64,000 bases of DNA from Thermoanaerobaculia bacterium (GTDB taxonomy: Bacteria; Acidobacteriota; Thermoanaerobaculia; Multivoradales; Multivoraceae). The position numbers and the translations under genes are program-made. The DNA lies in assembly GCA_965214805.1 (NCBI GenBank), contig OZ243982.1, positions 1,237,116 to 1,301,115 of the forward strand, written 5' to 3'. The notes below the pieces were generated by a model that saw only the letters and a list, made by a program, of their open reading frames with translations, searched no databases and was not told the DNA's origin. Shown one piece after another: positions 1 through 64,000 of the stretch; the stretch's first letter is position 1; every line of letters begins with the position of its first letter.

Positions 1-351
1 CTCCTCACAGAACGAGTAGCGCTTGTAACGATTCCTGCTGCCGCGTTCCTCCTGAACCCGGATGTGGGCTTTCAGGCTGTCCGGATCGAACCACAGCGAG
101 GACAGTGAACGCCGACCCAGCATCGCGGACTCGATGCGGATGCGCGCCGCCTCGGCCGGAAGCGAAGGGCCATCCCCGCAGTGGCCGGCGGCGGGCAGCG
201 CAGCGGCGGCATCGAACTCGACTGCGGCGTCGGCGGAGAGAAACAGCTTCCTGGCTCGAAACTCGAGTCGTTGCCATGGCGGCTCGCTGCCGACCGCCCC
301 GACCGGAAGCGCCGCCGCCAGGACGGCAACGACCGCGACGGCCGCTCTCAA
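1..351 (-). CDS. Hypothetical secreted protein, N-terminal 117 aa only (runs off window start); TTG start overlapping the amidase stop (TTGA)
   Basis: Manual translation of the minus strand in the coordinate-1-mod-3 frame from 351 downward gives LRAAVAVVAVLAAALPVGAVGSEPPWQRLEFRARKLFLSADAAVEF...SLWFDPDSLKAHIRVQEERGSRNRYKRYSFCEE with no stop before the window edge. Signal-peptide-like N-terminus; codon and amino-acid usage (K, Y, F, N) is unlike the R/A/G/P-rich shadow frames; not in the ORF track because it is partial. Confidence 0.4.
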   Translation of the reverse strand, partial: MRAAVAVVAVLAAALPVGAVGSEPPWQRLEFRARKLFLSADAAVEFDAAAALPAAGHCGDGPSLPAEAARIRIESAMLGRRSLSSLWFDPDSLKAHIRVQEERGSRNRYKRYSFCEE

Positions 352-1796
352 CCCCAGGCCGAACACGGTGGTCTGCGCAGGATCCAGGGTCGAGCCCGCT
401 CGAGCTGGCTGGCCAGCCGCAGCAACAGGCCCTCGCCTCCTGCCTGGGCGGCAATCTGGACGCCGATCGGCAGCCCCCCGTCGCCGCCGGTCCAGCAGAG
501 CGGCACGGACGCAGCCGGATTCCCTGCCACGTTCATCAGTTGCGTGAAGCCGATCGTCTGCAGCAGCGCAGGCAGGTAGTCATCGTCCCGATTGGCCAGC
601 GAGAGGATGCCGAGCTTCGCCGGCGGGGCCGCCATCGTAGGCGACAGGAGGATGTCGAAGCCGCCCGAGAAGAACGCGGCCACCTGCCGGCCGACGGCGT
701 GCACCGTTCGCGTCGCACGAACGTAGTCGGCAGCATCGCGCTCCGCCGCCGACGCGGCCATGGCCCAGGTCAACGGCTCCAGCTCGTCTTCCCGCGGTTG
801 GCGGCCGATCGCCTCCGAGCGTTCAGCCACGGTAGCGCGAACGTTCGCGCCCACGATCAGCCGAGTTGCGTTTCCCAGCGCCACGGCGTCGATTTCCGGC
901 CCGGCCTGCCTGACCTCGTGTCCCAGCTCGATCAGGAGGCGGGCGGTCTCTTCGGCAGCAGCAACGCAGGACGGATGAACTTCGGCGCCGTTGAACGCCC
1001 GTGTCGTGAGCGCGATCCGCAACCGGCCCGGTTCCCGCCCCACCTCGGCCAGGAAGGGGCGTTCCGGCGGCAGCGCAGCGTACGGATCGCCCGCCACCGG
1101 ACCGGCCACCGCATCGAGGAGCGCGGCGCTGTCGCGCACCGTGCGGCTCACGCAGTGCTGGATCGAAAGACCGGCCCAACCCTCGCCCGCATCAGGGGCC
1201 AGGGACACGCGGCCACGGCTCGGCTTGAGGCCGAACAGCCCGCAGCACGACGCCGGGATCCGGATCGACCCGCCGCCGTCGCTGGCATGGGCTGCCGGCA
1301 CGATGCCCGCGGCAACAGCGGCGGCCGCGCCACCGGACGAGCCGCCCGCGATGTGTTCCAGGTTCCAGGGATTCCTGGTCCGACCGAAGATCGCGGACTC
1401 GGTGCTGGTGGTGAGTCCGAACTCCGGCGAGGCGCTGCGGCCCGCGATCAGGAGGCCCGCCTGGCGATAGCGGCGAACCATCTCGGAGTCGTGGTCCGGC
1501 ACGTTGCCGGCGAACAGCCGACTGCCGTTCGTCATCGGCAGGCCTTCTGCCGCGGCGTAGAGGTCCTTCAGGAGGTAGGGGACGCCGGCGAACGGCCCAG
1601 CCGCCGCCACGGCATCCGGAGCCGCCGCCGCCGCGCGCTCGAAGTCCGCGTGGACGATCGCATTCAGGCTGCCGTTCAGCTCTGAGGCGATGCCCGCGGC
1701 GCACTCGACCGCCTCGGTCGGGGCCAGCTCGCCGGAACGCATCAGACGCGCCAGTTCCAGTCCGTCACTCTCGAGATACGTCTCTCTGAGACTCAC
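348..1796 (-). CDS. Amidase (amidase-signature family)
   Basis: 482 aa ORF with the GGSSGG motif and a K..S..S catalytic-region signature (LLKDL, GGSSGGAAAAVAAG, DGGGSIRIPAS); GTG start at 1796. Confidence 0.85.
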   Translation of the reverse strand: MSLRETYLESDGLELARLMRSGELAPTEAVECAAGIASELNGSLNAIVHADFERAAAAAPDAVAAAGPFAGVPYLLKDLYAAAEGLPMTNGSRLFAGNVPDHDSEMVRRYRQAGLLIAGRSASPEFGLTTSTESAIFGRTRNPWNLEHIAGGSSGGAAAAVAAGIVPAAHASDGGGSIRIPASCCGLFGLKPSRGRVSLAPDAGEGWAGLSIQHCVSRTVRDSAALLDAVAGPVAGDPYAALPPERPFLAEVGREPGRLRIALTTRAFNGAEVHPSCVAAAEETARLLIELGHEVRQAGPEIDAVALGNATRLIVGANVRATVAERSEAIGRQPREDELEPLTWAMAASAAERDAADYVRATRTVHAVGRQVAAFFSGGFDILLSPTMAAPPAKLGILSLANRDDDYLPALLQTIGFTQLMNVAGNPAASVPLCWTGGDGGLPIGVQIAAQAGGEGLLLRLASQLERARPWILRRPPCSAWG

Positions 1797-2019
1797 AGGT
1801 CTTCCCTTCCTGACGCCCTGCCGAGCAGCGCGTCGGACACGATCTTCAGCATGATCTCCAACGCCTCCAGACCGCGCGCCATGCCATGGAAGGCCTGGCC
1901 CCTGGCCTCCTTCCGACGCTTCGTGACCTTCTTCGGGTCCAGTCGTTGGCTGCGGGCAGGACTTCGTTGTCCGTGAATTCCCGTGCGATCCGCCCGAGCA
2001 TCTCGCGCTCCGGGGTCAT
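1796..2019 (-). pseudogene. Small gene upstream of the amidase that needs a frameshift to read through; stop overlaps the amidase GTG start (GTGA)
   Basis: One frame reads MTPEREMLGRIAREFTDNEVLPAANDW (ATG at 2019) and a different frame reads LDPKKVTKRRKEARGQAFHGMARGLEALEIMLKIVSDALLGRASGREDL to a TGA at 1795-1797. Both segments have coding-like GC3 and K/I/M content. The join near 1935 requires a 1-nt indel or a sequencing error. Confidence 0.3.
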
Positions 2020-2180
2020 GCAGCCGACGGTCTTCGGCGTTTCGTTCACGCCGAGGTCCACTGCCGGACCGGCGGAAAGGTCGTCCGGGTTCCCCCGCCG
2101 ACTCGACGCCGATCTCGCAGGCAACGCCGTGGACGTCCAGGTCCAGGCAACGCGGCCGCAGCGTCGGCCGAAGCGCGGCA

Positions 2181-2525
2181 TCAGGCCGCGGCCCGCTTGT
2201 CGCCGAGGAGCATCCTCGCCGCGTCGCCGTTCGTTCGGAAGCTCAGGACGAGAAGGTACATGGCAAGGAACGGCACACCAAGGAAGAAGGCGCCGAGGGC
2301 GAGAAGGAGACCGACCGGGGCGAATCCGTTGCGCCAGGCGACCCACAGCGCTGAGAGGGAGAGGAACCCGAGGAAGTCGAGGTTGAACTGGCCGTTCCAG
2401 GTCATCGCGGCGATGTCCCGGAAGAAGAGAACCAGGAAAGCCGGGCCGTGTTCGGCAATGACGAGGACGGTGTAGATGACGATCACGGCAAACAGCATGG
2501 CCATGAAAGCGCGAAAGGCACTCAT
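2181..2525 (-). CDS. Small integral membrane protein (three hydrophobic segments), function unknown
   Basis: 114 aa ORF MSAFRAFMAMLFAVIVIYTVLVIAEHGPAFLVLFF...GLLLALGAFFLGVPFLAMYLLVLSF; strongly hydrophobic, low Arg content, unlike the shadow ORFs on the other strand. Confidence 0.55.
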   Translation of the reverse strand: MSAFRAFMAMLFAVIVIYTVLVIAEHGPAFLVLFFRDIAAMTWNGQFNLDFLGFLSLSALWVAWRNGFAPVGLLLALGAFFLGVPFLAMYLLVLSFRTNGDAARMLLGDKRAAA

Positions 2526-2689
2526 TCGGAACTCTCCTCTCCGTGAGTCTCCCTGCGGGTCAGGTCGAGATCGGCGCCGACGCCCTCGAAGCGGATCGCT
2601 GGACGCCGGCGTCCGGCAGCAGCCGGGGGCGCGCCGTCCACTGCCGCCTGGTGCAGATGAGCGTGGTGCAGCCGAATTCGGAGGCCGTG

Positions 2690-2990
2690 CTCAAAGGTCG
2701 ACTTCAGCTTGCTGCAAGGCATCATCCGGTAATCGTACCGTGGCAGATGGACCGGCTCGGGCTGAACTGCGAGGTCATCCGCGAGCGCAACCCGCGCATC
2801 GTCCACGCGGCTTCGGCGACACACGGACAAGCGACAGTCCCAGCGCCGACTGGCCCGCGTTCGACATCGTGGCGCAGCAATGGACGGCTTCGCCCAGGTC
2901 AACGGCCCGGCCGGCGCCAACGGCTGCCCCGGCGCCGCCTCTGTCGACGACCTGTTGCCCGGCGCGCTGACGGCGCTCGGCGCGAGCAGC
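2690..2990 (+). pseudogene. Decayed fragment of a family III CoA-transferase (CaiB/BaiF-like), frameshifted and truncated at both ends
   Basis: Three consecutive plus-strand frames carry family-III motifs in the correct order: DRLGLNCEVIRERNPRIVHAASATHGQ (LGLgYEaL-NPRLvY-sisGfGqtGP region), then WPAFDIVAQQW (PGYDlvaQa), then MDGFAQVNGPAG. There is no intact ORF, the N-terminal ~80 aa is missing, and the C-terminal half is cut off by the porin gene at 3042. Confidence 0.45.
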
Positions 2991-3041
2991 AACGATTCCC
3001 GTGCCGCGGGATGCCGAGCCCGGAGCCGCAGGATGCCGCGT

Positions 3042-3623
3042 CTAGAACTGGTACGCCAGACCGGCCTGGGCGGTGGCGTAGGTGCTGGCGGCATCGATGT
3101 CCGCGTAGTGGCCCGACAATTCGATCACCACCGAGAGCCGCTTGTTGATCGGGAAGTCGCCGGATACGCCGAGCGTCAGACCGGGGCCCTCTTCCGACTC
3201 GACGCTGTTGGCAATCTCGTAGAGACCGAGCCCGAAGAACACGCCCGACTGGTAGTACAGCTCCTGGAAGCGGTACTCGCCGGCGATCGTGGCGTAGCGG
3301 AAGGTCGGACTCGCCAGGGAGCCCACCTGATCGCCGCTGAGACCGATGCTCCCGAGCCGAATCCCGACCGCGGTGCGCGGCTGCGTGCGCCAGGCGAACG
3401 CGGCCTGCACGCCGCTGCTGTCGGTGCCCGCGCTGAAACTGCCGCCGATCGAGGGGCTGAGCGTGACCGTGTAGCTGTACCGCTCCTGAGCCGTGGCAGC
3501 GCCCGCGCCGGCAAGGAGCAGCAGAGCCGCCGCCAGAAGGAACAGAACGACGGGTCGGGAGGCGGCTCGCGACGCCTCCTGGTGCGCGCGCCCGGGGCGG
3601 AACTGAGGATCCGATGCGGTCAA
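3042..3623 (-). CDS. Outer-membrane beta-barrel protein (OmpW/OmpA-like small porin)
   Basis: TTG start at 3623 preceded by AAGGAGA; signal peptide VVLFLLAAALLLLAGAGAATAQE; alternating amphipathic beta-strand pattern; C-terminal aromatic residue (LAYQF). The 530 aa track ORF is a shadow-extended version. Confidence 0.65.
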   Translation of the reverse strand: MTASDPQFRPGRAHQEASRAASRPVVLFLLAAALLLLAGAGAATAQERYSYTVTLSPSIGGSFSAGTDSSGVQAAFAWRTQPRTAVGIRLGSIGLSGDQVGSLASPTFRYATIAGEYRFQELYYQSGVFFGLGLYEIANSVESEEGPGLTLGVSGDFPINKRLSVVIELSGHYADIDAASTYATAQAGLAYQF

Positions 3624-3745
3624 GTGAATCTCCTTCTGGCGCGCCGGCACTCTAGCAGCCGGTACGCCGCAACACCCGGAGCCCCGAAGGTCCTGGGGTC
3701 CCGGAGTCCCGGGATCCACGGGTCGAATACGTCCTTGTCGGCAGG

Positions 3746-4502
3746 AATGACCGAGAACGGCCCACCCGCCGGAAGACTGCCTGCCTTGTTCTACGGAGGC
3801 CGGCGTCGAAACGTCGCAACCCGCCTCGGCTGGACCGCGATCAGGCGCCTGCGGCGCGTCGCCGCGCTGGCGATCGAGCTGCTCCTGCCCCGGGTCTGCC
3901 TCGCATGCTCCGCTCCGGCCGAGCGGGAACTCGGCCTGTGCGAGGAGTGCCGACGCCTGCTCGAGGCGCCGCCGCAGGGCCTCGCAGCCGGCGAAAAGCT
4001 CGATGGCTGCGACATCTTCTTCTGGCTCTGGAAGTACCGGCCGCCGATGGACAAGGTGATCCTGGCACTGAAGCACCATCGCCTCGACTATCTCGGACGC
4101 CACCTGGCGGCCGAAGCCGTGAACGCCCTGGAAGCGGAGTTGGGCCGCGCCGAGCTGATCGTCCCGATGCCCATGCACTGGCGCCGGCGCCTGGTCCGGG
4201 GCCGTAACCACGCCGAGTCGATCGCCCGGCCGCTGGCGGGGAAGCTCGGGCGCCCTCTGCGCGCCGCACTGCGACGGCGAACCCTGGGCCGACCCCAGGT
4301 CGGACGCGGTCGGCGCCAGCGGCTCGCCAACCCGACCGTCATGTTCCAGTGCACCCGGCCGGACGATGTCCGTGATCGCGTCGTGCTCCTGGTCGACGAT
4401 GTCGTCACCACGGGCGCCACGGCCGCTCGCGCAGCGCGCTGCCTGCGGGCCGCGGGTGCGGCCGAGATCATCGTGTTCGCACCCGCACGGACGCCGGGCT
4501 GA
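3746..4502 (+). CDS. comF: ComF family protein (phosphoribosyltransferase domain with an N-terminal zinc-finger-like CxxC...CxxC)
   Basis: LLLPRVCLACSAP...LCEECRRLL Cys pairs, then a PRTase motif VVLLVDDVVTTGATAARAARCLRAAGAAEIIVF at the C-terminus; ATG at 3746 chosen inside the 540 aa track ORF. Confidence 0.7.
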
Positions 4503-4536
4503 ACTTCCAGATCTTCCGCTATAGTGGTCAGCTGAA

Positions 4537-6591
4537 ATGTATGGCCGGAACCAACCCGGCGGCTCCCGGTCGACCGTGGCGCGCCCGCGCCTGCTCTCGG
4601 CGGGAGTTCTGGCGGTGGTCGCCGCGGGCGCCACGTCCGCCGTCGCGCCCGTCGGGGCGGGCGTTGACGTGCCCAGTCTCGGGGATCCGACCGCCGGGAG
4701 GCTGGTGGGGCGCGTTTACGCCGACAAGGCGCCGCTTCCTGCGGCACAGGTCTACGTCTGCGACATGGCCGACAACGGCAGGCTCCTGGCGACGACCGAT
4801 CGCTTCGGGCGTTACGCCTTCCAGCCCCTGTCTGCCGGCGTCTACAGGGTAGTCGCCCATCGGCCGGGTTACGTGCCCGCGGTAGCGGAACTCACTCGCA
4901 CAACGGGCGAATCGGTCCAGTCGCTCGACTTCGAGCTGGGAACCCGGGCGCATCGCTCCGGCAGTGACGGCAAGGACGACGACGGCGGCCAGGAGGACTT
5001 CTGGTCGATCCGCGCCCGCATCCCCAGCGACGTGCTCCGCCAGATCCAGGTCGCCGAGGCGATGGCGGATGATCAGGGCTGGGCTCTCGAGACGGCGATC
5101 CAGCGGGAGCGATTCGAAGCCGAACTCAGGACTCTTTCCGGCGTCGAAGAGGCCGGCGAGGCCGGCGCCCTGGTGCTGGGCAGCCAGCTCGATCTCCGCA
5201 GCCGATTCGGCGAAACGCAGCTTGCGCTCCGTTCCGATCTGCGCCAGTTCAGGCGTCAGGCCTTCCGTGCCGACGCGGCGCAGCAGCCGGTCGGCGACAG
5301 CCAGGCCTTTGCGCTGGACGTGAACCATCGGGGTTCGAACATCCGGTTCACGTCGCAGCGCCATCGCTTCCAGGGTCCACCGGTCGGGTCCTGGGACGAC
5401 CTGGACTCCGTGGCCGCCGGACTGGAGAGCTACGGCGTGCGCGTGGAGCAGGCCGCCGGCGACGGAGCTTCCCACTTCGAGGCCCGTTACACCGCGGACA
5501 ACAACTTCCACCACGGCTTCGGTGATCTCTATGCCGGCCCCAGCGGGGTCCACAGTCAGGCGCTGGCGGCGATCGATTCACCCATGTCGTCGACGACGCT
5601 CGAGTTCCGCGGCGCCTACGAACGGCAGATCACGGCGAGTACGTCCCTCGAGACCGGCATCAGTTACCGCGAGCGCCAGGCCTACGGCGACGGCCGGCTG
5701 TCGAGTTGGGGCGAGGATCCTCACCAACGTTTCGACGTGTTCGGTCAGGGCGACTGGGAGATCCAGCCCACCGTCATCCTCGAGTACGGCATGTTCAGCA
5801 CCCTGAGCGACGGCAGTCTCTCGTTCACGCCCCAGGCCGGCTTCGTGGTCGAACTCGGCCCACGCTGGCTGGCCAGGATCGCGGCGAGCCAGCGGGTCGA
5901 CTCCGAACAGCTCCTGTTTCGTGACTTCCTGCCCGTGCAGTATCAGGACGACGAAACCTGCAGCAGGAGCCACGAGCACTGCTACCGGGTCAAGCTCAGA
6001 CGGCTCGGCGCATCGGGCCAGAACCACGGTCTCGAGTTCGGCGTCAATCGGCGGCAGTTCGCGGACAACGTCCGGCTGTACTTCAGCCGCGACATCTTCG
6101 ACCGGCTGGAGAGCCTGCTGCTGGTTGACGGCGACCAGGTCGAGGAAATCCAGTTCGGTCTTCAGCAGCGCCTGGGCAAGAGGATCCTGACCCGCGTCAG
6201 CTCCTCCGCGGCCGTCGGCGGCGGCGGTCTGCTGCGCGCCAAGGACGGGAGCAGTCTCCGCAACGACGTCCGCTACCTGCTCGCAAGCGCCGACACCCGA
6301 TTCGAGCGCAGCTCGACCGGCGTTCTCATCGCCTACCGTTGGGTCGAGCAGGAACTTTCGCCCATCACCCACGAGGGCGCCGACTTCCGGCCCTTCCGTT
6401 CGGACACCGTGCTCGCCGTGGAACGCATCGAAGTGGTGCTGACCCAGGACCTCCCCTGGGCCACGGGCCTGCAGAACTGGGCCCTGCAACTCGAGATGCA
6501 GCTCAGCCGCGGACACGCCCCGATCGAGTCCGGCCACGATCCCGACCAGCTTCGCCGCCGCGTCGTGGCTGGCATCGCCGTCCGCTTCTAG
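4537..6591 (+). CDS. Outer-membrane protein with an N-terminal carboxypeptidase-regulatory-like (CarboxypepD_reg) domain and a C-terminal beta-barrel
   Basis: Signal peptide RLLSAGVLAVVAAGATSAVAP; GRLVGRVYADKAPLPAAQVYVCDMADNGRLLATTDRFGRYAFQPLSAGVYRVVAHRPGY matches the CarboxypepD_reg fold; long beta-strand-rich remainder ending in IAVRF. Confidence 0.6.
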   Translation: MYGRNQPGGSRSTVARPRLLSAGVLAVVAAGATSAVAPVGAGVDVPSLGDPTAGRLVGRVYADKAPLPAAQVYVCDMADNGRLLATTDRFGRYAFQPLSAGVYRVVAHRPGYVPAVAELTRTTGESVQSLDFELGTRAHRSGSDGKDDDGGQEDFWSIRARIPSDVLRQIQVAEAMADDQGWALETAIQRERFEAELRTLSGVEEAGEAGALVLGSQLDLRSRFGETQLALRSDLRQFRRQAFRADAAQQPVGDSQAFALDVNHRGSNIRFTSQRHRFQGPPVGSWDDLDSVAAGLESYGVRVEQAAGDGASHFEARYTADNNFHHGFGDLYAGPSGVHSQALAAIDSPMSSTTLEFRGAYERQITASTSLETGISYRERQAYGDGRLSSWGEDPHQRFDVFGQGDWEIQPTVILEYGMFSTLSDGSLSFTPQAGFVVELGPRWLARIAASQRVDSEQLLFRDFLPVQYQDDETCSRSHEHCYRVKLRRLGASGQNHGLEFGVNRRQFADNVRLYFSRDIFDRLESLLLVDGDQVEEIQFGLQQRLGKRILTRVSSSAAVGGGGLLRAKDGSSLRNDVRYLLASADTRFERSSTGVLIAYRWVEQELSPITHEGADFRPFRSDTVLAVERIEVVLTQDLPWATGLQNWALQLEMQLSRGHAPIESGHDPDQLRRRVVAGIAVRF

Positions 6592-6606
6592 CTGGCAGCC
6601 AGGAGC

Positions 6607-7821
6607 TTGCTGTCCCCCGAGGAAGCCTGGGCCGCCATCGCGGCGGAGGCAAGGACGCTCGAAGTCGAGCGAGTCTCCAGGGCGGACGCCGTGGGCAGGG
6701 TGCTGGCAGCAGGCCTGACGGCGACCGTCGACGTGCCCGCGCACGACGTCTCGGCGATGGATGGCTTCGCCCTCGGAGCCGATGTCGAACCGGGAGCCGT
6801 GCTGCCTGTCACGGGAATCGTCGCGGCAGGCGATCCGCCGGGAGCGGAGCTTCGATCCGGGGCGGCCATGCGGATCATGACTGGAGCGCCGACGCCCGCC
6901 GGGGCAGACCGGGTGGTCCCGATCGAACAGACCGAGTTCGAAGCCGCCGACGAAACAGGCGCTGCGCGAACTGTCCGCATCGTGGCGCCGGTGCCGGCGA
7001 ACCGCCACATCCGGCGGCAGGCCGAGGTCACCGCGACTGGCGGACCGCTGCTGGCCGCGGGAGAGATGTTGACACCCGGCGGTGCGGGCCTGCTGGCGAC
7101 CCACGGCATTCACGAGGCGCCGGTGCACCGCCGACCGACCGTTGCCACGCTCTCGACTGGCGACGAAGTCGTTCCGGCAGAGACAGAGCCGGGGCCGGGT
7201 CAGATCAGAGATTCGCACCGCGACTTCCTGCGGGCCGCCCTTTCGCAACTGGGCATCGAAGCGGTCGCGCTCGGCATCGCGCGGGACGATCCCGCCGAAC
7301 TCCAGGCGAAGGTCGAATGCGGCCTCGACTCGGACGTGCTCCTGATTTCCGGCGGTGTCTCCATGGGCGAGTTCGACTTCGTGGAACACGTGCTGGGCGA
7401 CGCAGGCCTCGGCTGCCGCATCCTGTTCGACACGGTCGCGATACAGCCCGGGAAGCCCCTGGTGGCCGCCCGCCACGACCGGGGCTGGGTGTTCGGCCTG
7501 CCCGGCAATCCGGCCTCGGCCATGGTCACGTACTGGCTGCTGGTGCGCCCCCTGCTGCGGCGCCTGACGGGCGCCGAAGACGGCTACTGGCAGGGCGCGC
7601 TTCGAGCCCGGCTCGAGGGCGACCTGCCGGGCGCGAAATGGCGCGACCGTTTCCTGCCCTGCCGGCTCCGGGTCGAGTCAGGGATGGTGCTCGCCGACCC
7701 GAGACCACCGCTGGGTTCCCACGACCTGGTCGCCTACGGCGCCGGCGCCGGACTGGTGCGGGTGTCGAAGTACAGTGAGCCCGCGGCTGCCGGCGATCCC
7801 TGCGACGTTCTGCCGCTATAG
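6607..7821 (+). CDS. moeA: Molybdopterin molybdenumtransferase MoeA
   Basis: 404 aa; MoeA N-terminal domain (VPAHDVSAMDGFAL), MoCF-biosynthesis domain (VLLISGGVSMGEFDFV) and C-terminal domain all in order. Confidence 0.9.
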   Translation: MLSPEEAWAAIAAEARTLEVERVSRADAVGRVLAAGLTATVDVPAHDVSAMDGFALGADVEPGAVLPVTGIVAAGDPPGAELRSGAAMRIMTGAPTPAGADRVVPIEQTEFEAADETGAARTVRIVAPVPANRHIRRQAEVTATGGPLLAAGEMLTPGGAGLLATHGIHEAPVHRRPTVATLSTGDEVVPAETEPGPGQIRDSHRDFLRAALSQLGIEAVALGIARDDPAELQAKVECGLDSDVLLISGGVSMGEFDFVEHVLGDAGLGCRILFDTVAIQPGKPLVAARHDRGWVFGLPGNPASAMVTYWLLVRPLLRRLTGAEDGYWQGALRARLEGDLPGAKWRDRFLPCRLRVESGMVLADPRPPLGSHDLVAYGAGAGLVRVSKYSEPAAAGDPCDVLPL

Positions 7822-8149
7822 GCGCGCCGCAACAGGCACGGCAGCCCCCGGACAGGGCGGCAAGGATCGTCCAGTGCAGATGGCCTACTGGCTCAGGGCC
7901 GCTCGCGGATCTCGAGATCGAGAGTGAATCGGGGGTCTCGGCGGGATGGACGTGACGCCTCCAAAGCCCTTGGGACCATCTGTCCCCGACTGTCACGCAA
8001 GGCGGCGTCGAAGTCGCGCGCTTCAAGCACCAGGCCGCAAGCCGCGGCCACGCCGATGACCGGCGCACGTGGCTCCACTGCCGCCGTCCGTGTGACGGAA
8101 CACAGCGGCGCGGCCGCCCTGGCTGCTACACTCACGCGTCGCCGACCAT

Positions 8150-8225
<76 letters not shown>

Positions 8226-8287
8226 TTCCGGTCGGCCTGAAACCGCGCGCCGCGGCGCTCGACGCCGCAAACACTCCTGGGGCCTGG

Positions 8288-8911
8288 CTAGCCGCCTGGA
8301 CGAGCGCTGTCGAGCATCGCCAGGAACGCCTGGCGCTGCTCCCGCATCGTGGACGCGGGGCCGACCGCGCGCAGGAACCAGGGGCCGCCGGGCGCTTCGA
8401 TCACTGCGCCGTACAGCGCGAAGTCCGGCTGGTCCGTGGTCGGGAAGCTGCCGACCGTGCTCGCCTTCACCATGCCCTCGAGCTCGATCCAGGTACGGCG
8501 GACGCCGTCGCTCTCGCGGCTCTGCGGCAGAGGCTCCGGAGCGCCGGCAGCGAGGACGACCTGGCTCTTCCAGCGTTCGATGTTGGCCGCCGCACCTCCG
8601 CCGCCACCGGGTCCGAAGTGGTACATCGACATCTCGCCCGGACCGCCGGAACCCGGAATCTCTGCCTCGAGCATCCGCATCGACGACCCGGGTTCGAGCC
8701 GGTTCCAGGCTGCCGGCAGCGCGATCGACACACCCCTGGCAGTCACCGGGGCCGACAGTTCGACTGTCCGGGCTGCTTCTTCGGCCTCCTCGGCCCCGGC
8801 GTTGCCCTGGGCCGGCGCATCCGGGCCGCAAGCCAGGAAAAGAAGGAGTGCCAGGCCGACCGCCGGTACGCCGGGCAGCGGGCCGGAGCGGCAGTGTCTT
8901 GGCATGGTCAT
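8288..8911 (-). CDS. Hypothetical lipoprotein
   Basis: 207 aa; signal peptide with lipobox LLLFLACG; Gly/Pro-rich secreted protein; no recognisable domain. Confidence 0.55.
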   Translation of the reverse strand: MTMPRHCRSGPLPGVPAVGLALLLFLACGPDAPAQGNAGAEEAEEAARTVELSAPVTARGVSIALPAAWNRLEPGSSMRMLEAEIPGSGGPGEMSMYHFGPGGGGGAAANIERWKSQVVLAAGAPEPLPQSRESDGVRRTWIELEGMVKASTVGSFPTTDQPDFALYGAVIEAPGGPWFLRAVGPASTMREQRQAFLAMLDSARPGG

Positions 8912-8977
8912 CGTCGGACTCCTCGTGCGGTCATGGATCCGGCCAACAGCCGGTGGTCAGAAGATATGCTGATCCGT

Positions 8978-9076
8978 GGAAGCGCTCGGGGGCTGGTGCC
9001 TTCCGCGGTCTTCAAAACCGTTGTCCGGGGCGTGATGCGTCACGGGGGTGGGTTCGATTCCCATGCGCTTCCGCCA
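8978..9076 (+). tRNA. selC: tRNA-Sec (selC), anticodon TCA
   Basis: 99 nt: 8-bp acceptor GGAAGCGC/GCGCTTCC, 6-bp D-stem GGGGGC/GCCTTC with a 4-nt loop TGGT, anticodon stem GCGGT/ACCGT with loop CTTCAAA (TCA reads UGA), long variable arm with CGTGA-TGCG-TCACG hairpin, T-arm GTGGG-TTCGATT-CCCAT, discriminator G, CCA. This 8/5 architecture plus the long extra arm is diagnostic for bacterial tRNA-Sec rather than tRNA-Ser. Confidence 0.85.
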
Positions 9077-9094
9077 CCGGCACACGCCGTGCAG

Positions 9095-9457
9095 CTACGA
9101 GGCCGTGGCGGCGGAACTCTCGCCCTTCGCGGAGGAGGCAGAAGCGCCCGCTTTCCTGCCCGAGTCCGAGGACGACTCCTTCGGCGTGGACTTGCCGTTG
9201 CTTCCCGAGCCGTCGCCAGTCGCCGCGGCGCCGCCGGACCCGGATTCCCCGGATTCCCCGGCCGCACTCCTGTCCTTGCGGGCGTAGTCGCTCACGTACC
9301 AGCCGCTGCCCTTGAACTGGAACGCGGGCGCGGAGAGCAGCTTCTTCAGGCTGCTCCGGCCGCATTCCGGACACTCCTCCAGGGGCGGCGAGGCGAACGC
9401 CTGTATCGCCTCCAGCGTGGTCTCGCATTCCGCGCAACGGTACTCGTAGAGAGGCAT
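9095..9457 (-). CDS. FmdB-family zinc-ribbon protein (putative regulatory protein) with a Ser/Gly-rich tail
   Basis: MPLYEYRCAECETTLEAIQ...ECPECGRSSLKKLLSAPAFQFKGSGWY is the canonical CxxC...CxxC FmdB zinc ribbon, followed by a low-complexity S/G/A tail. Confidence 0.85.
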   Translation of the reverse strand: MPLYEYRCAECETTLEAIQAFASPPLEECPECGRSSLKKLLSAPAFQFKGSGWYVSDYARKDRSAAGESGESGSGGAAATGDGSGSNGKSTPKESSSDSGRKAGASASSAKGESSAATAS

Positions 9458-9665
9458 GACGGCGGCGGATCATAGCAGGAGGCTGCAGTCTCGGTCCTGT
9501 CCGGTCTTGTCCCATGACAGATGAGCCTGAAGAAGCGCGGTCAATTCCACGAGAGACGCGCCTGAGCGAGCGTCAGGGATCCCCGAAGGATGGGTTCGCC
9601 GCCGCGGAAGAGCACGCGGCGGCGGTGTTCCCGGTTCCGGCTCGCAAGGACCGCCGGGACCCGCC

Positions 9666-11717
9666 TCACCTGTTCTGGCTGTCCAGCAGCAGCCGCGCGC
9701 GTGCCGCGATCGCCTCCGCGCTCAATCCCAGGTTCTCGACCAGGTCGCTGTACGGGGCGGAGGCGCCGAAACGGTCAAGACCGAGCACGTCGCCGTCGGA
9801 CCCGGTCCAGCGCTCCCAGCCCAGAGTCGCCGCGGCCTCGACGGCCAGCCGGCAGCGGACGCCCGGCGGCAGGACCTCGTCGCGGTAGGACTGCGGCTGG
9901 GCGGCGAAGGCTTCCCATGAAGGCATGCTGACGACGCGGACGCCGCGACCTTCGGCCGTGAGCTCGGCGGCCGCGCGGAGCGCAGGAGCGACCTCGGAGC
10001 CGGTGGCGATCACGATCAGGTCAGGCTCGGCGACACTGTCGGCCACGACGTAGGCCCCGCGCGCAACGCCCTCCAGAGCAGTGTCGACGGACGCTTCGAG
10101 CACGGGCAGCTTCTGACGGGTCAGGACCAGCGCACAGGGGCCCTGCGTCTCGAGCGCGAGAGCCCAGGCGGCGGCTGTCTCGTTGGCGTCGGCCGGGCGG
10201 ACGACGACCAGCCCCGGCACTGCGCGCAGGTGCGCAAGGTGCTCGATCGGCTGGTGGGTCGGCCCGTCCTCGCCCAGGAAGACGGAGTCGTGGGTGAAGA
10301 CGTAGATCGTCCGCAGCTCCATCAGCGCGGCCAGCCGCAGGCTCGGCTTCAGGTAGTCGAGAAAGCACAGGAAGGTGCCGCCGTAGGGTCGAAACAGGCC
10401 GGACAGGGCCAGGCCGTTCATCGCGGCGGCCATCGCGTGCTCACGCACGCCGAAGCGGAAGTGGCGTCTCGGGGCGCCGGCGGCGTAATCGCCTTCGCCT
10501 TCAAGCAGCGTGTTGTTCGAGCCGGTGAGGTCCGCTGAGCCGCCGGCGAGTTCGGGCATCAGGTCGTTCAGCGCGTTCAGGGTGACGCCGGAGGCGGAGC
10601 GGGTGGCGATCGGGCCGGAGGCGGGATCGAAGCGGGGCAGGGCGTCTCGCCAGCCGTCGGGCGGCGCCGCGGCCAGGCGGCGGTCGAGTTCAGCCGCCTT
10701 CTCGGGATACTCGCGGCGGTAGTCATCGAGCAGCCGGCGCCACGCGGCCGCGGCGTTCCGGCCGAAGTCGGCCGCCGGAGCGAACGCTTCGCGGGCCGCG
10801 TCAGGCACCCGGAACTCGGGATCGAGAGGCCAGCCCAGAGCCTTCTTGGTGGCGACCGTTTCGTCCGCGCCCAGAGGTGCGCCGTGGGAAGCCGCGCTGT
10901 CCTGCTTGTTCGGGCTGCCAAAACCGATGTGCGTGGCGACCTTGATCAAGGTCGGACGATCGGTCTCGGCCAGCGCACTCTCGTACGCTGCCGCAAGAGC
11001 CTCGACGTCGTTGCCGTCGTCCACCGACAGCGTGTGCCAGCCGTAGGCCTCGTAGCGGCCGAGCACGTCCTCGGTGAAGCAGAGGTCGGTCGAACCGTCG
11101 ATCGTGATCCGGTTCGCGTCGTAGAGGACGTTCAGCTTGCCGAGTCCGAGGTGGCCCGCCAGGGAGCAGGCCTCCGAGGCGACGCCCTCCATCAGGTCGC
11201 CGTCGCTGGCCAGCACCCAGGTCCGGTGGTCGAACAGGGTGAAGCCGGGCCGGTTGAAGCGGGCTGCGAGAAGTTGCTCGGAGATCGCGATGCCTACGGC
11301 TGCCGCGATGCCCTGGCCCAGCGGACCCGTAGTCACTTCGACGCCCGGAGTCAGCCCGTGCTCGGGGTGACCGGGAGTGAGCGAGCCGTACTGCCGGAAG
11401 TTCCGGATCTCGTCGAGGCCGAGGTCGTAACCGGCGAGATGAAGGAGACCGTAGATCAACGCCGAGGCGTGGCCGCAGGAGAGTACGAAGCGGTCCCGGT
11501 TCGGCCACCGGGGAGCCTGGGGCGCGAAGCGCAGGTACCGGGTCCACAGCAGGGCCGCCATCGGCGCCTGACCCATCGGCGCCCCAGGATGCCCGCTGTT
11601 CGCCCGTTCGACCATGTCGACGGCGAGGAAGCGCAGCGTGTCCGTCGCCGCGTCCAGCGGCTGTCGCTGCGGAGGCGGTCCGGCGTCGGACGTGCCGGAG
11701 GCCTCGGCCTCGTTCAT
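9666..11717 (-). CDS. tkt: Transketolase
   Basis: 683 aa; thiamine-diphosphate-binding N-terminus ([22 protein letters not shown]), pyrimidine-binding and C-terminal domains present. Confidence 0.95.
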
Positions 11718-12247
11718 CAGGGCCTCGAATCGAGGTAGCGGTCGACAGCGCCCTCGAGCGCCCGGTTGCCCAGGCCGTTCGCGCGGGCGCGCGCCCGTCC
11801 TTCCTCCCGGTCCACACCCCTGGCGGCGACCAGGTAGGCGTAGTACATGGCGCCGACCCGGTTGCCGGAAGCGCAGTGAACGAGCACCGGACCGTCGGCC
11901 TTCTTCATCGCTTCGATGAAGCGCTCGAAGGTGTCGGGCTGCTCCAGCCGGTCGCCGTCCACCGGCAGATTCAGGTAGGGCACGCCCAGGCGCCGGAGCG
12001 CCGCCGGCTCGTCGAAGCCGCGGTCCTCGCCCTCGGTGCGCAGATCGAGCACGAAGGACAGGCCGTCACCGGCCATCGCCTCGAGCTGGCCTTCGGTGGG
12101 CTGGCCGCCGAACACGAGGTTCGGCTCCGGGAACTTCGCGTTGCGCAGACCGTGGTCCTTCTCCTCGGCGCCGGCGACCGATGCTGCCAGGACCGCGGCC
12201 GCGGCCGACACCAGGATTGCATTCAGGAATCGTCTCGTCCTTCTCAT
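11717..12247 (-). CDS. DUF442/TIGR01244-type Cys-based phosphatase-like protein (CX5R motif) with a predicted signal peptide
   Basis: [20 protein letters not shown] carries the HCxxGxR P-loop; overall similar to the Blh N-terminal domain, a sulfur-metabolism-associated phosphatase/rhodanese-like fold; N-terminal [28 protein letters not shown] looks like a Sec/Tat signal; stop overlaps the tkt start. Confidence 0.7.
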
Positions 12248-12259
12248 CAGACTTTCTCC

Positions 12260-12613
12260 TCAGAAGAAACCCAGTTCGAGCCTGGCTGCTTCGCTCATCA
12301 TCGCCGGATTCCAGGTGGGATCCCAGACCACCTCGACCTCGGCTCCGCCGACACCCTCGACGCCGCGCACCTTCCGCTCGACATCGCCCGGCAGGGACTC
12401 CGCGACCGGGCAGTGCGGCGAGGTCAGGGTCATCTGCAGCTTGACGTGCGCGTTCTCATCGATCCGTACGTCGTAGATCAGGCCGAGTTCGTAGACGTCG
12501 ACCGGGATCTCCGGGTCGTAGACGGTCTTCAGCGCTTCGACGATCCGGGCCTCGAGATCCGTCGTGTCCCCTGGGCCAATGTCCAGAGCACCCCTGGCCG
12601 CCTCTTCGTCCAT
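12260..12613 (-). CDS. sufT: Fe-S cluster assembly protein SufT (DUF59/MIP18 family)
   Basis: 117 aa with the DUF59 core VYDPEIPVDVYELGLIYDV...TLTSPHCPVAESL. Confidence 0.85.
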   Translation of the reverse strand: MDEEAARGALDIGPGDTTDLEARIVEALKTVYDPEIPVDVYELGLIYDVRIDENAHVKLQMTLTSPHCPVAESLPGDVERKVRGVEGVGGAEVEVVWDPTWNPAMMSEAARLELGFF

Positions 12614-12658
12614 CGTCCACTTCTCCCGTTGCGGATGTCCGAGCTGTCGCAGCGGAGC

Positions 12659-13111
12659 CTACTCGGTGGATACCGCCTCCGCGTCGCCGCCTTCGAGTGC
12701 GGCACGGAGAGCATGCCACGCCAGGGTCGCGCACTTGATGCGAACCGGAAAGTCCCTGACGCCGCTCAGGACCTCGAGCTTGCCGAGCGGCACGCCGTTG
12801 CTTCCGTCGTTGTCCCCGGTCATCAGAGCCAGGAAGGCCGCCATCAGCGCTTCGGCCTCGGAGCGCTCGAGTCCCCGTACGGCCTCCGTCATCAGCGATG
12901 CCGAGGCGGTCGAGATCGCGCAGCCTACGCCCTCGAAGCTCACGCGATCGATCCTGGCGCCGGCAGCGCGAAGGTAGACCTTGATCCTGTCGCCGCAGAG
13001 CGGGTTGTGGCCCTCGATACAGACCGACGCCGGCTCCAGCGCACCGAAGTTCCGGGGCGAGCGGTAGTGGTCGAGGATGACCTGCTGGTAGAGATCGCGG
13101 AGGTCCGACAT
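12659..13111 (-). CDS. sufU: SUF Fe-S scaffold / sulfur acceptor SufU (NifU-like)
   Basis: 150 aa; conserved GHNPLCGDRIKVYL and GVGCAISTASASL Cys ligands, C-terminal CATLAW. Confidence 0.9.
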   Translation of the reverse strand: MSDLRDLYQQVILDHYRSPRNFGALEPASVCIEGHNPLCGDRIKVYLRAAGARIDRVSFEGVGCAISTASASLMTEAVRGLERSEAEALMAAFLALMTGDNDGSNGVPLGKLEVLSGVRDFPVRIKCATLAWHALRAALEGGDAEAVSTE

Positions 13112-13130
13112 GGCGACTGAAAGCCCGAGC

Positions 13131-14450
13131 CTACGTCCCGAAGCCGAAGATCCGGCGCACTTCGTGCAGACCGGAGGTCAGTCGGTCGACTTCTTCGACG
13201 GTGTTGTACATCCCGAACGAGGCCCGTACGGTGGCCGGTACACCGAGGCGATCCATCAATGGCTGCGCACAGTGGTGGCCCGCCCGGATCGCGATTCCCT
13301 GCTCGTCGAGGATGGTTGCCACATCGTGGGGGTGAGCGCCGTCGATCATGAACGACACGACGGCCGCCCTCACCGAACCGGCGCCGGACGCCTGATGCCC
13401 CAGCACCCGAACCCAGGGAAGATCGTCCAGTTGTTCCAGAGTGCGGGAAAGAAGCTGCTGCTCATGCAGCTCGATCCGCTCCAGGCCGACCGACTCCAGG
13501 AAATCGACCGCGGCGCCGAGCCCGATCGCCGGCGCAATGCTGGGCGTTCCGGCTTCGAAACGGTGAGGCGGCACGGTGTACTCCGAGCGTTCGAAAGTGA
13601 CCCGGGTGATCATCGCGCCGCCGCCCTGGAATGGCGGCATCGAGGCCAGCAACCCGGCGCGGCCCCACAGCCCGCCGATACCGCCGGGGCCGTACATCTT
13701 GTGGCCGGAGAAGGCGTAGAAGTCGCAGCCGAGCGCGGACACGTCAACCTCCATGTGTGGCACGGCCTGGGCGCCGTCGACGACGACGACGGCATCCGAG
13801 CGGTCCCGAACCAGCGCGACCACGGCGGCCACGTCGTTCACGGCGCCCAGAGCGTTCGAGACGTGGGCAAGCGCTACCACTCTGGTGCGTTCGCCGATCA
13901 TCTCGGCCATCGCGTCCAGGTCGAGGTCGCCGTCGTCGGTGATCGGCGCCGCCCGCACGCGGGCGCCGGTCTGCTCGCAGACGAGCTGCCACGGGACAAT
14001 GTTCGAGTGGTGCTCCATCTCGGTCAGCAGCACTTCGTCGCCGGGCCGGAGCTGCGTGCGGCCATGGCTCTGAGCGACCAGGTTCAGGCTCTCGGTGGCG
14101 CCGCGGGTGAAAACCAGCTCGGCGCTGCTGGCGGCGCCGATGAAGCGGGCGATCTTGCCGCGGGCCGTCTCGTAGGCGTCGGTCGACTGCTCGGACAGCG
14201 CGTGGACGCCGCGGTGAGCGTTCGCGTAATACGTGCGGTAGCAGTCGCTGACCGCGCTGATGACCGCCTCCGGGCGCTGGGCGCTGGCCGCGTTGTCCAG
14301 ATACACCAACCGGTGGCCGTGAACTTCCCGGTCGAGGATGGGGAACGAGTTGCGCAGACGGTCGACGTCGAGGGGCCTGACGTGGGGCACGGCGGAGCGC
14401 ACGACCGCCGCCGGCCGTTGCCGCTCAGCCATGGGCGCCGGAGCCGTCAT
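13131..14450 (-). CDS. sufS: Cysteine desulfurase SufS (PLP-dependent, class V)
   Basis: 439 aa; PLP-lysine region FYAFSGHKMYGPGGIGGLWG and the RAGHHCAQP active-site Cys loop. Confidence 0.95.
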   Translation of the reverse strand: MTAPAPMAERQRPAAVVRSAVPHVRPLDVDRLRNSFPILDREVHGHRLVYLDNAASAQRPEAVISAVSDCYRTYYANAHRGVHALSEQSTDAYETARGKIARFIGAASSAELVFTRGATESLNLVAQSHGRTQLRPGDEVLLTEMEHHSNIVPWQLVCEQTGARVRAAPITDDGDLDLDAMAEMIGERTRVVALAHVSNALGAVNDVAAVVALVRDRSDAVVVVDGAQAVPHMEVDVSALGCDFYAFSGHKMYGPGGIGGLWGRAGLLASMPPFQGGGAMITRVTFERSEYTVPPHRFEAGTPSIAPAIGLGAAVDFLESVGLERIELHEQQLLSRTLEQLDDLPWVRVLGHQASGAGSVRAAVVSFMIDGAHPHDVATILDEQGIAIRAGHHCAQPLMDRLGVPATVRASFGMYNTVEEVDRLTSGLHEVRRIFGFGT

Positions 14451-14454
14451 CGGC

Positions 14455-15822
14455 CTACCGGCTCCCGCCGGCCGGACCGCCGTTCAGGCTCGCTCGCAAC
14501 CGGCCTTCGAGGTCCTGCCTGAGGGGCTCGAAGGACGCCTTGTCGACCAGCTCGCGGGCAAACGCGTAGACGAGCATTCCGTGGGCTTCCTCGCGGGGAA
14601 GGCCGCGGGCCCTCAGGTAGAAGAGCGCGTCCTTGTCCAGCCGGCCGATCGTCGAACCGTGGGTGCAGCGCACGTCGTCGGCGAAGATCTCGAGCTGGGG
14701 GTTGCTGTTGGCGAGGGCCGACCTGGACAGCAGCAGGTTGCGGTTCGTCTGCTTGGCGTCCGTCTTCTGCGCCGCCTGATGCACATGGATGCGGCCGTTG
14801 AAGACGGAACGCGCCCGGTCGTCGAGGATCCCCTTGTAGAGCTGGTGGCTCGTCGTATGCGGCTGCCGGTGCTCGACGCGCATGTGGTTGTCCACGAACC
14901 GGGAACCGGCCACCACGTAGAGGCCGTCCAGGGTGCAGTCCGCCCCCTCGCCGTCAAGTAGCGCCACCGTGTCGTTGCGTACCAGGCCGCCCCCGAACGC
15001 CAGGGACAAGGAGTCGAAGACGGCCGATCGGTCGAGTTGCGCGTGTTGAAAACCAAGATGAATCGCGTCCCTGCCATCGGCCTGGAGCCGGGTGTGCCGG
15101 AGCACGGACCCTGGCCCGCAGACGAACTCGGCGGCGGGGCAGACGAAGTAACCCGAAGCATCCGGATCGGCCGCATAGGTTTCGACGATCGAAGCCTGGC
15201 TGTTCTCGCCGGCCACCACCAGCAGACGCGGAAAGCTGACCTCGCGCGGGGCGGGCGCACCGTCGCCGGCATTCCCGGGGCTCGACGCCGGCAAGCTCAG
15301 CCAGAGCACCTGAATCGGTCTGTCGATCACCGCCCCTTCCGGAATCACGATCGCCGCCCCGTCTTCGAACAGGGCGGTGTTGAGGGCCGCGAACGCATGC
15401 ACGCCGGCGTCCACGCTGCACGACGCGAGGCCGCAGACGGTCGCACCGAGATGTTCCACGATCGCGTCCGCGCTGTCGCCGGCAGCGGGCAGATCTGCCA
15501 GAGCCACCGCCCCAACCCGCTCCGGAGGCGAGGAGGCCTCCGGCACGCTGCGCCCGTTGACGAACACCATGCGGTGGCAGTCGGGATAGAGGAATGGCGC
15601 AGCTTCGTCCCGCAGCGCCTGCCGTGGGGCCCTCACCGGCGTCGTACGCAGCAGCGGGCCGAGGTTCGTCTGCCGCCACTCCTCGTTGCGGGAGGTCGGG
15701 AAGCCCGCGGCCTCGAAACGCTCGATCGCCTGTTGACGCCGAGCGCGCAGGAACCCGGCCTCCCCGGCGCGGCGGGAGTAGAAGTCCAGGAAGGGACGGG
15801 TGGAGTGACCGGCGGCGGTCAC
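14455..15822 (-). CDS. sufD: Fe-S cluster assembly protein SufD
   Basis: 455 aa SufB/SufD-fold protein lying between sufC and sufS; the C-terminal half aligns to the SufBD beta-helix. Confidence 0.9.
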   Translation of the reverse strand: MTAAGHSTRPFLDFYSRRAGEAGFLRARRQQAIERFEAAGFPTSRNEEWRQTNLGPLLRTTPVRAPRQALRDEAAPFLYPDCHRMVFVNGRSVPEASSPPERVGAVALADLPAAGDSADAIVEHLGATVCGLASCSVDAGVHAFAALNTALFEDGAAIVIPEGAVIDRPIQVLWLSLPASSPGNAGDGAPAPREVSFPRLLVVAGENSQASIVETYAADPDASGYFVCPAAEFVCGPGSVLRHTRLQADGRDAIHLGFQHAQLDRSAVFDSLSLAFGGGLVRNDTVALLDGEGADCTLDGLYVVAGSRFVDNHMRVEHRQPHTTSHQLYKGILDDRARSVFNGRIHVHQAAQKTDAKQTNRNLLLSRSALANSNPQLEIFADDVRCTHGSTIGRLDKDALFYLRARGLPREEAHGMLVYAFARELVDKASFEPLRQDLEGRLRASLNGGPAGGSR

Positions 15823-16583
15823 CCGATCCGATCCCTTCCGACGCCGTCGGTCAGACCGGAGTAGCCCTTCTCCTCGAGCTCGTGAGCGAGGCCGCTGCCG
15901 CCCGAGCGGACGATTCGCCCCTCGAGGAGAACATGGACGTGGTCCGGCACGATGTAGTTGAGAAGCCGCTGGTAGTGGGTGATCACCACGAAGGCCCGGT
16001 CCTCGCTTCGGAGCGCGTTGACTCCGGCAGCCACTGTCTTCAGGGCGTCGATGTCGAGCCCGGAATCCGTCTCGTCGAGCACCGCCAGCCGCGGCTCGAG
16101 CACCGCCATCTGGAGGATCTCGTTCCGCTTCTTCTCGCCGCCCGAGAAGCCCTCGTTGACGTGACGCCGCAGCAACGCCTCGTCCACGTCGACCAGCTTC
16201 GCGCGCTCGCGCAGCAACTTCAGAAAGTCCATCGCGTCGAGTTCCTGCTCCCCTCTCGCCTTGCGAATCGCGTTGAGCGCCGCCTTGAGGAAGTAGCTGT
16301 TACCGACGCCCGGGATCTCTACCGGGTACTGGAACGCCAGGAAGAGACCGGCGTGGGCTCGCTCTTCCGGGGCCATCTCCTGCAGGTCGCCGCCATCGAG
16401 TTCCAACGAACCCGTCGTGACCTCGTAGTCCTCGCGCCCCGCGAGCACCTGGGCCAACGTGCTCTTGCCGGAGCCGTTCGGACCCATCACGGCGTGGACT
16501 TCGCCGGCCCTGACTTCGAGGTCGACGCCGCGCAGGATTTCCTGTTCTCCGACCCTCGCGTGAAGGTCTCTCACACTCAGCAT
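15819..16583 (-). CDS. sufC: Fe-S cluster assembly ATPase SufC
   Basis: 254 aa from ATG at 16583 (MLSVRDLHARVGEQEILRGVDLEV...); Walker A GPNGSGKST, signature FSGGEKKR, Walker B LAVLDETDSGLD. The 532 aa track ORF is this gene plus a shadow N-terminal extension into sufB. Confidence 0.95.
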   Translation of the reverse strand: MLSVRDLHARVGEQEILRGVDLEVRAGEVHAVMGPNGSGKSTLAQVLAGREDYEVTTGSLELDGGDLQEMAPEERAHAGLFLAFQYPVEIPGVGNSYFLKAALNAIRKARGEQELDAMDFLKLLRERAKLVDVDEALLRRHVNEGFSGGEKKRNEILQMAVLEPRLAVLDETDSGLDIDALKTVAAGVNALRSEDRAFVVITHYQRLLNYIVPDHVHVLLEGRIVRSGGSGLAHELEEKGYSGLTDGVGRDRIG

Positions 16584-16684
16584 GTCCGGTTGTCTCCGGT
16601 TATCTCCGTGCGGCGCCTGAGCAGCCGCCAGCGGCTCCGCCAGCAACAGGCGCCCCCTTCGCGGGGGTCTGGCAGCCCGGGCTG

Positions 16685-18133
16685 CTAGCCGACGCTGCCC
16701 TCGAGACTGACCTCGAGCAGCTTCTGCGCCTCCACCGCGAACTCCATCGGCAGTTCGCGGAACACTTCCTTGCAGAACCCGTTGACGATCATGGAAACGG
16801 CATCCTCGGTCTCGATGCCCCGTTGATTGCAGTAGAAAATCTGGTCTTCGCCGATCTTCGAAGTCGACGCTTCGTGCTCCATCTGGGCGCTCGGATTGGC
16901 GACGTCGATGTAGGGGAAGGTATGCGCGCCGCAACGGTCCCCGATCAGCATCGAGTCGCACTGCGAGAAGTTCCTGGCGTCCTCCGCCGAACGCAGAATC
17001 CGCACCGCGCCGCGGTACGTGTTCTGGCCCTCGCCCGCCGAGATCCCCTTGGAGACGATCGTGCTGGACGTGCGCTTGCCGACGTGGATCATCTTGGTCC
17101 CGGTGTCGGCCTGCTGCCGGTTGTTGGACACCGCCACCGAGTAGAACTCGCCCACCGAGTCGTCGCCCTTCAGGATGCAGCTCGGGTACTTCCATGTCAC
17201 GGCCGAACCCGTCTCGACCTGCGTCCACGAGATCTTGCTGCGCCTGCCTTCGCACAGGCCCCGCTTGGTGACGAAGTTGTAGATGCCGCCCACGCCGTCC
17301 TCGTTGCCCGGATACCAGTTCTGGACAGTGGAGTACTTGATCCGCGCGTCCTCGTGCGCGACCAGTTCGACGACCGCCGCATGCAACTGGTTCTCGTCGC
17401 GCATCGGCGCGGTGCAACCTTCGAGGTAACTGACGTGGCTGCCCTCGTCGGCGATGATCAGCGTGCGCTCGAACTGGCCGGTGTTCATCGCGTTGATGCG
17501 GAAGTAGGTGGACAGCTCCATCGGGCAGCGCACGCCCTTGGGAACGTAGACGAAGGAACCGTCCGAGAACACGGCCGAGTTCAGGGCGGCGAAGAAGTTG
17601 TCCCGCCGCGGCACCACCTTGCCGAGGTACTTGCGCACCAGCTCGGGATGGTCCTGCACGGCCTCGGAGAACGAGCAGAAGATCACCCCGAGTTCCGCCA
17701 GCTTCTCGCGGAACGTGGTCGCCACGGAAACGCTGTCGAACACCGCGTCCACGGCGACGCCTGCCAGCATTTCCTGCTCCTTGAGCGGGATGCCGAGTTT
17801 CTCGTACGTGGCCAGAATCTCGGGATCGATCTCGTCGAGACTCCTGGGCCGATCACCGTCGCTCTTCGGCGCGGCGTAATAGCAGATGGACTGGTAATCG
17901 ATCGGCTCGTAGCGCACGTTCGCCCACTGCGGCTCGACCATCTTCAACCAGCCCCGGTAGGCGCGCAGCCGCCAGTCGAGCAGCCATTGCGGCTCGTTCT
18001 TCTTCGCCGAGATGAACGCGACGATTTCCTCGCTCAGGCCCGGCGGCGCCGTGTCCTGCTCGACGTCGGTGACGAAGCCGTACTCGTACTCGCGCTGCGC
18101 CAGGGCTTCGATGGTGTCCGTCGCGGTGGCCAT
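16685..18133 (-). CDS. sufB: Fe-S cluster assembly protein SufB
   Basis: 482 aa from ATG at 18133 ([20 protein letters not shown]...), preceded by GAGGAG; the track ORF start at 18328 would overlap the Rrf2 gene; the ATG shares its A with the upstream TGA (TGATG). Confidence 0.95.
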
Positions 18134-18594
18134 CAGGAACTGCTCCTCAGCGAAATCAGGGGGGATGCGTCGGCAACGGCGGCCCCGGCCATGAAGCTCG
18201 GTCGGGCCATGTCGGCGATCCTGATGTCCTCGAGCGCTCTCCGCACCGCCTGGTTGATCCGCCGCCAGTTCTCCCTTACGCGGCAGAACGCCTCGTAGGA
18301 ACACTCGAGGTCCGAGTATTCGCTGCACTCGGTCAGCGCGATGGGCCCGTCAAGGGCGACGATCACGTCGGCGACGCTGATCTCGGCAGCCGAGCGCGCC
18401 AGCTCATAGCCTCCCCGCACCCCGCGGTACGAGGTCAGCAACCCGGACTTCGCCAGCAGCTTGAGGATCTTGCTGACCATCGGCGCCGGCAGGTGCGTCT
18501 GCACCGCAAGTTCGGCGGCGGCTGCCTGGCCGGTCTGCGCGAGCTGGGTCACGAGCACGATGCCGTAATCGGCTTGCTTGGTCAGTCGGAACAT
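18133..18594 (-). CDS. Rrf2-family transcriptional regulator (IscR/SufR-like) heading the suf operon
   Basis: 153 aa; w[30 protein letters not shown] and three C-terminal-half Cys (C..C....C) typical of Fe-S-sensing Rrf2 proteins. Confidence 0.85.
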
Positions 18595-18922
18595 GACGGC
18601 GTATCGTCCATGCGTCGTGAAGTAGTGCGGCTGGCAGGGCCAGGGCGTCTCTCGTCGAGTCTTCCGACCGAGTCACGGAGTCTGACGCCGGCGAACCGGA
18701 ACCCGCACAGTCCCGATTTCGAGATTAGCACGGGGTGGTCCTGTGTCAATCCGGAACGTGTCGATCAGGAGTCGGGTCACGCCCGTCAGGAGCCTGTGTG
18801 CAGAGGCGTCAGGCAGGAGAAGCTTGTGTCAGGCAGGAGAAGACGGCATTCTCTCGTCTCCTGCTTCCACCGGCCTGAGCCGCTTCCCTAGCCTGAACTC
18901 TCGACCGTTCCAGTCTGTTCCC

Positions 18923-19669
18923 ATGTCCTGGTTCACTCCCGCTGCGCTTGTATGGTGCGCGCTCGCCTTTCCGGTGTTCGCCATCAGCCTCAAAGGAAGG
19001 GACCCGACCGGACGGTTCGGCGGCCGCGCCTGGGGACCCGCCATGGACACGCGGTGGGGCTGGTTCCTCATGGAACTGTCCGCCCTGACCGTGTTCCCGG
19101 CCGTCTATCTCGCGGCCGGCGAGCGTCACGCGGTCGGCGATGTCCTGGTTGCGCTGTGGCTTGCCCACTACGTCCACCGCACACTGGTGTGGCCATGGCT
19201 CGTCCAGCGCCAGGCGAGACCGTTCCCCGCCATCACCGCCGTCGCCGGCTTCTGCTTCAACGTCGTCAACGGCGTGTTCCTGGGCTGGTTCATGGCCCGG
19301 ATCGCCGACTATCCGGGTGACTGGCTCACCGACGCACGGTTCCTGGCGGGCGCCGCCCTGTTCGTCGCCGGCGCCGCCCTGAACATCTCCTCCGATTATC
19401 GCCTGTCGTGGCTGCGGGCGAAAGCGGCAGGAGGCGCCGTAATGCCGCGAGGCGGAGGCTTCGATCTCGTTTCCTGCCCCAACCTGGCCGGGGAGATCGT
19501 CGAGTGGACCGGCTTCGCCCTGATGAGCTGGTCGCTGCCCGGGCTCGCGTTCGCCATGTGGACCGCCGCGAATCTCGTGCCGCGGGCGCTCTGGCGGCAC
19601 CGGTGGTACCGGGAGAGATGCCCCGACTACCCACCAACCCGGAGCGCCTTGATTCCCTGGGTGTTGTGA
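18923..19669 (+). CDS. 3-oxo-5-alpha-steroid 4-dehydrogenase (steroid 5-alpha-reductase / DUF1295) family membrane protein
   Basis: ATG at 18923 (MSWFTPAAL...), multi-pass membrane protein with the C-terminal family signature GGGFDLVSCPNLAGEIVEWTGFALMSW...LVPRALWRHRWYRERCPDYPPTRSALIPWV. Transcribed divergently from the suf regulator. Confidence 0.75.
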   Translation: MSWFTPAALVWCALAFPVFAISLKGRDPTGRFGGRAWGPAMDTRWGWFLMELSALTVFPAVYLAAGERHAVGDVLVALWLAHYVHRTLVWPWLVQRQARPFPAITAVAGFCFNVVNGVFLGWFMARIADYPGDWLTDARFLAGAALFVAGAALNISSDYRLSWLRAKAAGGAVMPRGGGFDLVSCPNLAGEIVEWTGFALMSWSLPGLAFAMWTAANLVPRALWRHRWYRERCPDYPPTRSALIPWVL

Positions 19670-19773
19670 TCCCCGGAGCGCCCGTGTGCTGCGGCCGGGG
19701 GCTACCGTGATCCCGGGGTTACCGTGATCCTTGGCCAACCCTGAGCGCCCGTCGCGGCCGGGCGCCCATCGCG

Positions 19774-20979
19774 CTACTCTTCCTTCTCCCCGGCGGCCGC
19801 TGGCGCCGGACGCTCTGCCCTGCTGTCGCCGAGCAGAACGGCGACCCAGCGAAACTCCTCCGTGTTCTCGAGCATGATCTTGAGCACCATGGTCAGCGGC
19901 ACTGCCAGCAGCATCCCGATCGGGCCCCAGACCCAGCCCCAGAAGACCAGGGACAGAACGACGACCAGGGTGGAGAGGCCCAGGCGGCGGCCCATGAGGT
20001 GCGGCTCGATGAGGTTGCCGATGACCATGTTCACGACAAGGTAGCCGAACGCCACCAGGAGTCCGCGGCCGACACCGATCTGAACCATCGCCAGCAGGGT
20101 GGCCGGTACGGCGGCGATGATCGAGCCCAGGTTCGGGATGAAATTCAGGACGAAGGCGACCAGGCCCCAGAAGATCGCGAAGTCGACGCCGAGAGCACCG
20201 ACCCAGACCCCGATCAGCAGGCCGGTGGCCGAGCTGACCACGGTCTTGATGCCGATGTAGTGCTGAATCTCGTGCATGACGCGAAAGAACCGTTCCCCTG
20301 CATCGTCGGCGGTGAAGGCCATCCGCACCTTGGCGCGAAAGGTCGCGGCCTCGAACAGCATGAAGATCACGATGAAGGAGATGATCAGCAACGACGAGAA
20401 TGCGGTCGCCGTGTAGCGCAGCGCCTGGTTGGCGAAATCGAAGAGCAGGCTGGAATCCAGGCGTGACAGCAGACCCGGTTGTCGCGCCGCTTCGCCGGCA
20501 GCGTCCGGGCCGTCCGGAGTCGATTGGCCGTCCGCAGCGGCATCCGCGCCGCCCCTGCCGAACTCCGTATCCGCGGCGGCGTTGTTCACATCCGGCGAAG
20601 CGAGCCACTCGGGCTGCAGGCCGCGTTCCTCCAGCCAGGCGACACCGTCGTCAAGCAGTTCCGTCAAGCTGACCTGGTACTTGTCCATGTCGCCAGCGAG
20701 CTGATTGACGGTCGTCGCGACCAGGGAACCGGCCGCCGCCAGAACGGCGACGTCCAGCAGTATCGTGCCGACCACCGCCAGCATCGTCGGCAGGCGCCGC
20801 TCGAGCCAGAACAGCACCGGCAGACTGAGCGTGACGACGAATAGCGCGATCAGGAAGGGTTCGATGACCGATGACGCGGCCCGGAGACCCGCCACCAGAA
20901 CGACCACGCAGGCGGAGACGACCAGGACACGGACCGGCGTCCCGGAATCGCGGAGCGGTTCGCCTGAGTTCCCTGCCAT
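19774..20979 (-). CDS. AI-2E family transporter (PerM/UPF0118)
   Basis: Multi-pass membrane protein with the conserved C-terminal AI-2E core FIPNLGSIIAAVPATLLAMVQ...GNLIEPHLMGRRLGLSTLVVVLSLVFWGWVWGPIGMLLAVPLT; internal ATG at 20979 chosen. Confidence 0.85.
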   Translation of the reverse strand: MAGNSGEPLRDSGTPVRVLVVSACVVVLVAGLRAASSVIEPFLIALFVVTLSLPVLFWLERRLPTMLAVVGTILLDVAVLAAAGSLVATTVNQLAGDMDKYQVSLTELLDDGVAWLEERGLQPEWLASPDVNNAAADTEFGRGGADAAADGQSTPDGPDAAGEAARQPGLLSRLDSSLLFDFANQALRYTATAFSSLLIISFIVIFMLFEAATFRAKVRMAFTADDAGERFFRVMHEIQHYIGIKTVVSSATGLLIGVWVGALGVDFAIFWGLVAFVLNFIPNLGSIIAAVPATLLAMVQIGVGRGLLVAFGYLVVNMVIGNLIEPHLMGRRLGLSTLVVVLSLVFWGWVWGPIGMLLAVPLTMVLKIMLENTEEFRWVAVLLGDSRAERPAPAAAGEKEE

Positions 20980-21239
20980 GGTCCGACTCCGAGTGTAGCC
21001 GCCGGACCGGCGGGGCGTGCCGACTCCACAGCCCGCGCTCGATGGCCTCATGCCGACCTTCGGCCAAGGAGAATCGCTGCCACTATCGCGGTCGCTCTAC
21101 CTGCAAGACCTGCGCTCGATGACAGACACGCAGGCCTGCGGCCCGATGATCCTCCATGCTCTCTCCGCCGCCGCCGGCGAGGCGCACGCTCCCGTGCGGA
21201 GCCGTTGCCGCGGACGGCGCGAAAGCGCGCAACCGGGGT

Positions 21240-23183
<1,944 letters not shown>

Positions 23184-23240
23184 CCGTTTCTCCTTGCGGA
23201 CTGCCTGGCCTCCTTGCGGACTGCCTGGGCTGGAAGCCGG

Positions 23241-24833
<1,593 letters not shown>

Positions 24834-24888
24834 CTCACGCGATCCGGCGCGCGAGGCTATCGCACGTCACCGTCACAGCCGCGAACCA

Positions 24889-24963
24889 TGGCTCCTCGGG
24901 AGGGATTCGAACCCCCAACATTTCGGTTAACAGCCGAACGCTCTACCGTTGAGCTACCGAGGA
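24889..24963 (-). tRNA. tRNA-Asn (GTT)
   Basis: Reverse complement TCCTCGGTAGCTCAACGGTAGAGCGTTCGGCTGTTAACCGAAATGTTGGGGGTTCGAATCCCTCCCGAGGAGCCA; perfect 7-bp acceptor, anticodon loop CTGTTAA, T-loop TTCGAAT, CCA encoded. Confidence 0.9.
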
Positions 24964-25041
24964 AGAAGTCGCCGGCTCCGGGCAACATCGGCGGGCGACA
25001 TGGCGGTGAGCTTAGCAGCAGTCCGTGGCAGCAGTCCGCGG

Positions 25042-26766
<1,725 letters not shown>

Positions 26767-26775
26767 GCCGCGCCC

Positions 26776-28575
26776 TCAGGTCCCTGGCTGCCCGTACAGG
26801 GCAGGGCCGAGCTCCTGCTTCTCTTCGATCCTGCGCCGCAGGGCATCCATGTCGCCCTCGCGCTCGGCGCGTCTGATCTCCCGAGCGAGCAGGTGGAGCC
26901 GCTGTCTGGCGAAGCGCCGACCCAGCTCGGCGAGACTGATGCGGAGTTCCTGTGCAGAGAAGGCAGACGGCCGTTGTAGCAAAAGGCCGGCGATGCGGTC
27001 AACCGGGTTGCCGGTCTCGTTCCGGCCGCCGGCCCGCCGCCCAAGCGCCCCGACCAGCTCCGTCGAGTCGATGGCCTCGACACCCGCCTCGGCCTGTTCC
27101 CTGACGGCAAGATAGATGGCGCGCAGGACCGGATCGAAGAAGGCGTCGGCATCCGGCCAATCCAGACCGCGAAGCGACGGAGCAGTGATGATCAGCCGCA
27201 GCACCTGCTCTTCGATCGAAGCCGTGACCGGAGGCCGCCGCCCCGCCGGCCTTTCTTCCGCGCCGGCGCTCCGAGGACGCTGCGTGACCCTGGCCGACTC
27301 GCGCAGCAGCACCTCCACCCTGACTCCCAACCGCTCGGCGGCGTACTCCAGGTACCCCCCGCGTGCAATCGGATCCCTGACCCGGTCGATCAGCAGCCGG
27401 ACCCGCGCGGCTTCCCGCGCCCTCACCCTGGGGTCGAGTTCGCCGCGATTCGGCAGCTCGTCGATTTCCAGCGCCACCGCGTCCCGGGCCTCGTCGACGA
27501 CGCTGCGGACCGCCTCGGGCCCTTCGTCAAGTCGCAGCGAATCGGGATCCTGGCCGGCCGGGAAGCGGGCGCGTCGGACCGAGAGGCCGGCCTCGAGCAT
27601 CAGCGACGCTGCCTTGCGCGCCGCCTCGATTCCGGCCCTGTCGCCGTCGTAGCCCAGCACCACTTCGTCCGTGTAGCGGGACAGCAACCGTACCTGTTGC
27701 GCCGTCAACGCCGTGCCCATGCTCGCCACCGCCCAGTCGATGCCGGACGCGACCGCGCCGATCACGTCGAAGTAGCCTTCCACGAGCAGCGCCCGGCCCT
27801 GCTCCCGGATGCCGCGGCGGGCCGCATCGAGACCGTAGAGCAGAGAGCCCTTGCGAAACCGGTCGGTCTCGTTCGTGTTGACGTACTTCGCCTTGTCGTT
27901 GCCCAGCGTTCGGCCGCCGAAGGCGAGCAGACGGCCCGACGGCGACCGGATGGGGAACATGAGCCGATTGCGGAACCGGTCGTAGGGGCGCTCCGGGTTC
28001 GCGGGACTGCGCGCGACCAGCCCCGCAGCCTCCAGGTCGGGCAGCGTCAGGCGGCGGCCCAGGTCCTGAACCAGGGCCTGCCAGCTGTCCGGCGCAAAGC
28101 CGACACCGAACCGGGCGATCAGTTCCGACGGCACCTTGCGCCGGCGCAGGTAGTCCTGCGGCGCCGCCTCGGTGCGCAGTTTGCCGCGAAAGAAGGTGCA
28201 AGCCGCATCAAGGGCGGCCTGAATCTTCGCCGACCGGTCGGCCCGCCCATCCGCGCCAGGGCCCGGCGCCGTCCGCGCCAGCGGGATCCCGTAGCGGTCG
28301 GCCATGTGTTCGACCGCCGCGGCGAAGTCGTCTCCCGTCAACTCCATGTGCAGGCCAAGGGCGTCGCCGCCGGCGCCGCAGCCGAAGCAGTAGTACAGCT
28401 TCCGTTCCGGATCGAGCGACAGGGACGGGGTCTTTTCCTTGTGGAACGGACAGAGCGCCACGAAGCGCTGGCCCCGGCGCTCGACCTTCGTGTGTTCGCT
28501 CGCGATGTCGACGATGTCGATCGCCTCGCGCACGGCATCCACCGCCCCGTCGGTCAGCCGCGAACGCCCTGGCAC
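26776..28575 (-). CDS. dnaG: DNA primase DnaG
   Basis: 599 aa; zinc ribbon CPFHKEKTPSLSL...YYCFGCGAGGD, TOPRIM domain (VLLVEGYFDVI, DGDRAGIEAA). Confidence 0.95.
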   Translation of the reverse strand: MPGRSRLTDGAVDAVREAIDIVDIASEHTKVERRGQRFVALCPFHKEKTPSLSLDPERKLYYCFGCGAGGDALGLHMELTGDDFAAAVEHMADRYGIPLARTAPGPGADGRADRSAKIQAALDAACTFFRGKLRTEAAPQDYLRRRKVPSELIARFGVGFAPDSWQALVQDLGRRLTLPDLEAAGLVARSPANPERPYDRFRNRLMFPIRSPSGRLLAFGGRTLGNDKAKYVNTNETDRFRKGSLLYGLDAARRGIREQGRALLVEGYFDVIGAVASGIDWAVASMGTALTAQQVRLLSRYTDEVVLGYDGDRAGIEAARKAASLMLEAGLSVRRARFPAGQDPDSLRLDEGPEAVRSVVDEARDAVALEIDELPNRGELDPRVRAREAARVRLLIDRVRDPIARGGYLEYAAERLGVRVEVLLRESARVTQRPRSAGAEERPAGRRPPVTASIEEQVLRLIITAPSLRGLDWPDADAFFDPVLRAIYLAVREQAEAGVEAIDSTELVGALGRRAGGRNETGNPVDRIAGLLLQRPSAFSAQELRISLAELGRRFARQRLHLLAREIRRAEREGDMDALRRRIEEKQELGPALYGQPGT

Positions 28576-28688
28576 GATCAGTCATGCTACTGCGGACAGC
28601 GGCGGCCCCGGAAGGACTCCCGAAGCAGAACGACGAAGAACACCGGCCTTCTGTTCCTCTCCTGACCTCATGCTCGACAACCCCTGAC

Positions 28689-31211
28689 CTAACGCAGCAC
28701 GACTTCGGTCGAGCCGTCGCCGCCCGCCGAGGGCGGCGACGGATTGAAACCGGCCACTGCCGGATGCCTGCGCAGATGCTCGCGGACGGCCCGACGCAGC
28801 CGGCCGCTGCCATGACCGTGGATCACGCGCACCCGCTCCCGGCCCGAAGCCAGGGCCCGGTCGAGATAGGCGTCCAGGGAGTCGAGCGCTGGATCGACCT
28901 TCTGGCCGATCAGCATCAGCTCCGGCTCGACGGCCGGTGCCGGGAATGCCTGGAACCGTACCCGAGGCGAAGCGACCTGCTCCACCGGCGGCGCCGCCTC
29001 CAGTGCCGAGCGTGCCGCCTGCACCCGTTTTCCCAGCACCAGGACCGTGGCCCGATCGCCACTCAGTTGCTGGAGCTTGCCGACCCAACCGAGCGAGCGG
29101 TGGCGCACCGGAGCGCCGATCACGAGGGGGCGCCTCCGCTCCGGCACCGCAGCGGATTCCGAATCTCGTTCGCCGGGGGCCACGGCACCCCCGGAAACGC
29201 CCGAACTGCCGGCCTCGGCGGCTGCACGTTCGCGCGCGGCGGCCGCTTCGCGGGAAAGTTCGCGGTGCAGGTCGCCGGCAGCGCGGGCAAACGCGCGCTT
29301 GCCCGGACGGGGTTGCGCCGCCAACTCGGCCAGGGCCTGATCCAACCTGCCGCGGTTCCCCCGGCGCAAGGCATCCACTTCGCGCCGCACTGCCTGGTCC
29401 AGCCGCTTCCGAGCCGCCAGCAGCGACGCCTGGCGGATCTGGAAGCGACCCCGCTCGGCCTCCGTCTCGGCGGTCAGTCGGGCGAGCGCCGCTTCCCGTT
29501 CGAGCAGTCGTTCCCGGAGCCGCTCGTTACGCTCCAGCACACGTCTCAACTGCCGGTGCTCCGAGCCGAGAAAGTGCTCCGCACGCTCCAGCCACGCCGC
29601 CGGCAGCCCCAGGCGCCGGGCCAGAGCGAGCGCACGGCTGCCGCCGGGCGGCCCGATCACCAGCCGGTAGGTCGGCAGACCGCCATGCGGGTCGAAACTC
29701 ATCGCGGCGCAGGCCGCTGACCGAGACTCGAGAGCGGCGGCGGCAAGCTGGGTCAGGTGCGTGGTGAGGATTCCCAGCGAGGCGCTCTCGACCAGACCCT
29801 CGAGCAGGGCGATCCCGAGCGCCGCGCCTTCTTCGGGATTCGTTCCGGCTCCGACCTCGTCGAGCAGCACCAGCGTCCGCGGTCCGGCGCGACGCCAGAC
29901 TTCCTGCAGACGCAGCAGCCTCGCGCTGAAGGTCGACTGTTCGTCGAGCACGCTCTGGTCGTCGCCGACCACCGCCACGAGGTGATCGAAGATCGGAAAC
30001 CGGCTGTCGGACGCCGCCGGCACCGGCATGCCCGCCTGGGTCATCAGGCACAGCAGTCCGACGGTCTTGAGCGCCACCGTCTTGCCGCCGGCATTGGGAC
30101 CGGTCAGAACCAGGGTCCGTTGATCGGCCAGCAGCGCCAGATCGAGCGGCACCACTTCGCCGCGGTTGCCTGCGGCGCCGAGAGTCCGCTCCCGGTGCTC
30201 GGCCAGAAGCGGGTCGAGCAGCGGATGGCGGGCGCCGCGCAGCTCGAGCGCCGCTGCCGAACCGTCCGGCGACGGCGGCGCGATGCCGGCCAGCCCGGCG
30301 CCGACTTCGGCGCCGAACCGCGCCACTGCCTGCAGCGCGTCGACGGCGGCAAGAAAATCGATCCTGGCAAGGATCGCCGGCGCCAGATCCAGCGCCTGCC
30401 GTACCAGCTCGGCGAGGATACGGGCCCGCTCGACCTCCTTGTCGGCGGCGATCCGCTCGAGCTCGTCGTTGCCTTCCACCACTTCCGAGGGCTCGAAGTG
30501 GAAGCTGCGGCCCGAGGCGGAGCGCCCCCTGACGAGGCCGGAAAGACGGCCGCGACTGCCGGAGGGCAGCAACACGGAAAAGCGGCCGCCGCGCATCGGT
30601 GTCGAATGGTCGGCGAGCCGGTGACCATGCTCTCGGACGTACGCCTGTACCTTTGCCTCCACGGACGCCAGGTTGCTGCGCGATTCCCGCGCCAGTCTTC
30701 TCAGTCGCGGCGATGCGTCGTCCCGCACGGCGCCGTGACGATCCAGGCTGCGGCGGAGCCGCGCCGCCAGGGCGGCGCAACCGATCGACTCCCCGGATCC
30801 GTCGCCGCTTGCACCGCCAGCCTCCAGCGCCCGCAGCGACTCGACTTCCGTCGCAAGCCGCGGGGTCTCTTCCCGGTCGCCCAGCCGCTCGAGGACTTCC
30901 TCGCCGGCCTCGATCACCGCCGCCAGGCCCTGGAGAGCGGCGCCGCCCAGCCGGCGCCCGCCGGTCTCCAGCCGGCGCCGCAGTTCCAGGAGCTCCTGGT
31001 CGAGCACCGGCACGAGAACGCCCCCGCCCTCCAGCTCCCGGGCCACTTCGGCGTAGCGCGTCCGTCGAAGCCCGATCTCGTCAGGGTCCGTGTGCGGCGA
31101 GACGGAACAAACGAGTCTTCGGCCTGCGTCCGTCGCCGCAAACCCGGCAACGACCGATAGCAGCGCCGGAAACTCCAGCGCCTCGGAAGTCGCGCTGCTG
31201 CAGCAACTCAT
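28689..31211 (-). CDS. mutS2: Endonuclease MutS2 (MutS domain V ATPase plus C-terminal Smr domain)
   Basis: Walker A LVLTGPNAGGKTVALKTVGL and a C-terminal Smr nuclease (LDSLDAYLDRALASGRERVRVIHGHGSGRLRRAVREHL); the internal ATG at 31211 (MSCCSSATSEALEFPALLSV) gives 840 aa; the track ORF is extended upstream by shadow sequence. Confidence 0.88.
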   Translation of the reverse strand: MSCCSSATSEALEFPALLSVVAGFAATDAGRRLVCSVSPHTDPDEIGLRRTRYAEVARELEGGGVLVPVLDQELLELRRRLETGGRRLGGAALQGLAAVIEAGEEVLERLGDREETPRLATEVESLRALEAGGASGDGSGESIGCAALAARLRRSLDRHGAVRDDASPRLRRLARESRSNLASVEAKVQAYVREHGHRLADHSTPMRGGRFSVLLPSGSRGRLSGLVRGRSASGRSFHFEPSEVVEGNDELERIAADKEVERARILAELVRQALDLAPAILARIDFLAAVDALQAVARFGAEVGAGLAGIAPPSPDGSAAALELRGARHPLLDPLLAEHRERTLGAAGNRGEVVPLDLALLADQRTLVLTGPNAGGKTVALKTVGLLCLMTQAGMPVPAASDSRFPIFDHLVAVVGDDQSVLDEQSTFSARLLRLQEVWRRAGPRTLVLLDEVGAGTNPEEGAALGIALLEGLVESASLGILTTHLTQLAAAALESRSAACAAMSFDPHGGLPTYRLVIGPPGGSRALALARRLGLPAAWLERAEHFLGSEHRQLRRVLERNERLRERLLEREAALARLTAETEAERGRFQIRQASLLAARKRLDQAVRREVDALRRGNRGRLDQALAELAAQPRPGKRAFARAAGDLHRELSREAAAARERAAAEAGSSGVSGGAVAPGERDSESAAVPERRRPLVIGAPVRHRSLGWVGKLQQLSGDRATVLVLGKRVQAARSALEAAPPVEQVASPRVRFQAFPAPAVEPELMLIGQKVDPALDSLDAYLDRALASGRERVRVIHGHGSGRLRRAVREHLRRHPAVAGFNPSPPSAGGDGSTEVVLR

Positions 31212-31309
31212 CTTCGTTGCCGATCCGCGAGCGGATCCGGTGGGCGCGTGTGACCTCGCCCGAGCTCGCCCTGCAGTTGCTCCTGCTCCGCGCCGGTGCG
31301 CGGTGCGGA

Positions 31310-31519
31310 TCAGGCCAATCCGGCGCGACGCTCCTCGGCCAGCTTGCGCAGCATCTTCTTGCGCGCCTGCATCACCTTCCGCTTGCGCTTGACTGACGGC
31401 TTCTCGAAGTGCTGGCGCTTCTTGAGCTCCGTCAGAATGCCCTCTTTCTCGCACTTTCGCTTGAAGCGGCGAAGGGCATTCTCGAAGCTCTCGTGTTCGC
31501 GTACCTGGACTATCGGCAT
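31310..31519 (-). CDS. rpsU: 30S ribosomal protein S21
   Basis: [48 protein letters not shown]; the ATG at 31519 is preceded by GGAGGA. Confidence 0.9.
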
Positions 31520-31736
31520 AGCCTGGACTCGTCCTCCGTTCATGAGCCAGGCTCGGGGCCGACCCGACTCACCCTCGTCGCCCGTGGCCTGTCACCTGTG
31601 GTCGCCGACACACGACAAACCCACAGAATGTCGGGCATTATGGACCAGCCGACGTACCGTCGTCAACAAGCCCGTGTCCGCCCCCCGTGCGCAGGCAGGG
31701 TCTGGCCACCCGAACGGGGCGGCTCTCCCGAGGCCG

Positions 31737-32537
31737 CTACTCTTCCTCGTCTTCCTCGTCCTGCCCCTCGACCGCGTTGAAATCGGTACGGTACACCTTG
31801 CGATCGTTCTCCTGGAAGAACACGCCAACGGCAGCGCTCCTGCCGTGCTGCTCGGGATCCTTGGGATAGAACCAGGCAAACACGTTGTCTTCAGCGAAGT
31901 TCCGCACGTAGCTGTGGAAGACCTTGCCCAGGACAGCCTCCACCTCGGCCTCGGTCATGCCCAGCTTCACTTCCGCAAACCGTTCAGCCGAAACGTAGCG
32001 GTCTGCCTCGTACCGGGCGATCATCGCCGCGAGGTCGGGGTTGTCCGGATCGTTCGTCTGAGCCCGCCGCAGAATATCGATCGCCTCCCGGTAGTCGCCG
32101 CCCTTGACCACGTACTCCTGGGCCAGGTACATGTCCTCGCTGGACTTCATCGCGAAGACCGCACGCTGCTCGTCGTTCCTCTCGTCGTCGGGGTTCCACC
32201 CGGCTTCGTTGATGTAGTTGACCAGCTTCTGCATGAAGGCATCGGCGTCGGTGCCGATCTCCTCGTCCAGGGCGTCCGCCTGGGCGGCGAGAGCCTCGGC
32301 GTCCTCGCCCTCGGCTGGCGCGGCGGCCTGCGCGCGCAGCTGCTCCAGTTCGGCCCGCCTGTCCTGCAAGGCGGCCTGAGCTTCCTCCAGTTCGCCCCAT
32401 GCCTCCGCCCGTGCGGCTGTCGCCCGCTCCTCTTCGGAAGGACCGCACGCGGCCAGAAGGGCGAACAGAAGAAAAACAGCGCCGGCGGCTGCTGAAACTG
32501 CCCGCCCCGGCCGCCCGACAGGAGTGAATCTCGACAT
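31737..32537 (-). CDS. Hypothetical lipoprotein (Ala/Glu-rich coiled-coil N-terminus, acidic C-terminal tail)
   Basis: 266 aa; lipobox LLAACG; composition includes Y, N, K and F (YVVKGGDYREAIDILRRAQTNDPDNPD), unlike the shadow frames. Confidence 0.6.
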   Translation of the reverse strand: MSRFTPVGRPGRAVSAAAGAVFLLFALLAACGPSEEERATAARAEAWGELEEAQAALQDRRAELEQLRAQAAAPAEGEDAEALAAQADALDEEIGTDADAFMQKLVNYINEAGWNPDDERNDEQRAVFAMKSSEDMYLAQEYVVKGGDYREAIDILRRAQTNDPDNPDLAAMIARYEADRYVSAERFAEVKLGMTEAEVEAVLGKVFHSYVRNFAEDNVFAWFYPKDPEQHGRSAAVGVFFQENDRKVYRTDFNAVEGQDEEDEEE

Positions 32538-32718
32538 TCAGGCACCCTCCCTGGATCACGGTTCGCGTGCCAGCCACTATACCCCAAAGGGGAGGCCGTA
32601 CTCCGGAAGGGACCGTCGATGAAGACCGGAAGCCTGCGCCCCGCAGAACACCGCGAGCGGGTGCTGCAGGAACCGCGCCGCCGCCCAGGACCGGCCGCCC
32701 AGGACTCCGAGGCGAGAC

Positions 32719-32768
32719 CGGACGATCCGGGCTGCCGGACGATCCGGGCTGCCGGACGATCCTGGGGC
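32719..32768 (+). repeat. Tandem direct repeat, 17-bp unit gacgatccgggctgccg in about 2.8 copies, 30 bp upstream of tRNA-Met
   Basis: Perfect copies at 32721-32737 and 32738-32754, degenerate third copy to 32768. Confidence 0.6.
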
Positions 32769-32799
32769 TATACTGCTGCCCGGCGTTCCGGGGCCCGAA

Positions 32800-32872
32800 G
32801 GGTCCATAGCTCAGCGGTCAGAGCATCCGGCTCATAACCGGCAGGTCCCTGGTTCGAATCCAGGTGGACCCA
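32800..32872 (+). tRNA. tRNA-Met elongator type (CAT anticodon; tRNA-Ile2 with lysidine cannot be excluded); CCA not encoded
   Basis: GGGTCCATAGCTCAGCGGTCAGAGCATCCGGCTCATAACCGGCAGGTCCCTGGTTCGAATCCAGGTGGACCCA; perfect 7-bp acceptor, G1:C72 paired (so not an initiator), anticodon loop CTCATAA, T-loop TTCGAAT. Confidence 0.85.
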
Positions 32873-32936
32873 TACCGTGAAGCGCCGGCTCCTGCGCATG
32901 CCAACTCCCTGCAACCCTCTCACAGAACGATGCTTC

Positions 32937-32975
32937 GCCGATGGACTGAACCAGGCCGATGGACTGAACCGGACC
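32937..32975 (+). repeat. Direct repeat gccgatggactgaacc x2 (18-bp register) plus a partial third unit, between tRNA-Met and the zinc-ribbon gene
   Basis: Perfect 16-mers at 32937-32952 and 32955-32970, then ggac; about 55 bp upstream of the ATG at 33024. Confidence 0.55.
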
Positions 32976-33023
32976 GGCAGGTCAACATCGCGGGTCAGGC
33001 CGTGGCGCTTCGGGACGGATTGA

Positions 33024-33764
33024 ATGGAAAGAGTCCTTGACACGATCGTAGAGCTGCAGGAGGCAAGCGTGGAACTCGCGCGCAGTCTCGCCCTGCTCGA
33101 CGGGGTTCCCGAGTCGATGCAGGAACTTCACCGCGAACACGAAAGCAGGCGCAGCGAGATCGAAGAGCTGGAGCAGGAACAACAGCAGGCGGAGCTCGAG
33201 CGCCGCGCCGCCGAAATCGAGTCGGCAGCCGGCAAGGACAGCATCAGGAACTATCAGGAGCAGATTTCCCGCGTCACCACGCAGCGCGAGTACAGCGCGC
33301 TGCTGAGCGAGATCGACACCGTACGCGCGCAGATGCGGGAAGCCGACGAGAAGGCTCTTCTGGCTCTCGAACGTCAGGATCAGGCGTCGGCGCTCCTCGA
33401 CGAACTCCGCGGAGCCTTCGAGAGCCTGGACCTGCAGTACCGGGAGGCGCTGGCCGGCTGGGAAGAGCAGAAGCCCGCCATGAGGCAGCGGGTCGACGTG
33501 CTGAAGGGTCGGATCGAGGTCTTTCGCGAACGGCTGCCCCCCGCGACCCTGAACCAGTACGAACGGCTGTTCCAGCGTCACCGCGGCAGCCCGCTGGCGG
33601 TCATCCGGATGATCGAGAGCGCCAGGGCTCCGATCCGGCACTGTTCGTTCTGCAACTACCGGATCCGTCCCCAGGTAGTGCTCCAGATCCAGGCCCGGGG
33701 CGCCCTGGTTCCCTGTGACTCCTGCCAACGGATCCTGTATCTGGACGACGGAGAGAACGGCTGA
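33024..33764 (+). CDS. Coiled-coil protein with a C-terminal C4 zinc ribbon (zf-RING_7/DUF164, COG1579-like)
   Basis: 246 aa; long heptad-repeat N-terminus (EIEELEQEQQQAELERRAAEIE) and C-terminal HCSFCNYRIRPQV...PCDSCQRILY. Confidence 0.7.
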   Translation: MERVLDTIVELQEASVELARSLALLDGVPESMQELHREHESRRSEIEELEQEQQQAELERRAAEIESAAGKDSIRNYQEQISRVTTQREYSALLSEIDTVRAQMREADEKALLALERQDQASALLDELRGAFESLDLQYREALAGWEEQKPAMRQRVDVLKGRIEVFRERLPPATLNQYERLFQRHRGSPLAVIRMIESARAPIRHCSFCNYRIRPQVVLQIQARGALVPCDSCQRILYLDDGENG

Positions 33765-33805
33765 GCAGGACGCCCGATACGACAACCGCCGAGCGCCACA
33801 CGGAC

Positions 33806-34507
33806 TTGACGGAGCGGCTGTCGGAGGCCTGCCGGCGCGCCGGACGAGCTGCGCACGAGGTTGTCCTGGTCGGCGCCTGCAAGCGCCAGCCCCTGCAGCG
33901 CATCCTGGAGGCCGTGGACGCCGGCCTCCGTGTCCTGGGCGAGAACCAGGTCCAGGAGGGCCAGGCGCATCGCGCGGCGCTCCTCGAGGCCGGCTACGAC
34001 CACGTCGAGTGGCGCCTGATCGGGCCTCTGCAGACGAACAAGGCGCCGCGGGCATGCAGCGTCTTCGACGTGTTCGAGGCGGTCGACCGGGTCAAGGTCG
34101 CGCAGCGACTCGACCGCGTGCTGCGGAGCCGGCAGAGCGGGCAGCGGACCTGCCTGCTCGAAGTCAACATCGGCCGCGAGCCCAGCAAGCACGGGTTCCT
34201 GCCAGAGGAGGCAGACACCATGCTGGGCCTGGCCGAACTGAGCCACCTGTCCGTTCGCGGGCTGATGGCGATCCCGCCGCGACGCGCAGACCCGCGGGAG
34301 TCCCGCAGCGACTTCGCGGCCCTGCGCCGCCTGCGCGACGACCTGGGTCGGCGCGGCCTGTTCGGCGACCACGAGGGGTGGCTGTCGATGGGGATGAGCG
34401 CGGACTTCGAGACCGCCGTGCTCGAAGGCGCTACCCACGTACGGATCGGTTCGGCCCTGTTCGGGCCGCGCGCGCAGCGCCGAGACCGCAACGCCGCGGG
34501 CTGGTAG
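33806..34507 (+). CDS. yggS: YggS-family pyridoxal-phosphate homeostasis protein
   Basis: 233 aa alanine-racemase-N-terminal-fold protein; LVGACKRQP PLP-lysine region, GENQVQE, HLIGPLQTNK-like LIGPLQTNKAP, and C-terminal HVRIGSALFG. Confidence 0.9.
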   Translation: MTERLSEACRRAGRAAHEVVLVGACKRQPLQRILEAVDAGLRVLGENQVQEGQAHRAALLEAGYDHVEWRLIGPLQTNKAPRACSVFDVFEAVDRVKVAQRLDRVLRSRQSGQRTCLLEVNIGREPSKHGFLPEEADTMLGLAELSHLSVRGLMAIPPRRADPRESRSDFAALRRLRDDLGRRGLFGDHEGWLSMGMSADFETAVLEGATHVRIGSALFGPRAQRRDRNAAGW

Positions 34508-34517
34508 CGTTCCACCC

Positions 34518-36290
34518 TTGGAAACCCTCTCCGACCTGCTCTTCCGCGTCGCGGAACGCTACGGCGAACGCGAGGACCTGCTCTCCATCCGGCGGCATCG
34601 CCGGACCGAGCGGCTTTCCGCAGCCCGGTTCGTCGACGAGGTCCGCCGGACCGCAACGGCGCTCGAATCACACGGAGTGGTCAAGGGCGACCGCATTGCG
34701 CTCTTCTCGACCAACCGCCCCGAATGGCATGTGGTCGACTTCGCATGCCACCTCCTGGGAGCAGTGCCGGTACCGATCTACCCCACCCTGACCGCAGCCC
34801 AGGTGGCCTACATCCTTCTCGACAGCGGCGCCGGATGGATCTTCTACGACAACGCTGCGAAGCGGGATCTGCTCACGGGCCTGGTGACTCCCCAGGACGC
34901 GGACGAAGACGCGCGGCAGCAGGGCCTGCGTCTCGTCGCGCTCGAAGTGAACGCAACCGCGGACGGCGGAACGAACCTCGAGGCGCTGATCGACGGCGCA
35001 ACGCCGTCAGCCGATGATGGCCTCGAGCGCTTCCGGGGGCGGGTCCGACGCGACGACACGGCAAGCATCATCTACACCTCCGGTACCACCGGCGACCCCA
35101 AGGGCGTCGTCCTGTCGCACTGGAACTTCGTCTCGAACATCCTCGCGTGCCAGAAGCTCTATCCCTTGGGCGAGGAAGACAGGGCGCTCTCCTTCCTGCC
35201 CCTCTCGCATGTCTTCGAGCGCACGGTCGACTACCTGTTCTTCCACCGCGGCGTATCGATCCACTATTCCCCGGCAATCGAGCGAGTGGCCGGGCTCATG
35301 CCGAAGGTCCGGCCCACCGTCCTGTGCTCCGTACCCAGGCTCTACGAGAGCGCCTACATGCGCATCCAGGCCAACTTCGCAACGCAGCCGCGGACCCGTC
35401 GCCGCCTGATCGACTGGGCGCTCAAGGTCGGCCGGCGGCGAGCGGAGCGCGGCGGCGCGGCGCTCCGAGGCCAGATCGCCGACCGCCTGGTGTTCCGGAA
35501 GATCAAGGAACGTTTCGGCGGCTGCCTGCGCTTCACGATATCGGGCGGCGCCCCGATCGCCGACGAAGTCGGAGCGTTCTTCGACGCCATCGGCATCCGG
35601 CTCTACCAGGGTTACGGCCTGACCGAGACGGCGCCGGTGCTGGCCGTGGAGTACCCCGGCGCGGCGCGGCGCGGATCGGTCGGCACGGCGGCGCCCGGGG
35701 TCGAACTCCGCATCGACGACGACGGCGAGATTCTGGCCCGCACCGAAGGCCTGATGCAGGGCTACTGGAACCAGCCCGAGGCGACAGCCGAGGCGATCGA
35801 CCCGGACGGCTGGTTCCACACCGGCGACATCGGCAGGATCGACGACGACGGCTATCTCTACATCACAGACCGCAAGAAGGATCTGCTGGTCACGAGCGGC
35901 GGCAAGAACGTGGCGCCCCAGCCGATCGAGCAGATGATGGTGACCCACCCGGCCGTGGCGCAGGTGGTCGTGGTCGGCGACGGCTATCCGTACCTCAACG
36001 CCCTCGTGGTCCCTAACTACGCGGCCCCGCCGCCGCCGTTCGCGGGTTTGGCCGCGGACGAGCTGCGACGGGATCCGCGCCTTCAGGACACCATTCAGCG
36101 ACTGCTGGACAAGGTGAACGAACGCCTGCCCGCCCATGAACGAGTGCGCCGTTTCCGGCTTCTGGAGCGCGAACTCACGATTCAGGACGGTGAGATCACA
36201 CCCACCCTGAAGGTGCGCAGGAAGATCGTCAACGAGCGCTATCGCGACGTGATCGCCTCGATGTACCTCAAGAGCCAGCGAGTGGGTTGA
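34518..36290 (+). CDS. fadD: Long-chain-fatty-acid-CoA ligase (AMP-dependent synthetase)
   Basis: 590 aa; AMP-binding motifs IIYTSGTTGDPKGVVLSH, YGLTET, DGWFHTGDIG and TGDLKIKRR-like TPTLKVRRKIV. Confidence 0.9.
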   Translation: METLSDLLFRVAERYGEREDLLSIRRHRRTERLSAARFVDEVRRTATALESHGVVKGDRIALFSTNRPEWHVVDFACHLLGAVPVPIYPTLTAAQVAYILLDSGAGWIFYDNAAKRDLLTGLVTPQDADEDARQQGLRLVALEVNATADGGTNLEALIDGATPSADDGLERFRGRVRRDDTASIIYTSGTTGDPKGVVLSHWNFVSNILACQKLYPLGEEDRALSFLPLSHVFERTVDYLFFHRGVSIHYSPAIERVAGLMPKVRPTVLCSVPRLYESAYMRIQANFATQPRTRRRLIDWALKVGRRRAERGGAALRGQIADRLVFRKIKERFGGCLRFTISGGAPIADEVGAFFDAIGIRLYQGYGLTETAPVLAVEYPGAARRGSVGTAAPGVELRIDDDGEILARTEGLMQGYWNQPEATAEAIDPDGWFHTGDIGRIDDDGYLYITDRKKDLLVTSGGKNVAPQPIEQMMVTHPAVAQVVVVGDGYPYLNALVVPNYAAPPPPFAGLAADELRRDPRLQDTIQRLLDKVNERLPAHERVRRFRLLERELTIQDGEITPTLKVRRKIVNERYRDVIASMYLKSQRVG

Positions 36291-36389
36291 GTTCGGTCGC
36301 CGGACGAGGCGACGAGCCCGTGACCAGCCGGCCGGCTGCGCGGCATGGAGCCCCTGACGCAGCGCGCGGATCGGGCGGAGGCCAGGGAG

Positions 36390-36704
36390 CTAGTTCACGC
36401 GGCCCGACAGATCGGTGGGGTCGGGCGCCTCCTCGATGACGCCGTGGACATCCTCGTAGCGCCGGAGGTTGGCGCCCAGCGCCCTGATGATTCGCTTCAG
36501 GTGACCGGGGCTGGTCACGATGCGGGCGCTGACGATGCCCTGCGGCGGCACCACGTTGATGAAGTCGAGGATGAACTCCTCGCGCGTATGCGTGATGCGC
36601 AAGAGGTTGGAGTAGGCCCCCTTGAGCTCGGCATCGCCGATCTTGACGTTGATCGACGATGACGACTCCACGTCGCCCTGTTCTTCCCTGGATCGCTTGC
36701 TCAT
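36390..36704 (-). CDS. DUF3467 domain protein
   Basis: 104 aa (MSKRSREEQGDVESSSSINVKIGDAELKGAYSNLLRITHTREEFILDFINVVPPQGIVSARIVTSPGHLKRIIRALGANLRRYEDVHG); ATG at 36704 preceded by GGAGGA and overlapping the wzt stop by 4 nt. Confidence 0.7.
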   Translation of the reverse strand: MSKRSREEQGDVESSSSINVKIGDAELKGAYSNLLRITHTREEFILDFINVVPPQGIVSARIVTSPGHLKRIIRALGANLRRYEDVHGVIEEAPDPTDLSGRVN

Positions 36705-38113
36705 TCCATCCTCCGTGCGTCTGTCGCGCCGACGCGAAGCGGGGGCGCGCTGTCCGAATGGGCAGGCGAACGCCAATCGATCGCCGCTTGCAGGTCGGCA
36801 GCACCGCCATCGCCGCCGGCCAGCGCCTCGACATGCCACTCGTGGCAAGGCAGGTAGAGACCGATGCTCCGCAACGCGGAACTCTCGGCCACCGTGAACC
36901 GCAGCGCCTGGCGACGATAATCGTAAGCCCTGCCGTCGCGGGCGTGAACCGCGACATCGACCGTGTACTCGCCCGGCGCCAGCCGCAGTTCCGGACACGC
37001 CAGTCGCACCCGGACGGGGCCGCGCAGCAGGCGCGTTTCGTACCCGGCGAGATCGGTGTTGGTGCCCCAGCAGTCCACGCCGCGCGGCGTCTTGACCCCG
37101 ACCCCGAAGACGAAGTCGTCCAGTTCTTCCCGCGGCTCGACCTCGAGCTCAAACACCGCCGCCTCGCCGCAGTGCAGGTGATAACGCTCCTCGCAGGCGG
37201 CGCCGGCCAGGAGACGAGCGCCAGTGATCCGGGCCTGGCCGGACCCCCAGCGCAGAACTTCCTCCTCCGCGTCCGGCGGCGGCGCTGTCCCTGTTTCCTC
37301 CGGCCGCGATCTGCGGCGCTCTGCGGCCGCCGCCCGGCGACGGTCGTGAGCCTCGCCCTCGCGCGCGGCCACGGCCTCCAGATAGGCGTCGATCACCCGC
37401 CGCGTCGCACCGATCTCCCGTAGCCGCCCGCGGTCGAGCCAGACCGCCCGGTCGCAGAGTTCGTCGATCAACCCCATCGAATGGCTGACCACGAGCAGCG
37501 TCCCGCCCCGGGAAAGGTGCTCCTCGATGCGGGCGATGCAGCGGTGAACGAACTCCTCGTCGCCGACCGCCAGCACTTCGTCGACCAGGAGAATCTCGGG
37601 GTCGGTGTGGACGGCGACCGAGAAGCCGAGCCGCACGTACATGCCCGAGGAGTAGTTCTTGATCGGTTCCTCGATGAAGTCGCCCAGTCCGGCGAACTCC
37701 ACGATGTCGTCGTAGCGCTCCTCGATGCGGCGGCGGCTCAGACCGAAGAGTGCACCGTTGATGAAGATGTTCTCCCGGCCCGAGATCTCGGGATGAAAGC
37801 CCGCTCCCAGCTCGATCAGGGCGGCGATGCGGCCGTTGACCGTCAATTCGCCGGCCGTCGGCCGCAGCAGGCCCGCGACCAGCTTGATCAGCGTCGATTT
37901 CCCGGAACCGTTGCCGCCGATGATGCCCACCGCCTCCCCCGCGGCGACTTCGAAGCTGACATCCGTGAGCGCTTCGACCGCGTCGGCGGCAGCGAGTCCG
38001 CTGGTCAGGCTGCGCCCGAGGAGGGCGCTCTTCAGCGTTCGCAGGCGATAGCCGCCCGCGGCGCGGCGGTAGCGCTTGCCCACGCCGCGCAGGGCTACCG
38101 CCTGCCGACTCAA
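36701..38113 (-). CDS. wzt: Polysaccharide/O-antigen ABC transporter ATP-binding protein Wzt with a C-terminal Wzt_C carbohydrate-binding domain
   Basis: 470 aa; N-terminal nucleotide-binding domain (GIIGGNGSGKSTL, YSSGMYVRLGFSVA, LLVDEVLAVGDEEF) plus a ~200 aa C-terminal extension with a GVGVKTPRGVDCWGTNT-type motif characteristic of Wzt C-terminal glycan-recognition beta-sandwiches. Confidence 0.85.
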   Translation of the reverse strand: MSRQAVALRGVGKRYRRAAGGYRLRTLKSALLGRSLTSGLAAADAVEALTDVSFEVAAGEAVGIIGGNGSGKSTLIKLVAGLLRPTAGELTVNGRIAALIELGAGFHPEISGRENIFINGALFGLSRRRIEERYDDIVEFAGLGDFIEEPIKNYSSGMYVRLGFSVAVHTDPEILLVDEVLAVGDEEFVHRCIARIEEHLSRGGTLLVVSHSMGLIDELCDRAVWLDRGRLREIGATRRVIDAYLEAVAAREGEAHDRRRAAAAERRRSRPEETGTAPPPDAEEEVLRWGSGQARITGARLLAGAACEERYHLHCGEAAVFELEVEPREELDDFVFGVGVKTPRGVDCWGTNTDLAGYETRLLRGPVRVRLACPELRLAPGEYTVDVAVHARDGRAYDYRRQALRFTVAESSALRSIGLYLPCHEWHVEALAGGDGGAADLQAAIDWRSPAHSDSAPPLRVGATDARRME

Positions 38114-38114
38114 C

Positions 38115-38915
38115 TCAGACCGCCTCTGCCAACGTGTCGCTCAGCCGCGAGAACAGGCCGGCGCCCGCCGCCCAGGAAACCGCCGCGATCGCAGCCATGG
38201 CAGCCCACACCCGCGGCGCCGGCAGGCGTCCGTGAAACAGCAGATCCTGGATCGCCACGGTGAACGAGGTCATCGGGTTCAGTTGCACCAGTCGGGCAAG
38301 CTCGGACGGGATGTCGCCCAGGGTATAGATGATCGGCGCCAGGAAAAACAGCAGAACGAGCACGTTGCCGAGCAGATCCCGCACGTCCTTGAAATGGACG
38401 CCCAACGCCGACAATCCGAACGCGAGGCCCGCGATCATCACCGTCTCGATCACCAGCACGAGCGGCAACAGCACGCAGGTCCAGCCGGCGATGGGATAGC
38501 CGAGCAGCCTGCCGGCGACCAGGGCCAGAGCCACGATCGGCAACGCGAGCAGAAAGTGCAGAAGGTTGGACACCACAGCGACCGCCGGCAGCACCTCGAC
38601 CGGGAGCACCGCCTTGCGGATCAACCCGCTGTTGCCGGTCAGCGACGAACAGCCTTCGAGCAGCGAGGTCGAGAACCAGATCCAGGGGAAGAGACCCGTG
38701 ACGAGGAAGACGCCGTAGGGCTCGACATCAACCAGTTCCCCCCGCTTCAGGATCGCGCCGAAGACGAACGAGTAGACGGCCAGGAGCAGCAGGGGGTTCA
38801 GCAGAGACCAGAAGAAACCGAGCACGGTACCCCGATAGCGCGCCCGCAACTCCCGCTGGACCAGGGTCCACAGCAGGCCGCGGCAGCGAACGAGACATCG
38901 GGCGACCTCCAGCAT
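38115..38915 (-). CDS. wzm: ABC-2 type polysaccharide export permease Wzm
   Basis: 266 aa, six transmembrane segments, ABC-2 family profile (YRGTVLGFFWSLLNPLLLLAVYSFVFG); 1-nt spacing to wzt. Confidence 0.85.
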   Translation of the reverse strand: MLEVARCLVRCRGLLWTLVQRELRARYRGTVLGFFWSLLNPLLLLAVYSFVFGAILKRGELVDVEPYGVFLVTGLFPWIWFSTSLLEGCSSLTGNSGLIRKAVLPVEVLPAVAVVSNLLHFLLALPIVALALVAGRLLGYPIAGWTCVLLPLVLVIETVMIAGLAFGLSALGVHFKDVRDLLGNVLVLLFFLAPIIYTLGDIPSELARLVQLNPMTSFTVAIQDLLFHGRLPAPRVWAAMAAIAAVSWAAGAGLFSRLSDTLAEAV

Positions 38916-38924
38916 GAGCAGCAG

Positions 38925-41108
38925 TCATCTTACGCCCCGGACAGTCTTCTGCTCGATCTCGAGGTAGACGGGAGCGGGACCGAGCTGCACCGGTCCGGAA
39001 GGCAGCACCACGCCATCCCGGTCGCGTGCGGCGCGCACGCCGATCCGGGGACGGCAGGCCCGGCCGCGGCGGTCCAGCGCCCATTGCACCTGGACCTCGC
39101 GGCTCGGCGTCGTTGCCCGATAGCCGCGCACACCCGCCGGCAACGGGAGGCGTTCCACCCGGGCGCCGGCCAACTCGCGCTGGAGCTGACGCAGGGCGCG
39201 GTAGGCCGGCCGCCGTCGCAAGGAACCGCCTCGGGGGTCGACAAGCCCGTAGCCAGCCGCCGACAACTGCCACCAGTAGACGCGCTCGACGAGACCGGTC
39301 CCCAGAGCCTCGAGGCAGTAGCGAACGAGGTAGCTGGCCTGGGTGTCCTCGTCCACCGCGACATCTCGTCCGGCGGGCGCGTGAGGCCCTTCCCTGAGCG
39401 GCCAGTTGAACTCGGTGATCCAGCTCCGATCCGACGCACAGTCCGGAGCCCGACGGGCAAGCGCCCGCAGCAAGGCCAGCTTGCCCGCGAGGTCGAAACC
39501 GAGTTGAGGGTTCTCGGGCGCCCCTCGCCGGTCGACGTAGAGCTGACTGGCAAGGATGTCGAAGCGATGCTCCGGCAAACCCGAATGAACCAGACCGGCC
39601 GTTGCGTGGGGCTCGAAGTCGATCACCGCCGGAGCGAGGACGCGCGCATCCGGATTCGCCGCCCGCACGGCTTCGCCGGCAGCAGCCAGCAGATTCCAGT
39701 ACTCGTCCGGGCGCCACACGCCCCACTTGCTGCGGTTGGGCGCCTGACCGATGAGGAACGTGCTGCCCAGGGGCGAAAGGGCGGCGACGGCCTCCTCCAC
39801 GCGCCGCAGCCAGAGTCCGTTGTCCCGGACCAGCGATCGGTCCTGAGCAAGATGGAACACGAGATCGGCCGGCTGCAGCGCCCTCCGGGCGAGGATCTCC
39901 GCCAATCGCAGCAGATCCCTGTCCAGACCCTGCCAGAGATGGAAGCGCAGCAGAACGCTCTCCACCCCGAGATCGTCGAGCGCCTCGACCAGAGCGCCGA
40001 CCGGCGCCGAGTCCGGACCCACCGCCACGCCAAGTCCGCGAAAGGGGACTCTGTCCGGTGCTCGTTCGATTCTCCGGCGGAGGCGCTTCCCCTCGACGAT
40101 CGTTGCGAGCAGCGGCCCGGCGGCGCGAAGCAGGGGCCGGGCGTGGCGGGCGGCGTCACGCAGGCGAACTCCGAGGCGCTGGCCGCGTGTCGCCTGCTGG
40201 TGCGGCTGGTCAGTGAGCGGATCCCAGACCGCCCGCTCCTGGGGCTTCGCTCCGCGGTCGGAGGCCGGAATGTGGGGATGGGCGCGGCGGCGCGGCAGCA
40301 GCAGATCGGCGAGGCGTCGCAGCCCGCGGCGAGCGCCGTCCTTGGTCCGGATCCTGAGACGGAAGCCGTGGTGACAGACCCCGAACCAGAGCCGCTCCAA
40401 CCGGGACAACCCGCCGGAGCGATAGCCGCGCAGGTACTCCGACCGGTCCGCAGACCGCAACACCGGCATCCTGCCCAGGTCCCGCAGGCGCTGACTCGCC
40501 GACAGCCGGCGCCGGAAGCGGGCCCGGTTGAGATCCACGAGGTACAGCTCCGCATCCGTGGTCGGGGCCGCCAGCAGCACGTTGCCCGAGGTCAGGTCCC
40601 GAAACCAGATGCCGTGACGATGCAACTCCGCGGCCAGAGCGCCGACCCGCCGCAGCAGCGCCGGCCCGTCGATTCCCGGAAAACGCGCCGCGCCCTCTCC
40701 CGCATTCAACGCCCTGAGCACATGCCGCAACTCCGTGGCCTCCGGCACCAGCCGGCACACGAACCACGCAGGACCCTCCAGGGCCTTCGACTCGGCATAG
40801 AGAATCGGTTCCGGCGTCGCGATGCCCAGCTTCCCGAGCCGGCGCGCGGCATCGAAGCTCAGGCGCGCCCGCGTGCCTCGGCGGCGCCGGCGGAGTCTGG
40901 CGTGCAGGTCGTCATGGCGGAACTGCTTCACGACCACGGCGACATCGCCCTCGTTCCGGCTGCCATGCCATGCCGTTTCGTACAGGTAGTTCCTGCCCCA
41001 ATGCAGGCTGCGGGTGGCCTTGGCCGGATCGAGGAGGCGCCTGAGCGCGGCCTCGAAGTTCGCGTCCAGGTCGCCGGGGACGGCCTCCGGCGCCACGGCG
41101 CCGCGCAA
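38925..41108 (-). CDS. Fusion protein: N-terminal lipopolysaccharide-kinase-like domain (Kdo/WaaP family, PF06293-like) plus C-terminal glycoside-hydrolase-like TIM-barrel domain
   Basis: Single open frame with no stops from just after the rng stop to 38925. Residues NYLYETAWHGSRNEGDVAVVVKQF...LHRHGIWFRDLTSGNVLL...LYLVDLNRARF match the Kdo/WaaP LPS-kinase fold. About 450 aa downstream follow with (beta/alpha)8-like periodicity and a WITEFNWP...VYWWQL motif resembling the nucleophile strand of clan GH-A hydrolases (GH5/GH39-like). Start uncertain: TTG at 41108 or GTG at 41096; an upstream ATG would overlap rng by about 200 nt. The 1610 aa track ORF is this gene plus a shadow running through rng and rodA in a different frame. 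Confidence 0.6.
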   Translation of the reverse strand: MRGAVAPEAVPGDLDANFEAALRRLLDPAKATRSLHWGRNYLYETAWHGSRNEGDVAVVVKQFRHDDLHARLRRRRRGTRARLSFDAARRLGKLGIATPEPILYAESKALEGPAWFVCRLVPEATELRHVLRALNAGEGAARFPGIDGPALLRRVGALAAELHRHGIWFRDLTSGNVLLAAPTTDAELYLVDLNRARFRRRLSASQRLRDLGRMPVLRSADRSEYLRGYRSGGLSRLERLWFGVCHHGFRLRIRTKDGARRGLRRLADLLLPRRRAHPHIPASDRGAKPQERAVWDPLTDQPHQQATRGQRLGVRLRDAARHARPLLRAAGPLLATIVEGKRLRRRIERAPDRVPFRGLGVAVGPDSAPVGALVEALDDLGVESVLLRFHLWQGLDRDLLRLAEILARRALQPADLVFHLAQDRSLVRDNGLWLRRVEEAVAALSPLGSTFLIGQAPNRSKWGVWRPDEYWNLLAAAGEAVRAANPDARVLAPAVIDFEPHATAGLVHSGLPEHRFDILASQLYVDRRGAPENPQLGFDLAGKLALLRALARRAPDCASDRSWITEFNWPLREGPHAPAGRDVAVDEDTQASYLVRYCLEALGTGLVERVYWWQLSAAGYGLVDPRGGSLRRRPAYRALRQLQRELAGARVERLPLPAGVRGYRATTPSREVQVQWALDRRGRACRPRIGVRAARDRDGVVLPSGPVQLGPAPVYLEIEQKTVRGVR

Positions 41109-41149
41109 GCCGTCGAGTTCGAACCGGCGCTCCGGTCTCGACTCGGCGG

Positions 41150-42655
41150 TCAGATCCGCCCCCCGGTTTCGGCGTCGACGACAACGAAACGCTCGCGATG
41201 CAATTCCGGGTCCGCCTGAACCAGGATCGGCGCCGCGAACGCCCCCTGCAGGCCGTCCAGCACCGCCGACTCGGCGCCGCGCAGACCATCCAGCACCTCC
41301 GGATGGACCCGCACCGCCAACTGACGAACGCCTCTCCCGGCGCGCGCAAGGCATGTCCGCCGCAGTTCCAGGCAGATCGTCGCGACCGACTTGATGCGGC
41401 CTGCGCCTCCACAGGTCGGGCAGTCCCGGGTCAGCAGCTTCTCCAGGTTCGTGTGGCTGCGGCGACGAGTCAGCTGGACCAAGCCGAACTCCGAGATATC
41501 GAGCACCCTGTGCCTGGCGCGGTCCTTCTCCAGCTCCCGTTCCAGGCGGGCGAACACCTTCTCGCGGTGATCTTCGCGCCCCATGTCGATCAGATCGATG
41601 ACAAGGATGCCGGACAAGTCGCGCAGCCGGATCTGACGCACCGCCTCGACGACCGCTTCCAGGTTGGTCCGCAAGACGGTCTCGTCGAAGTCCGCGGCAC
41701 CGACGTCGCGGCCGCTGTTGACGTCGATGGCCACCAGGGCCTCCGTCTGGTTGATGACCAGATAGCCGCCTGACGGAAGCGGGGCGCGGTCCCGCAGCGC
41801 GGCTTCGACCGCGTCGTCGATCCGATAGCGCTCGAACAGACCCCTCCGGGTCCGCTCCACCCGTTCCCGGAGTTCCGGCTGCATCCGCCCGACGTAGCCG
41901 GCGATGCGGCGGTAGGCATCGGCGCCGTCCACCAGCAGCGAGTCGAAATCCGCGGAGAAGAGGTCCCGGATGACGCGCACATCCAGTTCGTCCTCGCGGC
42001 AGATCAGAGCCGGCGCTGTCGTGGCCGCCGTCCGTTCCTCGATCCGTCGCCAGGCGGCGGCCAGCGCCTCGTACTCCGCCTGGATGCGCTCTTCCGCCGC
42101 TCCTGCCGCGGCAGTGCGCACGATGCAACCCGGCAGAGCAACGGCGTCGTCGCGCCTGGCCTGGACCAGCCCCTTCAGGCGATTTCGTTCGTCCGCGTCC
42201 TCGATGCGCCTCGAAACGCCCACGCGGCCGCTGGTCGGCGTCAGCACCAGGAGCCGACCGGGAAGCGTGATCCGGGCGGTGATGCGCGCCCCCTTCGCCG
42301 CCATCCCGTCCCTGATGACCTGCACGATGAGATCCTGGCCCCGCCGCAGCACGTGATCGATCGCCGGCGCCGCTTCCCTGCTCGGCGCCCCGCGGCAAGC
42401 GCTCTCGGCGACCGGTGCTGCCGACCCCCCTTCGACCGCGTCGTCCGCCCAGAGGTAGCCGTCGCGCGCCAGTCCGAGATCCACGAAGGCGGCTCGCATG
42501 CCAGGCAGCACCCTTCGCACCCGTCCCTTGTAGAGGTTGCCGACCAGGCTCCGGCGTCCGCGGCGCTCGACGAGAAGCTCGACCAACCGGCCGGACTCGA
42601 CCACGGCTGCCCGCGTCTGGAGCGAATCGCTCTCGACCAGGAGCTCCCTGTCCAT
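41150..42655 (-). CDS. rng: Ribonuclease G (RNase E/G family)
   Basis: 501 aa; S1 domain (VGNLYKGRVRRVLPGMRAAFVDLG) and the RNase E/G catalytic core including DLIDM and the CPTCGGAGRIKS zinc link. Confidence 0.9.
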   Translation of the reverse strand: MDRELLVESDSLQTRAAVVESGRLVELLVERRGRRSLVGNLYKGRVRRVLPGMRAAFVDLGLARDGYLWADDAVEGGSAAPVAESACRGAPSREAAPAIDHVLRRGQDLIVQVIRDGMAAKGARITARITLPGRLLVLTPTSGRVGVSRRIEDADERNRLKGLVQARRDDAVALPGCIVRTAAAGAAEERIQAEYEALAAAWRRIEERTAATTAPALICREDELDVRVIRDLFSADFDSLLVDGADAYRRIAGYVGRMQPELRERVERTRRGLFERYRIDDAVEAALRDRAPLPSGGYLVINQTEALVAIDVNSGRDVGAADFDETVLRTNLEAVVEAVRQIRLRDLSGILVIDLIDMGREDHREKVFARLERELEKDRARHRVLDISEFGLVQLTRRRSHTNLEKLLTRDCPTCGGAGRIKSVATICLELRRTCLARAGRGVRQLAVRVHPEVLDGLRGAESAVLDGLQGAFAAPILVQADPELHRERFVVVDAETGGRI

Positions 42656-42697
42656 GCGTTGCGGGCGACCGATCCTGTCCGTGCCGGCGCAGGCCGA

Positions 42698-43816
42698 TCA
42701 GGCGTTGACGAACCGCCGCAGGTCCAGGCCGACGATCAGTCCGGTGGCCGCGCAGCAGAAAAGCATGAAGGAGCCGCCGTAGCTCAGGAAGGGCAACGGA
42801 ACGCCGGTGATCGGCAGCAGCCCGACCACCATGGCCGTATTGTAGAGAACGTGGCCGGCGATGAAGGCCAGGAGTCCGACCACGAGCAGCAGACCCGCAG
42901 GATCCCGCGCCGCCAGTGCCACACGGACGCCGTTCCCCAGGTAGAGGAGGAACAGGGCCATGGCGAGGATGACGCCGGCAAACCCGTACTCTTCTGCCAG
43001 CACCGCGAACACGAAGTCGGTGTGAGCAACCGGCAGGAAGCGCAGGCTGGATTGCGTCCCCTCGCCGAGTCCCTTTCCGAAAGCCTGACCCGAACCGACG
43101 GCGATCCTGCTCTGACGGACCTGGTAGCCCGCCCCCAGTGGATCCGCCTGGGGGCGGAGGTAGCTCAGGACACGTTCCTTCTGGTAGTCCCGCAAGGTGA
43201 AGGTCCAGAGCGCTCCAGCCAGTGCCACTGCGACTGCGGCGGCTGCGAGCGCCGAGCGGCCGCTGACACCGGTAGTGGCCGCCATGGCGGCGAGCACGAG
43301 CACGAACATCAGGGCGCCGCCCATGTCCGGCTGCAGCGCGATGAGCAGCACCGGAACCGCCGCGATCGCCGCGGCTGCCCACAGCCCGCCGCGAGGAGGA
43401 ACCGGGCGCCGATAGCGGGCGAAGCGTCGGGCCAGCAGCAGAACGGTGGCGATCTTGCAGAAGTCCGACGGCTGGCCCCCGAACCCCCCGATGCCGATCC
43501 AGCTGCGGGCGCCGCCTGCCTCGTGGCCGAAGAACGTGACCGCCGCCACCGCCGCCACCGCCGCCAGGTAGATCCAGACGGCGTGCCGAAGCAGCACGGA
43601 ATGGTCGATCAGAGCCGCGGCCACCAGGACCAGCACACCCAGGACGATCCACACCGACTGGCGCGAAACGTAGTTCGTCGGCAGCTCGGCGGAAGCGCTC
43701 GAGATCACGAACAGACCGATCACCGACAGACCGAGCGCCGAACCGACGATCTGCCACGTGATGGAACGGGCCTGGTTCGCCAGGGTCCGCGGATCAGGTC
43801 TGAACGGCAGGATCAA
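42698..43816 (-). CDS. rodA: Rod-shape-determining protein RodA (SEDS family)
   Basis: 372 aa SEDS polytopic membrane protein (HTDFVFAVLAEEYGFAGV, LPFLSYGGSFML); TTG start at 43816 overlaps the mrdA stop by 23 nt. Confidence 0.9.
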   Translation of the reverse strand: MILPFRPDPRTLANQARSITWQIVGSALGLSVIGLFVISSASAELPTNYVSRQSVWIVLGVLVLVAAALIDHSVLLRHAVWIYLAAVAAVAAVTFFGHEAGGARSWIGIGGFGGQPSDFCKIATVLLLARRFARYRRPVPPRGGLWAAAAIAAVPVLLIALQPDMGGALMFVLVLAAMAATTGVSGRSALAAAAVAVALAGALWTFTLRDYQKERVLSYLRPQADPLGAGYQVRQSRIAVGSGQAFGKGLGEGTQSSLRFLPVAHTDFVFAVLAEEYGFAGVILAMALFLLYLGNGVRVALAARDPAGLLLVVGLLAFIAGHVLYNTAMVVGLLPITGVPLPFLSYGGSFMLFCCAATGLIVGLDLRRFVNA

Positions 43817-45545
43817 AGTACGTCTCGTGCAAACGCTTCGCCAGCGGCGCGGCGGCTTCGGAGCCTCGTCCTCCGTGTTCCACGAGCACGACGACGACCA
43901 GCTCCGGCATCTCGACCGGCGCGTAGGAAGTGAACCACGCGTGATCTCCGTGCTCGGGCGGGAGGTCCTCGGACCGCGTCCACGTCGCCTGAGCGACGAC
44001 CTGGGCAGTGCCTGTCTTGCCCGCGATCGGAACGACCCGCGTGCTGGCGCGGCGCCCGGTCCCGTTCGCGACCACGTTCGCCAACGCCTCCCCGACGAAG
44101 GCCATCACGTCGCCATCCACGGCAATCGACGCCGGCGGCTGCGCTCCGCCCTGCAGCACGTGGGGCCTAACCCGGAATCCCCCGTTCGCCACCGCCGCGG
44201 TCATTGCGGCAACCTGAAGCGGCGAAGCGAGCACCGGCCCTTGGCCGATCGCCACCGAAATCGTCTCGCCCGGGTACCAGGGGAAACCCCGGCTCTCCCG
44301 ACTCCAATCGGGATCCGGCACCAGCCCCTCGCGTTCGGCGGGAAATTCGATGCCTGTTCGCCGACCGAGGCCCAGCAAACGGGCGTACCGGGCGATCCTG
44401 TCGATTCCCATCCTGCGGCCCTGCAGGTAGAAGTAGATGTCGCAGGAATGCTGCAGGGCGCCTCGGAGATCGAGGCGGCCGTGCCCCCTGGACTGCCAGC
44501 AACGCCAGCGGCGGCCGTACACACGGGTCGTGCCGCCGCAGTGGACTCGCTCGGCCGGATCGATCAGTCCGTCGGACAGCGCGGCCACGGCCATCACGAT
44601 CTTGAACACGGATCCCGGCGGGTAGGTGTTGTGGATGGTCCGGTTCTGAAGCGGTCCGGCCGGGGCTCCGACGATCCGCTCCCACTCCTCCTGGTCGAGG
44701 CGGCCTGCAAAGCCGTTCGGATCGAAGGACGGCGAGGAGACCATGGCCCGAACCGCGCCGTCCCGCGGGTCGAGGGCAACGATCGCTCCAGCCTTGCCTT
44801 CGAGCAGTTTCTGCGCTTCCTGCTGCAGTGCAAGATCGATGGTCAGAGTGACCGACTCGCCCGGCAGCGCATCGGTTCGCTTGACGTCCTCGCTCGACAC
44901 GATGCGGCCGCGGCTGTCGACGATCACGGTTCGCGCGCCGGCGGTCCCGCGCAACTCCTGGTCCCGCAACCCCTCCACGCCGCTGCGGCCGATCAGGTCG
45001 CCGGCAACGAGGGTCGGGTCGCTGTCCCGTTCGGCCGGCGTCGGCTCGCTCAGGTAGCCCAGAAGATGCGCGGTCTGCTCGCCGTACCGGTACAGGCGGC
45101 GCCACGTGGCCGCGATCTCGAACTCCGGGTGCTCCGAGATGTCGCCAGCGACCTCGAACCGCGCGACCTGGTTGAACTCGAGTTCCTCGGCCAGGAGCAC
45201 GGGCACATCCCGAGGCACGCCGCGGTATCGCTCGAGCACTTTCTCCAGTTCGGTTTCGTCGCGACCCAGGACGTTGGCTGCAAAGGCCAGGCTGGCTTCC
45301 GGATCGGCACTCCGCAGGCGATCGAAAAAGAGCCGGAACGTGGGAACGTTCTCGGCCAGAAGGTGACCGGAGCGGTCGTATATGGGACCCCGAAGCGCTT
45401 CCAGGCGGAGCACCCGCAGCCGGTTGTTCTCTGCAAGCTCCAGATAGTGCTCGGAACGAACGATCTGGACATGCCAATAGGAACTCAGAACAACGAGGAA
45501 CGCCGCCGCGAGCGATGACGCGAGTCTTCTCAGGCGGGTCGCCAT
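43794..45545 (-). CDS. mrdA: Penicillin-binding protein 2 (elongasome transpeptidase)
   Basis: Internal ATG at 45545 (MATRLRRLASSLAAAFLVVLSSYWHVQIV); dimerisation domain plus transpeptidase with SVFK (SxxK), SDG-like and KTGT motifs. Confidence 0.9.
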   Translation of the reverse strand: MATRLRRLASSLAAAFLVVLSSYWHVQIVRSEHYLELAENNRLRVLRLEALRGPIYDRSGHLLAENVPTFRLFFDRLRSADPEASLAFAANVLGRDETELEKVLERYRGVPRDVPVLLAEELEFNQVARFEVAGDISEHPEFEIAATWRRLYRYGEQTAHLLGYLSEPTPAERDSDPTLVAGDLIGRSGVEGLRDQELRGTAGARTVIVDSRGRIVSSEDVKRTDALPGESVTLTIDLALQQEAQKLLEGKAGAIVALDPRDGAVRAMVSSPSFDPNGFAGRLDQEEWERIVGAPAGPLQNRTIHNTYPPGSVFKIVMAVAALSDGLIDPAERVHCGGTTRVYGRRWRCWQSRGHGRLDLRGALQHSCDIYFYLQGRRMGIDRIARYARLLGLGRRTGIEFPAEREGLVPDPDWSRESRGFPWYPGETISVAIGQGPVLASPLQVAAMTAAVANGGFRVRPHVLQGGAQPPASIAVDGDVMAFVGEALANVVANGTGRRASTRVVPIAGKTGTAQVVAQATWTRSEDLPPEHGDHAWFTSYAPVEMPELVVVVLVEHGGRGSEAAAPLAKRLHETYFDPAVQT

Positions 45546-45616
45546 CAGGAGCACCACGCCGTCGGCGCTGCGCTCGCGGCCAGGAGCTTCCAGGTTCACC
45601 TTCCAGACACCCCTGC

Positions 45617-46153
45617 TCAGCGAAGACGCAGCTGCCGGCGTGTCAGTGCACGCCGCTTCGTCCGGCTCTCCCTGCGGCCTCGCATCCGATCCTTCACCCA
45701 GAGAACGACCAGGCCCACCGCTGTCGTCAATACCACGCGCAGCAGCACGGCGCCCGCGCCCGGTCTGAACTGTGCAAGCTCGAGCATCGCGAACAGGCCG
45801 ATCACGACTGCCTGATGAACCAGCACCCCGATCGCGATCAGCGTCAGGGTCACCAGCCGCTCGGTAGCGAGAACCCGCTGCGAGACGCGCGCAGCGCCAT
45901 AGCCGACCACACAGCACGCCACACCGTGCAAACCGGGAACCGACGACGTGACGAGGTCCTGGACCAGGCCTGCGGCCAGTCCGCCTGCCAGACCTCGAAG
46001 GGAATCGCCCGGAACGCTGTTCAGGACAACCAGCAGCACGAAGAGGTCGACGGTTTCGGCGGCCTTCGAGGAGATCGCGCCGAACAGCATGTCGACCAGG
46101 GCAACTGCCGCCAGGACGCCGACGAACCTGGCAGCCCTACCGGCTGCTGCCAT
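45617..46153 (-). CDS. mreD: Rod-shape-determining protein MreD
   Basis: Small polytopic membrane protein immediately after mreC; start ambiguous (ATG at 46153 overlapping mreC by 17 nt, or at 46090). Confidence 0.65.
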   Translation of the reverse strand: MAAAGRAARFVGVLAAVALVDMLFGAISSKAAETVDLFVLLVVLNSVPGDSLRGLAGGLAAGLVQDLVTSSVPGLHGVACCVVGYGAARVSQRVLATERLVTLTLIAIGVLVHQAVVIGLFAMLELAQFRPGAGAVLLRVVLTTAVGLVVLWVKDRMRGRRESRTKRRALTRRQLRLR

Positions 46154-46976
46154 CCGCGCCGTCCATGCCGACTTCGGGCAGGGGTTCGCGGCGCCACACG
46201 AAGGCATGGCTCAGCGAACCGAGATCCACGCTCGGGACGATTCGTATGTCGTGGAACAGATCGCCCTTCGACTCCACGGACGTGATCGTGCCGATCGGAA
46301 CGCCGCGGGGGAACACGCCGTCGATTCCGGCAGTGACGACCCGATCGCCAGGTCGGACATCGACCCGAAGCGGCAGGAACATGAGGGACAGAGCGCCTGC
46401 GTCGGCCGTGCCCCGGACGATGCCCTGCCGGCGCGTGCGCTCGACCATCGCGGCCACCGAAGACGCCCGGTCCGTGACCAGGAGTACCCGCGCGTACTTG
46501 CCGCTGGCCGAGACGACACGGCCCAAGAGGCCGTCCGTCGTGGTCACCGGACGCCGCGCCCAGTCTTCCCGGTCTCGGCCGCCAGGCAGGTGCAGGATCG
46601 CCGTTCGCCGCCGCGAGCGGTGATCGACATGGACGATGTCGGCCCGCTGCAGATCAGCGCGCGGCGCCGGCTCGAAGCGCAGCGGCGCCGAAGCGAGATC
46701 TGCTTCCAGCCGCGCACCCACCGCGGCCGCATGGGCGGATTCCAGGTCACGCAGCCGATTCCGCAGCTCCTCGTTCTTCCGCTCCAGCTCGGCCCTCGTG
46801 GAACGGTCCTCCCTGTAGCGGTCCACAGCCCGGCCAACAGCCGCGACGAACCTCTTGACCGGTCCGTCGAGCCGCAACGCGACGTTGTCTGCCTGCTCGG
46901 GCGCCCGAAGCGTCAGCAGCGACAGGAGGACAGCCACGACAACCGCGAACAGGACCGCTATCCAACGTTCGCTCAT
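46137..46976 (-). CDS. mreC: Rod-shape-determining protein MreC
   Basis: 279 aa; N-terminal TM helix, coiled coil (LERKNEELRNRLRDLE), C-terminal beta-barrel domains (GDRVVTAGIDGVFPRGVPIGTI). Confidence 0.85.
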   Translation of the reverse strand: MSERWIAVLFAVVVAVLLSLLTLRAPEQADNVALRLDGPVKRFVAAVGRAVDRYREDRSTRAELERKNEELRNRLRDLESAHAAAVGARLEADLASAPLRFEPAPRADLQRADIVHVDHRSRRRTAILHLPGGRDREDWARRPVTTTDGLLGRVVSASGKYARVLLVTDRASSVAAMVERTRRQGIVRGTADAGALSLMFLPLRVDVRPGDRVVTAGIDGVFPRGVPIGTITSVESKGDLFHDIRIVPSVDLGSLSHAFVWRREPLPEVGMDGADGSSR

Positions 46977-47089
46977 GGATGGCCGTTCTCTTCGTTCAGG
47001 AACCTGCGAAACGTCCGGCTGTGGCGGCGGCTACAGCAGCCCGCGGCGAAAGTCCCGCTGCATTCGACACGGACGGCGCCCACGGGCCG

Positions 47090-48106
47090 CTAGCGAACGG
47101 AGACCCTTCGCAGCAGATCGATGTCCCGCAGTACCTGGCCCGCTCCGAGCGCGACGCAGGCGAGCGGATCCTCGGCGGCGAAGGCCGGCAGTCCCGTGGC
47201 CTCACGCAGACGCTGGTCCAGCGAGCGAAGCAGCGCTCCGCCGCCGGTGAGCACGATGCCCTTGTCCATCACGTCGGCCGAGAGTTCCGGCGGCATCCGT
47301 TCCAGGGCCTGAAGCACCGAATCGACAATCGACTTCACCGGCTCCGCGAGCGCTTCCCTGATTTCTCCGTCGGAGATCCTCAGACCGCGCGGCACGCCCG
47401 CGACGAGGTCGCGGCCCTTGATGTCCATCTGCAGCGTCTTCTGGAGCGGGAAGGCAGACCCCAGTTCGATCTTGATCGCCTCCGCGGTCCGCTCGCCGAT
47501 CAGCATGTTGTGCTTGCGCTTGAGGTGCTGGGCGATCGCTTCGTCCATGGCGTTGCCCGCCACCCGCAGCGAGCGGCTGTAGACCGTGCCGGCAAGCGAG
47601 ATGACGGCGACGTCCGTTGTACCGCCGCCGATATCGACGATCATGTTGCCGGTCGGTTCGGTGATCGGCAGACTGGCCCCGATCGCTGCCATCATTGCCT
47701 GCTCGACCAGGAACACCTCCGAGGCGCCGGCGCTCATTGCCGATTCCCGGACCGCGCGTTTCTCGACCGGAGTGATCTCGGACGGCACGCCGATCACGAT
47801 TCGGGGGCGGGCAAAGCGCCGGCCGTGGTGGGCCCTGCGGATGAAGTGCTTGAGCATCTGCTCGGTCATGTCGAAGTCGGCGATGACCCCGTCCCTCATC
47901 GGCCGCACGAGCGCCAGGATGCCCGGCGTACGGCCCAGCATCTCCTTGGCCTCGGAACCGACTGCCTCGATGCGGTTGGTCTGGTTGTTCACGACCACCA
48001 CCGACGGCTCGTGAACGACGATGCCGTTCTCCTGGTTGAACACCAGGGTATTCGCGGTCCCCAGGTCGATTGCCAGGTCGCTCGAGAACCAGGGCAGCAT
48101 GCGCAA
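47090..48106 (-). CDS. mreB: Rod-shape-determining actin homologue MreB
   Basis: 338 aa; DLAIDLGTANTLVF phosphate-1 motif, VIGVPSEIT, DIGGGTTDVAVISL. Confidence 0.95.
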   Translation of the reverse strand: MRMLPWFSSDLAIDLGTANTLVFNQENGIVVHEPSVVVVNNQTNRIEAVGSEAKEMLGRTPGILALVRPMRDGVIADFDMTEQMLKHFIRRAHHGRRFARPRIVIGVPSEITPVEKRAVRESAMSAGASEVFLVEQAMMAAIGASLPITEPTGNMIVDIGGGTTDVAVISLAGTVYSRSLRVAGNAMDEAIAQHLKRKHNMLIGERTAEAIKIELGSAFPLQKTLQMDIKGRDLVAGVPRGLRISDGEIREALAEPVKSIVDSVLQALERMPPELSADVMDKGIVLTGGGALLRSLDQRLREATGLPAFAAEDPLACVALGAGQVLRDIDLLRRVSVR

Positions 48107-48408
48107 TGGACCGAACCTCCTAGGAAGCGGCGCGGTGCGCGCCGCGTGCTGCCGGGCTTCGGGTTGTCGCCGGCGCCGGCGCGCCTTTCGTCAACAAGGT
48201 CGGATTCCCGCCACAGGAAGCGGGCAAACGTGCTTGAAGATAACACAGGCAGGCGCATCGACTGTCGCGGGAAGATCCCGTGTTCGGAACGGGTTTCGGC
48301 GAATGACGGCGCGGCTGCGGCCGACGGCGGCGACGCCCGGCCGACGGGAGGCGCGCCAGTCCTGCTACCATCGGCGGCGCCGTCGCGCACCCGTCAGGAA
48401 CCGCTTCC

Positions 48409-50361
48409 ATGCTGAACGTCATCCGCAAGAACATCAAGAGCTTCTATCCGCTGGCGATCGGACTTGCGGGCGTGTTCGTGCTCCTGGTCTTCACCGACTT
48501 TCAGGCACTGGACGGCACCCAGGCCAACCCGGTTGCGGCCAGGGTGGGCCGGGAGGACATCTCGTTCGCCGAGTTCGAGCGCAGCTACAGGAACGCCGAG
48601 AGCCGCTACCGGGAGATCTACGGCGACGCGTTCACCGCGGATCTGGCCGATCAACTGCAACTTCCCGTTCAGGCCCTGGAAGCCCTGATCAACGACCGCC
48701 TCCTCACCCGGGAGGCCGAGCGCATGGGGCTGACGGTCAGCAGGGAAGAATTGCAGGAGGAGATTCTCTCCATACCCGGCCTGACCGACGCCGCCGGCAA
48801 TTTCATCGGCACGCGCGCGTACCAGGATCTGTTGCGCGCCAACCGCTACACGGTGGAAGAGTTCGAGGCCCAGCTGCGCACCTCTCTGCTGGTGGCCAAG
48901 CTGCAGAACGCACTGAGCGAGGTGGCGCACGTCTCCGACGCCGAGGTGGAGAAGCGCGCCCGCATCGCGGCCGAGCGGGCGGCCATCCGGTACATCCAGG
49001 TCCCGGCCAACCGGTACGCTGCCGAGGCCGAACCCTCGAGCGACGAGACGGCCGCCTTCTTCCAGACCAACCGCGCCGACTTCCGGCTGCCCGAACGCAG
49101 GCGGGTCGGCTACCTCCTGGTCAACACGAACACGGTCCGCGCCGACCTCGAAGTGACCGACGACGAAGTCCAGGAGTACTACGACGACAACAGCGCACAG
49201 TTCGAGATACCGGAACAGGTGCGGGCCAGCCACATCCTCCTGCTCGAGACCGGCAGCCGCAGCGGCGAGCAGGCGCGGGCCGAGTTGAACGACCTCCGCC
49301 GCCGCATCGAGAACGGCGAGGATTTCGCCGCGCTCGCCTCCGAGTACTCGGAAGACGAGGCGACCGCCGCGTCCGGCGGCGACCTGGGCTACTTCGGCCG
49401 CGGCGCCATGACACGGCAGTTCGAGGAGGCGGTCTTCGCGGCCGGCACGGGCGACCTTGTCGGCCCGGTCGAGAATCAACTCGGACCCCGTACCGGACAT
49501 CACCTGATCCGCGTCCAGGACCGTCGCGAAGGCGGCCGGCAGACGCTTGACGAGGTGAGCAACCTGATCCGCGTCCAGCTCCTTGCCACGAAGGCGGAGG
49601 AGGAAGGCCGGCGCCGCATCGACGCCGTCGCGGAAAGACTGGGCGACCAGCCGTTCGAGGGCGAGACCGAAGCCCGGGAGCTGGCGGCTGCCGAGGGCCT
49701 CGCCTTCGAGGTCACGGAGCCGTTCGGCCAGGACGACACGGTTCCCGGCGTAGGCCGCAACTTCAACTTCTCCGCCGAGACGTTCGGCCTCGAAACCGGC
49801 GCCTGGTCGCAGCCGGTCCGCATCGCGGCGGGGTGGGCCCTGCTCGCGCTGCTGGACGTTCTGCCGCCCCGCGACGCCGAGTTCGCAGAGGTCGAGGCCG
49901 ACGTGCGCGAGGCCTTGCGCCAGCAGAAGGAAAGTGAACTTCTGACTGCCGCGCTCTCCGAAGCGAGGACGCGGCTGGACGATGGACTCAGCCTGGACGA
50001 CGCAGCGAACGAGTTCGACGCCGTGGTCGAAGAAAGCGGCAGCTTCGGTCTGCGCCAGGCGATCGGCGCCCTGGGCGCCGTGCCGGAGCTCTCCCGGGAA
50101 GTCTTCGCGCTCTCCGCGGGCGAGTTTGGCGGCCCGGTTCACACCCCGTTCGGCGGGGTCCTGTTCGAGGTCACGGCGCGGGAGTCCTTCGACCCGGCCC
50201 GGTTCGACCCGGAAACCACCCGGAGTCAACTGCTCTCCGAGCGTACGCTGACGTTGCTTCAATCCGTGCTGGGGCGCCTGCGCGAAGAGCTTGGCGTCAG
50301 CTACACGAAGGACTTCATCGAGAACTTCGGTCTCGGCGAGACCGAAGCGGCCGGAGCCTGA
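48409..50361 (+). CDS. ppiD: Periplasmic chaperone / peptidyl-prolyl isomerase, PpiD/SurA-like
   Basis: 650 aa; N-terminal membrane anchor (YPLAIGLAGVFVLLVF), SurA-N-like chaperone region, central parvulin PPIase domain (VRASHILL...GGDLGYFGRGAMTRQFEEAVFA). Confidence 0.8.
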   Translation: MLNVIRKNIKSFYPLAIGLAGVFVLLVFTDFQALDGTQANPVAARVGREDISFAEFERSYRNAESRYREIYGDAFTADLADQLQLPVQALEALINDRLLTREAERMGLTVSREELQEEILSIPGLTDAAGNFIGTRAYQDLLRANRYTVEEFEAQLRTSLLVAKLQNALSEVAHVSDAEVEKRARIAAERAAIRYIQVPANRYAAEAEPSSDETAAFFQTNRADFRLPERRRVGYLLVNTNTVRADLEVTDDEVQEYYDDNSAQFEIPEQVRASHILLLETGSRSGEQARAELNDLRRRIENGEDFAALASEYSEDEATAASGGDLGYFGRGAMTRQFEEAVFAAGTGDLVGPVENQLGPRTGHHLIRVQDRREGGRQTLDEVSNLIRVQLLATKAEEEGRRRIDAVAERLGDQPFEGETEARELAAAEGLAFEVTEPFGQDDTVPGVGRNFNFSAETFGLETGAWSQPVRIAAGWALLALLDVLPPRDAEFAEVEADVREALRQQKESELLTAALSEARTRLDDGLSLDDAANEFDAVVEESGSFGLRQAIGALGAVPELSREVFALSAGEFGGPVHTPFGGVLFEVTARESFDPARFDPETTRSQLLSERTLTLLQSVLGRLREELGVSYTKDFIENFGLGETEAAGA

Positions 50362-50386
50362 CCGGCGCCGGGCGCCCGACACTCTG

Positions 50387-51004
50387 TTGATCGGCTATCT
50401 GCGCGGCCGTCGACAGGCCCTGGGGCCCGAGCTTCTGGTTCTCGACGTGGGCGGCGTCGGCTACTCGGTGCGGATCCCGTTCTCGACCTACTGCGAGCTG
50501 GACCGGCTTGATGCGGAAACCGAGCTCGGCCTCTTCATCCATACCCACGTTCGCGCCGACGCCATCGAACTCTTCGGCTTCTGGAGCGAAGCGGAGCGGA
50601 CCCTGTTCGAACATTGCCTCGGCGTGAGCGGCGTCGGGCCCCGTCTGGCCCAGGTCATCCTCTCCGGCGGGTCGACCGATGAGCTGCTGACGGCGATTGC
50701 CGGCGGCAACATCGCCGTTCTGATCCGGATCCCGGGTATCGGGCGCAAGACCGCCGAACGGATGGTGCTGGAGCTGAAGGACAAGGCGAAGACGCTGCTG
50801 GAGGAATCCGGCGGCGCACGGCCGCCGAAACAGCCGGCGCCGAAGCCCGAGGACGAGCAGGAGCAGGTCATCGGCGCCCTGCTCAACCTCGGCTACCGCT
50901 CGCAGGAAGCCCGGCGCGCCGTCTCCCGTGTTCTCGTCGAACACCCCGGGACCGACTTCCAGGAACTCCTGCGCCTGAGCCTGCGCCAGCTGTCCCGGCT
51001 GTAG
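50387..51004 (+). CDS. ruvA: Holliday junction branch-migration complex subunit RuvA
   Basis: TTG start (M)[27 protein letters not shown]; helix-hairpin-helix pair ([30 protein letters not shown]) and a C-terminal RuvB-binding domain. The track ORF begins 96 nt upstream inside ppiD. Confidence 0.9.
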
Positions 51005-51011
51005 GGATCAG

Positions 51012-52073
51012 GTGTCCGAAGGAGGCGATAGCATCCGCCCCATGGCCCAGACAGGCGGGACCGACGGTGATCCCAACGTCCTCTCGGCGGCCCAGGACGC
51101 GGACGATCGCCGCGTCGAACCGTCGCTCAGGCCGCACCGTCTGAGCGACTACCTGGGACAGAAGAAGATCGTCGATCTGCTCGACATCTACATGCAGGCG
51201 GCGCGCCGGCGGGGCGAGGCCCTGGATCACGTCCTCCTGTTCGGGCCTCCGGGGCTGGGAAAGACCACGCTGGCTCACATCATCGCCCGCGAAATGAAGT
51301 CCGTCCTGCGATCCACTTCGGGTCCGGTCCTGGAACGGGCGGGCGATCTGGCGGCGATCCTGACCAATCTCGAACCCGGGGATGTCCTCTTCATCGACGA
51401 GATCCACCGACTGGGCCCGACGGTCGAGGAGATCCTCTATCCGGCGCTGGAGGACTTCCAGCTCGACCTGGTGATCGGCTCCGGTCCCATGGCGAAGACA
51501 GTGCGGATCGACCTGCCGCGCTTCACGCTGGTCGGGGCCACGACTCGCGCCGGTCTGATCACGCCGCCGCTCCAGGCGCGGTTCGGGATCGTCCACCGCC
51601 TCGACTTCTACAGCCCCGACGTGCTGAGCGTGATCATCCAGCGCTCGGCCGCGCTGCTCGACGTGCCGCTCGGCCAGGGAGGCGCCAACGAGATCGCCTG
51701 TCGCAGCCGCGGCACGCCCCGGATCGCCAACCGGCTGCTGCGCCGGGTGCGCGACTATGCGCAGATCGAGGCGGATGGGCGAGTGGACCGCGCCACCGCG
51801 AAGCAGGCACTGGCTCAACTCGAAGTCGACGAGTACGGCCTGGACGAAATCGACCGCAAGATCATGAGCCTGCTGATCGAGCAGTACGGGGGCGGGCCGG
51901 CCGGCATCAAGGCCCTGGCGGCGTCGGTCGGCGAGGACCGGGGCACCATCGAGGACATCTACGAGCCGTATCTGATCCAGGAGGGATTCCTGCAGCGCAC
52001 CAGCCGAGGCCGGGTAGCCACCAGGAGGGCCTTCGAACACCTTGGTCTGCCGATTCGAGGCACGCTGTTCTGA
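51012..52073 (+). CDS. ruvB: Holliday junction branch-migration ATPase RuvB
   Basis: 353 aa AAA+; Walker [12 protein letters not shown], Walker [11 protein letters not shown], sensor-2 and winged-helix C-terminus. Confidence 0.95.
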
Positions 52074-52258
52074 ACCCGGGGAACGCGCCCGGCGCCGGGG
52101 CCGCCTTGCAGCCACGGCGCCTGTCTCCCATCTGCCGAGCCTCCGTGCGGCGTGGCGCCAACCGTCGGCGGCGTATACGCTCTGCGGCCATATCGGCGGC
52201 CATGGCGCCCATGAGCAGCCATGGCGCGATCGAGACGTGACTGCTCCCGTACCCCGCC

Positions 52259-54802
52259 ATGATCGTTCTGAAGTTCGGCGGCTCCTCCGTGGCCGATGCA
52301 TCCCGTCTCCTGGCCGCCGCCGGCATCGTGCGGCGGCGAGTCGGAGGCTCCGCGGCGAACGGCGCGGTGGTGGTTTCCGCCCTTGGCGGCGTCACGGACC
52401 GGCTGCTGCGGATGGCAGCCATTGCCCTGGATGGAGGGCATCCGGCTGAAGCGGCGCGCGAGTCGGCGGCACTGCGCGCACACCATCTGGACATCGCAGC
52501 ACAGGTAGCGGCCGAGGACGATCGACCGGCCCTGGCGGCCACGGTCGAGTCCCTCTGCGACGATCTTGCCGCGGCGGTGCGCAACTGCGCACCCGGCGCG
52601 GACAAGGAGGTCCGCTCGAAGGAGGCCCTGGTCGACCGGGTCGTCTGCCACGGCGAGCTCCTTTCGACCCAACTCCTGGCGGCCGCCCTGCGCACCGCCG
52701 GACTGCCCGCCGAGGCCTGCGACGCGCGTCCCCTGGTGTCGACGGACCGCTCGTTCCAGGCAGCAACGGTCGATCTGGAACCGACCCTGGACGCGATCGC
52801 CGTTCATTTCGGGAACCTCGGGCCCGAGGCTCCGCTGCAGGTCGTGACCGGCTTCCTGGGCAGCAGTCCGGACGGTCAGACCACGACCCTGGGGCGCAGC
52901 GGATCCGACCTCACCGCCTCGCTCGTCGGCGCAGCGGTCGATGCCGAGCGCATCGAGATCTGGACCGACGTTCCGGGGGTCATGACGGCCGACCCCCGAC
53001 GCGTGGAGGACGCGCTGCCGATACCGCGACTGAGCTACGAGGAGATGCTCGAACTCTCGCACTTCGGCGCCAAGGTGGTCTATCCGCCGACGGTGACGCC
53101 GGCGCGCCGCAGAGGCATTCCGCTGCTGATCCGCAACACTCTCGATCCCGAACACCCCGGAACCGTCATCGACGCCGGCGGCGAGATGAGGAAGCGAGCC
53201 CGCGGCACGGCAGTCACGGGCATCTCCTCGATCGACGACGTCCATCTGATGCTCCTGGTCGGCGACAATCTGGTCGGCACGCCGGGAGTCGCCGCGCGCC
53301 TCTTCGACGCCCTGGCCGCCTGCAGCGCCAGCGCGATCCTGATCTCCCAGGCCTCGAGCGAACACTCGATCTGCTTCGCGGTGGCGCCAGGCGTGTCCGA
53401 GGCGGTACGGCATGCCGTCGACGCCGAGTTCCAGGCCGAGATCGCGGCCGGGTCGGTGCGACCCCTGAGGGTCGAGCGGAACCAGTCGATCCTGGCCGTC
53501 GTCGGCGACGGCATGCGCGATCGGCCCGGCATCGCCGGTCGCGTCTTCGGCATCCTGGGCCGGCGCAGCGTCAACGTGAGGGCGGTAGCCCAGGGATCGT
53601 CGGAACGGAACATCTCGATGGTCGTGGCCCGAGCCGACGAGGGCCGGGCGGTGCGCTGGATCCACCGGGAGTTCTTTCATCGCGCCGCCTCCGGCCGGCT
53701 CGCCGTTTACGTGCTCGGCGTCGGCGGCGTAGGGTCGGCTCTCCTCCGGCAACTCGACGCCGAACGGGACGCGCTTGCGCGCCAGGGAGTCGATCTCCAG
53801 TTGCGGGGCCTGGCCAGTTCTCGCCACATGCGCCTCCAGGCCCGCCGCGGCAGGAGCCTCGATCCCGGCGGCGCCCGGGATCCCGAGGGTTGGCGGTCCA
53901 CGCTCGAGCGGAACGGCGAAACGGCGGACGTCGACCGACTGCTGGAACACCTCGGCGAAACCGCGGCCGGCGGCGGCCGTACCGTACTCGTCGACGTCAC
54001 GGCAAACGACTCCATGGGCGCCCTCTACCACCGCGTCCTCGCCGCCGGCGCCGCTGTCGCCAGTGCGAACAAGCTTCCCTTCGCCGGGCCGATCGCGGAC
54101 TTTCGCGCCTTCCGCCCGCCGGGCGCTCGGCACGTCTTCCACGAGGCGACCGTCGGCGCCGGCCTGCCGGTGCTCCACACCGCCGACATGCTGCTCGGCG
54201 CCGGCGACCGCATCGAACAGATATACGGCGTGTTCTCGGGCACGCTTGCCTATCTGACCGGGAAGCTCGGCGCCGGCAGCGTGTGGAGCGAAGCTGTCCG
54301 GGAGGCCCACAGCCTCGGCTACACGGAACCCGACCCCCGGGACGACTTGGGCGGCCTGGACGTGGCCCGCAAGCTGCTGATCCTGGCCCGGATCTGCGGC
54401 TGCGATCTCGATCTGGGCGACGTCGAGGTCGAGCCCATGCTCGACCGGCCCGACCTCGCCGGCCTGCCGCTGGACGCCTGGTGGGAGCGGCTTGCCGAAG
54501 CCGACGACGATATGGCGTCCCGTTTCGCCGAAGCCGCGTCGGAGGGGCTCGAACTCGTCTACCTGGCCGAACTGGATACCTCCGGCGAGACGGCCGCCGC
54601 CCGCGTCGGACTGCGCGCCGTGCGCTTTGACCATCCGGTCGCGGGGATGCAGGCTTCGGACAACATGTTCGTCTTTCGCAGTCGGCGCTATCGGGAGCGC
54701 CCTCTGGTGGTCCAGGGGCCGGGCGCCGGCGCCGAACTGACCGCGGGAGGCGTGTTCGCCGACATCCTCCGCGCCTGGACGGAGAGGGGATTCGCCCAAT
54801 GA
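52259..54802 (+). CDS. thrA: Bifunctional aspartokinase / homoserine dehydrogenase
   Basis: 847 aa; aspartokinase N-terminus (MIVLKFGGSSVAD), two ACT domains, C-terminal homoserine dehydrogenase (VYVLGVGGVGSALL NAD-binding site). Confidence 0.95.
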   Translation: MIVLKFGGSSVADASRLLAAAGIVRRRVGGSAANGAVVVSALGGVTDRLLRMAAIALDGGHPAEAARESAALRAHHLDIAAQVAAEDDRPALAATVESLCDDLAAAVRNCAPGADKEVRSKEALVDRVVCHGELLSTQLLAAALRTAGLPAEACDARPLVSTDRSFQAATVDLEPTLDAIAVHFGNLGPEAPLQVVTGFLGSSPDGQTTTLGRSGSDLTASLVGAAVDAERIEIWTDVPGVMTADPRRVEDALPIPRLSYEEMLELSHFGAKVVYPPTVTPARRRGIPLLIRNTLDPEHPGTVIDAGGEMRKRARGTAVTGISSIDDVHLMLLVGDNLVGTPGVAARLFDALAACSASAILISQASSEHSICFAVAPGVSEAVRHAVDAEFQAEIAAGSVRPLRVERNQSILAVVGDGMRDRPGIAGRVFGILGRRSVNVRAVAQGSSERNISMVVARADEGRAVRWIHREFFHRAASGRLAVYVLGVGGVGSALLRQLDAERDALARQGVDLQLRGLASSRHMRLQARRGRSLDPGGARDPEGWRSTLERNGETADVDRLLEHLGETAAGGGRTVLVDVTANDSMGALYHRVLAAGAAVASANKLPFAGPIADFRAFRPPGARHVFHEATVGAGLPVLHTADMLLGAGDRIEQIYGVFSGTLAYLTGKLGAGSVWSEAVREAHSLGYTEPDPRDDLGGLDVARKLLILARICGCDLDLGDVEVEPMLDRPDLAGLPLDAWWERLAEADDDMASRFAEAASEGLELVYLAELDTSGETAAARVGLRAVRFDHPVAGMQASDNMFVFRSRRYRERPLVVQGPGAGAELTAGGVFADILRAWTERGFAQ

Positions 54803-54899
54803 CCCTTGCCTGTCGAGCCGCCGTGGAACCTGTCGGACGATGCCTGCGCAGAGCGAACTGGACGGGCCACGGTGTCGACCGCAAGCCGCGCGCGCAGCC

Positions 54900-55973
54900 A
54901 TGACGACTCGAAGCGAGCTCCTGAGCGCCGCCGTGCTCGGCGCGACCGGCACCGTGGGCCAGCGGTTCGTCACCTTGCTGACCGGGCATCCCTGGTTCGA
55001 GTTGACCGCGCTGGCCGCATCCGAGCGTTCGGCGGGGAAGGCCTACCGCGACTCGGTCACCTGGATTCAGACCCGGCCGCTCGACGAACGGGTCGCGGCG
55101 CTGCCGGTGCACACGATCAACGAGCTGGCGGACCGCGACTTCGACGTCGTCTTCTCGGCCCTGGACGCCAGCGTGGCGAAGGACATCGAACCCGAGTTCG
55201 CCCGCCGCTGCCTGGTGGTCACGAACGCCAGCGCCCACCGCATGGACGAAGGCGTCCCGCTGCTCGTGCCCGAAGTGAATCCGGATCACCTCGCGCTGCT
55301 GCCCCCGGCCCGGGACGGCGCCGACCTGCCCAGCGGCATCATCGCCAACCCGAACTGTTCGACGATCGGGCTGGTGCTGGCGCTCAAGCCCCTGGCCGCC
55401 GCGTTCGGCTTCGACCGCATCTCCGTGGTCACCCTGCAGGCGGTATCCGGCGCCGGCCTGCCCGGCATCTCGAGCTACCAGATCCTGGACAACGTCATTC
55501 CCTGGATACCGAGCGAGGAGGAGAAGCTCGAGATCGAGACCGGGAAGATCCTGGGCCGCCTGAGAGGCGGCACGATCGAGCCGAGCCGGCTCGCGGTATC
55601 GGCCCAGTGCAACCGGATCCCCGTGGTCGACGGACACACCCTCTGCGTCTCGGTCGATCTGAAGGGTGAACCGACGCTCGAAGATGTCCGGGAGGCGTGG
55701 AGGTCGTTCCGCTCCGTGCCGCAGGAACTCGGCCTGCCGTCGGCGCCGGCGCAACCGATCGTGTATCTCGGCGACGACACCCCGCCGCAGGCGCGTCTGC
55801 ACCGTGACCTCGGCCAGGGCATGACGACTTCCATCGGACGGTTGCGCGAGTGCCCCATCCTCGGCTACCGCTTCGTAGCCCTGTCGCACAACACCCTGAG
55901 GGGCGCTGCGGGCGGGGCGCTGCTGGCCGCGGAACTCGCTGTCGCCCGTTGCGCCAGGCAGAGCGCCGAATGA
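54900..55973 (+). CDS. asd: Aspartate-semialdehyde dehydrogenase
   Basis: ATG at 54900 (MTTRSELLSAAVLGATGTVGQRF); active-site Cys in NPNCSTIGL. Confidence 0.9.
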   Translation: MTTRSELLSAAVLGATGTVGQRFVTLLTGHPWFELTALAASERSAGKAYRDSVTWIQTRPLDERVAALPVHTINELADRDFDVVFSALDASVAKDIEPEFARRCLVVTNASAHRMDEGVPLLVPEVNPDHLALLPPARDGADLPSGIIANPNCSTIGLVLALKPLAAAFGFDRISVVTLQAVSGAGLPGISSYQILDNVIPWIPSEEEKLEIETGKILGRLRGGTIEPSRLAVSAQCNRIPVVDGHTLCVSVDLKGEPTLEDVREAWRSFRSVPQELGLPSAPAQPIVYLGDDTPPQARLHRDLGQGMTTSIGRLRECPILGYRFVALSHNTLRGAAGGALLAAELAVARCARQSAE

Positions 55974-56965
55974 GCCGCTCGGCGAAGGCCTGGGCCCCGG
56001 CCTCGGTTTCGAACATCGCCTGCGGCTTCGACATCCTGGGATTCGCCCTGCAGTCGGGGAGCACCTGTACTTCCGGTCCGGGGGACGTGGTCACGGCGAC
56101 CGAACGCGAGGACGCGGAAGGCTGCCGCCCGGTCCGCATCACGGCCATTGCAGGCGACGACGGGCGGCTGCCGCTGCAGCCGAAGCGCAACACCGCCGCG
56201 GTCGCCGCCGCGGCGCTGATCGAGGCCGAAGCGCCTGGCGCCATCGTCGACCTGAAGCTGGAGAAACGCATGCCTCTCGAGAGCGGCCTCGGTTCGAGCG
56301 CCGCCAGCGCGGTGGCCGCAGTCGTCGCGGTCGACGCGCTGCTGGGCCTTGCCCTGCCGCCGGCGGCTCTGCTTCGGTACGCGCTTGCCGGGGAGATTCT
56401 GGCCAGCGGCGGCGCCCACGCGGACAACCTGGCCCCCTCCCTCCTTGGCGGCATCGTCCTGGTCCGTTCGCTGGACCCGAAACCGGATGTGGTCACGCTG
56501 CCAGTGCCCGAAGGTCTGACCTGCGCGCTTGCCCGCCCCCATACCCGGGTCAATACCTGCGAATCGCGCGCCCGGCTCGGCCGCCATCTGCCGCTTGGGC
56601 GCGCGGTGACCCAGTGGGGAAACGCCGCGGCTCTGGTGGCGTCTCTCTACCGCAACGACCTGGAGCTGCTTTCACGTTCCCTTGTCGACGTGGTCGCCGA
56701 GCCTGTCCGGGGACCGTACGTGGCCGGATTCCACGAAGCGAAGAGGGCTGCGATCGAATCCGGCGCCCTCGGTTGCAGTCTGTCCGGCAGCGGCCCGGCC
56801 CTGTTCGCTCTCTGCGACGGCAGGGACCGCGGCCGGGAGGTCGCGACGGCGATGGCGACGGCCATCGAGAAAGCGGCCGGGGTCGAATGCGACCGGCTCG
56901 TGTCGCCGCTCCCAGCCCCGGGGGCCCGGTTCATCGACGACCGCGACGAGGAAGAACGGTCCTGA
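55970..56965 (+). CDS. thrB: Homoserine kinase (GHMP family)
   Basis: ATG at 55970 overlapping the asd stop (ATGA); GHMP motif PLESGLGSSAASAVAAV. Confidence 0.85.
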   Translation: MSRSAKAWAPASVSNIACGFDILGFALQSGSTCTSGPGDVVTATEREDAEGCRPVRITAIAGDDGRLPLQPKRNTAAVAAAALIEAEAPGAIVDLKLEKRMPLESGLGSSAASAVAAVVAVDALLGLALPPAALLRYALAGEILASGGAHADNLAPSLLGGIVLVRSLDPKPDVVTLPVPEGLTCALARPHTRVNTCESRARLGRHLPLGRAVTQWGNAAALVASLYRNDLELLSRSLVDVVAEPVRGPYVAGFHEAKRAAIESGALGCSLSGSGPALFALCDGRDRGREVATAMATAIEKAAGVECDRLVSPLPAPGARFIDDRDEEERS

Positions 56966-56967
56966 GC

Positions 56968-58299
56968 GTGCGATTCGTGAGCACCGGCGGGCAGGCGCCG
57001 GCGGCCACGCTGGGCCAGGCGCTGCTCGAGGGCCCGGCCCCGGACGGGGGCCTGTACGTGCCCGCGCGCCTGAAGGCACTGACGGCAGAACAGATGGACC
57101 AGCTGAAGTCCATGCCCCTGATCGGCATCGCGAGCATCCTCGGCGGCCGCCTGTTCGGCGCCGAGGTACCGGAAGACGAACTCGCCGCACTGGTCGAAGA
57201 CGCCCTCGACTTTCCCATCCCCCTCATCGAGATCGAACCGGACATCTTCTGCCTGGAGCTGTTCCACGGACCGACGCTGGCATTCAAGGACATAGCTGCG
57301 CGGGTCATGGCTCGGCTCATGTCGCGCCTGGTCGAGGCCGACGACGCGGCCGGCGGCCCGCCCATCACCGTCGTCGCGGCGACCAGCGGCGACACCGGCA
57401 GCGCGGTAGCCCATGCATTCAGCGGCGTCGCCGGCTTCCGGGTCTGCGTGCTCTACCCGCGGGGACTCGTGACCGAAGCCCAGCGTCGACTGTTCACGAC
57501 CCTCGGCGGCAACGTGACCGCGGTCGCCGTCGCGGGGACATTCGACGACTGCCAGCGGCTCGCCCGGGCCGCGTTCGCGGACCGGGCGCTGCGGCAACTG
57601 CGGCCTCTCGCTTCCGCCAACTCGCTCAACGTCGGCCGGCTGCTGCCGCAGGTCTTCTACTACTTTCACGCTTGGGCGCAGCTGCCCCCGGCGCCATCCG
57701 CCGACTCGGCCACCCCGCTGGTCTTCTCGATCCCCAGCGGCAACTTCGGCAATCTGACTGCCGGCCTCGTCGCCAGACGGATCGGTCTTCCCGTTTCCCG
57801 CTTCGTCGCGGCCACCAACATCAACGACGTGGTGCCCGCGTACCTGCAAAGCGGCCTCTACGCGCCCCGCGCTTCGGCCGCCACGATCTCGAACGCGATG
57901 GACGTGGGCGATCCGAGCAACTTCGCCCGCATTCGTCATCTGTACTCGGACCGAGGCGATCCCCTGGAAGCCCTTCGCCGCGACCTGGCGGGCCGCTCTT
58001 TCGACGATCGGACCACACGGCGCGCGATGCGCGGCATGCGGGAGAACCACGGCTACCTCATGGACCCGCACACGGCGGTCGGCTACCTCGGCCTGAAGCA
58101 GGAACTCGACGCCCTGGGCGGCGGCATCGGAGTCGTGCTGGCAACGGCGCATCCGGCAAAGTTCGACGACGTGATCCGTGACGTCATCGGCATCGCGCCG
58201 CCTGTTCCAACCGCGCTCGAGCGCTGCGCCGACCTGCCCGAGCGGATCATCGAGATTCCGGCAGCGGATCAGGCTCTGCGAGAGGTTCTGCTCGCGTAG
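56968..58299 (+). CDS. thrC: Threonine synthase (PLP-dependent)
   Basis: GTG at 56968, 3 nt after the thrB stop (VRFVSTGGQAPAATLGQALLEGPAPDGGLYVP); PLP-lysine context FHGPTLAFKD. Confidence 0.9.
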   Translation: MRFVSTGGQAPAATLGQALLEGPAPDGGLYVPARLKALTAEQMDQLKSMPLIGIASILGGRLFGAEVPEDELAALVEDALDFPIPLIEIEPDIFCLELFHGPTLAFKDIAARVMARLMSRLVEADDAAGGPPITVVAATSGDTGSAVAHAFSGVAGFRVCVLYPRGLVTEAQRRLFTTLGGNVTAVAVAGTFDDCQRLARAAFADRALRQLRPLASANSLNVGRLLPQVFYYFHAWAQLPPAPSADSATPLVFSIPSGNFGNLTAGLVARRIGLPVSRFVAATNINDVVPAYLQSGLYAPRASAATISNAMDVGDPSNFARIRHLYSDRGDPLEALRRDLAGRSFDDRTTRRAMRGMRENHGYLMDPHTAVGYLGLKQELDALGGGIGVVLATAHPAKFDDVIRDVIGIAPPVPTALERCADLPERIIEIPAADQALREVLLA

Positions 58300-58399
58300 T
58301 CGGCGTCTGTCGTGGACCCAGGGCGCCGCCGGTTTCGCTCGCCGACCTGGAGGGGAGCGGCAGGTCTTCCTGTGCTCCGGGTCTTCGGTCCCGCAGCCG

Positions 58400-59488
58400 T
58401 CAGCCCGGTGACCGGGACCTGGCACGACCGGGATCCAGGGGCGTGCAGACGAACCCGGTCCGTTCTCGAGAGCGGCTGACGGAGCCGCGGTCCCGGTCCG
58501 ACGGAGTGACGAGCTGACCCTCCACCTCCAACCCTGACGGCACATGAACCCCTGGCGCCACGACGGTCTCCCGCAGACAGGCCGCCGCACCCACCCGAGC
58601 GCCAGGCATCAGTACACTCCGCTCCACCAGCGCACCAGCGCCCAGGCGGCAGCCGCTTTCGACCACGCTGTGTTCGATGACCGCGCCGCGCTCCGCCGCC
58701 ACACCCGGCGCCAGGTAGCGGCGGCGCCTTCTGCGGCCGCCGGCGCTGCGGCCCCAGTCGAGCGCCCCGTCCAGGTAGCGGCGCGGGGTGCCCAGGTCGT
58801 GCCAGCGGCGACGGCAGCCAAAGCCGACGATCCGGGCCCCTGATTCCAGCAGGGGCTGGTAGAGACCCTCGACGATGTCGCTGGAGGCCAGGCGCCCGGG
58901 AATGGCGTCGAGGAGGACCCGGCGCGACAGGACGTGCAGACCCTGAAAGGTCCGCTTGCGGCCGCGAACAGAGCCGATCCCAAGGTCGCGGAGCCCGGTG
59001 ACGATCCCCCGGCTGTCGACCTCCACGCCGCCGCCAAGACGCCGGTTCGGTGCATCGCGGCCAAGCTGCAGGGTCACGTCGGCGCCGCTTCGCCGGTGGC
59101 GGGCCAGCGCGTCGAGGATCGGCCAGCGGCACAGCGAGTCGCCGTTGACCAGGACGATGTCGTCGCCTTCGACCAGGAAGTCGCGCAGATTGACGACCGC
59201 TCCCAGGGTTCCCAGCAACTCCGGCTCGACGGCGAAGGTCAGCTCGATTCCCCGTTCACCGGCCTCGGCCTCCAGGGCACGCCTCACAGACCCTGCCAGA
59301 TGGTGCAGGTTGACCGCCGTCTCGCAGCCGGCACGATGGAGGATGTCGATCGTGCGCATGGCCACCGGGCGGCCGGCAACGGGGAGAAGCGGCTTGGCCA
59401 GCAAGTCGGTCAGAGGCCGCAGACGCTCGCCCCGCCCGGCGCAGAGCACGAGCGCCCGCACCCGCGAACCACTCCGAACGCCCGTCAT
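58400..59488 (-). CDS. Sugar-phosphate nucleotidyltransferase (NTP_transferase domain plus C-terminal left-handed beta-helix; mannose-1-P guanylyltransferase / GlmU-N-like)
   Basis: 362 aa from ATG at 59488; ALVLCAGRGERLRPLTDLLAKPLLPV is the G-x-G-T/E-R-L nucleotide-binding signature; hexapeptide-repeat C-terminus. Confidence 0.8.
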   Translation of the reverse strand: MTGVRSGSRVRALVLCAGRGERLRPLTDLLAKPLLPVAGRPVAMRTIDILHRAGCETAVNLHHLAGSVRRALEAEAGERGIELTFAVEPELLGTLGAVVNLRDFLVEGDDIVLVNGDSLCRWPILDALARHRRSGADVTLQLGRDAPNRRLGGGVEVDSRGIVTGLRDLGIGSVRGRKRTFQGLHVLSRRVLLDAIPGRLASSDIVEGLYQPLLESGARIVGFGCRRRWHDLGTPRRYLDGALDWGRSAGGRRRRRRYLAPGVAAERGAVIEHSVVESGCRLGAGALVERSVLMPGARVGAAACLRETVVAPGVHVPSGLEVEGQLVTPSDRDRGSVSRSRERTGFVCTPLDPGRARSRSPG

Positions 59489-60081
59489 CAGCCGCCCCGA
59501 GGAAAGACCATGTCCCGCGGCAGATCGGGCCACATCTTCCTGCGGGCGCGATAGAGAGCCAGGTAGTCCTCCGGCACGGAACGCTCGACGTCGAGGCCGC
59601 AGCGCCTGCAGACATCCCTGATCCCCTCCCCGACCCGGTCGGCCGGCAATTCGCCTCCGAGTTCCTCCACCTCGACGAAGCGGCCCACGGGCGTCGTGTC
59701 GAGAGACACCTCGCAGCCAAGCAGACGCCAAGTCTCCCGCACCTTCTCGTACCGCACCGCGACCCCGTACCCCAGTGACTCCAGCAGCAGCCGTGCGGCG
59801 TCCAGGTCGTCCACCGCGATCTCGTGTTCCAGCCGCTCCTTCACGCCGTCCACGAAGCGAGGGGCCGACTTGAAGGTCAGCCGGTTTCCGGCGCCGTCGG
59901 AACGCAGGCGCAACAGCTCGCTGCGGGAGCGAAGACGTTGCTCCACAGGCGCGTCGACCAGGTCGAACACCAGGTTCGACTCGAGACTTGCAGGCCGTTG
60001 CAGATCTGCTCCCGCACGCCGCAGCCGTTCCCGGACGGCATCCAGGTCGGCGACCGGGATCTTGACTTCGCGCTCGTTCAA
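59488..60081 (-). CDS. CYTH-domain protein (CyaB/thiamine-triphosphatase-like triphosphate tunnel metalloenzyme)
   Basis: 197 aa; N-terminal EVKIPV (ExExK-type), the beta-barrel tunnel pattern with conserved acidic/basic residues, and LEHEIAV; its stop shares its A with the downstream ATG (TGATG) and its start overlaps the M20 stop. Confidence 0.75.
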   Translation of the reverse strand: MNEREVKIPVADLDAVRERLRRAGADLQRPASLESNLVFDLVDAPVEQRLRSRSELLRLRSDGAGNRLTFKSAPRFVDGVKERLEHEIAVDDLDAARLLLESLGYGVAVRYEKVRETWRLLGCEVSLDTTPVGRFVEVEELGGELPADRVGEGIRDVCRRCGLDVERSVPEDYLALYRARRKMWPDLPRDMVFPRGG

Positions 60082-61493
60082 GCGCCGGAGCGGACGGGGC
60101 TCTCCCCGCAGTCCCCGAGGCGATCGAGGACCCGGACCACGGTGCGAATGCCCTGGTGGAAATTGACCAGGTCCATCTTCTCGTTCGGCGCGTGCAAGCG
60201 GTCGTCCGAGAGCCCGAACCCGACCAGCAGGACCGGCGCTGCGAGTACCTCCGACAACGTCGAGACGATCGGAATCGAACCCCCCTCCCGGACCCGGACC
60301 GGCGCCCGGCCCCAGGCCTCCCGGATGCCCTCGAGAGCCGCATCGACGAGCGGTCCTTCAAGGTCCACGAGCACCGGCGGCGCGCCGTTCAGATTCTCCA
60401 CCTCCACCTCGATGCCGGGAGGCGCCAGCGAACGCATGTACGCCGCGAAGGCGGAAAACAGCCTCTCCGGTTCCTGGTCGGGCACGAGCCGCATGGACAC
60501 CTTGGCGCCGGCGCGGTTGGCGATCACGGTCTTGGCTCCCGGACCCTGGTAGCCGCCCCACATCCCGTTCACGTCGCAGGTCGGACGCGCCCAGACCCTC
60601 TCCAGGGTCGTGTAGCCCGCCTCGCCCCACAGGGCGGTCGCACCGATCTCGTCGCCGTACTTCTCTTCGTCGAAGGGCAGTGCGGCGAAGGCGTCACGTT
60701 CTTCGGCGCCCAAAGGCCGCACGTCGTCGTAGAAGCCGGGGATCAGAATCCGCCCGTCCACCGGATCGCGCAGCGCCGCCAGCATCGTTCCCAGGACATT
60801 CAGCGGATTCGCCACGGCGCCGCCGAAGGTGCCGGAGTGAAGGTCCCGTCCCGCCCCGCGCACCCTGACCTCGGTGTAGAGCAGTCCTTTCAGGCCGTAG
60901 AGAACGGACGGCTGGCCGGGTCCGTACATCGACGTATCGGAGACCAACGCCAGGTCGCAGACGAGCCGCTCGTGTGCCGGACTCCTCACGTACGCCTCGA
61001 TCGCTTCGCCGCCGCACTCCTCCTCGCCCTCGATGAGGAACTTCACGTTGACCGGCAGGCTGCCGGTCTCCGTCATCAAGGCCTCGACCGCCTTGATGTG
61101 GGTGAACGACTGGCCCTTGTCGTCCGTGGCGCCGCGGGCCACGATCCGCTCGCCGCGCTCGCCGGTCTCGATGGTCGGCTCGAACGGATCGTTGCGCCAT
61201 TCGTTCAGGGGGTCTACCGGCTGCACGTCGTAGTGGCCGTAGAAGAGAACGGTCGGCCGCCCAGGCGCCCCGAGCCACTCGCCGTAGACCAGAGGATGGC
61301 CTGCGGTCTCGATGATCTCGGCGTCCAGCCCCGCGGTCCGGAGCCGCTCCCGCACGAACTCGGCGCAGCGCCGCACATCTCCGGCGTACGCGGGATCCGT
61401 CGACACGGAGGGGATCCGCAGGTACTCCTTCAACTGTTCGACGCTGGCCCCGGACTCCCGGTCCACGCGCTCCAGAACAGCATCGATACTCAC
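60078..61493 (-). CDS. M20-family metallopeptidase (dipeptidase/ArgE/DapE/CPG2-like)
   Basis: 471 aa; metal-ligand motifs GHYDVQP, ARGATDDKG and EGEEECGG, plus the dimerisation-domain insert. Confidence 0.9.
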   Translation of the reverse strand: MSIDAVLERVDRESGASVEQLKEYLRIPSVSTDPAYAGDVRRCAEFVRERLRTAGLDAEIIETAGHPLVYGEWLGAPGRPTVLFYGHYDVQPVDPLNEWRNDPFEPTIETGERGERIVARGATDDKGQSFTHIKAVEALMTETGSLPVNVKFLIEGEEECGGEAIEAYVRSPAHERLVCDLALVSDTSMYGPGQPSVLYGLKGLLYTEVRVRGAGRDLHSGTFGGAVANPLNVLGTMLAALRDPVDGRILIPGFYDDVRPLGAEERDAFAALPFDEEKYGDEIGATALWGEAGYTTLERVWARPTCDVNGMWGGYQGPGAKTVIANRAGAKVSMRLVPDQEPERLFSAFAAYMRSLAPPGIEVEVENLNGAPPVLVDLEGPLVDAALEGIREAWGRAPVRVREGGSIPIVSTLSEVLAAPVLLVGFGLSDDRLHAPNEKMDLVNFHQGIRTVVRVLDRLGDCGESPVRSGA

Positions 61494-61511
61494 GGGACGG
61501 TCCTGTTGCGG

Positions 61512-62168
61512 TCAGTCATCGAAGCTGCGGCCTGTCTTCTCCCAGTCCGACAGGAACCGGTTCAGTCCGCTGTCCGTCAAGGGATGCCGATAGAGCTGGC
61601 TCAGGATCCTGAACGGCAGGGTGATGACGTCCGCGCCCATCTCCGCCGACAGCACGACGTGCACAGGATGGCGCGCGGAAGCAACCAGGATCTCGGTCTC
61701 GAAATCGTACTGCGAGTAGATCGCAACGACCTGCCGGATCAGACCCATGCCGTCCTGGGCGATGTCGTCGAGCCGACCGACGAAGGGGGATACGTAGGCA
61801 GCCCCCGCCTTCGCCGCCAGCAGAGCCTGCGACGGCGAGAAGCAGAGCGTCACGTTGCAGCGGATGCCTTCGGCGGCAAGACGCTGCACGGCCGTCAGTC
61901 CGGGCGGGCCGAGCGGCACCTTGACCACCACGTTGTCGGCGAGCCCGGCGAGCCGGCGCCCCTGGTCGAGCATGCCTTCGAGATCGACGGCGAGAACCTC
62001 ACCGCTCACCGGGCCGGGCGTCAGTTCGGCGATTTCGCGAACCGTCGGCAGGTACGGCTTGCCCTGCTTCGCGATCAGGCTCGGGTTGGTCGTGACGCCG
62101 TCGACCATGCCCCATTCGAGGCCGGTCTCGATCTCCCCGATGTCAGCGGTGTCAAGAAAGAACTTCAT
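61512..62168 (-). CDS. fsa: Fructose-6-phosphate aldolase / transaldolase (Fsa/TalC subfamily)
   Basis: 218 aa; MKFFLDTADIGEI and the Schiff-base lysine in VVVKVPLGP; short-type Tal/Fsa length. Confidence 0.88.
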   Translation of the reverse strand: MKFFLDTADIGEIETGLEWGMVDGVTTNPSLIAKQGKPYLPTVREIAELTPGPVSGEVLAVDLEGMLDQGRRLAGLADNVVVKVPLGPPGLTAVQRLAAEGIRCNVTLCFSPSQALLAAKAGAAYVSPFVGRLDDIAQDGMGLIRQVVAIYSQYDFETEILVASARHPVHVVLSAEMGADVITLPFRILSQLYRHPLTDSGLNRFLSDWEKTGRSFDD

Positions 62169-62189
62169 GCCGCTCCCGGTTGATCCGCC

Positions 62190-64000
62190 TCAATTGATCG
62201 GCTCCGAGTTTGCAACCGTCGCCGCCTCGGCCCCGGAGGCGCCGTTCTCATCATCCTCCTCGCCACGATCCGGTATCCGGGCCAGGGCGACGATACGGTC
62301 GCCGTCCTCGAGGTCCATCACCTTGACGCCCTGGGTTGCGCGCCCGATACGGGACACGCTGCCAGCGCTGATGCGGATGATCTTCCCCTGGTGCGTGATC
62401 AGCATCAGACCCGTGTCATCCGTCACCTCGCGCACACCTACCACGGCTCCGGTCCGATCGGACACCTTGAGGTTGATGATGCCCAGGCCTCCCCGGGACT
62501 GGCGGCGGTACTCCCCGAGCGATGTCCGCTTGCCGAAGCCGTTCTCGCTGACCGTAAGCAGAGTCGTCACCGGCGACCGAGGTTCGTCGGCCTCGACCGT
62601 CGAGGGCAGCAGACACTCCATCGACACGACCCGGTCGCCGCGGCGAAGACCGATCCCGCGCACACCCCGGGTGACCCGGCCGAGAGAGCGCAGGTCGCTC
62701 TCGGGGAACCGGACCGAATAGCCCATTCGTGTCGCCAGCACCAGGTCACTGCCGCCGTCCGTGACCTTGACCGCAAGCAGATGATCGCCTTCGTCGATTC
62801 GGACCGCGATTATTCCTCCGGCACGGGAGCGCGAGTAGTGGGCCAGGGATGTCTTCTTCACCACGCCGGCTTCCGTGGCGAAGGTCAGGAACCGGTCTTC
62901 CGGGAACTCCCGCACGGCGGCCGTGGCGGCGACCGTTTCGCCGCTTTCGAGCTGCAGCAGATTGACGATCGCCTTGCCCCGGGCCGCCGGACCCATCTGG
63001 GGGATCTGGTGCGCCTTGAGCCAGTAGCAGTGGCCCCGGTCGGTGAACACGAGGACGTGGCTGTGGGCGGAAGCGACGTGGAGCTGCTCCACGAAGTCGC
63101 CGTCCCTGGTCGCCATGCCGGTTCTGCCCTTGCCGCCGCGATGCTGGGCCCGGTACAGGCTGAGCGGCGAGCGCTTGACGTAGCCCGACCGCGTCACGGT
63201 GATGACCATCTCCTCGTCCGCGATCATGTCCTCGATCGTGATGTCCGAGGAGTGATCCACGATCTCGGTGCGGCGCGGATCGCTGTAACGCTTCTCGATG
63301 GCGTCGAGCTCGCCCCGGATCTCGGCCAGCAGCAGTGCGTCCGACCCCAGAATGGCGCGCAGCCGGCCAATCTCGGCGATCAGGTCCGCGTACTCGGCCT
63401 CTATCTTCTCGCGCTCCAGTCCGGTCAACCGCTGCAGGCGCATGTCGAGGATCGCCCGCGCCTGGGGTTCGGTCAGGGCGAAGTCCTCGATCAGCCGCAT
63501 CCGGGCCTCCGGCGGTGTCTGGCTGGCGCGGATCGCTGCGATCACCTCGTCGATGTGATCGAGAGCGATGAGCAGACCCTCGAGCACATGGGCGCGCTGC
63601 TCCGCACGCGCCAACTCGTAGCGGCAGCGCCGGATGACGACCGTGCGGCGGTGGTCCAGGAAGTGGCGCAGCAGGTCGTGCAGCGTCAGCACCTGGGGCT
63701 GGTTGTCGACGATCGCCAGCATGTTCATGCCGTAGGTGACCTGGAGCCTGGTCATCTTGTAGAGCATGTTCAGGATGACCTCGGCCACCTCGCCCCGCTT
63801 CAGGTCGATCACGATGCGGATACCGTCGCGATCGGATTCGTCGCGCAGATCGCGGATACCTCCGAGCTTCTTTTCGCGGACCAGTTCGGCGATCCGTTCG
63901 ATCAGCCGCGCCTTGTTCACCTGGTAGGGAACCTCGGAAACGATGATCGACTGGGAGTCCGAACTTCTGTCCTCGATGTCGGCGCGGGCACGCACCTGGA
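62190..64000 (-). CDS. gyrA: DNA gyrase subunit A, C-terminal ~600 aa (gene continues past the window end)
   Basis: Tower/coiled-coil region and C-terminal beta-pinwheel blades with a GyrA-box-like AQHRGGKGRTG (QRRGGKG) that distinguishes GyrA from ParC; no stop before coordinate 64000 in this frame. Confidence 0.88.
   Translation of the reverse strand, partial: QVRARADIEDRSSDSQSIIVSEVPYQVNKARLIERIAELVREKKLGGIRDLRDESDRDGIRIVIDLKRGEVAEVILNMLYKMTRLQVTYGMNMLAIVDNQPQVLTLHDLLRHFLDHRRTVVIRRCRYELARAEQRAHVLEGLLIALDHIDEVIAAIRASQTPPEARMRLIEDFALTEPQARAILDMRLQRLTGLEREKIEAEYADLIAEIGRLRAILGSDALLLAEIRGELDAIEKRYSDPRRTEIVDHSSDITIEDMIADEEMVITVTRSGYVKRSPLSLYRAQHRGGKGRTGMATRDGDFVEQLHVASAHSHVLVFTDRGHCYWLKAHQIPQMGPAARGKAIVNLLQLESGETVAATAAVREFPEDRFLTFATEAGVVKKTSLAHYSRSRAGGIIAVRIDEGDHLLAVKVTDGGSDLVLATRMGYSVRFPESDLRSLGRVTRGVRGIGLRRGDRVVSMECLLPSTVEADEPRSPVTTLLTVSENGFGKRTSLGEYRRQSRGGLGIINLKVSDRTGAVVGVREVTDDTGLMLITHQGKIIRISAGSVSRIGRATQGVKVMDLEDGDRIVALARIPDRGEEDDENGASGAEAATVANSEPIN

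Follow-up and report, generated by a model that had tools for sequence, protein, structure and literature searches.

The genes for an M20 dipeptidase, a standalone CYTH protein and a nucleotidyltransferase (NTP in the gene orders below), read from the minus strand of the window (the whole stretch of 64 kb that was analysed), do not represent a new kind of system; they belong to an operon that has been kept together across a class of uncultured Acidobacteria. Direct observations are the order of the genes, their overlapping stop and start codons, and the conservation of both. The explanation that we favour, with moderate confidence, is that dnaN-gyrB-gyrA-fsa-M20-CYTH-NTP is a genuine housekeeping operon of a Thermoanaerobaculia (Acidobacteriota) genome, close to the origin and inherited vertically, whose core pair, the CYTH protein and the NDP-sugar synthase, ancestrally followed by a HAD phosphatase, is functionally linked. 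By analogy with known enzymes, this CYTH-transferase(-HAD) core would probably be linked through sugar-nucleotide synthesis and the handling of PPPi/PPi.

Organization of the locus

The genes gyrA, fsa/tal, M20, CYTH and NTP_transferase+LbH follow one another on the minus strand with gaps of 21, 18, -4 and -1 nt (Table 1). The end of gyrA lies 21 nt upstream of fsa, and the spacer between the fsa/tal stop codon (61512-61514) and the GTG of the M20 gene (61493) measures 18 nt, one less than a previous sequence-only reading of this DNA had counted; the AGGA that it contains is a plausible Shine-Dalgarno sequence for M20. Direct reading bears out the 4-nt (60078-60081) and 1-nt (59488) overlaps reported at that time, as the M20 gene ends in ...GCT TGA, with the TTG start of CYTH inside gcTTGAac, and the CYTH gene ends in ...GGC TGA, with the ATG of the transferase inside cTGATGac. 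This TTG must be the start of the CYTH protein, because it is the sole start codon past the previous in-frame stop and the catalytic ExExK motif is already found at residues 3-7.

Table 1. Features of the locus (positions in the window).
Feature	Position	Strand	Basis and remarks
fsa/talC-type transaldolase / fructose-6-phosphate aldolase	61512..62168	-	TIGR00875, PF00923; first after gyrA
fsa-M20 spacer, 18 nt	61494..61511	-	AGGA 7 nt before GTG, read from sequence
M20A-type metallodipeptidase (CNDP2/Dug1/Sso-CP2-like), 471 aa, GTG start	60078..61493	-	NF006053, PF01546 + PF07687
TTGA, 4-nt overlap of M20 TGA stop and CYTH TTG start	60078..60081	-	Sequence reading
Standalone CYTH / triphosphate tunnel metalloenzyme (TTM), predicted triphosphatase type, 197 aa	59488..60081	-	PF01928, SaTTM profile + fold
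ExExK motif (E3, E5, K7) of CYTH	60061..60075	-	Residues 3-7; two residues before motif
R58-L59-R60 of LLRLR in CYTH	59902..59910	-	Alignment; criterion from PMC8233210
E137-V-E139, ExE metal-binding motif of CYTH	59665..59673	-	Alignment; criterion from PMC8233210
TGATG, 1-nt overlap (last base of CYTH stop = first base of transferase ATG)	59488..59488	-	Sequence reading
NDP-sugar pyrophosphorylase-like protein ('NDP-sugar synthase'), 362 aa	58400..59488	-	PF00483, PF24894, AF2 model
NTP-binding signature of the transferase, A17-G-R-G-E-R-L-R-P-L-T...K32	59393..59440	-	Family alignment
Hexapeptide-repeat (LbH) C-terminal domain of the transferase, residues ~262-326	58511..58705	-	PF24894, PF25084; AF2 beta-strand ladder

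The packing of the genes suggests a compact unit, presumably co-transcribed and translationally coupled, in agreement with the co-translation proposed in the sequence-only reading. By themselves, these stop/start overlaps are ordinary: according to our own gene calls, 4- or 1-nt overlaps occur in 6 of the 39 same-strand neighbour pairs of the window, and 18 of the 39 are spaced between -40 and +20 nt. More telling is that the arrangement has persisted in evolution. At the locus, neither an Rfam riboswitch match nor a consensus internal promoter or terminator was found, and the 100-nt spacer between the transferase gene and thrC does not fold more stably than shuffled versions of it (z = 0.08). 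A defence system or mobile element was also considered and rejected, as no PADLOC anti-phage defence model matches M20, CYTH or the transferase, and the locus belongs to the core genome, lies near the origin and has been inherited vertically.

Conservation of the gene order in Acidobacteriota

A CYTH profile search of genome contigs, for which a narrower alignment (A2) was used, the broad one (A1) being too diverse, yielded 80 loci, all labelled Acidobacteriota, at species level and mostly from Thermoanaerobaculia, and their neighbour genes were assigned by tblastn. The transferase gene is located directly downstream of CYTH in 79 of these 80 loci and the M20 gene directly upstream in 75, so the pairing noticed in the window is present in related genomes, and it is found at CYTH identities down to 38%. 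In 41 of 69 relatives that could be analysed, no usable CYTH start lies further upstream than the one in the ATGA, TTGA or GTGA of the M20-CYTH junction, and the CYTH-transferase junction is -4 or -1 in 36 of 78, the others having mostly spacers of 40 nt or less. The fsa gene adjoins M20 throughout the clade of the window and in many loci of the wider class, and elsewhere it is often separated or absent.

In clades other than that of the window, the fourth gene, after the transferase, usually encodes a Gph/PpaX-like HAD phosphatase; of 39 loci of the wider class, 37 have it, 30 of them directly downstream. This gene is gone from the operon in the window's own clade, and no HAD homologue is encoded anywhere in the 64-kb window, which is why the sequence-only reading missed it.

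Part of this conservation is explained by common descent, because much of it is that of the whole syntenic origin-proximal block (gyrB-gyrA-fsa-...). The block gyrB>gyrA>fsa>M20>CYTH>NTP is syntenic in most loci, and the pairwise distances of M20, CYTH and NTP are correlated (r = 0.89-0.97), all of them following the same phylogeny; this co-divergence thus indicates joint vertical inheritance. A mirror-tree signal of co-evolution was rejected, since the partial correlations are uninformative (0.29 for CYTH and NTP given M20, 0.86 for NTP and M20 given CYTH) and give no specific CYTH-NTP signal. These data are in line with an explanation by synteny only, which we consider a serious possibility, if a less than even one. 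It holds that unrelated housekeeping genes lie in a conserved, highly expressed block beside dnaN-gyrB-gyrA and are kept there by inheritance and shared transcription with no shared pathway, their products being a pentose-phosphate enzyme, a dipeptidase, a PPPi 'house-cleaning' enzyme and a sugar-nucleotide enzyme for envelope synthesis. The three chemistries of M20, CYTH and transferase have no known connection, and tight packing is general in these genomes, as the overlapping pairs of the window illustrate. Against synteny only, the arrangement survives divergence to ~40% identity, and in four loci (L004, L058, L066 and L071) the M20-CYTH-NTP(-HAD) unit stands apart from gyrA/fsa, between other flanks.

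A second, entirely different context argues in the same direction. In a sister lineage, the order YqeY > CYTH > NTP' was observed in 61 of 65 soil-metagenome loci, without M20 or HAD. Against the main transferase family profile, NTP' scores only 163-172 bits, less than hundreds of unrelated homologues do (200-245 bits); the pairing is thus retained here with a different transferase subfamily. Other observations on the same lineage and beyond favour synteny only: YqeY, an unrelated gene, also abuts CYTH, and the nearest CYTH homologues outside the phylum (>40% identity) have neither M20 nor the transferase beside them, their neighbours being cheB, clpS-clpA or none. Together with the five sister-lineage loci in which CYTH occurs without a transferase, and with the frequency of overlaps in the window, these homologues do not allow the coupling to be called obligate, as had been done before. 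No CYTH-transferase fusion was found among the best 120 listed matches of each protein search.

The CYTH protein

The CYTH protein matches PF01928 with 37.4 bits (gathering cutoff 23.2), and residues E3/E5/K7, R58/R60, K71, E85/E87, K113/R115, D128 and E137/E139 are invariant among 21 homologues. Its AF2 model (pLDDT 94.4) exhibits the eight-stranded beta-barrel tunnel fold, and the top 30 Foldseek matches of this model are all TTM/CYTH structures, the best being SaTTM (TM 0.77-0.86, ligand-bound forms), which is also matched at the profile level (7ns8, E = 1.3e-19).

Three determinants have been published for class IV adenylate cyclases: HF four residues before ExExK (HFxxxxExExK), a small residue in place of the first Arg of xRxR, and Ala in place of the second Glu of the beta8 ExE motif (PMC8233210). 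The CYTH protein of the window lacks HF, as only M-N precedes E3, and relatives with longer N-termini also lack it; it retains the first Arg of xRxR (R58 is invariant, and two arginines are of the TTM type); and it retains the second Glu of ExE, the invariant E139, where class IV cyclases have Ala. It is not of the thiamine triphosphatase (ThTPase) type either, since the W/YxRxR motif of those enzymes requires an aromatic W/Y (PMC8233210) and an invariant Leu56 occupies this position. Judged from its sequence, the protein models as an SaTTM-like triphosphatase, holding the full catalytic set of a triphosphate-hydrolysing TTM and no cyclase determinant. SaTTM itself prefers PPPi and is inhibited by PPi (SaTTM literature), and it makes no cyclic nucleotide (PMC8233210); by a term search, the latter paper says nothing about operons or gene neighbourhoods.

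Relatives of this protein are named 'class IV adenylate cyclase' or 'CyaB' by NCBI and JGI, names that are probably wrong. If they were right, cAMP (plus PPi) made by the CYTH protein would regulate sugar-nucleotide or exopolysaccharide production, and besides the names, this possibility could draw on TIGR00318 (CyaB) as the best NCBIfam match, on the presence of Yersinia pestis AC-IV among the top fold matches, and on a Vibrio AC-IV that a preprint links to capsule production (bioRxiv 10.1101/2022.06.06.495059). Nevertheless, we regard it as highly improbable, given that the TIGR00318 score (43.3 bits) is under the cutoff of 57.95, that three of the three published determinants fail, and that the protein closest in both sequence and structure is SaTTM.

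The nucleotidyltransferase

The transferase matches PF00483 (NTP_transferase, 77.9 bits, cutoff 21.2) and PF24894 (38.8 bits), and consists of an N-terminal nucleotidyltransferase domain followed by a C-terminal left-handed beta-helix of GlmU-like hexapeptides. Its family profile matches human GMPPB (7d72) with E = 2e-55, and its AF2 model (pLDDT 88.3) is closest in fold to tlr0611, GMPPA/B and VTC1. Of the features of active sugar-1-phosphate nucleotidylyltransferases, the protein keeps the NTP-binding loop, the lysine (Lys32) and the two aspartates that bind metal (D117 and D231); G18, G20, R22, P25 and K32 do not vary within the family, nor do these two aspartates. The canonical EKP lysine is missing: at the position that aligns with FVEKP of GMPPB, VEKP of the Leishmania enzyme and of VTC1, and QEKP of tlr0611, the window protein shows LRDLG, and the family is variable. 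This absence was rejected as a special mark of the CYTH-linked transferase, because about 130 of the approximately 140 nearest cluster representatives (50% identity) also lack this lysine. The NLHH motif is widespread too, and only the signature NGDSLCxWP is specific to the CYTH-linked transferase family.

The scores against curated models are 140.4 bits for GDP-mannose pyrophosphorylase (NF052502, cutoff 440), with matching fold and architecture; 81.1 bits for MurU (NF045761, cutoff 250), a single-domain protein of ~225 aa to which the transferase adds the LbH; and at most 37.5 bits for GlmU models (cutoffs 367-725), whose long acetyltransferase LbH is not found here. The domain assignment proposed as a check in the sequence-only reading therefore gives a protein whose architecture resembles that of GMPPB/ManC and not that of GlmU, MurU or an inositol-phosphate cytidylyltransferase, and whose scores stay below every curated cutoff. 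According to sequence and model, it is GMPPB-like in fold and a member of a large uncharacterised EKP-less 'NLHH' clade.

M20, fsa and the possibility of salvage

The M20 protein exceeds the cutoff of the 'dipeptidase' equivalog NF006053 (PRK08201; 538.2 bits, cutoff 441) and holds the catalytic PF01546 and the dimerisation PF07687 domains; its nearest PDB entries are 2zof, 4mmo and 4g1p, with CNDP2 and Dug1 among the nearest proteins. On these sequence matches, it is a CNDP2/Dug1-type general dipeptidase. It is 61-93% identical over the 75 loci that have it and evolves much more slowly than CYTH and the transferase. The protein is most likely a co-expressed housekeeping passenger and not a pathway member. 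The metallopeptidase had been counted as part of a possible pathway; its place beside CYTH stands, and within the pathway it is the weakest member, being a slower-evolving general dipeptidase that is absent from the sister lineage that keeps CYTH and transferase. The first gene after gyrA matches TIGR00875 (fsa/talC) with 282.8 bits (cutoff 245.95).

In E. coli, M20 dipeptidases are involved in the recycling of murein peptides, and a pathway for the salvage of peptidoglycan or amino sugars was considered, in which a MurU-like uridylyltransferase would re-activate recycled sugar-1-phosphate, a MupP-like HAD would dephosphorylate the 6-phosphate precursor, and M20 would degrade the released peptide. 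MurU is the second-best NCBIfam match of the N-terminal domain of the transferase, MurU structures match the transferase family profile with 98-119 bits, and the HAD protein weakly matches the MupP model. However, this pathway is very improbable, since these scores are far under the cutoffs (81 against 250 for MurU, 50 against 359 bits for MupP), the transferase has a C-terminal LbH and matches GMPPB better, none of the loci examined contains an anomeric kinase of the AmgK type or any further gene for recycling, the sister lineage has neither M20 nor HAD, and CYTH would be left without a role.

Proposed roles and significance

In the functional link that we favour, the transferase would convert NTP and sugar-1-phosphate into NDP-sugar and PPi, while the tunnel enzyme, going by the properties of its family, would hydrolyse PPPi to PPi and Pi or remove the gamma-phosphate of an NTP. 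The tunnel enzyme, and HAD where present, would act on the phosphoanhydride or the phospho-sugar side of the transferase reaction, either removing PPPi/PPi, which the transferase would otherwise mis-use or be inhibited by, or trimming the phospho-sugar precursor. The uncharacterised sugar-nucleotide pathway suggested earlier would be a reasonable reading of the genes. A stronger proposal, which we put forward only as an unlikely one, is that of a unit of two dedicated partners, the tunnel enzyme and the EKP-less NDP-sugar synthase, perhaps bound to each other in a complex and in ancestral forms joined by HAD, in which triphosphate/NTP hydrolysis by the tunnel enzyme controls or drives the synthesis of an activated sugar. 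If true, it would give a bacterial SaTTM-like CYTH protein a defined physiological role for the first time, and would also for the first time assign a substrate to the very large uncharacterised 'NDP-sugar synthase' clade, which has no characterised member among the solved structures that could be aligned. If nothing more than synteny connects these genes, the operon is an ordinary one, specific to its lineage.

Little is known of what CYTH/TTM proteins do in the cell, and many of them carry a mistaken annotation as adenylate cyclases (PMC8233210). This locus provides a clear case of a whole clade labelled 'class IV adenylate cyclase' against the published sequence determinants, and the conserved partnership of TTM and NDP-sugar synthase, with or without HAD phosphatase, offers a modest, testable clue to the role of the tunnel enzyme. 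The literature searched, the scope of which did not include the CYTH neighbourhood analysis of Iyer & Aravind 2002, yielded nothing relevant on CYTH together with a nucleotidyltransferase, a pyrophosphorylase or an operon; the sequence-only reading did not recognise this combination either.

Comparison with known systems

The best profile and fold match of the CYTH protein is SaTTM (Saci_0718) from Sulfolobus acidocaldarius (PDB 7ns8-7nsf; rmsd 2.2 A; PMC8233210). Both are standalone proteins of ~190 aa with ExExK, xRxR and ExE in the triphosphatase configuration. Unlike the archaeal SaTTM, the window protein is bacterial, is only ~22% identical to it, carries an additional loop (residues ~141-150, where pLDDT is low) and ends in a PxDMVFP tail that is conserved. 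With class IV (CyaB) cyclases, such as YpAC-IV from Y. pestis (2fjt, 3n0y), it has in common the CYTH fold, the size and the 'parental' sequence cluster to which SaTTM-like proteins also belong, and it differs from them in lacking HF, in keeping the gate-keeper Arg and the second Glu of ExE, and in a score under the TIGR00318 cutoff.

The transferase shares the nucleotidyltransferase domain and the short LbH with GMPPB, VTC1, Leishmania GDP-MP and the cyanobacterial CugP-type UDP-glucose pyrophosphorylase tlr0611, as well as the GxGxRLxPLT...K loop, the Asp of NGD, the Asp of WxDxGTP and the fold (TM 0.70-0.77). In contrast to these enzymes, to which it is ~21-28% identical, it exhibits variable residues in place of (V/Q)EKP, whose Lys binds the sugar-phosphate, and 'FAG/FQG' in place of 'NAG/NTG'; the NGDSLCxWP signature also sets its family apart from the GMPPB type.

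A tunnel enzyme near genes of nucleotide or phosphoanhydride metabolism has been proposed as a general theme of the superfamily (PMC8233210), and CYTH-CHAD proteins, ygiF, plant uridine-kinase-TTM1/2 and polyP operons likewise place it in such company. Unlike in those systems, no CHAD, kinase, PPK or PPX accompanies it here, and its partner is an NDP-sugar pyrophosphorylase.

Gene order and junctions

In the window (G+C ~69%), the genes for the M20 dipeptidase, the CYTH protein and the NDP-sugar-synthase-like transferase follow gyrA and fsa/talC on the reverse strand.

Open reading frames in and around the M20-CYTH-transferase unit
Feature	Position in window	Strand	Remarks
gyrA	62190-63995, runs past window edge	-	ORF
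fsa/talC	61512-62168	-	ORF; above TIGR00875 cutoff
M20 dipeptidase	60078-61493	-	ORF; GTG start
CYTH	59488-60081	-	ORF; TTG start
Transferase	58400-59488	-	ORF; ATG start
thrC	ends at 58299	+	3' end convergent with transferase

When the sequence is read base by base, both overlaps claimed by the sequence-only reading are present: M20 and CYTH share bases 60078-60081 (GCT-TGA stop and TTG start in gcTTGAac), and CYTH and the transferase share base 59488 (GGC-TGA stop and ATG start in cTGATGac). The fsa-M20 gap, given there as 19 nt, measures 18 nt from the fsa stop to the M20 GTG, and holds an AGGA 7 nt ahead of this start; the end of gyrA lies 21 nt from fsa. The TTG is the sole possible start of CYTH, because the catalytic ExExK motif already occupies residues 3-7. 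The unit contains no Rfam family and no consensus promoter or terminator, and the 100 nt between the convergent transferase and thrC genes show no structure.

The operon that converges on the transferase (window 52259-58299, plus strand) belongs to the threonine pathway and encodes a bifunctional aspartokinase/homoserine dehydrogenase, asd, thrB and thrC, identities that were assigned from synteny with a related locus (L002). In another relative (L011), the 3' ends of the transferase and thrC seem to overlap by ~45 nt.

Overlaps of this kind are commonplace in the window, where a simple GC3-based gene caller places 4- or 1-nt overlaps in 6 of 39 same-strand neighbour pairs and a spacing of -40 to +20 nt in 18 of them. 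The co-translation that had been regarded as almost certain is thus reduced to operon membership and probable translational coupling, beyond which the overlaps alone are not meaningful.

Conservation of the gene block

A search recovered 286 CYTH homologues. Contig look-up showed the same order (dnaN-gyrB-gyrA-fsa-M20-CYTH-transferase, then thrC) around a 60%-identical relative, while a 45%-identical relative from Thermoanaerobaculia lies in an M20-CYTH-transferase-HAD arrangement with quite different flanks, having a peptidase and a PIN/RHH pair on the upstream side. Scanning one genome per species, with neighbours determined by tblastn and our own gene calls, yielded 80 loci; every one is labelled Acidobacteriota, and most belong to Thermoanaerobaculia or 'Ca. 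Multivorans'. The pairing, whose absence from related genomes had been named as the refuting outcome, is retained: the transferase is immediately downstream of CYTH in 79/80 loci, and M20 immediately upstream in 75/80. Identity to the window proteins ranges across these loci from 38 to 80% for CYTH and from 31 to 85% for the transferase.

The window's clade (35 loci) shows the order gyrB-gyrA-fsa-M20-CYTH-transferase facing thrC. In the wider class, the transferase is followed by a gene for a Gph/PpaX/MupP-like HAD-IA phosphatase, which is below every model cutoff and has AlnB and phosphoglycolate phosphatases as its nearest PDB entries. It occurs in 37 of the 39 wider-class loci, immediately downstream in 30, but is lacking from all 31 loci that could be analysed in the window's clade and from the entire 64-kb window. 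One example is L004:9651-10286, with 30 further loci among L046-L089. The unit also occurs apart from gyrA/fsa (L004, L058, L066, L071). In 41 of the 69 loci that could be analysed, no usable CYTH start lies further upstream than the 4-nt M20/CYTH overlap (ATGA in 19, TTGA in 21, GTGA in 1). The CYTH/transferase junction is -4 or -1 in 36/78, and most of the others have a spacer of <=40 nt.

Where relatives have longer flanks (L001/L002:1-5914), the block begins with dnaN, gyrB and gyrA, which places the operon in the region commonly found next to the chromosomal replication origin. The four proteins all fall into known superfamilies, and the operon itself is ordinary, conserved and lineage-specific. 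A defence or mobile origin of the unit found no support.

CYTH genes in other contexts

Neither M20 nor the transferase stands beside CYTH homologues of 36-48% identity on the contigs looked up from other lineages, whose contexts are cheB-CYTH-clpS-clpA-aat, cheB-CYTH-AOR, hypD-CYTH-clpS, or CYTH alone. The nearest CYTH homologues from outside Acidobacteriota, in Desulfovibrionales-type genomes (L006, L010, L092 and also L091), share a recurring neighbourhood of another kind, in which CYTH stands between the chemotaxis gene cheB and either clpS-clpA-aat (N-end-rule proteolysis) or aldehyde:ferredoxin oxidoreductase.

Five of the 80 scan loci (L062, L069, L082, L083, L090) have neither M20 nor HAD. 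CYTH in these loci shares 40-47% identity with each of the two main subgroups, about as much as those subgroups share with each other. The transferase beside this sister-lineage CYTH reaches just 163-172 bits with the profile of the main family, below hundreds of unlinked homologues, and is therefore a different transferase subfamily. A metagenome scan with the sister CYTH group gave 80 soil loci (L094-L173), 65 of them with downstream room, and 61 of these 65 show a YqeY-domain gene (GatB/YqeY), CYTH, the divergent transferase and a pseudopilin-like gene on the opposite strand. L062, L069, L082 and L090 from the genome scan are assigned to this block too. The YqeY stop abuts the CYTH start in this lineage (e.g., 4965/4965 in L094). 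In four soil loci (L105, L123, L126, L127) and in L083:1441-2400, the divergent transferase is missing and the pseudopilin-like gene comes directly next, so CYTH can be retained in the absence of the transferase, contrary to the obligate coupling proposed earlier.

The recurrence of CYTH with an NDP-sugar synthase in two unrelated contexts and with two transferase subfamilies, while M20 and HAD are confined to one context, is the strongest argument for a functional CYTH-transferase link with M20 as a passenger. Of the three-gene functional pairing first suggested, the CYTH-transferase part is the better supported and M20 the least. We give about an even chance to a conserved operon in which CYTH and the transferase, with HAD where present, form a truly linked core. 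Somewhat less likely, in our view, synteny alone has kept these genes together without a functional link: each context may stem from one ancestral arrangement, and the abutting YqeY gene shows that tight packing is generic, but the pair's presence in two unrelated contexts, with distinct transferases, argues against this.

The encoded proteins

The CYTH protein is above the Pfam PF01928 threshold and below the cyaB model TIGR00318 (43.3 vs cutoff 57.95 bits). True class IV cyclases are parted from triphosphatases by three determinants, namely HF four residues ahead of ExExK, loss of the first xRxR Arg, and Ala for the second ExE Glu (Vogt et al. 2021, PMC8233210). The N-terminus M-N-E-R-E-V-K leaves no space for HF, and both Arg (LLR58LR60) and both Glu (E137-V-E139) are kept; ExExK, R58/R60 and E137/E139 are invariant across 21 homologues. 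Lacking all three determinants, the protein is predicted to be a triphosphatase-type triphosphate tunnel metalloenzyme (TTM). Relatives carry public names such as 'class IV adenylate cyclase', 'CyaB' or 'adenylate cyclase class 2' (e.g., P0061, P0081), but the failed determinants and the sub-cutoff TIGR00318 score make a cyclase improbable, and these names are probably a mis-annotation of the clade, which the locus serves to correct. Thiamine triphosphatase was ruled out, as Leu replaces W/Y.

The M20 protein exceeds the NF006053 'dipeptidase' equivalog cutoff (538 vs 441 bits), and its closest solved structures are CNDP2, Dug1 and Sulfolobus CP2. Its relatives in the scan loci share 61-93% identity with it, and it evolves far more slowly than the two proteins encoded after it (mean pairwise distances over 44 loci: 0.25 vs 0.42 and 0.43).

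The transferase comprises PF00483 and a short hexapeptide C-terminus, and reaches no curated NCBIfam cutoff. It comes nearest to the mannose-1-phosphate guanylyltransferase model for mycobacteria (140 vs cutoff 440 bits), followed by MurU (81 vs 250), with GlmU, RmlA, GlgC and inositol-phosphate cytidylyltransferase models far lower. The domain assignment, which had been left between GlmU-, ManC- and cytidylyltransferase-like enzymes, thus falls nearest to mannose-1-phosphate guanylyltransferase/GMPPB. A peptidoglycan-salvage module, which a MurU match and a MupP-like HAD would bring to mind, is given little probability in view of that MurU score and of a HAD below all cutoffs.

A possible role for the CYTH-transferase pair

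Some NDP-sugar pyrophosphorylases can use PPPi in the reverse reaction to form nucleoside tetraphosphates, which would rationalise a co-expressed PPPase. The transferase would yield an NDP-sugar and PPi. SaTTM-like enzymes (after the Sulfolobus acidocaldarius TTM) favour PPPi, with PPi acting as an inhibitor (PMC8233210), and a role in metabolite proofreading has been put forward for specific PPPases (PMC3440374). The adjoining TTM, and the Gph/PpaX-like HAD where present, may therefore plausibly handle PPPi/PPi or a phospho-sugar precursor for the transferase. A literature search, which did not reach the superfamily's original neighbourhood study, returned no description of a CYTH/NDP-sugar-synthase partnership. 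The locus offers a testable lead on TTM physiology.

Comparison with characterised enzymes

Against human GMPPB, the profile of the transferase family reaches E = 2e-55, and the AF2 model (pLDDT 88.3) matches tlr0611, GMPPA/B, VTC1 and ADP-glucose pyrophosphorylases. The NTP loop (G18, G20, R22, P25, K32) and both Asp (D117 in NGD, D231 in WHDLGTP) are invariant in the family. In contrast, the sugar-phosphate-binding (V/Q)EKP of GMPPB, Leishmania GDP-MP, VTC1 and tlr0611 aligns with LRDLG, at a position variable across the family. The transferase is an apparently active, non-canonical NDP-sugar pyrophosphorylase.

Whether EKP loss is special to this family was tested by searching 1.84 billion cluster representatives exhaustively with a profile, and in this search the family proper (~45 clusters >300 bits) gives way to a plateau at 200-245 bits. 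As EKP is missing from almost every plateau member too, and NLHH is common to them, the loss is no peculiarity of the window locus, and the transferase sits in a very large uncharacterised 'NDP-sugar synthase' clade; only NGDSLCxWP is specific to its family. This EKP-less clade comprises thousands of 50%-identity clusters of two-domain proteins (representatives P0241-P0389) with the common motifs NLHH and F(A/T)G(V/A)H(V/I)L, and its features appear in none of the aligned structures of GMPPB, VTC1, Leishmania GDP-MP and tlr0611.

For CYTH, SaTTM is the nearest known enzyme both by a sequence profile built from the protein and its relatives (E = 1.3e-19) and by superposition of the AlphaFold model (pLDDT 94.4) on its ligand-bound form (TM 0.77-0.86, rmsd 2.2 A), with Pyrococcus CYTH proteins and the Y. 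pestis class IV adenylate cyclase behind it in the profile search.
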